From contig NC_057719.1 in NCBI RefSeq assembly GCF_004010195.1, forward strand, positions 37,324,138-37,388,137: a stretch of 64,000 bases of DNA, written 5' to 3'. Each line of letters begins with the position of its first letter. Position 1 is the first letter of the stretch. This document shows positions 1-64,000 of the stretch, in pieces. The position numbers were made by a program, and so were the translations under genes. Source of the DNA: Chiloscyllium plagiosum (taxonomy: Eukaryota). The notes beneath the pieces are model-generated. The model saw only the letters and a list, made by a program, of their open reading frames with translations, was not told the DNA's origin and ran no database searches.

Positions 1-584
1 GAAAATACCACAAAAAACTCTTTGGACAACTGTAACCACACTGCAAATTTTTGTACTGTAAGCACGTAATCAAATAGTGGGGGCTGTTTCTCCACCATTG
101 TAAAAGAACGGACCAGCATATTAATAGAGTTAACTGTTTTATGAATTTATCCCATGGTGAGCGAGTCCCATGTTAAGATTAACTAAGACATTTCCGTTTA
201 ACATCAATAGGGGATGCTCTAATCTAGCCTTTGACTTTATTTTGTCACTTGCTGCAACAGTTGTTTGGAATCAAACTTGTGTTGTGGAGCATTGCCAGAA
301 CTGGGGCCTACACAACTTAAAGCAGTGATGGCCTGTGGTGAAGCGAGTTAAATTGAGGGTGCACAAGGTGGCATAATTGAAGGAACACAGGGGTTTCCAG
401 GGGGTTGTCAGGCTGAAGATGGTAGGATGATGCTGTGAGGGTATGAAAGCAAGGATGAGAATTTTAATATTCAGGTATTGCAAATGTCTCTCACTTACTT
501 TTTGGTCACATGAATTGTCCTTTTAAAAATAACTTACAAATCAAACTAACTTTAATTTAGAATATAGAAAATGTATATACTCAC

Positions 585-672
585 AATACAAGATCTCATA
601 GTCTCCCGAATTAGACATTAAATACTGTGAGTCAGTTGACCAGTCAAGATGTGTGATAAAACTTGAGTGACC
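585..672 (-). CDS. EML1: EML1 exon, 88 nt (GHSSFITHLDWSTDSQYLMSNSGDYEILY)
   Basis: caatag| and |gtgagt; in frame. Confidence 0.96.
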
Positions 673-929
673 CTATTGGTGGGGTGGGGTAGGGGTTTGT
701 CAGAGGAAACAGAATGACATCTTGATTATACATAATCCCACTAGCACACTCGACCTCTGTGCTAGTATTTGAAATATTACATACATCTTATAAGGCAAGC
801 TCTGCACAATTATCAATGCCTTCAGTGAAATTTCTTACAGGACTATAAAAGGTGCTGGTTCTAAAGTGAGTGAGTAATATGAATGGGATTAGTGTAAAAG
901 GGCTGCTATTGGATCAGCTGCTCATCATA

Positions 930-2450
930 CACTCCCAATCTTCATTTCTAATGGGTTTTCTCATGGATGAACTGAAACCATTTCCAGTGTATACCGACAC
1001 CTAATGGATGGAGTAAAGCTAGATTTTCAGAAGGTAGGCAATTGATTCACAAAACTAAAACACGTGATAAGAGGTAATGTAATGATTGCATAACAGACAG
1101 AGAACAGCGAGCAGGAATAACTGGGTTATTCTCACACTGGCAGGTTGTGACTAGCAGAGTACCTCAAGGATCAGTACTTGGGTCCCAACTGTTCACACAG
1201 ATATATATTAATATACTTATCAATGACTTGCATTTAGAGTCTTAGAGTCAAAGAGATGTACAGCACAGAAACAGACCTTTCGGTCCAATTCATCCATGCT
1301 GACCAGATATCCCAACCCAATCTAGTCCCATCTGCCAGCACCTGGCCCATATCTGTCCAAACCCTTCCTATTCATATACCCATCCAGATGCCTTTTACAG
1401 GTTGCAATTGTACCAGCCTCCACTACTTCCTCTGGCAGCTCATTCCACCCACACACCACTCTCTGCATGAAAACATTGCCCCTGACATCTCTTTTATATC
1501 TTTTCCCTCTCACCCTAAACCTATGCCCTCTAGTTCAGGACTCCCCCACCCCAGGGAAAAGACCTTGCCTATTTACACTATCGATGCCCTTCATGGTTTT
1601 ATAAATTCTCTATAAGGTCACAGAGGACCAAACATAATATTTCTAAATTTGTAAATGTTACAAAGCCAAGCAGGAGTGCTTGGTGGGAGGAAGATATAAA
1701 ATGTTTTCAGGAGGATTTGGACAGGCCTAGTGAGTTGGCAAGATCATGACAAATGAAATACAGTGTGAAAAAATGCGGAGGTTACCCACTTTGGTAGGAA
1801 GAACGCCAATGTGCCGAATTTTCTTAATAAGTGAGAGATATGTGTGTTCTTACCAATAAGCAGCTGAGAGCTAACACGCAGGTGCAGTAAACTATTAGCA
1901 AGGCTAATTGAACGACAGCCTTTATCACGAAGATTTGAGTACAGGAGTAGTGAAGTCTTGCTTCAATTGTAGGTGAGCATATTGAGAGTGCACCTGGAGT
2001 ACTGTATGCAGTTTTGGTCTCTTTACCTCAGGAAACATATAATTGCCATAGAGGGAGTGTAACAAAAGTTCACCAGACTTGTTCCTGGGTTGGCAGTACT
2101 GTCCTATGAAGTGTGATTGGGAAGCTGGGCCTGTTATCTCTACAGTGTTGAAGAATGAGAGGTGATCTCATTCAAACTTACAAAATATTTACAAGAATAG
2201 ATACGGTATCCTGTAAAATAAGTGGGAAGTCAGTAGGACAGAACTAAGGAGACATTTCTTCACCCAGAAGGCAATAAATGTTTGTAATTCTCTTCCCAAA
2301 AAGTTGTGAAAATTCAGTCTTTGAACATATTTAAAATAACAGTTGATACAGTTTTGATTATCAATGGTGAATATAGTTATAGGGATAGTGTGGATAAAAG
2401 GCACTGAAGTGTTTGATCAGCCATAATCATGGGCAGGATGGCCTAATTAG
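930..2450 (+). mobile_element. Old CR1-type LINE RT/3' fragment, interrupted by a younger copy
   Basis: Degenerate VTSRVPQGSVLGP, INDL...ISKF, HLEYCMQFWS and RGDLIQTYK motifs. Confidence 0.85.
1236..1620 (-). mobile_element. Young CR1/HER1-type LINE 3' end
   Basis: ORF 1322..1513 RGNVFMQRVVCGWNELPEEVVEAGTI; 3' UTR with a short tandem tail. Confidence 0.9.
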
Positions 2451-2543
2451 TACGTAACACTACTCTCACTGATTTAATAAACCACTGTTCTAACACAAAA
2501 ACAACATGCATTGCAGTTTCAACTTTTATTAAATGCAACTTAC

Positions 2544-2641
2544 TGAGCATTTACCAACTCGGCTGTATTTTCTGCCATTTTCATTAACTGTGTAGATGTA
2601 AATATAATTATCATGGGAGCCAATTGCTAAGTAATTTCCCT
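2544..2641 (-). CDS. EML1: EML1 exon, 98 nt (EGNYLAIGSHDNYIYIYTVNENGRKYSRVGKCS)
   Basis: ttttag| and |gtaagt; overlaps ORF 2529..2726. Confidence 0.96.
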
Positions 2642-4197
2642 CTAAAAAAAGCACAAAGTAGAATAGATTACTCATAATGAAATTGGAATAAACCTGTGCA
2701 GTTAGAAAGTACAATGTCCCACTCAACTAAAACAAAAGGTCACTGGTTGACATTGCTAATAGTACAGGAATATCAGTTAAAGATTACTATCACAAAAATC
2801 ATCCTTCACCAGTTTTGATTACTTTTAATCCTATCATGCAGTCACTATATTTCGATGACTGTCCGTGTCACATTCAGAATTAAGCTTGATATTGTCAATG
2901 ATATAATGCTGACATAAATATGATTATTTGTCCTGACGCAGACTTGTGATTGTATCAGCAAAGACTAACATTAAACACTTGTAATGCTAATTGTATTTTT
3001 GATTCAAACCAAAAAAGAGTTACATCTAATTAGGGTGCCAGCAAATACACATTTTGCTGAAGTTACTTAAATACTAATTGTCCAATTCTCTCTCTCAACC
3101 TTTAACATGAAGCTACCTGTCAGGTTATTCTGCAGTTGGTAGTCAGATCTTCAATATTTACATTAGCATCTCTCACATGCAAACTACAGAGGAAATTATG
3201 TAAATAAAAACAATAGACCTCAGAAATACTAAATATGAATTTTCTTAGAAATTGAAATCTGGAACCAAAAATTGATAATAACACAAAGACATTTTTAAAC
3301 ACAAGAGCCAGAAAATTGAAACAGTGCAGCTTTAGTAAGAGCTAACAACCATTTGGAGCCACAAGTCAGAGGATCAAGGTTAGTCTTAGAACCAACAACA
3401 ACAAAATCGAAAACAAAGAGACTGCCAATCAAGGCATTCTAGACATTTGAATATCTAACATTTGCTGATAATCAGACTCCTTTCTCCTTCCTGAAGAAAT
3501 TTGGTCAGCCGGGCTGTAAACAGCATATGGTCTCCTGTCAGAATTACTGTTTGCCAGCCATTTCTTACACAGTTACACAGCAGCTACAGGGAAGTTGGTG
3601 ATATGAATAGTCTGTCATCAATGGTAAACTATCGTGATGTGAGAACACAAAAATACATTGATAGAAAATTTATTCAGGAAACAAAGAACAGTAATGTAAA
3701 TTCTGAAAATATATAGCTTAGAAAACACCTGAGTGGACAATTCTTGTCAAGATCAGAGACCAAGATCTTGCAGAAAAAAAAACAGACAAAAATGATTTAA
3801 ATGTTTGAAATTCATTTTAGCAAAAACAATCCTAGAATGGCACAATATAAAAATAAGATCAGTAAACCCATCACAGCTTTGTTGAGCTACCCCACCGGTC
3901 TTAGATATCTATACTTTCCATTTTTTTTAAATCAAGGTTTTGTTTTATTTTCCAAATGAAAAGCAATAATTATTGAAAATGAAAAACTTGATCTGTGCTG
4001 TGGTGATAAGTTACTTCTAGCACATCAACTAGAACATTTAAAAAATAATCACTACTAAAGCGAAAATAATAATTTCCCAATACACATCTATAAATCTTAA
4101 GCTGTGAGAAGTTACACCAGTCAGTGAAGAGGTTTTGGAATAATTTCTTCTTTGCTAAATATAAGCTTCTAGTGAACTATTTAAAAGTGGTGGTTAC

Positions 4198-4286
4198 CTG
4201 GTGAATAACGCATGACTGAGAGCTGTTCGTTTCCATCTGTGTGAACGGTCACCAGATCCTTTGACTCTGTATCCAGAACTAACCAC
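4198..4286 (-). CDS. EML1: EML1 exon, 89 nt (WLVLDTESKDLVTVHTDGNEQLSVMRYSP)
   Basis: ttccag| and |gtaacc; in frame. Confidence 0.96.
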
Positions 4287-4521
4287 CTGGAAAATCAAAT
4301 GATTATTCCATTGAAGCCTAATTAAGTCTACCAAACAACCTCAAGTGCAGAGTGAATCAGATTGCCTATCAACTTTTGCTGGCATTACTGTACATACGGG
4401 TTTGTATGTTTGCAGTTTTGAAGTCCTGTCTCCATTTCCAGTCAATATGATTTCATACTTGTAGGAAAAGGGGATGGAGTGGGAATTGCATAAATATAAA
4501 ACACTAATCTACTGGGCATGA

Positions 4522-5481
4522 TTCGGAGATGCCGGTGTTGGAATAGTATAAAGTTAAAAATCACACAACACCAGGTTATAGTCCAACAGGTTGAATTGGA
4601 AGCACACTAGCTTTTGGAGCGACGTGGCAGGTATTCATGTGACTCAGCCAATGTTGTCTATCTTATACGTTACAGGCAAGGATGCCCGGAGGCAAGGTAC
4701 ATTGGGGAAACCGAGCAAAGGCTACGACAACAGATGAATGGGCACCGCACAACAGTCAACAGACAGGAGGGTTCCCTCCCAGTTGGGGAACACTTCAGTG
4801 GTCCAGGACATTCAGCCTCGGACCTTCGGGTGACCATCCTCCAAGGTGGACTTCGGGACAAGCAGCAGAGGAAAGTGGCCAAGCAGANNNNNNNNNNNNN
4901 NNNNNNNNNNNNNNNNNNNNNNNNNNNNNNNNNNNNNNNNNNNNNNNNNNNNNNNNNNNNNNNNNNNNNNNNNNNNNNNNNNNNNNNNNNNNNNNNNNNN
5001 NNNNNNNNNNNNNNNNNNNNNNNNNNNNNNNNNNNNNNNNNNNNNNNNNNNNNNNNNNNNNNNNNNNNNNNNNNNNNNNNNNNNNNNNNNNNNNNNNNNN
5101 NNNNNNNNNNNNNNNNNNNNNNNNNNNNNNNNNNNNNNNNNNNNNNNNNNNNNNNNNNNNNNNNNNNNNNNNNNNNNNNNNNNNNNNNNNNNNNNNNNNN
5201 NNNNNNNNNNNNNNNNNAGAATGCAACTTTAAAAAAAAGGGTTTTGTGATTTACACATGAAAGAAGTGAAACTTTCACTGTATTCTAACAGATGAAAGGC
5301 TTAACAGACAATCAATTCTTCAATGTATAATTTCAGTTACATCACACTGCAAATTTTTGCTATAAATTCTGTGTTACGATCGAGCCCGCCACAATCACCT
5401 GATGAAGGAGCGTCGCTCCGAAAGCTAGTGTGCTTCCAATTAAACCTGTTGGACTATAACCTGGTGTGTGATTTTTAACTT
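4522..5481 (+). mobile_element. Penelope-like element: GIY-YIG endonuclease fragment, 3' pLTR, and inverted pLTR piece at the 5' end
   Basis: ORF 4614+: NVVYLIR...YIGETEQRLRQQMNGHR...PVGEHF. Bases of about 4551-4625 are the reverse complement of about 5410-5481. Hammerhead core near 5399-5428. Contains an N gap. Confidence 0.9.
4888..5217. other. Assembly gap (N run)
   Basis: N bases. Confidence 0.99.
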
Positions 5482-5651
5482 AGTCTACTAGGCCATTTGA
5501 AATCAGTGCTGGAGTTTAACAGATTCCATTTATGTTGTTCTAAGGGCCTTAACCCACAGTGTGGGAATCTTGAATTGATAGAAAAGATGTAACATTCTAG
5601 AATGGCAGATAAAATCTCTTCCAATATTAAGTTTAAAGTTATTTAGAGAAT

Positions 5652-5875
5652 CAGTTTAGCTCAGTTGGCTGGATTGCTGGTTTATAGAGCAATGTGATGC
5701 CAACAATGTGGGTTCAATTCCCATCACTGGTTTGAGGTTACCATGAAGGACTCTCCTTCTCAACCTCTTCCCTTGCCTGAGGTCTGGTGGCCCTCAGGTT
5801 AAATCACCACCAGTCACTTCTCTCTAATAAGAGAGCAGCCCCTATTGTCTGGTAAGACTATGGTGACACAACAAC
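5652..5875 (+). mobile_element. tRNA-derived SINE, second family (another copy at about 56145-56350, minus strand)
   Basis: tagctcagttgg and gggttcaattccc boxes; shared body ccttctcaacctc...ctcaggttaaatcaccaccagtca...gactatgg. Confidence 0.75.
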
Positions 5876-8287
5876 AAAAGTTATTTAAAACCATAGCCTT
5901 CTAAAAATGAAACAATTTAAAGCTGTCAACTAAAGGAAGCATAAAACACAATCTTTTGAAGAGCACTGATTGACAGGCCAATTGTTATATAAATTGCCAT
6001 CTATTCATATAGTTTCAATAGAGTCCATTATTGACATTTTCCAAGGACTAGGCTACTTCTGAATGTTTGGGTGAGTTTCACAGGTTCAAAACTAAGTATT
6101 TGAAAAATTAGGGTTGAGCTCACATATGATTGACTATTTTAAAGAAGCTATTAAAGGATTACATGCCTTTGATGTAGTTACTGAATAGAATTTTTGCTTG
6201 CTTTTATAATGATTTGACTCCTTGAGGGGATTTAAAATTTTTCAACAGCTTTCATGATTGAAATTATTCAGTCTCACATGTTAAAAAAAGACAGCTCTAC
6301 TAGATTGTTAAAGATTTATTGTTTTCATTCGCACCTTTCTCCTGAGTTCTGTCGATACTGGGTAATATTCAAGGAGCCTGTATGGGAGGTGTCAAATTGT
6401 ATGGAAGGAGCATGTGGGGTTTGGGAGAATGAGGGTTAAAGGTTACAGGGCCTAACGTTTTACAAAATGGGGTGGATTCTCATGGAACTGAGATGAGCTA
6501 TCTAACTCATCCATCTTGGTTCTCGCTCACCTCCAAGGCTGCCTCTGAGTGGCCTCCAGAGGCAGAAGAGCCAATGGAATGAGGCTGGTGCTTTCCTGGA
6601 ACAAACTCTGCATGCAACAGAATTCTTTATACTGAAACAGATCAGCCAACTCAGGAAATCTCCAACTTGAATTATTTGTCTCAGTAGTGAAAATCTAGTC
6701 CTTAAAGTTAAGCCACTTTAGGACAGGACGGCGAAAATGGAGTTGTTCTATTTATGAAGAAAATCGTATGCACAATCCACCGTGTTGAACAATCACCACC
6801 ACAGGAGATTTTATTGTGTAACTGATCACAGTCACAAAACACAGATTTTGTTTGTGTTACTCTTCTTTCAGTTTGGTTGGATCTCAGGTTAGATGATTTA
6901 TTACTGCGTGCCCAACAATAACAGATACTGATGACAATTAGTTTTTGCTCGGTAATACTGGAGTTTGCAGTTACACTACTAACATCTACCTGACAAAGTG
7001 AAAAATTGCCCAGGTATGTCCTGTCCCCAAAAAGCAGGATAAAGCAGTTTGAGAAGATAACTCACCACCACCTCATCCAGGGCAACTAGGGTCAAGCAAT
7101 AAATGCTGGCCAGACAGTGGCACCCACATCCCACGAATGAATAATGATATTAAAAAAATCATTTCCATTGGTACGATTTAAACAGGTACATGCATTGTTT
7201 ATCAAATAGTTCCAAATGATTGGTCTGTCCAAATCTACCATATTTCTATTAGCATTTAAAATGACTAATTTGTACTTAAAAACCATTGCAAAGTGGTCTT
7301 TATTCATTCAAATATACAACACATTACAGTGCTGGCAGCCACTCCTTGGCTTACCAATAGGTTAGACTTTTGTTGCAGAACTCTCTAGTTCAAGCAAAAA
7401 AACCAGAAATTCTTGATTATTTCCTCTTCTAATATAAACGATGATTGAAATCATAGGGCGTAAGTTTTCAGGTCTTCATGTGGCAAGTCGATATAATTTT
7501 GCTGAGATGGTAGCAGATAGGAATCCCACCATCTTCCTGAACCTACCCTAACAAAGTTAATGATGACTGAAGGGCAATCATTTTCTTTCTGGGGTGCAAT
7601 CATTTTGGCTGCAGGTGAGATGAGAAACAGTCAGCTTACATTGGGTTGGGGGTGGGAGGGTAAAGTCCCTCAATATGCCCTCAGTTGGGATAAATCCTAT
7701 GACGGAGGTGGAGTGGCGGGCGGGGGGGGGGTTGCCTTTGCGAACCACCCACCTGACCTCACTTCCCATCCTCCTGACCCCACCTCTCTTTCTGCCACCC
7801 AAACATTTGAAATCACCACTGCCACCTGCCACCAAACAACACTCAGTTTTACCATCAGCAATCCTCCATCCTGGTTATCCAAGTATTTTGTCATGTTGCA
7901 ACAATGTAACCTCCACCACAGAACTGCTCAATTCTTGGCATACCAGCCTCTGATTGGCCAGCAGCTCTAGGAAGGCAGGGTTTCCTGCTCCAGGATCTTA
8001 ACCTTTTTTTAGAAGGCCCACCAGCAGCCAATCAGCTACCAGATTGCCAGAAGATCCCCAGTGGGTTTTCTCACCTTAGTAGGCTTCAGGCTCCTTCCTT
8101 GAAACTCTCCCACTTCTAAAAATAAGGTCTCGGCTATAATTGTTTTTAACTTTAGAAATTTCATCTGTGCATAACAAATTTTATTTACTTTTTTCCGCTC
8201 TAAATTTATATTAATAAATACCTTAAACAAAACAGCAGTTGTCATTGTCGAGACTGACTGATGCAGAAGCTTCTTATTCACACTCAC

Positions 8288-8355
8288 CTTCCAGTTTGAG
8301 TTCCTATAGCAACAACACATCCTGATGGGTGAAAACCAGCAGACTGAGCTGGGTC
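8288..8355 (-). CDS. EML1: EML1 exon, 68 nt (DPAQSAGFHPSGCVVAIGTQTGR)
   Basis: ttctag| and |gtgagt; in frame. Confidence 0.95.
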
Positions 8356-8940
8356 CTAGAATTTCAAGAAAACATATTCAGAAGCACAGACTGTTAGTAA
8401 TAGACTAATTGAACCCCACAGCGCTGAGAGGTTTTAAATCTGATTTGTTTGAACATGTACAGTAATTATGTAGGTGGAATGTTTCCTGCTAAGCACACAT
8501 TTCCTTACAATAACAGTGTTTTAATAATTAAACGATGCTTCAACCATATCGTAGATTTGCTGTGCAAAAGCCTGCTTCTTCCCACTAGTTAAAGTTATTT
8601 AAATACTAGGCAAAACTCATTTGAATGGCTTAAATCAAATTTATCTTTTTGATCTCTGTTTTCAATTCTCCTCCATTATTCCTGTTTTGCTTGTCCTAAA
8701 CTCTAAGTGCACCTTCCTACATGTTTCTTCCCCTATTATTTTGCTATTAACAGTCATTCTTTGGTGAAACTTTGCCTGAATCTGGAACTTTTTATTTTCC
8801 TCCACAAGCTTTTAAAACGTAAAGTTCTAACTAATTCTTCAATAATCTCATAGTTTTGCCATTCGTTTCAAGCTGGGTAATGCTATGCAATAATCCAAGT
8901 TTTCCAATTTCCAATAAGAAAATCGATGAAGTAAAGATAC

Positions 8941-9072
8941 CTCTATGATTTTGCTCCATATGGTCTGATGGGCGACAGCATCCCATAGAGTGATATGTTT
9001 GTCATGTCCACATGTTAGGAACTGTTCCTTATTTGGATGACTGGCCAAACCCCACAGTTCATCTGTGTGACC
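8941..9072 (-). CDS. EML1: EML1 exon, 132 nt (GHTDELWGLASHPNKEQFLTCGHDKHITLWD...KIIE)
   Basis: atgtag| and |gtatct; WD40 repeat. Confidence 0.96.
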
Positions 9073-9864
9073 CTACATGTATTGTAAAAGAAGTAATGCA
9101 AATGAATGCTTTTGAAATCAATCTGGAGAGCTAAAATTAAAAAAAAAATCCAGAGATCAAATTCAGAATAACACAGGCAATGCCTGGGGAGAGAAGGAGA
9201 ATATAAACATGATTTGCTGTGACAAGGTTACCTAAAATAATTTCTTTGGTCATTTATCTCTCAGCAAAATAAAATTAGCAATAATAACAATGGATATGAA
9301 ATATTACTGGCCAGCTTGGTCTTAGTTTGAGAAGTTTGATACATTTATCGTCTAAAAGGATTTCTCTGGTTAACAGGATTGCAAGTGGGTAGCCTGCACA
9401 AAGAGGGACTAATTCTCTCCAAGACACTACAGTTGACTGCTCACTAATGTCTTCAAATGTCATTGAATATTTATTACTAAGAAGATTCATTGGTCACTGT
9501 GCATGATGAACAATAAAAGCAAATGTCGCCTCCCCAGCTGCAGTGAACCGAAATACTAGAGCAGCAATTGAAATTCACACTGTTGCCCATTATCTTTGCA
9601 GTGTTATACCATAGCCAAGAATAATGTCAGAGATGGAAAGCCAACCTGCTCTGGGCCTTACAAAAAAATGGGTATAAATCTCAAGTCTGAATGGTCACTT
9701 TGACTGTGGCAGGTTCCACATGAGTGATTTGCAATTGGAATTAATCAGGGGTAGAATTGAGAATGGTTTATGCCCTATGGTTGCAACTGCAGTAATGATT
9801 TATGAAGATTCCTTCCAGCAACCCAAGGAAACTGCAGGCATGTTTTGTAATCATCTGCTCCTAC

Positions 9865-9990
9865 CTGGGTGATAGGGTGAAAGTCTCCAGATAAAGTGCC
9901 TTGTAGAATGAAATTCCTTGTTGTGCCAATTAACAATACTTCTCCCCTTCCTTTAGTCACTGTCCTCACTGGACCAAACTGCTCAGGAAC
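9865..9990 (-). CDS. EML1: EML1 exon, 126 nt (VPEQFGPVRTV...GDFHPITQ)
   Basis: atgaag| and |gtagga; overlaps ORF 9775..9996. Confidence 0.95.
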
Positions 9991-10485
9991 CTTCATTAAA
10001 AAGAAGAAGGGTTAACAGTCAGATTCTATGTAAGTCTGACCAACACAAGAAATGCTATTTACCCTGTTGACAGGATGATTGTAATATCAAAATAACAGTG
10101 ATACGGAATCACACTTACACACTGGATATACTTGTATTATTGCACTAAACTTTTGGCAGAGTTTAAGACTATTGGCGTCACAGGATAGAGATGTTATCAT
10201 CTGGTTCCACGGACCTATTCATTTTTGGCATTTTAAAAATGTAACTCTGCAACTGATAATATTTAGATAATCAAAGTGGCATTTCTTCACCATATGAAAG
10301 GTATTACTTTATTTTATCTTATAAAACAGACAAGCAAAGCAGCAGTGGAGATGACAAAGCACTTATTACTAGCGAGGACATTTTATTTTCCTGTTTTTCA
10401 GGGTCAAACACCATCCCTAAATTGAGTGTACAGAAGTTTCCTCTACTTTATCCAACAATGGGTATACTTGATTATTTGATATAGT

Positions 10486-10680
10486 AAGTTAAAAATCACA
10501 CAACACCAGATTATAGTCCAACAGGTTTATTTGAAAGCACTAGCTTTCGGAGCGCTGCACCTGATGAAGGAGTAGCGCTCCGAAAGCTAGTGCTTTCAAG
10601 TAAACCTGTTGGACTATAATCTGGTGTTGTGTGATTTTTAACTTTGTACATCCCAGTCCACCACCAGCGTATCCAATTCA
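10486..10680 (+). mobile_element. Miniature fold-back Penelope pLTR insertion with a 13-bp target-site duplication
   Basis: 71-bp inverted arms 10486-10556 and 10574-10644; direct repeat ttgatatagtaag at 10476-10488 and 10681-10693; same family as 4522-5481. Confidence 0.88.
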
Positions 10681-11284
10681 TTGATATAGTAAGCTGTTGT
10701 TACAGTGAGGTCAGCAAGTAGCTTGAAATGACCTAAACTTACTTTCCATATGATGATAAGAGGTATTCACTTAATCTGGGCAGGATTTGGAGGCAGGCCT
10801 ATTCAGTTCTTAGCTTGTTTTTATTTTAGAACATACACATATATAAATAAAGAAGTTTGGTGAGGGTTAAGATGAGAAATAAGTTACTTTTTACATTTAA
10901 CCTTGAGCAACATTAAAGTGGACATTATTTGAATTAAACCAATGGAAATAATCTTTCTGGAAAGTTTTTAAATCAATGCCAAGAGATGATCAATCAGACA
11001 CTTAAAAACAAGTTGGATAATGCAGTAGCAGGAGACGCAATGCCCCAAATCAAGGAGATTTAGTCCTCTGAATGTATTTTTGAAAACTAACTGCTTTTTA
11101 TAGTCATAAATCTGGGTGGAGAGGCCCAGTTTGATTCAAACAAATTACTTCTAATTTTGAAGAGTTTGTTTGCTAACACAAAAAATGTTTACAATATTGC
11201 CAAGTGCTAAAAATAATTATACTCACAAACGTATTTGCTTTTAAAACATAGAGCAAGCTCCAACATACGTTACTGATTAAGCAA

Positions 11285-11660
11285 CAACTACATTTTAAAA
11301 TTCATTTCCTTGTTTACAAATCCTTCCAAAACCTTGTTCCTCTCTATCTTTGCAATATCCGCCAACCCCACAATCATTCAAAATAGCCATGTTCCTCTAA
11401 CTTTGGAAACTTGAGCATCCATGATTTTAAACATTCCATCAATGGTGACCATTCCTCCAGCTACCACAGTTCTAAGCTCTGGAACTGCTTCCCGAAATCT
11501 CTCCATCCATCCTTCTTTATAGTACTTCTTAAAAAATTTCTCTTCTTTGATCAAGTTTTTAGTCTTTGGTCAGCCCCAATTCTCTCATTTGGCTTGGTGC
11601 CAAATCTTGTTCAACAACTCTCTTGGTCAGTGCCTTAGGATATCTTACTATCTTAAAAAT
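11285..11660 (+). mobile_element. L2-type LINE 3' relic (similar pieces at about 290-480 and 54905-55260 on the minus strand)
   Basis: Degenerate FKI..LV.K and KLWNCFP (LWNSLP-like) C-terminal motifs. Confidence 0.6.
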
Positions 11661-14399
11661 ACATTGCATAAAATTACATAAATTCACTTTTAACAGATCC
11701 CTCTCCATCAATGATTGACCAACAGGGAAAGATGCTGAGGTAATAAACGAATTAGGTTGAGTTCAAAGCTTTTTCTGTCAGATTTATGTTGTGAAGGTAA
11801 TTTTTAAGGCTTGATATTGATGAAAACGAAATGCAGAGCTTGGCCATCATACAGGAAGTTCCAGGTGGCTTAATGCATACAGTGATTCCAGAATGACCAC
11901 TATATTGATCTGTGAAACCTTTCAGACTCTTCATCGGTCTGGTTTGTAGCTCACTTGGAACCCTGCCTCCATCTATTAACAGCCTACTTGTGATGAAAGA
12001 AAATAATTGGAAAATTGAGTGGTGGGGGGGTGGAGGGGAGAGCCCTGGTTAGTTTGTTTTGGGAAATGTGAATGCTGAAAGATGCACACTAATTTGTCTT
12101 ACTTTTAAACTTTTAACAGTACAATTCTTTCATTGTTCTGAATAGGATGGTGGGTTTTATGTTGGGGCCATCCTGGCAACCTATCTGTCTTTCCTGTGCA
12201 TAATTTTAAATGAACATCTGCCTTCCTAAGATTCTTTCAAAAAGAAACAACATTAAGTACTTTAGTCCTCTGGAGGGGACCACTTCAAATTTCATAGTGC
12301 GATGATTAAAGTAATGAAATTTGTGGTGCTTCTTTTGTTCAAGATAATGAACGTGAAGAATTGACTTAAGCTTTAGAGCTAAAAGGAAAAATAGGCCTAG
12401 GAAATTGAACCAATACCATTCTGGCAGTTGAAAAACACAGTGAGTGGAATTTAACAGGCAACTAAACAATGGGGGCTATGACAGCATTTGTGCCAGAATT
12501 GAACAAGAAGTCAGGAGAGTCCTATCTCGATATAAGGATCATATCCCTCCATCTTTTATGTTATCTTTTAAGTGGAATAATGTGTTTCTGGCTGGGTAGG
12601 AGCAACTCACCAATTGAGGGGGATTGTTTCTTGTTAAATGCCATGCTGATGGCTCAATCCACATCATTACATTCAGCTTTTCATCTTAATAAACTCACCA
12701 AATAAGCCAGAAGTTGAGAATTCTCGATAAGGAAGCCAAAGCTGGTAACTGGTGACTTCAGCTTGTCGCTTTCTCAAAAGGAGCTCCATGTTGGACACCA
12801 GTCACCAATATCTCAGCTCCAAGGGCACTGCCCACATGCACACCATATCCACAGCTCTTGGCATCTGACATGTACCAGCCTTTAGGAACCTTTATGGAAC
12901 ATCTCTGATCCACTTAAAAGATGCTTCTACACTTTGGGCTGCACTAACAACTATCATTACAATGTTGCAGCAAAGACTCTGTGTGATCAGAGATACACAG
13001 CTCATTGAATTGGACCAGGCTGCATCTCCATGCTCCTCATTTACTGTCAAACTACTCACTCGCTCTGAGCCTATCTGGATGTTCAAAGCATCCCTGCATT
13101 GCTTTACCTTTTATATTTTTCCCCTTCAGCCAGAGGTATCAGGCTCATATAACTTCCGTCTTGCATTTAGTGTGTATATACACACACACATACACACACT
13201 CCTTTTCTTGGTCATCAGCAGACAGCAATCAAGTCAAGGGAGATACCATTCACTCAGTGGCCCTGGGACAGATAGTCAACCACATCTTTCGATACCAGTC
13301 CAGGAGTTGAGGCTAGGTCAGTCAGTCATTCAGTGTAGTCAGACTCTGAATGCTCTCCACATCATGGGTGAAGAGCTGAAAGGCAATCTCAGAGCAGGCT
13401 GGCATGGTCTGGACTTGTGGCCTCCACTGCTGATCCTGGGGGCAAGAGGAAGTCCCACACGTGCAACACCCCATCCAGATCTCCACCTGCAAAGTGGACC
13501 ACTAATTTCCCCTGTTCTCAAGTCTAGGGCAAATCTTCGAAACCAGAGCAGGGCAGCTCTGGACCGACAGTGCTTGTCTTGGTGCTCAATAGCCCTTTAA
13601 AGGTGGTATAGGTAAATAGGTTACCGGTGAGTTCTGGGATAACCACTTAGTGCCAAGCTGTTTTTGGGAACAGCACATGTTAAGATGGGGCCAGAGTCAG
13701 ACATGAAGGAGTATGGGCAGAGTAGGTCCTGAGTTTGGTAAGACCAGGCGATAAATCTCACTAGGCCTTGCAGCAGAAATTCTTCCAAGAAATTCACTGC
13801 AACTCAGACCTAGCCAGTAAAATGCAAGATTCAGTCCAATGATTGAATTTGCTGATTAAATATAGTGTACTGGGACCTCCAGCAGCAGGTGGCAATGGTG
13901 ATGGAGGGCACTGTGGAAGAATACTGAGCAGTTCACTGAGACCTCCACCAGCAGGTGGTGACAGTGAAGGAGGACAACTGGCGTACTCAGATGGACTCCC
14001 ACTGGACTAAAAAAACTGTCTTTGATGGAAGGAGGATCAAATTGACAAGGGATTCCTCAGCCGAATGTAACTCACAGGCTTTGTTCCAGGTGTATAGTTT
14101 AAATAGTTCCATTTATGTACTTAAACTCCCTTCATGTGTGAAATGACCAGATGGCAGTGGAATTTGGAATCTCTGATTCATGATCTTTGGGCTTTCCATG
14201 TGTTCAAATCTCATATTAAACTGTCTTTGTTGACAGGATTCCATAGCACATCCGTCCAATCACTGGGGAGGAGGTTGAAAGGCATCTGGCCAAGACGGAG
14301 CAGATGGTGGAAGAGTTGAAGCTGGTAATGTCCTTGAGGGAGGCCAAAGCTGCTTCAGGATCACTGGAGGCATGGGCATTGGCAGAGGGAATCCGTGTG

Positions 14400-15390
14400 G
14401 TTTACTGGGCAGTCGATGCAAAACCTCATAAGGTGCTTCCCCTCTAACTAGGATTCCTCTCATGAGGAAGCATTGCAAGTTCTCAAATGTGCAAAGTGTT
14501 TCTGTCATCTTGATTTGGTCCACAGTTATAAAACCGCCTCCCCATTACAGAACAAAACACTAAGGAGAAGCATTCTGAATAGGCACCAGGAACTTTAGAA
14601 ATACACCAGAATGCCATTTGGACCCTGTAATGCCTTGCCACCTCCATGTGTATGATAAGTACTACTTTTGGTGACTTTAATTTCCAGTCCCTCCTTATCC
14701 ACCTGGACAATATACTTACCTTTGGCTTGACATTCCAAGAGATCCTTGCAAAGGCTAAACACTGCCTTAGCTCACTTGTCACAGTTCAACTTGAAAATTA
14801 AAGCAGAGAAGTACCAATTCTTCTGGAAAGAAGTAAAGTTCCTGGGGCACTTTGTTATGGAGGAATGCAATACTCCGGGCAATGAAAAATATCCATGTGG
14901 TAGAGGACTGGCCTTTGCCTAAGACAAGGAGGAACCTCCTTGGGTTCCCCAAGGGCTCATTGGTCTGGTGGGATGCTCAAGGAAGTTTGTGCAACGCTAT
15001 GCACAGCTGGCTGCCCCTTTCCACAATTTGCTGAAGAAATCAGAGAATGCTAAAGGAAAGGTTGGAAAAGGAAGTGTGGTACTTTAAGTAACATCTGAGG
15101 GAGTTGGATCCCAACATGTGATGACTGTTTCTGCACAGTCAAACAGAAACTTGTCTTATCATGTGCTCCTTGACTGCCCAGTTCTCCATCTCCCTTCCAG
15201 ACTGGAAATCAACACCCTTTCCTTGATTTAAGATTCATAGCTTCAAGGGCAGCAAAGAGAGGTAATCACTTCCACCAGTCAGAATCTCAAGCTGAATGAG
15301 AGGAATACAGAGAATTATTCCAAAATGAAACTTGAACTTTGAAGTGGACTACTTCCCAGCGGTTCAGAGACATTTCGGTTGATTAGAGTT
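14400..15390 (+). mobile_element. Highly degenerate Gypsy pol remnant (probably part of a larger relic, about 13.6-17.3 kb)
   Basis: Translated fragments LLIHLDNILTF (YLDD-like), VKFLGH, VEDWPLPKT and ERNTENYSKMKLEL (RNase H-like); many frameshifts. Confidence 0.7.
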
Positions 15391-15392
15391 CA

Positions 15393-15812
15393 CAGAATCA
15401 CAGGATTGTTTCAGTGCAGAAGGAAGCCATTTTACCAATCCTACCTGTACCGGTTTTATACATGAGTGCCAATCTCCTGCCTTTTGCCCCTAACTGTGCA
15501 CACTGTTTCTATCCGAATAATCAACAAATGCCCACCTGCATTCCTCAATTGAACCTGCCTCCACCTCATCTCCAGCCAGTGCATTTCAGGCTCTAACTAC
15601 CACACCAGCCTTGCTTTTGTTTGCACATGACTTGAAATTTATGTCCTTTCATTCTTGTTCCTTTCAGGACCTTCTCCTCACCCACTCTTTCCAGTGTGCT
15701 CAGGATTTTGAAAACCTCTATCAAATCTACCCTCGGCCTTCTCTTCGAGGCGAACAGTTCCAACCTCTTCAATCTATCCTTATAACTGAAGTATTGAGTT
15801 TGAAATCTTTCC
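15393..15812 (-). mobile_element. CR1-type LINE 3' fragment inserted in the Gypsy relic
   Basis: ORF 15593..15820 SYKDRLKRLELF...RVDLIEVFKIL. Confidence 0.85.
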
Positions 15813-17396
15813 AACAACAACCGACTTAGCTACTACCAAACAATGGTCAAGCTGGGAGAAACACATATCCTGTGGGCTACTGAACTGGCACAGTTTTGAT
15901 TCCAGGTCTAGGACAGATCAGGCAAATTCTAAAGCCCTTTGTCAAAAAAACAGTCCACTGAAGGGAATCTGCCTGACTGGAGCTGATGCTATGCCCATTT
16001 CCATACCTCAAGTCAAAAGCAGAATTCTGACCCCAATTCCCTACGACATTCAGACTAAGATCCAGTGGAATGTTACTTATGAGCAAGGTACAGATCCAGA
16101 CAGGTAGGCCAGGTCTGGTTTTACCGTTGGCTTCTATCTCAAAGGAAGACCTCAGACAATTTCAGCTGACTGGAACAGCATCAGAAAACTGCACCACAAC
16201 TGGAAGGTCAAACATCCATCAAGCTGATAAAAGAGTCCAAGCCAGTGTGGAAACTGCCAAGGTGCTGGGAGAGGATCAGAGAGGTGGATGAAATCCTCCA
16301 TTGGCTGGTTCATGACAAAGGGGAGGGGAGGGTGACGTAAGTCATTCTTTCTGCCAGCCTCAAGTGTCAAATGCTGGTTGCAGCTCATGACCAAGCAGGA
16401 CACTAAGTGACGGAAAAGATCAGTGCCCTGCCCAGAGGGTGTTGTTTCTGGCTTGAGATGGCTGCTGCTATTGATGACTACTGCGGATACTGGCAGAGTT
16501 ATACTTTGGCCAAAGCAAGGAAGTGAGCTCACCCCAGCATGGGATCCCTACTCACCAACAAACCTCTAGATGTTCCAGTGCTTGAGCCCAATAGTAATGG
16601 GACTGGAGCACATTCTGGAACTAGTTTATGATTATAATAACACCCCACACTCATTCACAGGCTGTTCTCCACTCTATCTCTTCTCTGGATGACAGCCAGT
16701 TGTTCCTGTAAACCACCTCCTTGCCACACCTTCCGAAGGTGACAGCTGGGTTAGTGAATGGAGAACTGATCATCACTCAAGGCTAGGCCAGGTTCATGAT
16801 GGCATCCAAGAGGACTGAGAGAAACACTGACAAAAACTGACCTTCCAATCAATGCAGGATATTGCTCTAAAATTGGAATATCAGAGGTGGGAATATGATA
16901 CAGTGTGCCTGGCACCCTGGGCCTACAGGCTCATCAAGTGTCAGTCTCAGAAAACAGTTCACTGAGGAAAGCTGACTGAGGGCAGAGTCTGGAGGATGAT
17001 ATAGAGTCAAGCAGCTCACTCAACAGTGTTGTGGAACGTGAAGTGTCAGTGTGTGGTTGACTCAGGTAAAGTGGGATCATACAGCAATGCAAAATCATAG
17101 AGTGATCTGTGGTGCTGTGATTCAGGGGTTACATCCAATGTGAGGAACTCACTTCAGCCCTGAAAAATGGTTCAGAAGTGACCTGCTGGAAGGCAGAAAC
17201 AAAGTGACAAAGTCATAGAATAACTCCTGGTGCCTTGACTAACCAAGACCATGATGGGGTGATCCATTCCAGAATCTCAATCCCTTGAAAGGTGTCAGTA
17301 CAGCTAAGAGGCTAAGGTCTGTCAAGCAAATGTTGGCTATATCCTAATCCCTACCATTTGCCCAGATCAGTAGTGCAAGAAGAGAATGCTGCTAAT

Positions 17397-17703
17397 GATT
17401 CTAGATTCCTTACAGTGTGGATACAGACCCTTCGGCCCAACCCTTCCACACCGACCCTCCGAAGAGTAACCCACCCAGACCCACTTCCCTCTGACTAATG
17501 CACCTAACACTATGGGACAATTTAGTATGGCCAATTCACCTGCCCTGCACACCTTTGGATTGTGGGAGGAAACCAGAGCACCAGGAGAAAACCCACGCAG
17601 ACACGGGGAGAGTGTGCAAACTCCACACAGACAGTCACCCAAGGCTGGAAACGAACCTGGGACCCTGGTGCTGTGAGGCAGCAGTGTTAACCACTGAGCC
17701 ATG
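17397..17703 (-). mobile_element. HE1/V-SINE-type tRNA-derived SINE
   Basis: A box tggctcagtgg, B box ggttcgtttcc, V-domain (gtgtggagtttgcac...gtgggtttcc), CR1-like tail. Confidence 0.9.
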
Positions 17704-18254
17704 ATGCAGACAAAGAATAGTTCAGCTCAGTGTAACCCACAGGCTTTGTTCCATGTACATACTTGAACTAGCTTCTTGTTAATCCTTAATTTCCCTTTCT
17801 GTTTGCAATGCCTGATGCCAGTGGAATGGAGGACCTCTGCTTCATGGTGTATTGGCCTTCCTTGCTTTGAAATTTCATACTACAATAGTAATCATCATCC
17901 ATTAATTCGTCAGAAACAAACCAGTAAGGAAAATTTCAGATTTGGAAAACCATAATTCCAAAGTCAGCTATGTCACCTAAGTGTGCTGCACTTGCCAGAA
18001 GTCATGTTACATAAATATCCTTCAAGTGCTATATCCCAGTTCTTCATCATTATGAAGAATAGCACATTATTTCTAGGACAATCTAAATAAGACATCTGAA
18101 GATCTAGCCAGTTAAACCAACTATCGCATGTTGCCAGGAAGGTGAATTCAGTGGCTTATTAGTCAAGTTAGGAATATGCAATAACAGAGCCAGAGTTGTT
18201 ATGTTGCTATCCAGGAGTTGGGAAATGATTCTATTACTGGATTACAGGTCTCAC

Positions 18255-18409
18255 CTCAGTTTCTTGGATTTTCTGGTAATTACGGTCCCAGGAGATCAAC
18301 TTCCGATCTTTTCCACCACCTGATACGAGAGTGCCATCACGCAGCATGCAAAGTGCAAATATACCCCCTTCATGGGCCCCCTGAATAGCATAGCTAATGC
18401 GGTTGGTAC
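18255..18409 (-). CDS. EML1: EML1 exon, 155 nt (GTNRISYAIQGAHEGGIFALCMLRDGTLVSGGGKDRKLISWDRNYQKIQETE)
   Basis: tcttag| and |gtgaga; in frame. Confidence 0.96.
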
Positions 18410-19589
18410 CTAAGATAAGATGTCACAATAATACAATACAACCATATAGAATAGAAACAAAATGGACAAAGAATTGAATAGATTAGTTTTCCATCAAATT
18501 CTTTAAAAAATTGTAACATTTGCTTCAATGGTCACAAAGCCACTTAGGAAAAGATCACGCTATTAGCAGCAGTATTTATGGACAAATTACATGAAGAGGA
18601 TGAAGTTAAACTTTTAGCGCTTAGCAAATTTTGCTATGAACATTGTGAGTTCCTTTGTTTGATAAATTTCATTGATCCTATTCACAGCACTGGATTCAAA
18701 AGGTATATCAGGACAGCCTGAGACATAAACAGAGGAGAAAGCTTACTCCTAAAGCTCACTCCTAATGGATTGCTTTGTCACATGTTTAAGTTTATTTTTC
18801 ATGTTTTATTCTGCTTTAATTTTATTTTTACACCCCTATTTCACTATGTCCGAAGAACCACTTCCCACAAGGCAAACCTTCTGGTTTCAGGATTAAGCAG
18901 AAACCACTTAAACCAAATGTCTAAGAAGTACTCGGCTGCTTCCTTCATAGTGAGATCACTTGCCTAATTCCAAGTTCAAAATTATCCTTTCCAATTTTTG
19001 CTACAGCATTTGAAATGTCAATAAATATGAGGCTAAAGTTTCATCTATAGCAGAACATTATTAATTGCCAGCCTGAATTTTCAATACCTCTCCAGAAACA
19101 GAGATGCAGATTTTTGCAGAGTTGCAATGACTTGGTAGCCATTTAAAAATAGTCTGGGATTCCTGTTCTATTCCTAGCACCAACAATTTTTGCTCACACA
19201 GGATAAGTATGTATGCTGTGAGATTCCTGTACCACTGACCTTGGCAGGCGCCATGGTGCGGGTAGGCATTACCTGGCCCCTTGCAATTCTTGTTGGCATT
19301 ATCCTGTAGACTTGACTGGAAGTCTAGACTGAAAGTCCAAAGTCAGAACAGAACTATTGACTTGATTTCATGGTTATTAGAACATTGTTTTCTCTATGAG
19401 CTCTCCTGTTAGTGTCATAATGCTTATTTGCACAAAATCTAAATGCATGAAATACTTGAAGCATTTATTTATTGATACTTTAATGGTTTGTTTGGCACAT
19501 TAGCAGGGTTGTAGGGACACCAGTGTCTTATCCAAAAAAATTCAGAGTTGGGGCTTTTTTAAGCAGTTCCAAAAATATCATTGCTACTA

Positions 19590-19739
19590 CAGAGGTACCT
19601 CGATTTTCCAGTATTCGATTATCTGAATATCAGATTATTCGGCAAGATCGCAAGGTCTTGATGCTTGGCTAAACTACGTTATCCGGCATTCAATTATCTG
19701 GAATTTGATTAACTTCTTCAGATAATCGAGGCTCCTCTG
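19590..19739. mobile_element. Tc1/mariner (Tigger-like) MITE
   Basis: TIRs CAGAGGTACCTCGATT and AATCGAGGCTCCTCTG, flanked by TA on both sides. Confidence 0.8.
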
Positions 19740-21140
19740 TACAGGGTTCATTGGTTTGGAAAGTATGCAGGTGCCACCAGGGATCAGTGCAGGACATGAG
19801 TCGGTATTGAGTTGATGTGGGTGTAAAATAAGGCCTGGGGATTGGATGAGATAGCATGAACAGCCCTTAAGTTGATATGAGTTGACATGGAGATGGCATA
19901 GGAAGTGGGTGGATGGGGTTGAGGACAAGAGGCCCTAGAAAGTCACTGCATAACTGTGGCAGTCCAAGAATGCCAAAGAATGCCTTTTAAGCAGTCCACT
20001 TTGGTATTCTGCTAACCCTGTGGACACCTCAACTCTACTTTCAGGGGAAGCATGTCCACCTCTATTCCAATCAAGTGGCTCTGTTGATTTAACAAATTTC
20101 CAGATCTACCCAACTCAACAATGAAAAGCTGAACCATAATATTTTATAGCATCAAATGAAACACCTAGTTTGATCTCTCATGGATGTGGGTGTCACAACA
20201 TTTGTTGTCTATTCCTGATTTGCCTTGAATTAAGTGATTGGATAGAATAGTGGAGAAGATGCTTAAGCGTCACTTGTATGGCTGAGGGTATTCAGCCACA
20301 CGGAGGCCAAACTAGGTGAAGACAGCTGACTTCCTTCCCTAAAGGAAGCAAGCTAATAGTCAGATAAAACTAACTGCTTTTTGTGCAGGTACAATAAACA
20401 TGACCTACTTGCTCTTGCAAGTAACTTTTAAAATGTGACTTCTATATGTAAACAGATCAGAAATATAGTCAAACTAGATCATACAGTTTCAGTGAACCCT
20501 CATCGGCAATTCAACAATTGAACACTGAGTTCTGCAATGAAATTTGAGGGGTTAATCATGAGCCCACAGCTTTGTCAGATGTAGAGGTTGAACACTTACA
20601 TATAGTTTTCAACAATCTTAAAGATTATCTGTTGCCTAAGCTTCAGGAACATATCTGACTTTCAATAATACACTGCTTGCACTTCCAGGTACATAGATCA
20701 CAGAAACATGTATAAGGACAGGACCCCAAGCACTTGTTTACCTTTGTCAGTTGGTTCAGGTTTATTCAAGTTTTATGTCTCTAAGAATCATTTATACTGG
20801 AGCCTAATGAACCACTTGAGGAGAATAAGTTGTCATTCTCAACAATTTGTATAGATTCATGTTTCTCATAATAACAGATTCTGACTTGTGAATATGATTT
20901 ATTCTTCATCACTTGCAATGAATAACCTTTCTAATGCCCACTAAATTCAAGTAGGATAAACCAGTGAGTTAGTAGCATACAACAATTGGGTTGCCTGGAC
21001 TCCATTGGGTGGATTAACAAAACTCTGGGAGAACATGTGGATGCTTTGTTTTAATGGGATACAAGATAATAGTGTACATTTATTCTTCCTTTCCTGTGGC
21101 TGCTGCTTCTTTAGTTGACTACAGTTCCATGGCTGCCATG

Positions 21141-21478
21141 GGGTTGCATGGTGGCTCAGTGGTTAGCCCTGCTACCTCACAGTGCTAGAGATCCGGGTTC
21201 AGTTCCAGCCTTCGGTGACTGTCTGAGTGGAGTTTGCACATTCTTCCCGTGTCTGCGTGGGTTTCCTGTGGACAGTCTGATATCTTCACAAAATCCGGAG
21301 GTGTGCTGGTTAGGTGGACTGGCCATGCCAAATTATCCATAGTGTTCAGTGTTGTGCAGGCGAGGTGGGTTAGCCATGGTAACCGTGGGTACGGGGATAG
21401 GGTGGGGTGGGATGCTCTCTCGAGGGTTAGCGCAGACTTGATGGGCTGAATGGCCTTTATTTGCACTATAAGGATTCT
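21141..21478 (+). mobile_element. HE1/V-SINE-type SINE
   Basis: Same family head, core and tail. Confidence 0.9.
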
Positions 21479-21726
21479 TTGGACATTTCTGTAGGCGCAT
21501 CAGACATACAACCCTAGGTGACTGAGATGACCAGTCAAGCAGCAGATTTCACAAAAGGCTTTGATCCTGCCCTCACTCAGTGTCAACTCATTTAAGAATC
21601 TAAATACTGGTTTGGGTAGCAAATGATCCTTTCCTAGCCAGTGGTAATGGGACTACTTGTAATATCCCAATCGGTTAATTCAGCATACACCATAAGTTAT
21701 GGGCTTTTGGGTCGGCATAGCTTAGG

Positions 21727-21996
21727 GGCTGTTGTGGTGCAGTGGTACTGTCCTTACCTCTGAGCCAGTTGACCTAGGTTCAAGTCCTACCTGCTGCAGA
21801 GATATGTTGTTACATCTTTGTACAGTTTGATTAGAAAATATCTGCAAAGCTCAGCATACGTATTTGCCAGCGTCAAAATAGGATCTTGTGGCTTAGTGGT
21901 AATGTCTCTACCTCTGAGCCAGGAGGCTAAGGTTCAAATCCAACCTGCTTCAAAGGAGCGTAATAACTTCTCTGAACAAGTTGATTAGAAGATATC
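21727..21996 (+). mobile_element. Two tandem ~115-bp tRNA-head short SINEs (further copies at about 22370-22445 +, 24000-24120 +, 55735-55850 -)
   Basis: gtgg(t/c)(g/t)(c/t)agtggta A box, ggttcaa B box, common end ttgattagaa(a/g)atatct. Confidence 0.7.
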
Positions 21997-21998
21997 TA

Positions 21999-22347
21999 CA
22001 ATACAACCTCAATTATCTGAGTGAGACGGGCAGGGTATGTTTTGTTTGGATAACTAATCATTTGGGTAACTGATCTGATCATAAACAATGGTAATTTATG
22101 AGTATCAGTTATCCAAACATGCTTCAGTTATCCAGCAATACATGCCATAATGCATTTAAACTGATAATTAATCTATTACAAACAAGCAGTAATTTGGGTG
22201 CCGGTTATCGAACAATGCACATCATAATGCCATTTAAGTGATAACTGAATGCTGGGTCGCCTAATGCCATTTTTGCGGTACCTTGCGATCTTGTTTGGAT
22301 AATCCGAAATTTGGATAATTGATGTTCGGACAATCGAGGTTGTACTG
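21999..22347. mobile_element. Related Tc1/mariner-type MITE
   Basis: TIRs CAATACAACCTCAATT and AATCGAGGTTGTACTG; shares internal caagatcgcaaggt (inverted) with the 19590 element. Confidence 0.75.
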
Positions 22348-22942
22348 TGTATGTTTGCTTACTTAAAAAAGGGTGCAGTGGTTGTATATCTATCTTTAGG
22401 CCAGAGGACCTGGATTCAAATCCTACCTTCTATCGAAATGTGTCATAGCAGATGAACTTTAAAAGAACTCACCAGCTTTGAGGCAAGCAAAAAATTTGTA
22501 TTTAATTCAAAATATGTTTTGGGTGTAGTTTAACAATTAAGAGCTTTGTTACATTTTTCTCTTTCACAGAAATCAAACTCATCCAAATGGGGAAGATCAG
22601 AGATCCACTGAGGCTAGTCTTAAAAAGAATGGAACAATAAAGAATGGTATAGTCTTCACTGACATGTTGCCTTACCATTCTTTCTTCATCATTTCTATTC
22701 TCAGCCCCATTATTGCTATAAATTATGAAATACAATCATAGGAGCATCTGTTAAAGAAAGGCCATTGTCCAATGTCTGACTTGTTTATGCATTAAGTGGT
22801 GATCTTTTTATTCGTGAATATCTTCTTTAATGCAACTTTGCATTTAATGGCTAAAATTAAAATCAGATTTCACCATAATTTAAAAGAAAAGGAACAACAG
22901 AACTAGAATATGACTCAAAGTAAAATTCGCCTCAAAACTCAC

Positions 22943-23042
22943 CTTTTCCCCAGACTAGAATATTTCCACTCGAATCCCCAGTTATTGTATCACCATTCTC
23001 AGCAAAGGTCGCACACAGCACAAACTTTGGTTTCTCATGTTT
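22943..23042 (-). CDS. EML1: EML1 exon, 100 nt (KHEKPKFVLCATFAENGDTITGDSSGNILVWGK)
   Basis: ccatag| and |gtgagt; in frame. Confidence 0.96.
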
Positions 23043-23146
23043 CTATGGTGAAACAAATACATTTAAATAGTACCCAGAATTACTTTTTTTTCCAACAATA
23101 TAAAATATTTTAAAGCAATTTCAAACAAATATTTGTTGTTACTAAT

Positions 23147-23235
23147 ACACACACACACACACACACACAGACACAGACACACACACTCACACACAGACAC
23201 ACACTCACACACACTCACACACACTCACACACACA
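23147..23235. repeat. Imperfect (CA)n microsatellite
   Basis: Directly visible. Confidence 0.95.
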
Positions 23236-24238
23236 ATCCAGGACCTTCCCAATGTTCTTTAAATCGTGAAAATATAAAATGAAAATCTGATGCTCAGAAC
23301 TGTTTTGAAGACGTTTGTAGGTACGGTTGACATTATTTCATGGTCAATCAATTTCAAGGAAACTTCAAAGCCAATTTACTTTTATAATGTCGTTTTCTGG
23401 TTTGTCCACTCTCCATTGGCACTAAATAGCTTATTATAGTGCCTTCAACTTGACTGTTACTACGTTTCTATCAAGTATTTCTGTTGAATGTCAGGAATTA
23501 GATGAGTTATGACTATGGCCGGGAGTTCATTTCTTAACCTGGGAAACAATGTGTTGCTATTATGACTCATTCACTTAAAAAAAAAACTTGGATTAGAACA
23601 CAGTGTTGAAAGGTAATGGGCAAATCTCCCAAAAACAGTAACATTGAAATCCCATTTAGTTCTAATTAATCTGTATAATATAGTTGATTTTCATCACTAT
23701 TGATTGATTCTAGTCAAACCAGTACTGCGTACTCATATTGCCTAGACAAATAAAGTACCTAAAGATTCAACACTCTTGTTCAAGATTACTGACATACATA
23801 CCCTGTCGGTTATAGTAGCAAATTCCAGTGTTAGGCCTCACTTTTATTGATGTAACCTGGTTTCTGGATTATTCTCATTCCCTTTAGTTTTGGTTCCAGT
23901 TGAATTATGCTGATTAAAATTCAATCTATGTTTTGTCATTCATTTTTGTCTAATAAGTACAGTTGCATTATCTAAGAAAGTATATAATCATGTAACTAAG
24001 GGACTCTTGCGGTGCACTGGTATTATCCCTTTCGGTGAGACAGGAGTCCTGCGTCCAACTCCCATCCACTCCATATGTGTGTATTAACATCACTGTACAG
24101 TTTGATTAGAAAATATCTACAATCATACAACTGATTGAATAGTGCTACAAAGTTATATTTTTGGAGTGATGTATCAGTTAAGCATTTATTTAATTGATAA
24201 ACTCACATGCTTCTAATTTTTATATAATATAAACTTAC

Positions 24239-24373
24239 CTCAAACAATCCTTGTTTCTTTGTGAAAGATCCTCCTTCGAGCATCCAAAAGTAAATGTGTG
24301 ATTTTCCACAGGTAACAATAACATTGGTCTCTGTTGGATGGAAATCTGCTGCAAAGACTGGCTCATTTGAACA
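24239..24373 (-). CDS. EML1: EML1 exon, 135 nt (CSNEPVFAADFHPTETNVIVTCGKSHIYFW...KKQGLFE)
   Basis: gccag| and |gtaagt; overlaps ORF 24203..24436. Confidence 0.96.
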
Positions 24374-25398
24374 CTGGCAAGGATATAAGTGAATACTCGT
24401 TGATATACTGTTCCTAAGCAACCAACAATTATACACAACACAGAGTTAACTTCAGGGGCACTATTTCTGGATTTATACTTACTTCAACTCACTCTGTACA
24501 TTTGATTTATTAGATCCTCCTTTTATAATTGGTGGAATACGATCATTATTTTTAGGAGAGTATAAGCTGGTCTCAAGCAGTTGCTATTACCACTGAGCCA
24601 ATCCAAAAGAAATTGCTAAAGAGTAATAATGGCCAAACTTCACATTCCTGCCCCTCAACTACAAACTGAAAAACTCAATAATAGAAATTCATCTATAACT
24701 TGCAACTATATTCTGTCACTGAAAGCAAACTCAATGCAGTTCAGTTAATGAAAGATAGCCTTAAAATTATATTATTAGGAATAACATCTATGTACAGATG
24801 GGAAACTAAGCTTTAAAAAAATATTGTGTAGCTTCTAGATCAGGGAAGGTAACTCATACTTTCAGTGTAAAATGATTCAATATTCCCCAAAGTTATGTGA
24901 AATATCCTCGTAGAGTTTTCTGAACAAGACCGAAAGTGACTGCAATATGCTCTACAAGAAAACGTATGTGAAAATTAATGCAAGTCAACAGGAATATTCT
25001 GCAAACGTCTGCCTACTTCACATCTCTTTTTAATTAAGTGCCTGACTTTTAGGGACTGTGTGGAAGCTTGACAAAATGGCAAGTTATTGAATCATAGCGA
25101 TGTGATGCACATACTGATAAATTACAAAATACAATTCCTGCATTTATTTATTTTTTTGGATATGCAGTGTCTAGTTTAATTATAGGTTGCCTCTGTTTTC
25201 CAGTGCAGCCTATAAATTCCCTCATACACAGTCCCTTCCACTCCCCAGGAAATAATAATACAAAATCAGAGGGAATAGATTACAATATAAATAACTGATA
25301 ATGATTATTATCATCCTGTCCAAACAGCTAATTAAACGCAATAATTAAATATAATATTTGCAATAATACAGCCATAAAAAAACTTAGAAAGGAAATAC

Positions 25399-25494
25399 CT
25401 TAATATCACCAAGTCTCTCAACTTTCTGCCAATCCCATACTGAAAGGACATGGTCATTAGAATCATCCACTGCGCACAAGGTACAGCCTCCATT
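25399..25494 (-). CDS. EML1: EML1 exon, 96 nt (NGGCTLCAVDDSNDHVLSVWDWQKVERLGDIK)
   Basis: tttaag| and |gtattt; follows a 96-nt intron. Confidence 0.95.
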
Positions 25495-25590
25495 CTTAAA
25501 ATGAAATAGAATGAAAGTATACACATAACAAAATTTTCTACAGTGTTTATCAGAAATAGTTCTATTTAGTGAATATTTCCTGACACTTAC

Positions 25591-25701
25591 TGACTTTGAG
25601 AAGGCAATACAGGTGACTGACCGATCAAAGAACCCTGTTCCAATCGTGTGCAGTGTATTCAGACTAACAGAGTCCCAGATTCGAACATGTGGGGCAGCTT
25701 G
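25591..25701 (-). CDS. EML1: EML1 exon, 111 nt (QAAPHVRIWDS...CIAFSKS)
   Basis: gcacag| and |gtaagt; in frame. Confidence 0.95.
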
Positions 25702-25960
25702 CTGTGCAAATAAAGTAGAGACATGTTCATTTCACATCAGTATCAACAGCAATACAAGCATAGGAGTTCTTCATTCTACTGTTGTAGTTTAAGCTATCTG
25801 TTTAAAGCTTCATTAAAACAAGTGGTGATACTTTCAAATAGACCAATGCAGAGACCATTATTGAAACACCAATCAAAGTAAATGAGGTGCATTCTGTCCC
25901 TGCATGTCCTACTTCACTTTGCATTAACTGTCACTCAGATGAATAAAAATTACCACATAC

Positions 25961-26030
25961 ATTTCCATCCTTGGTTATCCCTGCTACCTGACCAGTTGCT
26001 ATGGTGATCCTGTCAGGGTGAACTGCAAGG
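25961..26030 (-). CDS. EML1: EML1 exon, 70 nt (LAVHPDRITIATGQVAGITKDGN)
   Basis: ttcatag| and |gtatgt; in frame. Confidence 0.95.
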
Positions 26031-26445
26031 CTATGAAAGGAAGAAAACATCTGTTAGCTGTTGCATGGACAAAGACATGACTCATATTATTCCTAACTAG
26101 GTTTGCTACTGCCCATAATTAAATCAGTCTCAGCTAACAGCTTGGTAATTTTTCAGTGCCATTAGCACTTGCATTTTTACCTTAAACAATCACACTGACA
26201 TAGAGTGAGAGATCATTCAGTAAATCAGTGCAAATAGTTATTTGTACATCATCAAGCTAGCTTATTGTTAATATTACAAACCACCACTACAGCAAATAAA
26301 AATAATCAATTGCTCTCAGGCCAAGAAGGATTAATTCGACATACAGGATTATTTGGCAGGATAATGATAAGAGGAGTTCCTGTTCACAGCAACAAGCAGT
26401 AAATGGAACTATGGCATCTCCACATTCATATTTTCTAAAACTTAC

Positions 26446-26595
26446 CACTTGACATCATCATTGTGGCCGGTGTAATGTCTCTGAAGTTGTTCCTCTACAT
26501 TGTATAGTACAACCACAGAAGCAATGAAATACACAATCTCACCCGTTGGCAGAAGATAAAGGTTACAACGGCAATCCCGACCTCGATAACCATAA
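26446..26595 (-). CDS. EML1: EML1 exon, 150 nt (YGYRGRDCRCNLYLLPTGEIVYFIASVVVLYNV...GHNDDVKC)
   Basis: U12 branch point TCCTTGAC then tatcag|; donor |gtaagt. Confidence 0.96.
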
Positions 26596-29500
26596 CTGAT
26601 AGACTGGTCAAGGATATTAACTGGAGGAACTGGTGAAGCTTCACAAAGGGCAAGAGAAACCTTAACATTACATTTTCATTATCAAAGTAAAGGACGTAAT
26701 GTTGGTGCCATAAGTATTGGTTATTAAAACTTTGAAAAGCAAGATTGTTTTTTCAATTAATAGCTAAAAGCTGATTGAAATAACTCCACAGAGATCAGTA
26801 ACCCATCACCCAGTCACCCTTTATTTACATGTGGAGAATCCTTGATACTGGTCCAGCTCCATCAGTACCAGCTCTCAGAGTGAACAAGAGCCTCTGATAC
26901 GCCTGTTAAATGTGTCAGCCAGCACTCTCTGATTGGAGCTGTTAATATGGTCCAACCAGGAAAATCATATTCTATGAATTCCAGCAGGCTGACCTCATTA
27001 CAATCACTACATCCCTACACCTGAGAATGAGGATATAGGCTGGTTCTTTTTTTTCTGTAGCTCCTCCTGGGGCGGTTTAGCATCAGGTCAGGTTCCTCCA
27101 CCTCTGCCTCTGATACGGGCAGTATGTAACAAACAGTACTCACCTCTTGTGCCCGGAGGGTCTCGGAAGAAATTAATTCCATCACAGATTCCAAGGTATC
27201 TTCAAGGCATGATGGACAGGGTAAAACCCACAGGCTCCAGAACAGTCAGGAAGGCATTCAAGGAACTGGGTGTGTTTTGCTCCGACACTGTTTGCAAGTC
27301 GGCAGCTTTCAGATGGTCCATGTACTTGTTCAGGAACCTCACACGTACCCAAACTTTATACATCACTGGACCTGACCTCTCATCGAGTATGCCTCTTACC
27401 CATGCAGGGCCATTCCAGTAGTTCCTACACCAAACTTTATCCCCTGAAGAAAAGTGTGTCTCTCGCTTAGTGGAGTCTTATGCCTGGCATTGGCATTCCT
27501 AATGTCATTTTACCCTCTTCCCCATGTCAGGGAAGATCAGATTTAACTTGGTATGGAGTCTTCTCCCCATTAGCAACTCTTGAAGCTGTGCCTGAAGTTG
27601 TATGAGGGGTGGTCTTGTAGTTAAATAGGAACTAGGACAGTTTGGCATCTAGTGAAATGGTAGGCTGGTTCTTTAAGCCTGCCTTCAAAGTTTCGATTGC
27701 TCTTTCTGCCAGACCATTGAGTGATGTATGGCATGGAGTTATCCTGATATGTCAAATGCTACTCGACTTTAGGAAATACTTGAATTTCCTGCTGGTAAAC
27801 AGTGGCCCGGCATCTTGACCAACACTTCCAGAAGTCTGTATTTTGCAAAAGATGCGTGCAGTTTTTCTATCATTGATGAATGAATTTTATGCACCTCCAG
27901 CTACTTTGAGAGGGCAACCACAATGACGAAGAACATTGAGCGCATGAAAGGAGCTGAATAGGTCTGGGGTTTACCCAGCCATTCCCATGAATATGGGGGA
28001 GGTGCTGGCAGTAATTTTTGTCTTTTTTGGCACTCCGAGCACTGCTCTACCAATGCATGTATGTCTGAATCCAATCCTAGCCACCAGACATAACCTCTTG
28101 CCGACACCTTCATTTTGGAAACCCCTGGATGGCCCTGGTGGAGTTAAGCATTATTTAGCAGTGACCTTTGCTCAGGACAATCACTCTTGCTCCCCTTAAT
28201 AATATGCTGTCCACCACTGGTCACTGTGATCTGGTCTTTCTGGGTCGAAAACGGTTTCATTTCTGGATGTGATGGCCCTTTGGTTTCCCCCAACACCATC
28301 AGATGTTTCAGTCTGATATTGTCAGCTGTGACTGGAAGTGTGTCCAAAGAATTTAAAACCATTATGGACTCTTCCATAGTGGTACCACTGCCAGTAGGAG
28401 GCGGCTCACTGCATCCGCATTTGCCGCTGGGCCTCCCAGATGTTGTTCCAATTTGTAAGTATATGCACTATGAGAGCTCACCAATGAGCGGAAGCAATGG
28501 GGAACACTGTCTTCTCTTTATGTAGACGTTAGCAGGGATTTGTTGTCCATTATTATTACAAATTTACATCCAAAAAAGGTATTGGTGGAACTCCCTGACT
28601 CCACATATAACTTCCAAACGTTCCTTCTCTATCTGGGCATTTTACGCTCTGTATTAAGCAAAGTCTTGGACGCATTCACTATTGGGAATTCCTCTCCATT
28701 AGGCCACCTATGAGCTAACATTGCCCTGCTGTACAGGGAGGCATTGCATGTCAATACAGATCTCACTTAGGATCGTAGTGAGCCAACACATTAGAGGATG
28801 ATAGCTGTTTCTTCACTTTCCCGAAAGTTATGGTTTGGCTACATGAACATTTCCAAGACTGACCTTTTTTTAAGAGTTGATACAGAAGTGCCAGGATGGA
28901 AGCCAAGTTATGCATGAGCTTTCTGTAACAATTCACCAGCCCAAGGAAAGACTGAAGCTCCGGTACAGACGTGGAAGCCGGGTCAGCTTTGATCACCCTC
29001 ACTTTATCTTCCAACAGGTGTAACCGAGTCTTGTTTGACTCTGCAGCCCAAGTAGGTCACTTGGGGTGCCAGGGACCCACATTTTCCCTTCTGAAGCATA
29101 CAGCTGTCTGGGAGAAGCATTTAGCAACTATGTACAAGTTCTCTAAGTGCTCCTTATTGCTCTTCCTTATTATTAGCACATCATTCAGGTAAATGGCGAC
29201 CTGGGATAGACCTTGTAAAATTTTGTCTATCATATGCTGAAAAATGGCACAGGCTGACAATACCCCAAATGGCAGTCTGGTATATTGGTACAAACCCTTA
29301 TGAATATTAATTGTAGCATACTTCTGGAAATCCTCATCTAACCACAATTGCAAGTATACATGGCTCACGTCCAGCTTTGTGAATGACAGCCTCCCTGCCA
29401 GCTTTGTATAGATATCCTCTCTGTGAGGGATTGGGTATTTATCCAGCTGCGAAAAGCAGTTTACTGTTTGTTTAAAATCCACACAATGGCAAACCGACTG

Positions 29501-29986
29501 TTCAGGCTTCACAATCTGTGTGACCGGTGCTGCCCATTCTGCAAACTGGACAGGTTTGAGGATTCCTTCGCTCTCCAGCCTTCCGATTTCTTCCTCGACT
29601 TTGCCCATACAGCAAATGGCACTTCGGGAGGTGGGAGGGGGATGGAGCTTTCAGACTCGTGGAATTGCTTCCTGATCAACATGCAAGTTGGCATTGGTTC
29701 CTTTGATAGTCCCTAGACTTTCCCAAAAAATTTCCATGTATGTAACTAGGACTTCACTCAGGCAGCCATTTTGTAACTGAAAACTGTTGAGCCAATCTAG
29801 GTGACTCTTTTACAACCAATTTCACCCCATCAGGCTTGGCTCCAAGCCTTTTACTACAATCAGTGGTAACTGAACCAGCTGCTTCTCAGAAGAGACCAGA
29901 ACTGAAGTTGTTTCCTTTATCTGTAAAGGTTCCCTTGTACAGGTACTCAGTCTAGCTGAGGTTTTGCACAAACCTGAGGGTTGGAG

Positions 29987-30565
29987 TCATAGAACATAAA
30001 ACAGTACAGCACAGTAGAGGTCCTTTGGCCCTTGAAGTTGTGCTAGCCTTTTATCCGAGTCTAAGATCAGACTAACCTATATACCCATCATAGTACTAAC
30101 ATCCAAGTGCATGTCCAAGAGTCACTTAAATGTCCCTAATGTATCTGACACTACTATCACTGCTGGCAGTGAATTCCACACACCCACCACTCTCTGAGTA
30201 AAGAATCTACCTCTGACATCTCCCCTAAACCTTCCTCAATCAACTTAAAATTATGGCCTCTCATGTTAGACATTTCCACCCTGGGAAAATGACTGATCCT
30301 CCCTCTGGCCATCCTCTTGTTCCGCACATAAGCGTAGAATGCCTTAGCGTTTTCCTTAATCCTACCACTAAAGCTTTTCCATGCCCCTTCTTGCTCTCCT
30401 AAGTCTATTCCTCAGTTCCTTCCTGGCTACCTTGTAACCCTCTAAAGCCCTGTCTGATACTTGCCTCCTCAGCCTTAAGCCCGTTCCCCCAATTAAATAC
30501 TTTCCCATACCATCTGCATCTATCCTTTCCATGAGTATACTAAAAGTCATGGAGTTGTGATCACT
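29987..30565 (-). mobile_element. CR1-type LINE pieces nested in the Gypsy element
   Basis: CR1 3' end at about 29987-30290; ORF2 linker fragment (ARKELRNRLRRARRG). Confidence 0.8.
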
Positions 30566-31352
30566 ATCACTGAATTTTGTTAAAAGACTGGTTCTGCGAT
30601 CACCAAAACGGCCACACCGATATCAATCTCCTTTGGAACCTGTTGACCATTTAATCAGATGTTTATTTTGTTTGGTTCTGATTTGCATGTAGCTAACCAA
30701 TTTAATTGTTCAAAATAATTGTACTTAGGTGGACTTTCCAAAGTGTACTCTCTCCTGGAAACCAGCCAATGAGTTCTCTTACACCATTTAGGTATAGTGG
30801 GAGTTTTTCGCTATCTCAACTCCGCATATGGCAGCAACTACTATGGCCTGCCAGCCCAATCCTGAGGAAAATGTTAACCATTTGGCTGAGGATTGGCTTT
30901 GTTTTGGGGTTTTGCTGTGGGTTGACCTAGAATCCGTCTGTTCAGGATATGTCCTGAGTGAGGCTATGCAATTGCCTTCACTCAAATGGTGTTCTCCAAG
31001 CTCAGTCAGACTAGTGAGGGTGTTCACTTCCATCAGAATATCTGCAACTCATATGCTCCACTAGCTGCATTTTCCAATGACAAAGCCAGTACCTGTTTGA
31101 AGTCCAGTTGGGCTTCAGCTAGTGGGGGATTTTGCATAGTTACATCGTTAATCCCACATACCAAATGGTCTCTCAGTATCTCACTTCAGGTTAAACCAAA
31201 ATCACATGCCTCTGCTAATCATCTTAACCTTGTCAAAAGTCCTGAAATGGATTCTCTAGGTTCTCAAATTGCTGAGTAAAACCAATAGTGTCTCAGAACT
31301 AGAAGAGACTTGGGGTCATAATATTCCTTAACTAAATCTGTAACCTTATTAT

Positions 31353-31650
31353 CATAGAAACCCCACAGTGAGGAAACAGGCCATCCAGCCCAACAAGTCC
31401 ACACTGGCCCTCCAAAGAGAAACCCACCCTACATTTACCCCTAACCTACACATCCCTGGGCAATTTAGCATGGCCAGTTCACCTAACTTGCACATCTTTG
31501 GATTGTGGGAGGAAACAGGAGCACCAAAAAGAAACCCATACATATACAGGGAGAATGTGCAAACTCCACACAGACAGTTGCCTGGGGCTGGAATCAAACC
31601 CAGGTCCCTGGTACTGTGAGGTAGCAGTGCTAACCACTGCGCCACCATGT
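31353..31650 (-). mobile_element. HE1/V-SINE-type SINE nested in Gypsy gag
   Basis: Same family head, core and tail. Confidence 0.9.
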
Positions 31651-32915
31651 CACCCTTGAGTACTCTTGAAACATTTTTGTCTTTGGTGCCTCAGGGAAAG
31701 TTAGGCTCCTAATATCTGAAAAGGCTGCAGATCCATGAGCTGGCAGAATTACTCATTACTTTTCATCTGCTCTGGTTATTTATTTAGAAAAAGTAATGCA
31801 TTCCTTGCACTTACTGGACCCAATCTCCAACAGCAGGATCGAACAAGTCAAACTTCCCAAATGATGGCACGATGCCAGAAATGCTTACCCTAAGTCAAAC
31901 TTAACTCTTGCGAGTGGATTTCGTCAGGAGCATGCTTTTCTCTCATTGCCACTACAATAACCCCACAAAGGTCGGTATCCTGACACTATGTCACCCTTTA
32001 TTTACATGTGGAGAGTTCCTGACACTGATCCAGTTTCCTCAGAGCCATCTCTCAGAGTGAGCTGAACCCCTGACACTCCTGTCCTTATACGTCAGCCAGG
32101 GCTCCCTGATTGGACCAGGTTAACAGCCCCAATCAGGGAACTCATATTTGAGGAGGTCCACTTGGCTGACCTTGTTATAATCCGTACACCGGGCTCTTTA
32201 AAAACATTTATGAGGGGAAAACAAAGGCAAAGAATCAGATAAATTCTTTTTTTCTGTATATTCCTCTAAATAATGCAGGGATTTGCTGTATATAGCTCAG
32301 TGGAATTCCAGATTTTTTTTTCTATTACTCTAACTGAAGACCACTCGGAAAGGGCACATAACCTTGCTAATAATCTCAACAATACAGGGAGAAATTTAAA
32401 AAAAAATTCTATAAAAGCATTCTAATGAAATGTCATTAATCTGAGAAATGACACTCTGTTTGTAATTTCACAGATTCTGCCTGAATTATTGAGTTTTTCT
32501 AGCATTTCCTGGTTTTGTTTTGGATGTCTGGGAGCTATTTCTGTACTTTTATCTAAAAATTCATGTACCTCGTTTAATGCACTTTAGCCTAAGAGAAAAC
32601 AATTGGTTCTTTCAGGCTAACAACAAGTTGGTGGTGTAGTGGTAATATCACTGGATGAGCAATTCACCAGATCCAGGCTAATGTTGTGGTGATACTGGTT
32701 CAAATCCCACCATAATAACTGGTGGAATTTAACTTGAATTTGTAAAATCTAGAAGTGAAAACTAGTCTCGTTAATAGTAACAATAAAGCTATCATTGATG
32801 TAAAAACCCATCTGATTCAATAACATGCTTAAAGGATAGAAACTCCCCCTCCTTGTTTGCGTACGCATATGCTTGACTCTTACCTGACCTCTATAATAGC
32901 TAACTGATTCATTCA

Positions 32916-33183
32916 GAGAATTCCTACAGTATGGAAGAAGGCCATTTGGTCTATCAAGTCCATACTAACCCTCTGAAGAGCATCCCACCTGAACCATGCA
33001 TTTCCAATGGCTAATCCACCCAGCCTGCACATCCCTGGACACTATGCACAATTTAGCATGGTCAATTCACTTAACCTGCACAACAAGAACATTCAAACTT
33101 CACACGTACAGTCACTCGAGGGTGGGAATGCACCCAGGTCCCTCATGCTGTGAGGTAGTAGTGCTAACCACTGAGCCACCATG
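32916..33183 (-). mobile_element. Internally deleted HE1-type SINE nested in an older tRNA-SINE (about 32630-33260, plus strand)
   Basis: HE1 head and tail present; the host element has gtggtgtagtgg/ggttcaaatccc boxes and resumes after the insert. Confidence 0.8.
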
Positions 33184-33644
33184 TCACTCATAGTTCATGG
33201 ATAATTAGGGATAGTTAATAAATGCTAGCCTTACCAAAGACACTCATAATGCATCAACATGTTAAAAAAGAAGCAGCATAGTGCAACTTGATTTTTGTGT
33301 TCATGCAAATAACTTGCTTTAAACTCTTTCTTTCTGATCAAAATTTATGTTTAGTTTTAAAGTAGGGGAAAATGGATATCAGAACCATCTGAAACTTGTG
33401 AACGGTTTGTCTTACAGCAGCATGAGAAGATAGGAAAGTATAACTAATAGCTTTCCTCTAGAGAACTTCAGTTGTACACTAAATCATAAATGAATAAAAA
33501 GGAGACGTTCCTTTAAAAAAAGAGATGCCCTAACTCTCTAAGTTATATCCTTAGATATCTGAATACCATGATACTTTGAATACCATACATTGAACATTTA
33601 CTTGGCAACTACGGTCATGTCGGAAAATGGGCAGAAGACTAGAG

Positions 33645-34455
33645 CATCAATCACAGAATTATTACAGTGCAGGAGGAGGCCATTTTGTCGCTTGTTTCTG
33701 CACTTTCTCTCTGAATGAGCATTTCAGTCAGTGCCATTCTCTAACATTTCTCCCTGTATTCCTGCACATTGTTCCTTTTCAAACAACACAGCTAATTCCC
33801 TTAGAAAGACACAATTTAAACCTCACTTTATCAAATTCTCAGGCAATGCACTCCAGATCTTAACCTCTTGCTGCGTGAAGTTTTCTGTAATGTCACTTTT
33901 GTTTCTTTTCCAATCTGCATCCTTTTGTTCTTGACCCTTCCACAAGTGGGAACAGTTTCTCCTTTTCAATTCCATCCTGACCCCTCAGGATTCTGAATAC
34001 TCCAATGAGATCTTCTCTTAGCTTTCTCTTCTCCAGAGAAATTGGTTTCAATTTCTCCAGTCTATCTTCACATTTGAAGTTCCTCATCCTTAAAACCATT
34101 CTTGTGAGACTTTACTTCACCCTCTCCAACACCTTCACGTCCTTCCCATAATGTGACACACAGAACTAGACTCAATGCTCCAGCTGATGCTGAATTAGTG
34201 TCTTTTACAACTTCAACATAATCTACTTGCTGTTGTATGCCATACTCCTATCAATTAAGCCTGGGGTACTGTATGCTTTAATAACTACACTCTCATCCGT
34301 ACCTGCCATCTTTAATGCTTTTTACATATACATGCAAGCCTCTTTGCTCCAGTTCACCTTCAAGAGTTGTAGATTTTATTTTATATTATCTTTCATGTTC
34401 TTCCTGCCAAAATGCATCACTTACATATCTCCACACTGCACTTCATCTGCCAGCT
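33645..34455 (-). mobile_element. CR1-type LINE 3' fragment
   Basis: ORF 33893..34099 EDRLEKLKPISLEKRKLREDLIGVFRIL. Confidence 0.85.
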
Positions 34456-34489
34456 GTATCCTTCTGAGGTTTCACAGTTTCTTTTCAGT

Positions 34490-37300
34490 ACATGGAGGAC
34501 AAAGGATTAAAGAGGAGGAAAACAGAGGAAGCTCATGGGGAACATTTAAACAGATTGTAAAAGTTCCAATTCTTATGTGAAGAGAAAAGATTCACAAAGC
34601 CAAATGTAGGTCCTTATAATCAGAAACTGGGCAAGTTACAATGGAGGCAGAATAATTAAATACATATTTTGGTTCGGTCTTTATAAAGAAGGACACAAAT
34701 AATGCCCTCGGTGGTGGGCACGTAGTTGGAGGGAATCCTGAGGGACAGGATGTACATGTATTTGGAAAGGCAAGGACTGATTCGGGATAGTCAACATGGC
34801 TTTGTGTGTGGGAAATCATGTCTCACAAACTTGATTGAGTTTTTTGAAGAAGTAACAAAGAAGATCGATGAGGACAGAGCAGTAGATGTGATCTATATGG
34901 ACTTTAGTAAGGCGTTCAACAAGGTTCCCCATGGGAGACTGATTAGCAAGGTTAGATCTCATGGAATGAAGGGAGAACTAGCCATTTGGATATAGAACTG
35001 GCTCAAAGATAGAAGACAGAGGGTGGTGGTGGAGGATTGTTTTTCAGACNNNNNNNNNNNNNNNNNNNNNNNNNNNNNNNNNNNNNNNNNNNNNNNNNNN
35101 NNNNNGCTGGGGCTGTTTTCCCTGGCGCGTTGGAGGCTGAGGGGAGACCTTATAGAGGTTTACAAAATTATGAGGGACATGGATAGGATAAATAGGCAAA
35201 GCCTTTTCCCTGGGGTCGGGGAGTCCAGAACTAGAGGGCATAGGTTTAGAGTGAGAGGGGAAAGATATAAAAGAGACCTAAGGGGCAATTTTTTCACGCA
35301 GAGGGTGGTACGTGTGTGGAATGAGCTGCCAGAGGATGTGGTGGAGGCTGGTACAATTGCAACATTTAAGAGGCATTTGGATGGGCATATGAATAGGAAG
35401 GGTTTGGAGGGATATGGGCCGGGTATTGGCAGATGGGACTAGATTGGGTTGGGATATCTGGTCGGCATGGACGGGTGGACCGAAGGGTCTGTTTCCATGC
35501 TGCACATCTCTATGTCTCTATGACCCTAAATGTTGAGAGATCACTTGTTTAGTGAGAAGGAGGAACTGTAGGAAATCAGTATTAATGGGGAAATGGTGTC
35601 AGGGAAATTAATGGGATTAAAGGCCAAATAAATTCCCAGAGTCCAATAATTTACATCACTACTTAATATTACAAAAAGTGCCCTTAGAAATAGTGGATGC
35701 CTTGATGGTCATCTTTTAAGGTTCTATAGATTCTAGAATAGTTCCTTTGGAATGGAGGTTATCTAATGTAATCCCACTATTGAATAAAAGGAGGGGAGAC
35801 ATAGAGAACTATAGATCTGTTAACGTGACATTGGTAGTGGGGAAAATGCTAGAGTGCATTATAAAAGATTTAATTGAATGGCAGAGCTGGCATGAAGGGC
35901 TGAATGGCAGTCCTGCTCCTAGGGAGACATAGAGAACTATAGATCTGTTAACGTGACATTGGTAGTGGGGAAAATGCTAGAGTGCATTATAAAAGATTTA
36001 ATTGCCGAACACTTGGGAAACAGTGACAGAAACCGACATAGTCAGTGTGGATTTCCGAAAGAGACATCATATCTGACAAATTTACTGTAATCTTTCAAGG
36101 ATGTACCTCATAGTTGTTAAGGAGGACCCGGCCTGTGTGGTTTACTTAGACTTTCAGAAGGCTTTCAATAAACTCCCAGAAAAGGGATTAGAGATAAAAT
36201 TAAAGTGTGTAGTATTGGGAGTAGTATACTGACCCATGAATAGAGAACTTGTTGGCATACAGGAAACAAACAGTAGGAATAAATGGGTCTTTTACAGAGG
36301 GGTTGCCAGTGACTAGTACAGTATCACAGGGATCAGTGCTTGAAACTCAGGTATTCACAATATATTAATAATTTAGATGAGGGAACTAAATCTAATATCT
36401 CCGAGTTTGCAAATGACACAAAATTGGGTGGAAGGGTGAGCTGTGAGGAGGATGTAGAGATGCTTCAGTGTGATCTGGACAAGTTGAGTGAGTGGGCAAA
36501 TGTATGCACATGAAATATAATGTGGATAAATGTGAAATTATCTGCTTTATTTGCAAACCTCTAAAGCAGATTATTCTTGGAGTAGCGATAAATTTAAAAG
36601 GGGGAGGTGAAATAAGACCTGGGTGTCTTTGTACATCTATCATTGCAGATGCAGCCGGAAGCAAAGAAGAACAATGGTATGTTGACCTTCATAGTGAGAG
36701 GATTTGTGTACAGGAGCAGGGACGACTCGCTGCAATTGTACAGGGCCTTGGTGGGATCACTACCTAGCGTACTGAATGCAGTTTTGGTTTCCTTATCTGA
36801 GGATGGATGTTCTGGCTATGGAAGGAGTGCAACAAAGGTTTGCCAGACTGATTCCTGGTTTGGATAGACTGACGTATGAAGGGAGACTGGATCCATTAGG
36901 ATTATTTCATTTAAGTTTAGAATGAGAGGGGATCTCACCCATAAAATTCTAACAAGTCTAGACAGAATAAATGCAGGAAGGATGTTCTCAATGACCAAGG
37001 AGTCCAGAATCAGGGTCTTCATTTAAAGAAATAGGGTAGGGCTGAGACAATGAGAAATATCTTCTCCTGAAGAGTGGTAAACCAGTGACATTCTCTGCCA
37101 CAGGAAATGGTTGAGGCCAAATTATTCCATGTTTTCAAGGAATTCATTCATTTCTAAGGCCAAAATATTCAAAAGGGTATGGAGAGAAAGCAGGAACAGG
37201 GTACTGAGTTGGATGATAAGTCATGATCATGTTGAATGGCAGAGCTGGCATGAAGGGCTGAATGGCAGTCCTGCTCCTATTCCCTACATTTCTATGTTTA
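34490..37300 (+). mobile_element. Decayed CR1 LINE ORF2-3' end, with a younger HER1-type copy (about 34712-35527, containing an N gap) nested inside
   Basis: QHGFVCGKSCLTNLIEFFEEVT...DVIYMDFSKAF; NYRSVNVTLVVGKMLECIIKD; CR1 3' UTR near 37200-37300. Confidence 0.9.
35050..35105. other. Assembly gap (N run)
   Basis: N bases. Confidence 0.99.
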
Positions 37301-37649
37301 TGGTGCTTCCAAGTTTCATATAAACATTTTATTGTGAAATAGAGATTCCATGGAGTTCCTCCTGACTGACCAATCCAACTCTGGCAGGTGATCATTGAGA
37401 TAATGTGCCTGCAGTTGTACCACCTTTTCTGTAGATTTCCTTTATAGTTATGGCAGGCTAGTGGAGAAGTGCGTGCAACAATTAAACAGTTAGACACTGA
37501 GTTGGTGTAATACAAATTGCATAAAACAGTGTCATAATAAGACCTGAATTTCTATTTTTGCAGATTTTCATCATTAAATGATGGAAAGTACTTAAGTAAC
37601 TAAATAAGTAAGTAACTCCTTAACCCTCCCATCATCCTATATTCTGCAT

Positions 37650-37812
37650 AGAAACTGACATTTTCCTACCTACCATCAGTTCTGAGGAAGGATCACTCAA
37701 CTGAAACGTTAGTTCAGATTTCTCTCCACAAATGCTGCCAGACCTGCTGAGTTTTTCCAGCAATTTCTGTTTTTGTTTCTGATTTACAACATTCACAGAT
37801 CTTTTGTTTTTT
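37650..37812 (+). mobile_element. Older Penelope pLTR fragment
   Basis: ctgaggaaggatcactcaactgaaacgtta...atgctgccagacctgctgagtttttccagca. Confidence 0.65.
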
Positions 37813-38384
37813 ATTCAGTGAACTCTTTATCTTAGCCAGAAAATTGAGGTGGGAACCATTTCCTCCATTTTTCATTCCAAACTCCTTTCTGGAAGGTCCT
37901 TGTACAATTGTTAGAGTTCATTTTACATCTTTAAGCATTATCATCATGAGGGTCAGTGGTATTGCTATCTCACAGTTCCTGGGTTTACTTTTGCAATATA
38001 CAAGGTGTAAATTAGCCAAGTATACAAGTAGCTGCTGTTACAGGGTCAGATAAACAGGAATAAGTGAGTAATATTTGATCTAGACATCTTAATGAACTTG
38101 TATCTGATTGTGAGATTATATCAGCATCAGGGAACATGGTTTCGTGGAAGGCCAATCATGTTTAACTGTCTTATTGGCATTCTTTAAGGAAGTAACAAAT
38201 AACATAGATATAGGGAAATCTGTAGATGTGGTATACTTGAAATTCTAAAGGCATGTGATATGGTACTATTTTAAAAGTGACTATGCAAATTAAGAGCTTG
38301 GGATGTAGTACATAACACGTTAGCATCAATAGAGGATTAGTTAACTAACCGAAACAGGAAGTCAGGTAAAATGCAGGAGTAAAT

Positions 38385-38502
38385 TGCTGCAGATGCTGGA
38401 ATCTGAACTGAAAACAAAAAGTGCAGGAGATCACAGTGGATCAGGTAGATCCATGGAGAGAAAAACAAGTTAACGTTTCGAGTCTAGATGACTCTTCATT
38501 AG
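38385..38502 (-). mobile_element. Older Penelope pLTR fragment inserted in a CR1 relic
   Basis: Minus strand atgaagagtcatctagactcgaaacgttaac...ttccagcatctgcagc. Confidence 0.65.
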
Positions 38503-39257
38503 GCACTTCAGATGTGGAATCTGTAACTAGTGGGGTTCTACAGGGATCAGTACTGAGGCCTCGACCATTTATAATTTACATCAATGGATTTGCTCAATGA
38601 ACCAAATGCATGGCTGCTAAATTTGCTGATGCCACCAAGATAGGAAGAATAGATTATGAGGAACTTAGATCCCATTGCAGACTCCTTAAATTGTGATCAA
38701 AAATCTGGTGGATGAAGCATAATTTGGAAAAATGTGAACTTGTCCAATTTGATGGGAAGAATATAAAAACAATACACTATTCAAATGGACACAGGAGTTA
38801 CAAAGAGATCTGGGCATCTTAGTATATGAAATCCATTAAGTTAGTATGGACATACAGCATGTATTACAAAAATAAATGGAAAGTTGTCATTTATCAAAAG
38901 GAAAATTGAGTATGAAAGTAGGAAAATGTTGCTACAGTTGTTGGTGAGAACACACATCAAGATGTATGTACAGTTTTGGGTTTTACAGAAGGTTCACTTG
39001 ACTGATTCTTGGGTGATCTTATGGAGAAAGTGTGGTCAGATTATGTTAGCACTCAGAGGCACTTGAAAGCAAGAAGTGATCATGTTGAAACATCCATGGT
39101 GCTGAAGGAATTTGACTGGTGGATGCTGACAGAATGGTTACCCTTATGGAAGAGACTACAACTTGGGGAGTATGTTTGAAAATAGTTTAAGACTGAATGA
39201 GGAGACTTTTTTTCTTTTTCCAGAGATCAATGGAGGCTGGACTTTTTTTAAGGCTGA

Positions 39258-39562
39258 GTGGCACGGTGGGTCAGTGGTTAGCACTGCTGCCTCACAGCAC
39301 CAAGGTCCCAGGTTCAATTCCAGCCTCGGGTGACTGCCTGTGTGGAGTTTGCACATTCTCCTCGAGTCTGTGTGGGTTTCCTCCGGGTGCTCTGGTTTCC
39401 TCCCACAGTCCAAAGATGTTCAGGCCATGCTAAATTGCCCATAGGTTAGGTGCGTTAGTCAGAGGGAAATGGGTCTGGGTGGGTTACTCTTTGGAGGGTC
39501 ATTGTGGACTTGTTGGGCCAAAGGACCTGTTTCCACACTGTAGGGAATCTAATCTAATCTAA
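39258..39562 (+). mobile_element. HE1/V-SINE-type SINE
   Basis: Same family; (aatct)n tail. Confidence 0.9.
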
Positions 39563-41019
39563 ATGAAGAAGCTGTGGTTATAGAGCGGGGTAAACAGGAA
39601 TGTGGAGTCAAGGCTTCAATCAGATCAGCCATGGTCTTATCAGACAGTGAAGCATGCTCAAGGAACTAATTTACATCTGCCAGTTAATGTGTAAATACAA
39701 CAAGCTCCAATTCTGCCTGGACTGCTGCCTTTGGATACAAACCTCAACTTACATGGCATTGAGTTATTTTCAGATAGTTCTGTAATGCATAGTCAGGGTG
39801 CATTCTGAACATGTATTCAGGAATAGATATATACTGCAGGACACTGGGAAGTTCGTGTTTCAGCATCACAGAAAATCAGTGGTAAATCTCCACAACCCAA
39901 AGTTGCTGGGTTCTCAAAGTTGCTTAATTGGCATCGATACTACTTTGCAAGTGCTTTTTTTTTAACCCTCTCACCTTCATGAGCAGAAGGCTTCCAGTTA
40001 TTTAACATGCAGAAAGTGTTTAACAGCAAACAAGGGAGGCTGCAAATCAGCCAAACCTTGCTGGTTTATGATATACGTATCCTTTGGAATTCACCCCTCT
40101 CTATATGTATCTATAGCCTGTCTATGTAAAGGACCACCCTTTACTCTTAGGGATAATAACTCCAACTAAGAGATGCAGAGGAGTACAAACAAACGATGTG
40201 GCACATATTTCTATAATAAATAAAGATGTCTGAGATGTAAACAGACACATTCACTATTTACTGGATAGAACAGCACTGCAGAATGCTCTAACGTACATGC
40301 CCCAACTATATCATTTCTAATCTTATAACTTTCCAAACGTTATTTTTTGACTGGTGTAAGTTTTAATTTTTTTAATCACTTCCAAGAGACTACATAAAGT
40401 AAAGATTCAGTGGGGAGAGGATATATTGTAGTGCACAAGACAACATAATTATTTGGGTTAGGCTGGATAAATGTAGCTATTTTGCTTTCTTTAATTTTTT
40501 TTTTAATATGTTTACAGAAGTTATGATGGAGCTAGTGATTTCTACTTCTCTGGAGTTTTGAACTGAGTATCCTAGTATTACCTCCTACATGGTCAGTACT
40601 TCAAGAAGAAAAGGTGAATGAGTGCCAAATGCTGCCACTCTGAGAAAAAAATCAGTCTTATGTACATATATTGCAACTCTCATATCTCACTGGGCCCTGG
40701 ATCAATTTGCCCCCAAATCTTTCTGCTCCTTTCCTCTGTTCATAATCAGCAAACTGGTTGATTTAATTACAGCCACTATAGGTGCTCCAGCAAATATATG
40801 AACAAGCTGAAACAGGAAATGTGCCATATATAACACTATAGACCACCAATGGATATTGTTTCAGTTTGTTGCAAATTCGGTGTAATGGAATTATAGAGCT
40901 ACAATGTCTGTTACAATGTGTATGACTGACATTTGCCCAGTATTTACCGAACAGAGTGGCATTCAAGCAAAATATTTCAGGGAAGCGTCATTAAATTGCT
41001 TGTGTGTGGCACATCATGT

Positions 41020-41357
41020 CACAGAATCATAGAGATGTACAGCACGGAAATAAATTCTTCAATTCAACTCGTCCATGCCAACCAGATATTCCAACCCAAT
41101 CTCGACCCACCTGCCAGCACCTGGCCCATATCCTTCCAAACCCTTCCTGTTCATATACCCATCCTGATGCCTTTTAATGTTGCAATTGTACTAGCCTCCA
41201 CCACTTCCTCTGGCAGCCCATTCTACACACGTACCACCCTCTGCGTGAAAATGTTGCCCCTTAAGCCTCTTTTATATCTTTCCCCTCTCATCCTAAACCT
41301 ATGCCCTTTAGTTCTGGACTCTTCCACCCCAAGGAAAAGACCTTGTCTATTTACCCA
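41020..41357 (-). mobile_element. CR1/HER1-type LINE 3' end
   Basis: ORF 41223..41501 ESRTKGHRFRMRGERYKRGLRGNIFTQRVVRV. Confidence 0.9.
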
Positions 41358-41720
41358 ATGTCTTCTTGACTTTTGCCTCAAATCTTTGAAAAATGTCTCC
41401 ATTATTGCATTTTTTAAATTAGCTTCTAGTCTGAAGTAATCTCTTGACATCTTAACAAAGTTAAGTGTATGAAATATACCATCATCACTACCATGAGGCA
41501 AAAGAATGTCAGCACCCTAGTTTGCTATTACTATTATAGACAAGGTAATACGTAAAGCAATGAGAATAGGTGCAATTGATTGCAGCATTAAAGCTACTGT
41601 TTGTGGATTGTGGAGGCTGTGACATTAGGGGGCAGTGCCTTTAGACAGGATGGAGCTCATAAAACACTCATTTACCACCAGACTCCAACAACTTCACAAA
41701 ATTCCTTTGCCAGGTTAGTA

Positions 41721-42032
41721 TGGGGTGGCTCAGTGGTTAGCACTGCTGCCTCACAGCACCAGGGTCCCAGGTTGAATTCCAGCCTCAGGTGACTGTCTGT
41801 GTGAAGTTTGCACATTCTCCCTGTGTGTGCGTGTGTTTCCTCTGGGTGCTCTGGTTTCCTCCCACAGTCCAAAGATATGCAGGTCAGGTGGATTGGCCAT
41901 GCTAAATTGCCCATAGTGTTAGGTGCATCATTCAGAGGGAAATGGGTCTGGGTGGGCTATCCTTTGCAGGATTGGTGTGGACTGGTTGGGCCGAAAGGCC
42001 TGTTTCCACACTGTAGGGAATTTAATCTAATC
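41721..42032 (+). mobile_element. HE1/V-SINE-type SINE
   Basis: Same family head, core and tail. Confidence 0.9.
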
Positions 42033-42658
42033 TTAAATAAGGGACCGGTTTCTTAAGTATGAAAAACATGCATTCAATTAGATCTACAATACATCAGAAA
42101 TTGTGCTAAAGTGTTACAGATGCTATAAGGAGGTTGGATTGGGCTGATGGTTCTTTTGTGTTCTTAGTTGTTAAGAAACACAAGATCTAATAAGTAACTG
42201 GGGAAATAATTTCTGCAAAGCAACAATAAGTCTACAAGTTTCATCAGTCAGCAAGATGTAACGCAATACCGCAAACTCGCAAAACAATGCTTAGATTCGT
42301 ACATTTCCAAATGTTAACAAAGATTTTACTGCATGTATATTACACAATGGAGATTTAAAAAATCAAAATGAAAACAGACATTCACTTTTCAAACAGGTTA
42401 CTACATGATTTTGGTCAGAATGGAATTTAAAAAGCAAAAATGTAAAACGATATCCATCAAAAATCGTAAAAATAGGAATTAGCCCAGGGGACATTTCCAC
42501 ACAGGAGTGTCTAGTACATCCATCATTTTATTAAATAATTTTCATAACCAAATCTGCTATTTTTACCATTTTGTGTAGCTTATTGAAATGAAAATTATTT
42601 AGCTGTACATAATTAAGGCTAAATAATTCAACACTGGCACCTAGAAGCTGAAGGATAC

Positions 42659-42788
42659 ACCCAGTCTAGCTTCAGCTTTTTGGCTGCAAGTTCACCTTTA
42701 TCTTCCAAACTGTAGGTTTCCTTAATAACTTGGGGCATATACATGGTGATTGGACGTCCACGCAGGAACATTTTTACATATCCTTCCT
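42659..42788 (-). CDS. EML1: EML1 exon, 130 nt, start of HELP motif (EEGYVKMFLRGRPITMYMP...KLKLDWV)
   Basis: ttttatag| acceptor; U12-type donor |GTATCCTT; overlaps ORF 42628..42819. Confidence 0.96.
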
Positions 42789-43279
42789 CTATAAAAAGGA
42801 CAGAGAATATCATGATCATTTTTTGAACACTTGTATTAGACGTTATGTAGGTAAAATAATATCAGATAAGGAACATTCAGGGGAACAAAGAGGAAAAAAA
42901 TTAAAGTACAGCCAACACCAGTCTTTGATTTAAAATTGTAATTGTCTTTATTATATGAAAGATTTCATACAATATCATTACATGCAGTGAATGTTGCTAA
43001 TGTTAAAAATAATTAGGTAAAATTATACAAAATGCAACAATATGTGACCACATTCCATAAATTCAAAATAGAATCGGTGGCACATGCTATTGAATCAATA
43101 TTATACATGCCAAAACAAAGAATTTAGTGCAGAAAACACAGTGTGCAGAAGAAAGAAAGCATGACATGAGCAAAACCTGACATAGAAATGTGCAGGGCAG
43201 ACACACAGAGAAGAAAATAAAGCAAAACAGGTTTAATTCCTTACAGCCCATCAAATACTTAATTGTAGAAATTAAGGAG

Positions 43280-43566
43280 TTAAAAATAGATCTGGAAGTA
43301 CTGGCTTGGGGGTTTAAGTGGGCTAATCAAACTTGGAGACCTTGACATGGCAGTAGGGCTGATGAGAATCTGACTTGGGCTTTTAGGAAGTGGTAGGGTC
43401 AGAGAAGGTAACTTGTGAGTTCCAAGCATCCCAACAGTTTTAGTGGAGGTTGGTCCAGATTCTTGAAGAGGTGGTTCTTGGTTCGATAGCAAACTAGCTT
43501 GTTCAGCACTGCTGTCAGGAGAATCAGTCAGCTTTGTAGACTGAATCAGCATTATCTGTACCAAAA
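43280..43566 (-). CDS. EML1: Candidate EML1 alternative terminal exon, about 95 aa, Ser/Pro-rich (VLVQIMLIQ...SPLKPPSQYFQIYF*)
   Basis: AG-free pyrimidine-rich tract then catgtag|; phase 1 is in frame with the upstream exons; ORF 43280..43564; AATAAA on the minus strand at 42947-42952. Confidence 0.65.
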
Positions 43567-44840
43567 CTACATGGAATTGTCGTGTACGTATATAGATAGG
43601 AGGATAGAAGTAATAAAATCATTACCAGGTGATCATAACATCTAATGGACACCATATTTAATATCTAATTGTGTTAATGAAGAAAAGTTTTCGTTATTGC
43701 AACATGTTGTTTTACAATCTCTCAGTTACAGAAACACCATTACTACAAACTAAAGGATAAAGATACACAAGCATACACCTCAATTATCTGTCTCTTTTTA
43801 AACAATGTAAGCATTCGTAACTTATTCCAGTTTTCTTATCTCGGTAGCATTTCACTTTAAATTAAAATTGTCATTGTCACAAAACTGCAAAGAACACGCC
43901 CAAAAATTATCCTTTTCACATTTGAGAAAATTGAATGATACTGTGCTGTGAAGATAAGAATACTGAACAGACAGCCAAAGTGCTAGGTCTGTGCAATAGT
44001 GGGAAATGGAAGATAATGAGTCAGCATTCCATTTTACATTCCTCCCAATTTTTATTTTCTTTACCTTCAATCATGATCACATTTCCCCTATCATCCAAAC
44101 TCAGCATTATGTCCACTGCTAACACAAGAAGCTTTAAATTAGACACCACAAAATCAATGGTCACCCAAGCTAAGCTTGTATGTTACTCAATAAATAGGAT
44201 TTGCTACTAAGAGAATGACTATGTTTAGTTTTGGGTTTTGTCTACTAGCATGCATGAGATTTTTGACAAGGTTACTCCTGACTGGGAGTTATGTCTTTTG
44301 TACTAAATTTGGATCAGCTGCTAGAATTTATTTTTAAACATTAGTACATTTTGACAAACTCTCATGCACATCTTACAAACTGACAGTACAGCCTGAAAGG
44401 TGATTATTTTTCAAGGACTAGTGGATTTATGCAAACCTTTCAAAAGCAAGCAACACTACATTACATGTGGCATAGCTCTCTGCACGTCAGTCACATGACT
44501 GAACAAGCCAAATTCAAAGACAACACAGGATCTAGGAGTTCTTCAGGAGATTTATTCATTATTCCACTGACTCCTCCCACTCCCAAGTCTTCCCTCACCC
44601 CCTGAACCTTAGTTGACAAAATAAAAAATGTTCAGGGTGATTATGGCTCCTGTAAAAGTCTGATTAATGCAATTGGAAAGTTTGGTTGCATGAAAAGTGA
44701 TATCCAGATACGAAAGCTTTGCATTTCAAAGAAAATGTAAGCGTGCTTGCAGAAGAGGCTGTGTGTGCATGTGAATGAGACCTGACAGCTAGGAAACAGG
44801 TACGTTCAGAGAGCTAGAATATTGCACAAATGAGACCTAC

Positions 44841-44867
44841 CTTTGCAATGCATCACACGGCGCTTCC
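44841..44867 (-). CDS. EML1: Candidate EML1 27-nt cassette microexon (GKRRVMHCK)
   Basis: Pyrimidine tract + cacaag|, strong donor AAG|gtaggt, phase 1-1, frame-preserving, in non-repetitive sequence. Confidence 0.7.
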
Positions 44868-45616
44868 CTTGTGATTACAGAGATAGAGACAGAAGTGCTA
44901 GATAAAGATGTGTATGAGGAAAGTCAGGTTCACCTAGCACCTGTTCTAAGGACTGAACAGCCACATTCATTTACAGCTTCTAAATAACCTCACATAAAAC
45001 ATGGAATTTTGAGTACTTCACTTATCTTGGCACATTTAGACGTTTTCATAATTCTATACATGCAAATGTCATTAATAATTTGCTGCAAAGCAATAAACTC
45101 TCAATCCCTTAAATACTAAAAGAATATATTGACATGGTTATCCCAAAGGTTCACCAGATATGACTTATTGAAATATTCTACATTAATAAATACATTGACT
45201 GGGCCAGCTGTTTAGCAGCTGCCCATTCATATCAGACATTTGGACAGTCTCTCTCTCTCTCTCTCTCCTTTAGGAGCATAGAATATATTAATGACAGAAG
45301 AACAGATTTATTCAAGTTTCAGACTCATTGATATTTATTTAAATATAGCAAATATAAACCCTAAACAGAACAAGAAAGCTTCTAGACTAAGACTGATGGC
45401 AGTAATCTTATAGAAGTATCTTTCCAAGTACTCCTAATGAATACCCCTTACTGTGGGGAACAATAGAACCTAAAACTATTAGACTCTCTCTTTTTATTTT
45501 CTCTTGTTTCTTTTATCCCCTCCCACCAACTGATACACCACTTCCAATTCTCCCATGTATTTGATTCTTGCAGCCCTGATCCTAATCCATCACTATACCT
45601 CCTTCCTAATTTTTTT

Positions 45617-45935
45617 TTAGAATTAGAATTCCTACATTGTAGAAACAGGCCCTTCGGCCCAACAAGTCCACACCAACTCTCTGAAGAGTAACCCACCCAG
45701 ACCTATTCCTCTACCCTATAGTTACGCTTGACTAATGCACCTAACCTACACATCCCAGAACACTATGGGTAATTAGCACATCTTTGGATTGTGGAAAGAA
45801 ACCGGAGAACCGGAGGAAACCCACGCAGACACGGGGAGAATGTGCAAACTCCACACAGACAGTCACCTGAGGTTGGAATCGAACCTGGATCCCTGGCGCT
45901 ATAAGGCAGCAGTGCTGACCACTGAGCCACCGTGC
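45617..45935 (-). mobile_element. HE1/V-SINE-type SINE
   Basis: Same family head, core and tail. Confidence 0.9.
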
Positions 45936-46061
45936 TGTCCCCTACTGACACCCCAAGAATTACTCTTGAATTAGGACACACCCAGCAATCTGCGATGAGG
46001 GAACAAGGTGCCCTAACCATTTGAATACAAACAGCAACCCAAACTGCCAAACCCTGTTCTC

Positions 46062-47086
46062 TCTCCATCTGAGGAGCAGGAGGATCAAAGTTTTGGGCAT
46101 AACCCTTCATCAGGAATGAGGCTTGTGGGCCGGGGGGGGCGCTGAGAGATAAATGGGAGGGTGGGGTTGGGGGAAGGTAGCTGAAAATACAATAGGTGGA
46201 TGAAGGTGGGGAGAAGATGATAGGTTGGAGAGGAGGGTGGAGCAGATAGATGGGAAAGGCAATGTTCAGGTCAGGAGCGCAGTGTTGAGTTGGAGGCTAG
46301 GGACTGGGATAATGTGGGGGTGGGGACGGGAAATGAGGAAACTGGTGAAATCCACTTTAATCCCATGTGATTGCAGGGCCCCAACGTGGAAGATGAGGCA
46401 TTCTTCCTCCAGGCATCATGTGGTAAGAGTTTGGCCATGGAGGAGGCCCAGGACCTGCATGTCTTTGGCAGAGTGGGAGGGGGAGTTGAAGTGTTCAGCC
46501 ACAAGGCAGTAGGGTTGGTTGGTGCGGGTGTCCCAGAGATGTTCTCTGAAACCATCTGCAAGTTGGCATCCTGTCTTCCGGATGTAGAGGAGAACACATC
46601 GGGTGTAACGGATACAGTAGATGACATTGGTGGAGGTACAGGTAAATTTCAGTCGGATATGGAAGGATCCTTTGGGGCCTTGGTCGGAGGTAAGGGGAGC
46701 GGTGTAGGCACAGGTTTTGCACTTCCTGCGGTGACAGGGGAAGGTGCCAGGAGTGGGGTGTGGGCTAGTGGAGGATGTGGATCTGACAAGGGAGTCACAG
46801 AGGGAATGGTCTCTCTGGAACGCTGTCTTGTCCATCACCTTTCCCATCTATCCGCTCCACCCTCCTCTCCGACCTATCACCTTCATCTACCTATCGCATT
46901 GTCAGCTACCTTCCCCCAACATCCCCCAACCACCCCCTCACTCCCCCCCAACCCCTAGCCCCCTCATTCCTGATGAAAGGTTTATGCCCGAAACATTGTT
47001 CCTCAGATGCTGCCTGACCTGCTGTACCTTTCCAGCACGATACTCTTGCCTCTGATCTCCAGCATCTGCAGTCCTCACTTTCTCCT
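46062..47086 (-). mobile_element. Penelope-like element (second family): GIY-YIG remnant with a pLTR and an inverted pLTR
   Basis: ORF 46416..46847: PGTFPCHRRKCKTC...FTCTSTNVIYCI...LYIRKTG...FREHL...VAEHFN; hammerhead motifs near 46090-46113 (-) and 46970-46997 (+). Confidence 0.9.
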
Positions 47087-47539
47087 GTTCTCTTACCATT
47101 CTTCCTGTGTAGCAGGCCTTCACCCCATTCTCAGAAATACTACATTCACTTGGTTCTATTCTTAAATACAGCTTAACAAATCAGAGATGAAGCATCACCA
47201 ACAGGATCCTCCCTGAAGTCTCACAAGGACACAACATTTGCATCCCCCTCATTTTCATCTGCCTACCTCTAGGTAACATGATTTGCAGATATAAGGGCAG
47301 CATTTAGAAGTATGTTAATGATATAGAGCTCTAACTTTCCACCTCATCTCTCGACCAAACCTCCGAATCAATGTTTTCATATTGCTTGTAGGGCAACATA
47401 CTAGAAATTCTAACCCTGTTTAGATTCCTTCCTGGCCTTGCCAGTCCCCATCAATATAAACCTCTCCAGTCTGACAGGCCCTTCCACAACTGCCATTCCA
47501 CTCACTTGGGCTTCTGGTGCATCCCCCCTTCCCTTTATT

Positions 47540-47760
47540 CTAAGAGTCAGTCATGCCTTCAGATGTCCAGGTCTCAAATGAAATTCTGTCCACAAACCCC
47601 TCTAATAGGTTACATCTTTTACATTCTTGACAACTGTCAGTAAATGTATCTTTAACCAAAATGGCTGGTTCTGCTGATACCTCTTCCTGTGAAGCATCTT
47701 TGATGTGACGTGTTTTCCATACCACAGGGGCTGTGAATGAACAAATATTGTTGCTATCTA
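47540..47760 (-). CDS. EML1: Candidate EML1 alternative exon (VDSNNICSFTAPVVWKTRH...EGMTDS*)
   Basis: CTAAC branch-like motif + ttccctccccaacacag|; phase-1 frame open for about 73 codons; stop TAG directly followed by AATAAA. Confidence 0.4.
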
Positions 47761-47969
47761 CTGTGTTGGGGAGGGAACCAGTTAGAGGTTAGCTTTCTAG
47801 TGCTAAGCAGCTAGCAGAAGGACTGGGGAAACAGGTATGTATGTGTGAAGATGAAGAACCAGGTATGTGAATAAGTGGGGTAATATTTATATGTGTGGTT
47901 TCTTTTATTGTAGCTTTTGGCTGAGTACGTCCTACTCTTAAGAAGAACTTCTACATGTAGAATTGATTT

Positions 47970-48320
47970 GGAGAATGCCTTTATGACCTTGGATCATTCT
48001 TAAGTGCTTTTGGCCAATGACGTACTTTTAGAGTATTCTCACTGTTATAATGCAGGAAGCTTCGTTACCCATTTGCACACAGCCAGGTCCACAAACATTG
48101 ATGAGATGCATGCCTAAATAGTGTGTTTTAGTGACTTTAGTTATGGGATTAACATTGGTCTGGACACTAAGGAGATTCCATCACTCTTTTTTTTTGAATA
48201 GTGCCAAGGTTGTTTTGTTTACGTATAGAGAGAGCAGACAGGGACTTGGGTTAACATTGCATCTGAAAGACGGGGACCTCTAACAGAGAATTCTCTATTA
48301 GTATTGCGCTTAAGCCTGGA
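47970..48320 (-). mobile_element. Deu-domain SINE relic (AmnSINE1/SacSINE1-like)
   Basis: Minus strand ccgtctttcagatg...ccctgtctgctctctc...tggcactattc...gtgtccagaccaatgttaatccc matches the Deu core as I recall it. Confidence 0.7.
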
Positions 48321-48950
48321 ATACCAATACAACGGTCCTATCCTTGACTGGATTCCTATGGGAAGCACTGTGTAGACATCATTTATTCCATTGTGGACAC
48401 CAAAGGGAGGAGAAATGGTTAGTATGAAACTTCCTAAAGACTACACATGCAATGTATCCTAGTTGAAGAAGATATGTGAAAATGCATAAGTCCTGAAAAG
48501 GTGGGTGGGCAAATTGGAAGGGGAGAGACAGGAAACCTCAGAAAACACACTCTTGATAGCAATTATCTTTAACAAATGTATCAAGCAAAAGAAAGGATAC
48601 ACTGTTTCAGTATCATATTGTGACTCATTATTGTTTAACACAAAACTTATGTCTCAGCGTCAGTCAGTAGGTCCCACATGGTTTCTATCTCAGCAATTTT
48701 ATGAATGCCTGATGTGATGACACACTGCTGTGGTATTCTGGTTTAATCCTTATCCCTAGCTTTCCAAAATTAGGTATTTGAAAATGTAGGAAAATGAAAA
48801 GCAAGAGATTTCATTTCAAAAAGAAAGGAAATCAAATTAGAAAAAGATGTAAAGCACAAAAAAGATAAAGAATGTCATACTTTCACAACAATTGAAACAA
48901 ACACTTTGGAAAACTGCTACTGAAAAGGAATTAATTTTTGAGCTACTCAC

Positions 48951-48979
48951 CTGCATTAAAGAGAGGATCCTTGGGCTTG
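48951..48979 (-). CDS. EML1: EML1 29-nt exon (S-KPKDPLFNA-E)
   Basis: tctttcacag| and |gtgagt; phase 2-1 bridges the neighbouring exons exactly. Confidence 0.92.
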
Positions 48980-49236
48980 CTGTGAAAGAAATAATATTAG
49001 ACTGAATCTCTACACCATTAGTATCTCTTACATTAGATTGCTTATAATAACAGCATAATTACTTTTCTAGTCCAAAAAAAAGTTGAAAAAATGAGTTGGA
49101 ACTCCCCTTAAAGCTGTCACAACACCACTGGCAGGCTATCATCCACAGTACATGGGACACTTAGTCAATTCAGCTACTTGTAGCTCATCAAGCACAGAAG
49201 TGCAAAAGATACCAGATTCAGCTGGCCTTCACAATA

Positions 49237-49551
49237 GGGGCGCCACGATGGCTCAGTGGTTAGCACTGCTGCCTCACAGTGCCAGAGACCTGGGTTTGAT
49301 TCCCACCTCAGGTAACTGTCTGTGTGGAGTTTGCAGATTCTCCCTGTGTCTGCGGGGGTTTTCTCTAAGTTCTCCGGTTTCCTTTCACAATCCAAAGATG
49401 TGCAGGTCAGATGAATTGGCCATGCTAAATTGTCCATATGTTAGGTGCATTAGTCAGGGGTAAGTATAAAGTAGGGGAATGGGTCTGGATGGGCTACTCT
49501 TCAGAGGGTCGGTGTGGACTTGTTGGGCCATTCTGTAGGTAATCTAATCTA
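49237..49551 (+). mobile_element. HE1/V-SINE-type SINE
   Basis: Same family head, core and tail. Confidence 0.9.
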
Positions 49552-50638
49552 TTGACATGATGTCAAATTAATTCAACAACTATTGGTCACCCTGCATCAA
49601 TCTATCAGCATTATCTACTCAAGATGATCACATAGTAGCCACTGAGCTGAATCTTGGGGGATGGTGTGTCCAGTACCTGCCAGAGTGAAATGCTGGTTGA
49701 GAGCTCACCCATGAAAAAGTCATCTGCTGCACAGCCATTTCATGGTGTATTAAGTCTCTGTTGAGACCTTCACCTTTATTTGAAGTGTATGGTCCACCTT
49801 AGAGAGTTACCAGCCATTCCAACGGACCTATATTCCCAACATGGTCTGAATGGTAAACATTGCTGGGACTACAGCCAGTTCACAAAGAGGAGGAAGTTTG
49901 GAAGTTGCATTGCAGTTTAATCTGGGGTATTGTGGGACGTGGCTAGCAGACTCCAAAAATGGGCAAAAGGAGGTGGAGTGTAAAGAGGTGGGGAATGTCT
50001 CCAATAGGCATAGAGGACCACCAGAAAGAAGGGTCCCACCTTCTTACTTGACACCCCACTCACACACAAAAATTTGACCCAGCTTTGTCTGGGTCTCACC
50101 ATGCCACAGAGAGGATAGTGATGGGAGCAAGACAGGGCTCTGAAGTGGTCATTAATTAGCTACCTAAAGGCCTCAAGAGCAAGTGTTGTTCAACACTTCC
50201 ACCAGTCCCTTCAAACAAGCTGGCAGAGGGCCACAAAATCCAGACTATTGAAACCTGAAATCAACCTTTATTTAGTGGCCCTATAAATTCAAGTCATTTC
50301 ATAACAATTCAAACTTCACAGATGTAAATTAACACTCTTTACTGTTACTTTTGAGAAAACATATTTCAAATTTTCCTCCTGTCTGAGTAATACCCCATGG
50401 TGCTGCACAAGAGAGTAATAAATCCTCTCATGTCAATAGGTTTACTTCAGATTGCGCTCTTTGAGCTCGAAGGAAGTGGTGTTTTTCTCCCCAGCTTACG
50501 CTACCTTACTATGGAAGCTAGGAAGTCACAAATAACATGTGAATCTTTTTTTTTCATGAATTAAGACAATTAAACCTCAGTTTAATATTACAGATGGAGC
50601 AAGAATGTGAGAAACTATAAATAAGCACTTTCATTTAC

Positions 50639-50773
50639 CTGTCGCTGGTTTTTTTCCCACTGGAACCACTGCTAGTTGAGCCAGTGCGGGTCCTGCTGTT
50701 CTTTGACTCTCCAAAGCTTTCTCTACGTGCAACAGATGACACTCGCTCAGAAGAGTTGCTTCTCTTCACAGAA
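50639..50773 (-). CDS. EML1: EML1 exon, 135 nt (basic Ser/Arg-rich region: SVKRSNSSERVSSVARRESFGESKNSRTRTGSTSSGSSGKKTSD)
   Basis: aaatgcag| acceptor, |gtaaat donor, open frame, phase 2-2. Confidence 0.92.
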
Positions 50774-51009
50774 CTGCATTTAAAAATATGGCTCATTAGC
50801 TGAAACTTTAATGTCTGTGCTGCAGTTATATTTAGTTGAGAACCAGCTTCTCATTTCAAATGCAGTGTTCTCCAATGATACAGCAGCTTTCTTCAGATTT
50901 TACTTCAAGGCAATGTAAATATACTACAGTTAAGGAAAAACTGAATATATTAAAAGCCTACATCTTAAATACCAAGAAACCAAGTTGTCAAGGTTGTTCT
51001 TATTGGAGG

Positions 51010-51211
51010 TAAAAACAATGACTGCAGATGCTAGAAACCAGATTCTGGATTAGTGGTGCTGGAAAAGCACAGCAGTTCAGGCAGCATCCGAGGAGCAGTA
51101 AAATCGACGTTTCGGGCAAAAGCCCTTCATCAGGAATACAGGCCGAGTGCCTGAAGGGTGGAGAGATAAATGAGAGGAGGGTGAGGGTGGGGAGAAAGTA
51201 GCATTGAGTAC
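51010..51211 (-). mobile_element. Penelope pLTR 3' fragment with hammerhead motif
   Basis: Minus strand reads cctgatgaagggcttttgcccgaaacgtcg...gatgctgcctgaactgctg; similar to about 46090-46200. Confidence 0.82.
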
Positions 51212-54200
51212 TTCTGTGGTGTGTTGAGGGTAAATATTATTTAATTCCCAGTAGACGGCTGGCAACGAAGAATGTCATGTACTTTATCATCCTCCTTTGA
51301 TAATAATAAGATACAAATGGAAATTCCAGTAAAAACCATTTATTTTCCCAACATCAATACAATCAGTAAATAAGGCAAGATTAGAATCAATTCTAAAAAC
51401 CCATTTCAGCTGCCAAGATAATTTCAGAGCTGCCATATTCAAAAAAAGGCTAGAATTCCAAGGAAGATGTAGAGAAAATGAACATCCGATGTTCAATCAG
51501 TTGGATCATCTATACATATTATTCTGTGCTAGTCGTGTATAACCAGCATTGATTTAATACTGCAAACTTAAGAAGGAATCCTATGATTGAAAAATAGAAC
51601 AGGATTCCCCCAAAAAATCATAAGTTACAGGAACAGAATCAAACCATTAGGCCCATTGAGTCTGCTTCACCATTGGATCATGGCTGACATGTTTCTTAAC
51701 CCCATTCTCCTGCCTTCTTTCCGTAACCCTTGATTCCCTTATTAATCAAGGACTTATCCATCTCTGTCTTAAATACACTCAATGACTTGGCCCTCCACAG
51801 CCCCTCTGCGGCAATGAGTTCACAGATTCACCACCTTCTGGCTGAAGGAATTCCTCCTCATCTCAATAGGGTAAACCCTTCACTCTGAGGCTGTGCCCTC
51901 GCATTCTAGACTCTCCTCCTAGTGGAAGTAGCTTCTGTAAGTCCATTATATCCAGGCTGCTCAATATTCTGCAAGTTTCAATCAGACCCCCACTCATCCT
52001 TCGAAAGTCCATCAAGTACAGTCCTCAATCGTTCCTCCTAAGACAAGCCCTTCATTCCCAGGATCATTCTTGTAAACCTCCTCTGGATCTTCTCTCCAAC
52101 ACCAACACATCTTCCTTAGAAATGGGGCCCAAAGCTGCTCACAATATTCCAAATATGGTCTGACCAGAGTCCTATACAGACTCAGCAGTATGTTTCTACT
52201 CTTGTATTCTAGCCCTTTTGAAATGAATATTAACATCGGGGCAGATTTTTTTTTTACTTTTCAAATAGACGCTGAATAAGTAGTAAAACAAATTGGAAAA
52301 TTATCCACTACCTTAGAGAAATGCACAGAATATCCTCAATTCTTAAAGACTGGAGTCATTATGGCACAGAAGGAGACCATTCATTGACTCCATGCTGACT
52401 CTCTGTAAAGCAGTCCATTCAGTCACATTCTCCTGTTCTTTCTGTACAACTCTGCCATTTTATTTCTTGCATGCGCCCATCCAATTTTCTTTCATTATCT
52501 CGGCTTCCAACACCCTCATTAGTAGGGAGATCATTGCTACTTGCCATGTTAAAAAAGGTTTCTCCTCACATCCCCACTAACTCTCTTCCTCAAAACGTTA
52601 AATCTGTGGCCCGTCATCCTTGCACCATCAGCTTTTCTATGTCTACCTTATCTAAACCTGTCATAATCTTATGCACAGCAGGTCAGGCAGCATCCAAGGA
52701 GCAGGAGAATCGACGTTTCGGGCATGAGCCTGATTCCTGAAGAAGGGCTCATGCCCGAAACGTCGATTCTCCTGCTCCTTGGATGCTGCCTGACCTGCTG
52801 TGCATAAGATTATGACAGGTTTAGATAAGGTAGACATAGAAAAGCTGATGGTGCAAGGATGACGGGCCACAGATTTAACGTTTTGAGGAAGAGAGTTAGT
52901 GGGGATGTGAGGAGAAACCTTTTTTAACATGGCAAGTAGCAATGATCTCCCTACTAATGAGGGTGTTGGAAGCCGAGATAATGAAAGAAAATTGGATGGG
53001 CGCATGCAAGAAATAAAATGGCAGAGTTGTACAGAAAGAACAGGAGAATGTGACTGAATGGACTGCTTTACAGAGAGTCAGCATGGAGTCAATGAATGGT
53101 CTCCTTCTGTGCCATAATGACTCCAGTCTTTAAGAATTGAGGATATTCTGTGCATTTCTCTAAGGTAGTGGATAATTTTCCAATTTGTTTTACTACTTAT
53201 TCAGCGTCTATTTGAAAAGTAAAAAAAAAATCTGCCCCGATGTTAATATTCATTTCAAAAGGGCTAGAATACAAGAGTAGAAACATACTGCTGAGTCTGT
53301 ATAGGACTCTGGTCAGACCATATTTGGAATATTGTGAGCAGCTTTGGGCCCCATTTCTAAGGAAGATGTGTTGGTGTTGGAGAGAAGATCCAGAGGAGGT
53401 TTACAAGAATGATCCTGGGAATGAAGGGCTTGTCTTAGGAGGAACGATTGAGGACTGTACTTGATGGACTTTCGAAGGATGAGTGGGGGTCTGATTGAAA
53501 CTTGCAGAATATTGAGCAGCCTGGATATAATGGACTTACAGAAGCTACTTCCACTAGGAGGAGAGTCTAGAATGCGAGGGCACAGCCTCAGAGTGAAGGG
53601 TTTACCCTATTGAGATGAGGAGGAATTCCTTCAGCCAGAAGGTGGTGAATCTGTGAACTCATTGCCGCAGAGGGGCTGTGGAGGGCCAAGTCATTGAGTG
53701 TATTTAAGACAGAGATGGATAAGTCCTTGATTAATAAGGGAATCAAGGGTTACGGAAAGAAGGCAGGAGAATGGGGTTAAGAAACATGTCAGCCATGATC
53801 CAATGGTGAAGCAGACTCAATGGGCCTAATGGTTTGATTCTGTTCCTGTAACTTATGATTTTTTGGGGGAATCCTGTTCTATTTTTCAATCATAGGATTC
53901 CTTCTTAAGTTTGCAGTATTAAATCAATGCTGGTTATACACGACTAGCACAGAATAATATGTATAGATGATCCAACTGATTGAACATCGGATGTTCATTT
54001 TCTCTACATCTTCCTTGGAATTCTAGCCTTTTTTTGAATATGGCAGCTCTGAAATTATCTTGGCAGCTGAAATGGGTTTTTAGAATTGATTCTAATCTTG
54101 CCTTATTTACTGATTGTATTGATGTTGGGAAAATAAATGGTTTTTACTGGAATTTCCATTTGTATCTTATTATTATCAAAGGAGGATGATAAAGTACATG

Positions 54201-54264
54201 ACATTCTTCGTTGCCAGCCGTCTACTGGGAATTAAATAATATTTACCCTCAACACACCACAGAA
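51212..54264. repeat. 3.05-kb inverted repeat: arms 51212-52730 and 52746-54264 (1519 bp each), 15-bp spacer
   Basis: Mirror-image ORF pairs with identical translations (52012-52236/53240-53464, 52392-52580/52896-53084, 51287-51496/53980-54189); paired coordinates all sum to 105476. Confidence 0.97.
53238..53858 (+). mobile_element. CR1 3' fragment (mirror copy at 51618-52238 on the minus strand)
   Basis: FISKGLEYKSRNILLSLYRTLVRPYLEYCEQLWAP. Confidence 0.88.
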
Positions 54265-54399
54265 CTATCTGTGCTGAGACACAATCTTTTATTTTAGCTC
54301 TGCCACATGCATTTGTGGAATCATTTCTGTTCCTACAGAAATCTTTACCACCCACAAATAATTCCTTGCTGAATGTAAAATTGTTCAGACAAAGTAAAG

Positions 54400-54775
54400 A
54401 AACTAAAGGAATACATTAATGGGCTTGTCAAGATAGATGAGAATGCAGAAAGCTTGTTTCCCCTTGTGAGAGTCTTAGACCAGATGCAGGATAAGAGGTA
54501 GTTCATTTAATTAGGAGACGAGGAGAAATTTCTTCTGTCATAGTGTTGTGAATCTGTGGGATTCTTTATCACAGTTGCCTGTAGACATTGGGTCATTAAG
54601 TATATTCAAGGCTGAGATAGATTTTTAACCAGTACAGGAATCGAGGATTATGGGAAAAAGGCAGAAAACGGAAGTTCCAGATTATCAGATCAATCGTGAT
54701 GTCATTGAAAAGCAGAGCAGACTTGATGGGCTGAATAGCCTACTTCTGCATCTACTTTTTCTGATCATATGGTTT
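54400..54775 (+). mobile_element. CR1 3' fragment
   Basis: aggagaaatttcttctgtcatagtgttgtgaatctgtgg plus a CR1-like 3' UTR. Confidence 0.8.
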
Positions 54776-55267
54776 TATGAGTCATGTCATAGTTGAAACA
54801 TTTTCTTTTTATTTGTGGTTCAAATTCAAGCCGGAATACAGATTGAAATATATCTCTACAAGGGTGCTCAAAAATATTAACCTTAATTTACATAGTATAT
54901 TTAATGTAGAAACAAAACTTCCCAAGGTTCTTCACAGGGAGAAAACCTGACACCAAACCAAAGGCAAAGGCACTCACTAGGTCAGGCTATAAGACGATAC
55001 GCAAAGGTAGAAAGGTGGTGCAGGCAAGGAAGGAATACTGGAGTTTAGAGATTAGCTGTTGAAGGCCCAGCCATCAATGCTGGAGTAAAGAGCCCCCCAG
55101 CAGAGCCCAGTGTTGGTGGAAAGCCAATTACTTGGAGGGTTGCAGGGTTGGAGCAGATTGCAAATGTGGAGGTTGTGAGGCTATGGAGGATTTTGAAAAC
55201 AAAGGATGAGAATTTTAAATTTGAGGTTTTTGTGGAATGTGTACGGACGCTTGATCAAGGGCCTAAA

Positions 55268-55620
55268 AGGGTGGCACAGTGGCTGAGTGGTTAGCACTGC
55301 TGCCTCACAGTGCCAGGGGCCTGGGTTCGATTCCAAATTTGGGCAACTGTCTACGTGGAGTTTGCATGCTCTCTCCATGCTGCGTGGGTTTCCTCCAGGT
55401 GCTCTGAATGTCTCCCACAAACCAAAAACATCCAGGTTAGGTGGATTGGCCATGCTAAATTGCATTGTAATGACCAAGGATGTGCAGGCTAGGAGGATTA
55501 GCCATGGGAAATGCTGGGTTACAAGGATGGGGGTGGGGGGTGCTGGGATGCTTGTCAGAGGGTCAGTGCAGATTTGATGGGCCAAATGCCTGCTTTCTAA
55601 AGCATATGGGTTCTACAATT
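55268..55620 (+). mobile_element. HE1/V-SINE-type SINE
   Basis: Same family (longer variant, like the copy at 21141). Confidence 0.88.
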
Positions 55621-57567
55621 CTAAATGGCACAAGTTAAAAAGAATAAAGCAGGTTATATTTCATTTCTGAATCACACTAAACTTGAAGTCTCACTGAAAC
55701 ATGTTTCTTTTTAAATCAGAGATTGCTATTCAATCAAAGATTGATTATTTTTTAAATCAGTGATGTTATTATCCACCCCTGGAGTAGCTGCAACTTGAAC
55801 CTGAGACTCCACAGGCCAGAGAAGGGACACTATCACTGTGCCACAAGGACCCTTCAAACATGTTGGAAGAGATTTAGAAATTGGAATCAAATGGTAGTCC
55901 ACGAAGAACAATACTTTGGGTCCGGAATGTAGTTTTGGGTCCAAAGGAAAAGTGCTTAATTTGAATCTGAAACATGCAACAGCTGTCTGCAGGAAACATT
56001 TCATGCTCATGATGAGGACAAAATGTGAAAAAGTTACATTCCAAAGGCCTGAAGAACACAAAGGTATTGAAAATAAAGAAAACTGGAAAATTGTCCTCTG
56101 TCTTATTCATGGATCCATAAACTAATAATGTAAAAGGTGAAATAGCCATAGTCGTTCCGGGACCACAGGGCTGCTCTGAGACAGATGACTGATGGTGGTT
56201 TAATCTGAAGGTCACCGTGCTTCAGGAGAGGGGTGAGGTTGAGAAGGAGGGACCTTCAAGGTAATCTCAGCCAATACAGCAATTGAACCCAATCGTTGGA
56301 GTTATTCTGCGTTGCAAACCAGCTGTCCAGGCAAATGGACTAACTGACCCCCTAGAAACTGAGCAAGTTACTTAGAGTTACACAGAATTTTCAGGGATTC
56401 ACAAAAAAACAGTTTACTTGGCCCAAATTCTGACATGAAGACATCACTTGAGCATCCTCCCATCCTTGCTTATTTATTAGCATCATCCTCTATTTCTTCT
56501 CCTCCATATTCTTATACAGCTTTCTCTCAAATACATCAAATACTCCCTGCGATAATGAGTTCCACATTCTCACCAGTCTCTAGTTTAAATTTTTTTTCTG
56601 AACTGTCCATCTGATTTCTTTGTGACTAGTTCACATCAGCAGCATCTAGCTTTTTTCTCTTCCCCTTAAGTGGAAATATTCTCTCTGTGTCTACTCTCCT
56701 CGATAAAAATCAACTCACAACTTATTAGTTACAAGAGAAAAGCGAACAAGCCCGGTCATCTTTTTGAAACAGGCATACCTTACAGTTCTGGTATCATCCG
56801 TATAATCTTTTTGCTCCCTCTCCAAAGCATTTTTTAAAAATATTATGACCACCAGAACAACACATGGCATTCCAGAAATGGTTTTCTGGAGAAAAATTAG
56901 AATATAAGTAGTGAAAGAGAAAAGTTGTATGGAAGAGGAAAATAAATATTTGTGAATAAGAAAAACAAATTTAAACTGGTTTAGAAAACTGCAGCATGGA
57001 TCTGTGGAAAAGAAAGAATTTCCATTTTTCAATATGGCAATATTGTGCAATATTCACCTCAATTCACTTTTTGAAATGTCAACAACAGTTCACGACATCA
57101 ATTGAAGATACATTTTATTTTCGTCACTTTCAGCACTTGTATCCTGCCCCAGATATCCTAAGGTTTCCAAAAGTTACCACCAAAACTACATAGACAACAA
57201 AGCATTTTCTTTCAATCTTTTGGAGCTATTTAGAGAAATGGGATGACAACAATATTTTCTTTGCAGATTCTGATGATATATGAGAAAGAATATTACTACC
57301 TTGTGTGCATGGGTTACTCTTGACCACAGAGATAACGTTCAAACATCATTATCTGATTATTACTTCCAACTAATTTACCTAAGAATCTGAGAGTGCCTAC
57401 AGAGTATGAAATCATGAAGTTTATTTAGTCATTTGTTAACTTTATTTTTCGCAGCTCCAATATTAGCTGATGAAACACAAAAACCTGTGAGAAATTCAAT
57501 TTCCTGATATTCAAAAAAGCTTTATAGCCAATAATTCGCTGGTTAGTGAAACAAAGGGAGGTTTTTT

Positions 57568-57874
57568 TTAGATTAGATTCTCTACAGTGTGGAAACAGGC
57601 CCTTCGGTCCAACTAGTCCACACCAACCCTCTGAAGAGTAACCCACCCAGACCCATTCCCCCTAACTAATGCACCTAACTCTATGGGCAATTTAGCATGA
57701 CCAATTCACCTAACCTGCACATCTTTGGACTGTGGGAGGAAACCAGAGCACCGGGAGGAAACCCACGCACACATGGGTAGAAACTCCACACAGACAGTCG
57801 CCCGAGGCTGGAATCGAACCCAGGTCCCTGGCACTGTGAGGCAGCAGTGCTAACCACTGAGCCACCATGCCACC
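57568..57874 (-). mobile_element. HE1/V-SINE-type SINE
   Basis: Same family head, core and tail. Confidence 0.9.
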
Positions 57875-58057
57875 CCTTATTAACAACATTAGTAAAAACA
57901 ATTTGAAAACCCAGAATAACATTTAGTAAAACTTCCAACAATTGGACTTTAGCTTTAAATTGCTGAGAGTTGTATTTTTCTAACACGAAGCAAATACTAC
58001 AGCTTCTATGAATGGAATTATCCAAACAAATGAATAATGGACCTGAGTAGATTCAAT

Positions 58058-58182
58058 TGAAGAAGGGCCTGTGCCCGAAACGTCGAATCTCCTGTTCCCT
58101 GGATGCTGCCTGACCTGCTGTGCTGTTCCAGCAATAAAGTTTCAACTTTGATCTCCAGCATCTGCAGACCTCACTTTCTCCT
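58058..58182 (+). mobile_element. Solo Penelope pLTR fragment
   Basis: tgaagaagggcctgtgcccgaaacgtcg...cctcactttctcct, flanked by the direct repeat tcaattgaa (58053-58061, 58182-58190). Confidence 0.82.
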
Positions 58183-58832
58183 CAATTGAATTGTGTGCTT
58201 GTATTAAAAAAATACAAAGCAATCCATTTTTCATGTAAAGAAGAAACAGCTGCCTATTTAACAGAAACCTTTCTAATTGCTTGCATTCACGTCTGTATCT
58301 ACAGCCTACTTAGTTTTACCTTTGGGAAGTGCCTCATGCTGATTTTCATAGCTCAGGAAGGAAACATTACTTCTCACTTAATGGTGAGAATAATTTTGAA
58401 AGTAGCAAATGGCCTCTAACAATGACTAATGTTCAGAATCCCTGTGTATGAGTGGAAATAAGTATTGACTGCTGCATCATTCAATAACCTAAAGAAATGA
58501 AATATTACACATATATGAGATCCAGTTTAAGCAGATAAATTTATTGAGGAATAAACATCTGCCCCTGAGATAACAAAAGGAATACTTTGGATTCATCATC
58601 AGAACCCATAGTAGGATGCTGTCTGATCGATAAACCATAAGATTCAGGTTAAAGAAGACAAATGCCCTCTTCCAATGTAGAATGGTTCTGATATAGGAAC
58701 ATACTATTTGAGGGAATTGCTTGATTAGTGTGACCTTTTTTCCCCATGAGTTCTATTCAGCATAAACAACACACATACAATTAACATTGCTAACTTGCTA
58801 AAATGCCAATTAAAATGCCAAACAAAATGCCA

Positions 58833-58960
58833 TTCCTGAAGAAGGGCTCATGCCCGAAACATCGATTCTCCTGCTCCTTGGATGCTGCCTGACCTGCTGC
58901 GCTTTTCCAGCAACACATTTTCAGCTCTGATCTCCAGCATCTGCAGTCCTCACTTTCTCC
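58833..58960 (+). mobile_element. Solo Penelope pLTR fragment with a 15-bp target-site duplication
   Basis: ttcctgaagaagggctcatgcccgaaac...cctcactttctcc; ctaaaatgccaatta at 58798-58812 and 58960-58974. Confidence 0.85.
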
Positions 58961-59191
58961 TAAAATGCCAATTAGTCCTGAAAAGCTCGTTTTAACACCT
59001 TTATTCATTCCAGTCAACTTTTCATTAAATTATTCCAGCTATAATAGAGGCCCCTTTCTTTCCCAAACATAATTACTGAATTTGTTTAGTTATCTAAACA
59101 AAGGTGTCAGTAAGTATGGAAAGCAAGGTATATATCACAGCAGAGCGCTCTATTCAAGTTTCTATTTCAATTTAGTTTAAGGTAGCCTCAC

Positions 59192-59242
59192 CTTTTGGCA
59201 GTTTTAGTCAGTTTAGACATACTAGTCAGACACCTTTGCTTT
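59192..59242 (-). CDS. EML1: Candidate EML1 51-nt cassette exon (KQRCLTSMSKLTKTAK)
   Basis: Long U-rich tract + atgtag|, donor AAG|gtgagg; open in phase 2, which is the phase this intron requires. Confidence 0.5.
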
Positions 59243-59775
59243 CTACATCCAGAAATGAGATGCGATTTGGAATGAGAAGAAAATGAACAAAAATAAAAAG
59301 ACAAAAAAGAAGAAAAGCTTATGAAAACACACATCATGTAGGTGAAAACAATTATAAATGTTACTCAAAACTGTTGTAAATTGGTGATAGCTCAGTACAC
59401 CAGTCTAGATAAAATCAGATACAAACATTGTTGGTGAAACGTTACAATACCATGTAGATTTTAAAACACTCCAACTGAGTTAAATACTTTATTGAAAATA
59501 CATGTCTCACTTCTTTTAATATATATGTCTATTATGAATATGATTATGCACAGTGACTAGAAAAGCAGTAGTATTATTGTAATGCAACAGAACTACTAAC
59601 TGAAAAGCCCAAATTAAAGTATTTGAGACATGGGTTTGAATCCCAGCACGACAGATACTGAACCTTATATTTATTTACAAATCTGAAAGAGAAACTAGTC
59701 GGTGTAAAACCCATTTGGTTCACTGATGTCCTTTTATGGAAGGAAATCTGTCATCCTTACTTTGGTAGGTCTATA

Positions 59776-60070
59776 TTAGATTAGATTATTTACAGTGTGG
59801 AAACAGGCCCCTCGGCCCAACAAGTCCACACTGACCCTCCGAAGCGCACCCACCCAGATCCATTCCCCTACATCTACCTAACACTACGGGCAATTTAGCA
59901 TGGCCAATTCACCTAACCTGCACGTTTTGGGACTGTGAGAGGAAATCGGAGCACCCTGAGGAAACCCACGCAGATACGGGGAGAATGTGCAAACTCCACA
60001 CAGTCAGTCGCCTAAGGCGGGATTTGAACCTGGGTCTCCGGCGCTGTGAGGCAGCAGTGCTAACCACTGG
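59776..60070 (-). mobile_element. HE1/V-SINE-type SINE, adjacent to an older tRNA-SINE (about 59565-59775, plus strand)
   Basis: Same family head, core and tail. Confidence 0.9.
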
Positions 60071-60422
60071 GACAATATATCTAAGAAAATATATCTAAAA
60101 AGACCCTTTGTACCGAGACACCTAGATCCATCTCCATCTCAGAGCTCTGCAACTTCTCACCATTCAGATCAAATGCTTCCTGCTGAAATGGGTTAAGTTC
60201 ATGTTTTTCTACATTACACTCTATTTAACAAATCTTTTGCCCTCTCAGTTAAAATATTTATATCTCTCCTTTTCTCAGGCCTTCTTTTCACAACAACTTT
60301 ACAAAATGCCTTCAGTAGTTAGAAAAGTTTGTAATGTATGGCATGATGTCAGATCTGGTATAGCTAGTTGCTCTCTGGTCAGCTCCAGAACATGCTGTTC
60401 TCAAAAACCATGAAAACATTGC

Positions 60423-62040
60423 AGTCATAGAGTTTTACAGCAATGGAAACAGGCTGTTATGCCCACTGTGTTGGTATTGATCATCAAACATCATCTATTC
60501 TAATCCTATTTTCCAGCATCTGCACTATATCCTTGTATGCTATGGCATTTCAAGTGTTCATCGAAATAGCTTTTAAATATCAATGATTCCCACCTCAACC
60601 ACCTTTTTAGGCAATCGGTTCTAGATAGCCCCAACTCTTGGGGTGAAAGCATTTTCTTTATCAAATCCCCGCTAAACTTCCAGCTCCTTACGTTTAAATT
60701 GTGCCCCCATAAACATGCCACTATTCAGCTCATTTGATTAGCCAATCTGCATCATCCTGTAGTCCTCCTTGCTATTTATCACATTCTATGAACTCCGCAT
60801 CACCGCTACCCTTGCCCGTCTGACTTTTATGGTCTGTATGTAGATTAAGATCCTCCATGATTCTTGCTTTACTTTTCTCTCAAGGTCCCATTCTTTCTTA
60901 TTTTACACTCCATCCTCCCATATGGTTACTGTTCAGGGGTCCAATACACCACTTCCATAATTACTTCTAGCCTTATGATTTATCATTAGTACCCAAACCA
61001 CTTTGACATTCTGGTTTACTGAACTTAGGTCAGCCCTCTCTGTTGTGCAAATGTTCATGAATTAATAGAGTCACCATTCTACTTTTTCCTAGCTTCCTGT
61101 CCTTCCTAATTATCTGTACCCTTCAATTCTGGTCTCAATCCATGCCATCCTTCCAGCCATATTTCTGCAATGGCTACCAGATCGTACTTAATGATTTCTA
61201 TCTGAGCTATCAGCTCAGTTTTGTTCTGAATGCTGTATTCATTTAAAGTGATGCACAAGCAATGTAGGGGGTGATGTTAGGGGTAAAAAAAGGTTCCGCA
61301 CAGTGAATTATTAAGGTATAAAATACTCTGTCCAGAAATATGATGGAGGCAGGTTCAATTGAGGCATTAAAGAAAGTATTGGATGATTTTGTGAATAAAC
61401 ATGATGTGCAAAGATGCAGGAAAAAGGCAGGAGGTTGGCACTAGGTAATACAGAATGCATAGTGGGCTGAATGGCCTCCTTCTGCACTGGAATAATTGTG
61501 ATTCAGTGACTTATTCTTATGTCTGTCCTTTCTATTGCTTCCTGTCACAGCCTGTTTCCAATTTCCCAGATGAAATATTTTTCTCTTTCATTTTGTCTTT
61601 ATGCTTTGACTTATTACATCTTGCTAAATGTGATTCTTTGCCCCCATGATTTAGTTTAGAATCTCCAGAGCATTAGGTGTAGACCATCCAAATGGTACAA
61701 ATCCAACTCTCCGCAGTAATGGTGCCAGACCCCCATGAACCAGAACCCACTGTTCCCATTCAAGAGAGTATTACCTTTGAAGTTGTGGTTCTTGATATGG
61801 TGCTTAGTTCCTCATGCCGATGCTACAGAACCTCTTACCTTATCCAACCTATGTCATTAGTAACTACGTGCACTATGACAATTTGACATTCCCCCTCCCA
61901 CTGTAGGCTCTTCTCCAACTCAGAGCAGCTATCCTGAACCTTAGTAGCAGGCAAGCAATACAGCCTCTTGGACTCATGTTCTTTGTTGCAAAGAACTGAG
62001 TCAATTTCTCCTTCATTACATTGTCCCCTATTATTACTGC
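60423..62040 (-). mobile_element. Cluster of CR1 relics including an ORF1 SGNH-esterase fragment and an endonuclease fragment (a plus-strand 3' end lies at about 61250-61500)
   Basis: ORF 61835..62107 CLPATKVQD...IVIVHVVTNDIG resembles the CR1 ORF1 esterase motif CLPGA...VHVGTND. Confidence 0.7.
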
Positions 62041-62809
62041 GTTCCCTTTTACCCCAGTGACTTGAATTGCTCCATGAGGGGTGTAGCAGAAATGTATTCA
62101 ACCACAATCAGTAACCCCATGGAATAGCATTTCCATCAATAGCAAGCCAGGGACCAATACTCGCTCAAGGAGGAATTCAGGAGGGCTTGATAATAGTAAC
62201 ATTAGGTCAATCTAAAACATGAAGTGTCAGCCTGGTAAAGCTACTACATAGGACTGCATGCATCTAAACAGCAAGCAACATGTAGTATAGAGAAATAAAC
62301 TGGGATTATACAAAGCTCATTTTTACCTCCTTAATGGCTTATGTGTTCCAAATAGCTAGTCAAGGTAATGTATTTTTTCCATATAAATTAGGAGATTTCA
62401 TTAAGCGAAATTGCACCTCCTTCTTTCCCCAAGCCATCAATGCTAGGGGATTGGAACTGCAGCTATATGCTAGTCTATTGGTAGGCTCCCTTCACAATGC
62501 AGACCTGGCAGCTGTGGCCTCCCTTATTTTAACATTTTTCTTTGAAGTCTTCAGAGTGGTCTGCATTCTTGATGTCCTCTTGTGGTCTCCCATCTACATT
62601 GGATGTGCCTATCTCTGTTTAAATGGGACTGTCCAGCTTTGAGAGCCTTGGACAGTTCCGCTCAACTTGCTTGCTATTTGCTTGCTGCTGGGAAGATTGT
62701 GAAGTGGATGGGGGGGGGGCAATGTGTTCTTCAGGAACCACTGGGGTCAGTATTCAGAAGTGGTGACAGCTGACATTCAAAAACAAAGAAATAAGATTTT
62801 CTCTGAAGA

Positions 62810-63400
62810 AGCATACAGTACAGAAGGCAGCAGACATTCAGCCCATTGAAATTCTTTAAAAGAACCATTAAGATGCTGTCACTCTCTTATTCTTAACCTG
62901 ACCCCATCCCCACATTCCCATAACTATCACCACAGCCCAATGGCTGGCAAATGTTTCATTTCCAAAATTGTATTCAATTCCCTCTTTCAAATACCATTAA
63001 ATCTACTTCCGATAATCTTCCCAGCAGTACATTACAAATTTTAATTTGTTGCATTTTAAAATAAACTCTCCTCATTACCCTTCTGGTCATTTTAGCCAAT
63101 TACCTTTAGTTTGTACTACCTTATCATCACCCCTCCCTGAACTGAAACTATTACAGCGAACCTACTTTAACATAACCATCAATATTTCTCTCCTCCAAGG
63201 AGAATGTTCACAGCTTTCCTAACATTTGCATTTAACTAAATTCCCTCATTCCGGGTGCCCTCAGCTCTGAGAACATTTTGGTAAATCTCCTCTGTACTAT
63301 CTCCAAAGCTTTGATATCCTTTCTCAAATGTGCTGCCAGAATCGGATATAATTCTCCAGCTGAGGCCAAATCAGAGATTTATAAAGGTTTAGCATAAATT
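62810..63400 (-). mobile_element. Old CR1 3' fragment
   Basis: Degenerate RT C-terminal and 3' UTR sequence. Confidence 0.65.
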
Positions 63401-64000
63401 ACTTATCCGCTGTTCTTTGGAATCAACTGTTTAATCGCAATCTGAATCCCATAGCAATTGAACCAAGATGTTGTAATTTTACAATGAATTAAATTGAAGG
63501 TAATAACTTAATTTTGGGTCTCATCGCCAGCTAATATATTCACATAATGGTGTACAGGAATAATACTACAGTATTACTGTTTTCTATATATTTGAGAATC
63601 TTTTTCTGTTCTAGTGATATATCTTTGCTCTCTGCGCCTTCTCTAGCAGAATAGAAGTAACAAGAGCAATATCTCATTTAGACATATTTATCAAAACACC
63701 AGAACCAATGCTTGTTCAAAGAAGAGTGCAGGAGTGCATGACATGATCAGCACTAGGAACATCTAAAATGAAGTGTCAACCTGGTGAAGCTATCACACAA
63801 GGATACATGCATCCAAACTATACAAGCAACATGTGGTAGAGAGGAATAAACTGGGATTACACAAAGCTTGCTTTCATTTTTACCTACTTAATGACTTGCG
63901 TGTTCTAAATTGTTAGTCAAGATAATGTCTTGAAATGCATAAAGGTGGATAAATCCCCAGGACCTGATCAGGTGTATCTTAGAACTCTGTGGGAAGCTAG

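Follow-up and report, generated by a model that had tools for sequence, protein, structure and literature searches.

The EML1 gene of the shark Chiloscyllium plagiosum contains, in the intron before its HELP exon, a putative alternative last exon, which judging from sequence comparison is almost certainly orthologous to the last exon of the short, TAPE-less EML1 proteins found in bony vertebrates. Orthology to this exon in teleosts, gar and birds implies that the exon predates the split between cartilaginous and bony fishes, as had been proposed conditionally in the original prediction. We consider it likely that the exon is spliced in Chiloscyllium. The best explanation, which we hold with moderate confidence, is that it acts as an alternative last exon and gives rise to a short microtubule-binding adaptor that presents a conserved end motif.

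The candidate last exon and its host gene

The window, i.e. the whole stretch of DNA analysed here, comprises 64,000 nucleotides (NC_057719.1, positions 37,324,138 to 37,388,137), and the gene is read from its minus strand. The host gene is EML1, since the sole PDB match was the TAPE domain of EML1 (4CI8), exon 2 shows 97-100% identity to the EML1 of sharks and rays, and 11 of the 16 tblastn pieces are 100% identical to the Chiloscyllium model P0304. The coiled-coil, HELP and WD exons of the locus are orthologous to EML1, the TAPE exons are intact and the coil is canonical. The upstream exons, which were mapped into the adjacent sequence (G000), measure 67, 183, 130, 135 and 29 nt and are followed by a 27-nt microexon; by the summed exon phases, the frame that starts at the ATG continues into the candidate exon. 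Alternative first exons and one more optional exon also occur in shark models, and the length of the short form can therefore vary.

The acceptor of the original prediction is present, with the minus-strand sequence CCATGTAG and its AG ending at 43567 and the exon beginning at 43566. The tract in front of it had been described as AG-free and pyrimidine-rich; it is indeed AG-free over 73 nt, but only 50% of the 20 nt before the acceptor are pyrimidines. The predicted open frame of about 95 codons was recovered as a split codon and 94 further codons up to a TAA stop, ending in SPLKPPSQYFQIYF, and phase-1 entry works from either the 29-nt exon or the microexon. The encoded peptide is rich in Ser, Pro and Thr as had been stated (S+P+T = 40%), and the other two frames of the exon stop after 4 and 13 codons. 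A second AG, located 11 nt downstream of the acceptor, would open a phase-1 frame of only 9 codons. Of the 2049 minus-strand YAG sites in the window, 27 open into a phase-1 frame that runs for 94 codons or longer, and at 4 of the 2049 this is accompanied by an AG-free zone that spans 40 nt or more. From this we conclude that the acceptor and frame features by themselves lie within chance, and that it is the homology described below which exceeds it.

The absence of a donor-like site (at least 7 of 9 consensus positions) between 43566 and 42790 favours a terminal exon over a cassette exon. A poison-cassette reading was rejected for this reason and because the protein end is conserved. The exon was also considered as a duplicate of the HELP exon, which was rejected based on an hhalign probability of 0.1, with the HELP start ranking 5th of 625 windows. 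Downstream of the stop, the AATAAA that had been placed at a distance of about 330 nt lies 328 nt past the stop, with 159 nt separating it from the HELP-exon acceptor, and an ATTAAA absent from the original prediction is located at 43237-43232. In a background test of poly(A) signals none of the 63 hexamers passed the G/T cut, the candidate AATAAA included, showing that the cut was too strict; an upstream TGTA was present at 22 of the 63.

Table 1 Features of the EML1 locus around the putative alternative last exon. Positions refer to the window.
Feature	Position	Strand	Basis or remark
Optional 51-nt exon of the basic region	59192..59242	-	
Ser/basic-region exon of the shared N-terminus	50639..50773	-	
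29-nt exon (KPKDPLFNA), phase-1 donor	48979-48951	-	Mapped exon
27-nt microexon (G)KRRVMHCK	44867-44841	-	In annotated shark full-length models; precedes the tail directly in most short homologues
3' splice site (TAG) and 73-nt AG-free zone, weak pyrimidine tract	43567..43641	-	
Coding part of the putative alternative last EML1 exon	43283..43566	-	Phase-1 entry, split codon and 94 codons; frame and homology
Conserved exon start V-x-[MVL]-Q-I-x-L	43547..43566	-	5/7 positions fit the bony-vertebrate pattern
Middle conserved block LPSLTLPLPKSPSQ	43370..43411	-	Nearest to gar and bird
C-terminal motif SPLKPPSQYFQIYF	43283..43324	-	Counterpart of SPxKSPSQYFQICY
TAA stop	43280..43282	-	Homologous proteins also end here
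Predicted 3' UTR	42953..43279	-	TGTA at 42982 and 42971
AATAAA, first canonical candidate poly(A) hexamer past the stop	42947..42952	-	
GU/U-rich stretch, candidate downstream element	42890..42921	-	About 100 nt before the HELP-exon acceptor; by inspection
HELP exon, first of the TAPE domain	42659..42788	-	Competing phase-1 acceptor of full-length EML1 at 42788

Further features of the locus concern its other exons and introns. The intron after the HELP exon (42658-26595, minus strand) has the donor GTATCCTT at 42658-42651 and, some 12 nt ahead of its acceptor near 26594, the sequence TCCTTGAC, and is presumably of the U12 type; speculatively, slow minor-intron splicing directly behind the competing HELP exon could favour the short form. 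In a long EML1 intron, fragmented retrotransposon pol-like frames, by eye reverse transcriptase- and integrase-like, were seen at 27200-29650 (minus strand). A 9-codon alternative first exon that is identical to other shark and ray models lies outside the window at about 208.7 kb in window coordinates (L016, G000:C10), and a weak match (E 0.29) to a gar-like ray first exon at about 246.2 kb (L020, G000:C10). The whale shark full-length models P0020 and P0307 end in NQCKLSVR instead of the usual SVMQWKVI, which suggests another alternative or a mispredicted 3' end.

Homology to short EML1 proteins of bony vertebrates

Among the matches listed for the coiled-coil exon were proteins of about 280 aa. 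The zebrafish cDNA AAI24248.1/AAI64638.1 (281 aa; P0073) passes from the microexon into VTVQI... and terminates in SPxKSPSQYFQICY, and the gar model MBN3326265.1 (P0019, 283 aa) shows the same succession of N-terminus, microexon, tail and stop. The run from microexon to tail with the SPxKSPSQYFQICY end recurs in an Astyanax model (P0033) and in one Logan protein, and the bird models XP_009956842.1, XP_009977378.1 and XP_010146353.1 (P0135, P0237, P0238) likewise comprise N-terminus, microexon, tail and stop. A search with the gar tail returned 267 proteins, of which 120 were listed; all 120 of these carry the SQYFQICY end, none has the HELP start, and in 111 the microexon HC[KRQ] precedes the tail, counts which cover the best 120 of 267 and are biased towards constancy by a query that held both microexon and motif. 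By contrast, the microexon was found in 23 of 75 full-length proteins. The named sources of the tail matches are teleosts, gar and one bird, with two further birds from a separate listing; a 'Mustela' label on one match was discounted, since the sequence sits in a tilapia cluster.

Pairwise blastp comparisons of the shark exon with short EML1 tails gave E values of 6e-11 and 8e-16. When the shark peptide was searched against 1.84 billion proteins with phmmer (index-free), 3 matches were obtained, all of them short-EML1 tails (best E 7.6e-9). We further used a tail profile based on 111 bony-vertebrate tails, which were nearly all from teleosts and ranked by gar likeness, with 9 rows lacking the anchor dropped. 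Among 8302 six-frame peptides, this profile recovered the candidate frame with an E value of 1.3e-14, the next best peptide having an E value of 2.3, and the score of 53.3 bits was reached by none of 2000 shuffles (maximum 9.8 bits). The likeness to teleost short eml1 isoforms on which the original prediction depended was thus found by blastp, phmmer and profile, and the suggested comparison of C-terminal motifs yielded both a counterpart of the motif and a homologous exon. One of the phmmer matches, P0310 (CAB1330576.1, Coregonus), is a model in which the tail is spliced into the HELP exon just before its stop, which is probably a prediction error and less likely a genuine read-through form.

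Both exon ends, the length (95 codons in the shark vs 85-98 in the 111 homologues), the preceding microexon and the stop position match the short EML1 homologues. The shark tail is identical to the bird tail at 44 of 83 positions, to the gar tail at 39 of 87 and to teleost tails at 27-33 of 82-91; gar and bird share 36 of 80, so that the identities of the shark to bird and gar are at least as high. Thus, the shark form would resemble the short EML1 of zebrafish, gar and birds in its N-terminal exons, microexon, start and end motifs, similar length and lack of HELP and WD parts, but differs from them at four positions that are invariant in 111 of 111 tails, namely T2 of the exon (L in the shark), the S of KSP (KPP) and the last two residues (QIYF for QICY), leaving 6 of 8 residues of SQYFQICY identical. 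These changes could be lineage-specific or reflect relaxed selection. An unconstrained intron would not be expected to retain the homology of the tail since the split between cartilaginous and bony fishes.

Several searches gave no further relatives. No cartilaginous-fish protein with the tail was present among the 120 listed of the 267 gar-tail matches or among the three phmmer matches, the tail was absent from 19 shark and ray models (18 long, one 380-aa partial), and no mammalian tail protein was among the matches listed. A word-index search with the shark exon produced nothing among 100 candidates, Atlas feature searches with the shark exon and the zebrafish tail gave no usable match (structure matches with TM ≤ 0.32), none of four window-frame peptides was present in the protein collection by exact look-up, and of 580 pattern matches from a metagenome scan for relatives none was confirmed. 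Three other HELP exons, which belong to EML paralogues, are present in G000, and no tail was detected in the 40 kb that precede each of them, where the best E values among 9467 peptides were 1.6 and 0.82; one stretch (C45) reaches the coiled-coil exon and the other two may be incompletely covered. The tail therefore appears to be EML1-specific among the four EML loci checked.

Isoforms and short-only genes in teleosts

Short proteins of two types occur in teleosts. Some are isoforms of the full-length gene, whereas others, about 300 aa long, form a clade of their own that evolves rapidly and has a different N-terminus, a distinction that the original prediction had missed. Among 213 stored motif-ended proteins, the coil is of the canonical EML1 type in 10 and divergent in 173, and 30 fit neither pattern. 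The canonical coil is found in 88 of 89 full-length proteins and the divergent one in none of them, although the latter absence is weak, since resemblance to the shark coil was the criterion by which the 89 had been selected. A tree was calculated from the shared N-terminal part of 31 selected rows. In it, the short forms of gar, Astyanax and zebrafish each group with a full-length protein from their own species or a congener, at a distance of 0-0.02 changes per column, which would be expected if both are products of a single gene. On one side of a branch with support 89/95 lie 12 of the 31 rows, all from teleosts, with a long eel row whose placement is unsure.

The RefSeq isoforms listed for the teleost short-only loci are all short. 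These teleost-wide eml1-like genes of about 300 aa (P0121-P0236 and cluster members), which are often labelled as uncharacterized LOC or EML4-like, seem to encode only the short form. We infer that the clade represents a duplicate that kept only the short form, with the teleost genome duplication as its probable origin. Most of the short-only copies have an acidic first exon; when 264 kb of the shark locus were searched with a profile of this acidic N-terminus, no counterpart was detected, the best match having an E value of 1.2. Members of the clade (e.g. XP_019118779.1, XP_041815100.1, XP_014000239.1) resemble the shark form in coiled coil, microexon and tail motifs; they differ in their faster evolution, the divergent coil and the exclusively short isoforms listed, whereas the shark gene has TAPE exons. 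The shark exon belongs to the arrangement in which the short form is an isoform of the full-length gene, without the traits of the short-only clade.

Predicted product, possible partner and relation to CNG-modulin

Based on the mapped exons, the predicted product comprises 276 aa, 285 aa with the microexon and 302 aa with the further optional 51-nt exon, close to the 280-300 aa originally estimated. Again as proposed, it would retain the coiled coil and the basic region but lack TAPE, and it would end in a disordered tail. AlphaFold modelling of the gar protein P0019 (90 sequences) gave one confident helix (residues 34-77) with the rest unstructured (pTM 0.24), providing no support for a folded tail domain. 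Splicing of the alternative last exon after the microexon would lead to an EML1 of 276-302 residues without the propeller domain, presumably a microtubule-binding trimer with three unstructured tails and conserved motifs at their start and end. The constancy of the end motif within a variable disordered tail suggests that it most likely binds a partner, to which the three-chain adaptor would present it. The S-P-x-K beside the end motif presumably fits a proline-directed kinase site, and we take the terminal I-x-aromatic to fit a hydrophobic C-terminal ligand; the shark keeps both patterns despite its residue changes. The ratio of short to long form would be set by the acceptor at 43566 and cleavage after 42947 in competition with the HELP acceptor at 42788, a choice probably made in neural tissue. 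That short EML1 acts as such a motif-based adaptor seems to us somewhat better than an even bet.

According to PMC4761370, the trimerisation domain and basic region are sufficient for microtubule association, while TAPE binds soluble tubulin; accordingly, a protein without TAPE should still bind to the lattice but no longer to tubulin. Full-length EML1 (TAPE domain in 4CI8) shares the trimerisation domain and basic region with the shark short form, which would have a disordered tail in place of TAPE. The TAPE-less EML4-ALK variant 3 resembles it in trimerisation domain and basic region (PMC4761370).

Alternatively, the exon might be used to lower or antagonise full-length EML1 through early polyadenylation and mixed coiled-coil assembly, with a tail that has neither an outside partner nor a CNG role. 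The coiled-coil exon is common to both forms, so that mixed trimers are possible (for trimerisation see PMC4761370), conservation is low in the middle of the tail, and mouse Eml1 mutants are reported to show migration defects with unchanged sensitivity (PMC8861151). However, truncation alone needs no motif that is conserved letter for letter, as it is in 120 of the 120 listed matches, and the teleost clade with only short RefSeq isoforms listed still keeps it, and we thus regard this use as improbable. Even less credit can be given to an ancient coding exon that is decaying in the shark lineage, being homologous and open without now giving a useful protein. The four substitutions at invariant positions, the lack of an annotated cartilaginous-fish isoform among the matches listed or the 19 shark and ray models, and the weakness of the acceptor, which is followed after 11 nt by an AG that is out of frame, are in line with decay, but tissue-restricted terminal exons are easily missed by annotation, and there is no damage to the acceptor, the reading frame, the position of the stop or the poly(A) hexamer. 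Moreover, the identities between shark and bird and between shark and gar equal or exceed that between gar and bird, and at the two altered terminal positions the residues are still aromatic or hydrophobic, with the I at position -2 retained. An intronic frame that is open by chance, to which the four comparable AG sites of the window and the lack of a usable Atlas match might point, is refuted by the tail profile search and by library-wide homology at the orthologous position and phase, and its probability is negligible.

For the adaptor reading, the leading candidate partner is the cone CNG channel, which we name tentatively. The CNG channel modulator CNG-modulin has a length of 301 aa, which fits a TAPE-less protein and matches the teleost short-only clade better than the 281-aa isoform. 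No record named CNG-modulin or derived from striped bass was among the matches listed; we infer that CNG-modulin shares the short-EML1 tail. In striped bass, CNG-modulin has been described as a member of the EML1 family that modulates cone CNG channels in a Ca-dependent manner; in zebrafish it is encoded by eml1 (PMC8370914, PMC5877610, PMC8861151). If its Ca site is located in the acidic N-terminus of the short-only proteins, the shark form would have the tail in common with CNG-modulin but would lack its Ca sensor. It is conceivable, though doubtful, that short EML1 is the ancestral CNG-modulin of jawed vertebrates, with the end motif as channel-binding site, an alternative last exon coupled to the microexon, a teleost duplicate that is short-only, and mammals that either lost the exon or carry it unannotated.

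Poria et al. (PMC8861151) called the normal rod and cone sensitivity of mouse Eml1 mutants, which show migration defects, surprising and described the CNG-binding site as unknown. For the mouse alleles in intron 22 and exon 18, normal sensitivity or affected lamination is reported (PMC8861151; PMC7101416). These alleles are located far downstream and would spare an isoform that ends before the HELP exon; if short EML1 is indeed the ancestral CNG-modulin, loss or missing annotation of the exon in mammals would explain the normal cone sensitivity of mouse TAPE-region mutants. The 'short' mouse Eml1 forms of 783 and 800 aa, which differ only at the first exon (PMC7101416), are distinct from the TAPE-less isoform. 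Bamboo sharks have an LWS cone pigment (PMC11886822). A term search found no mention of EML1 in the available text of Lamb and Hunt's paper on the evolution of Ca feedback (PMC6170504), and the accessible parts of PMC6025728 and PMC9694239 added nothing on isoforms.

The short EML1 form of bony vertebrates is already contained in sequence databases and its kind is not new; what is added here is a member from a cartilaginous fish, the age that follows from it and the distinction between isoform and duplicate. No paper on an alternative last exon, the microexon or the motifs of EML1 was found, although Korenbrot 2013 or supplementary tables may cover the zebrafish isoform. With the candidate shark exon, the origin of TAPE-less EML1 would go back as far as the ancestor shared by all jawed vertebrates, and the exon marks the short end motif as the part under the strongest constraint and as a concrete candidate for the CNG-binding site. 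The puzzle of the mouse phenotype may be resolved either by alleles that spare the short isoform or by an absence of the exon from mammals, none of which were among the matches listed. Finally, the teleost short-only clade would represent a clear case of a splice isoform that became a gene of its own after duplication.
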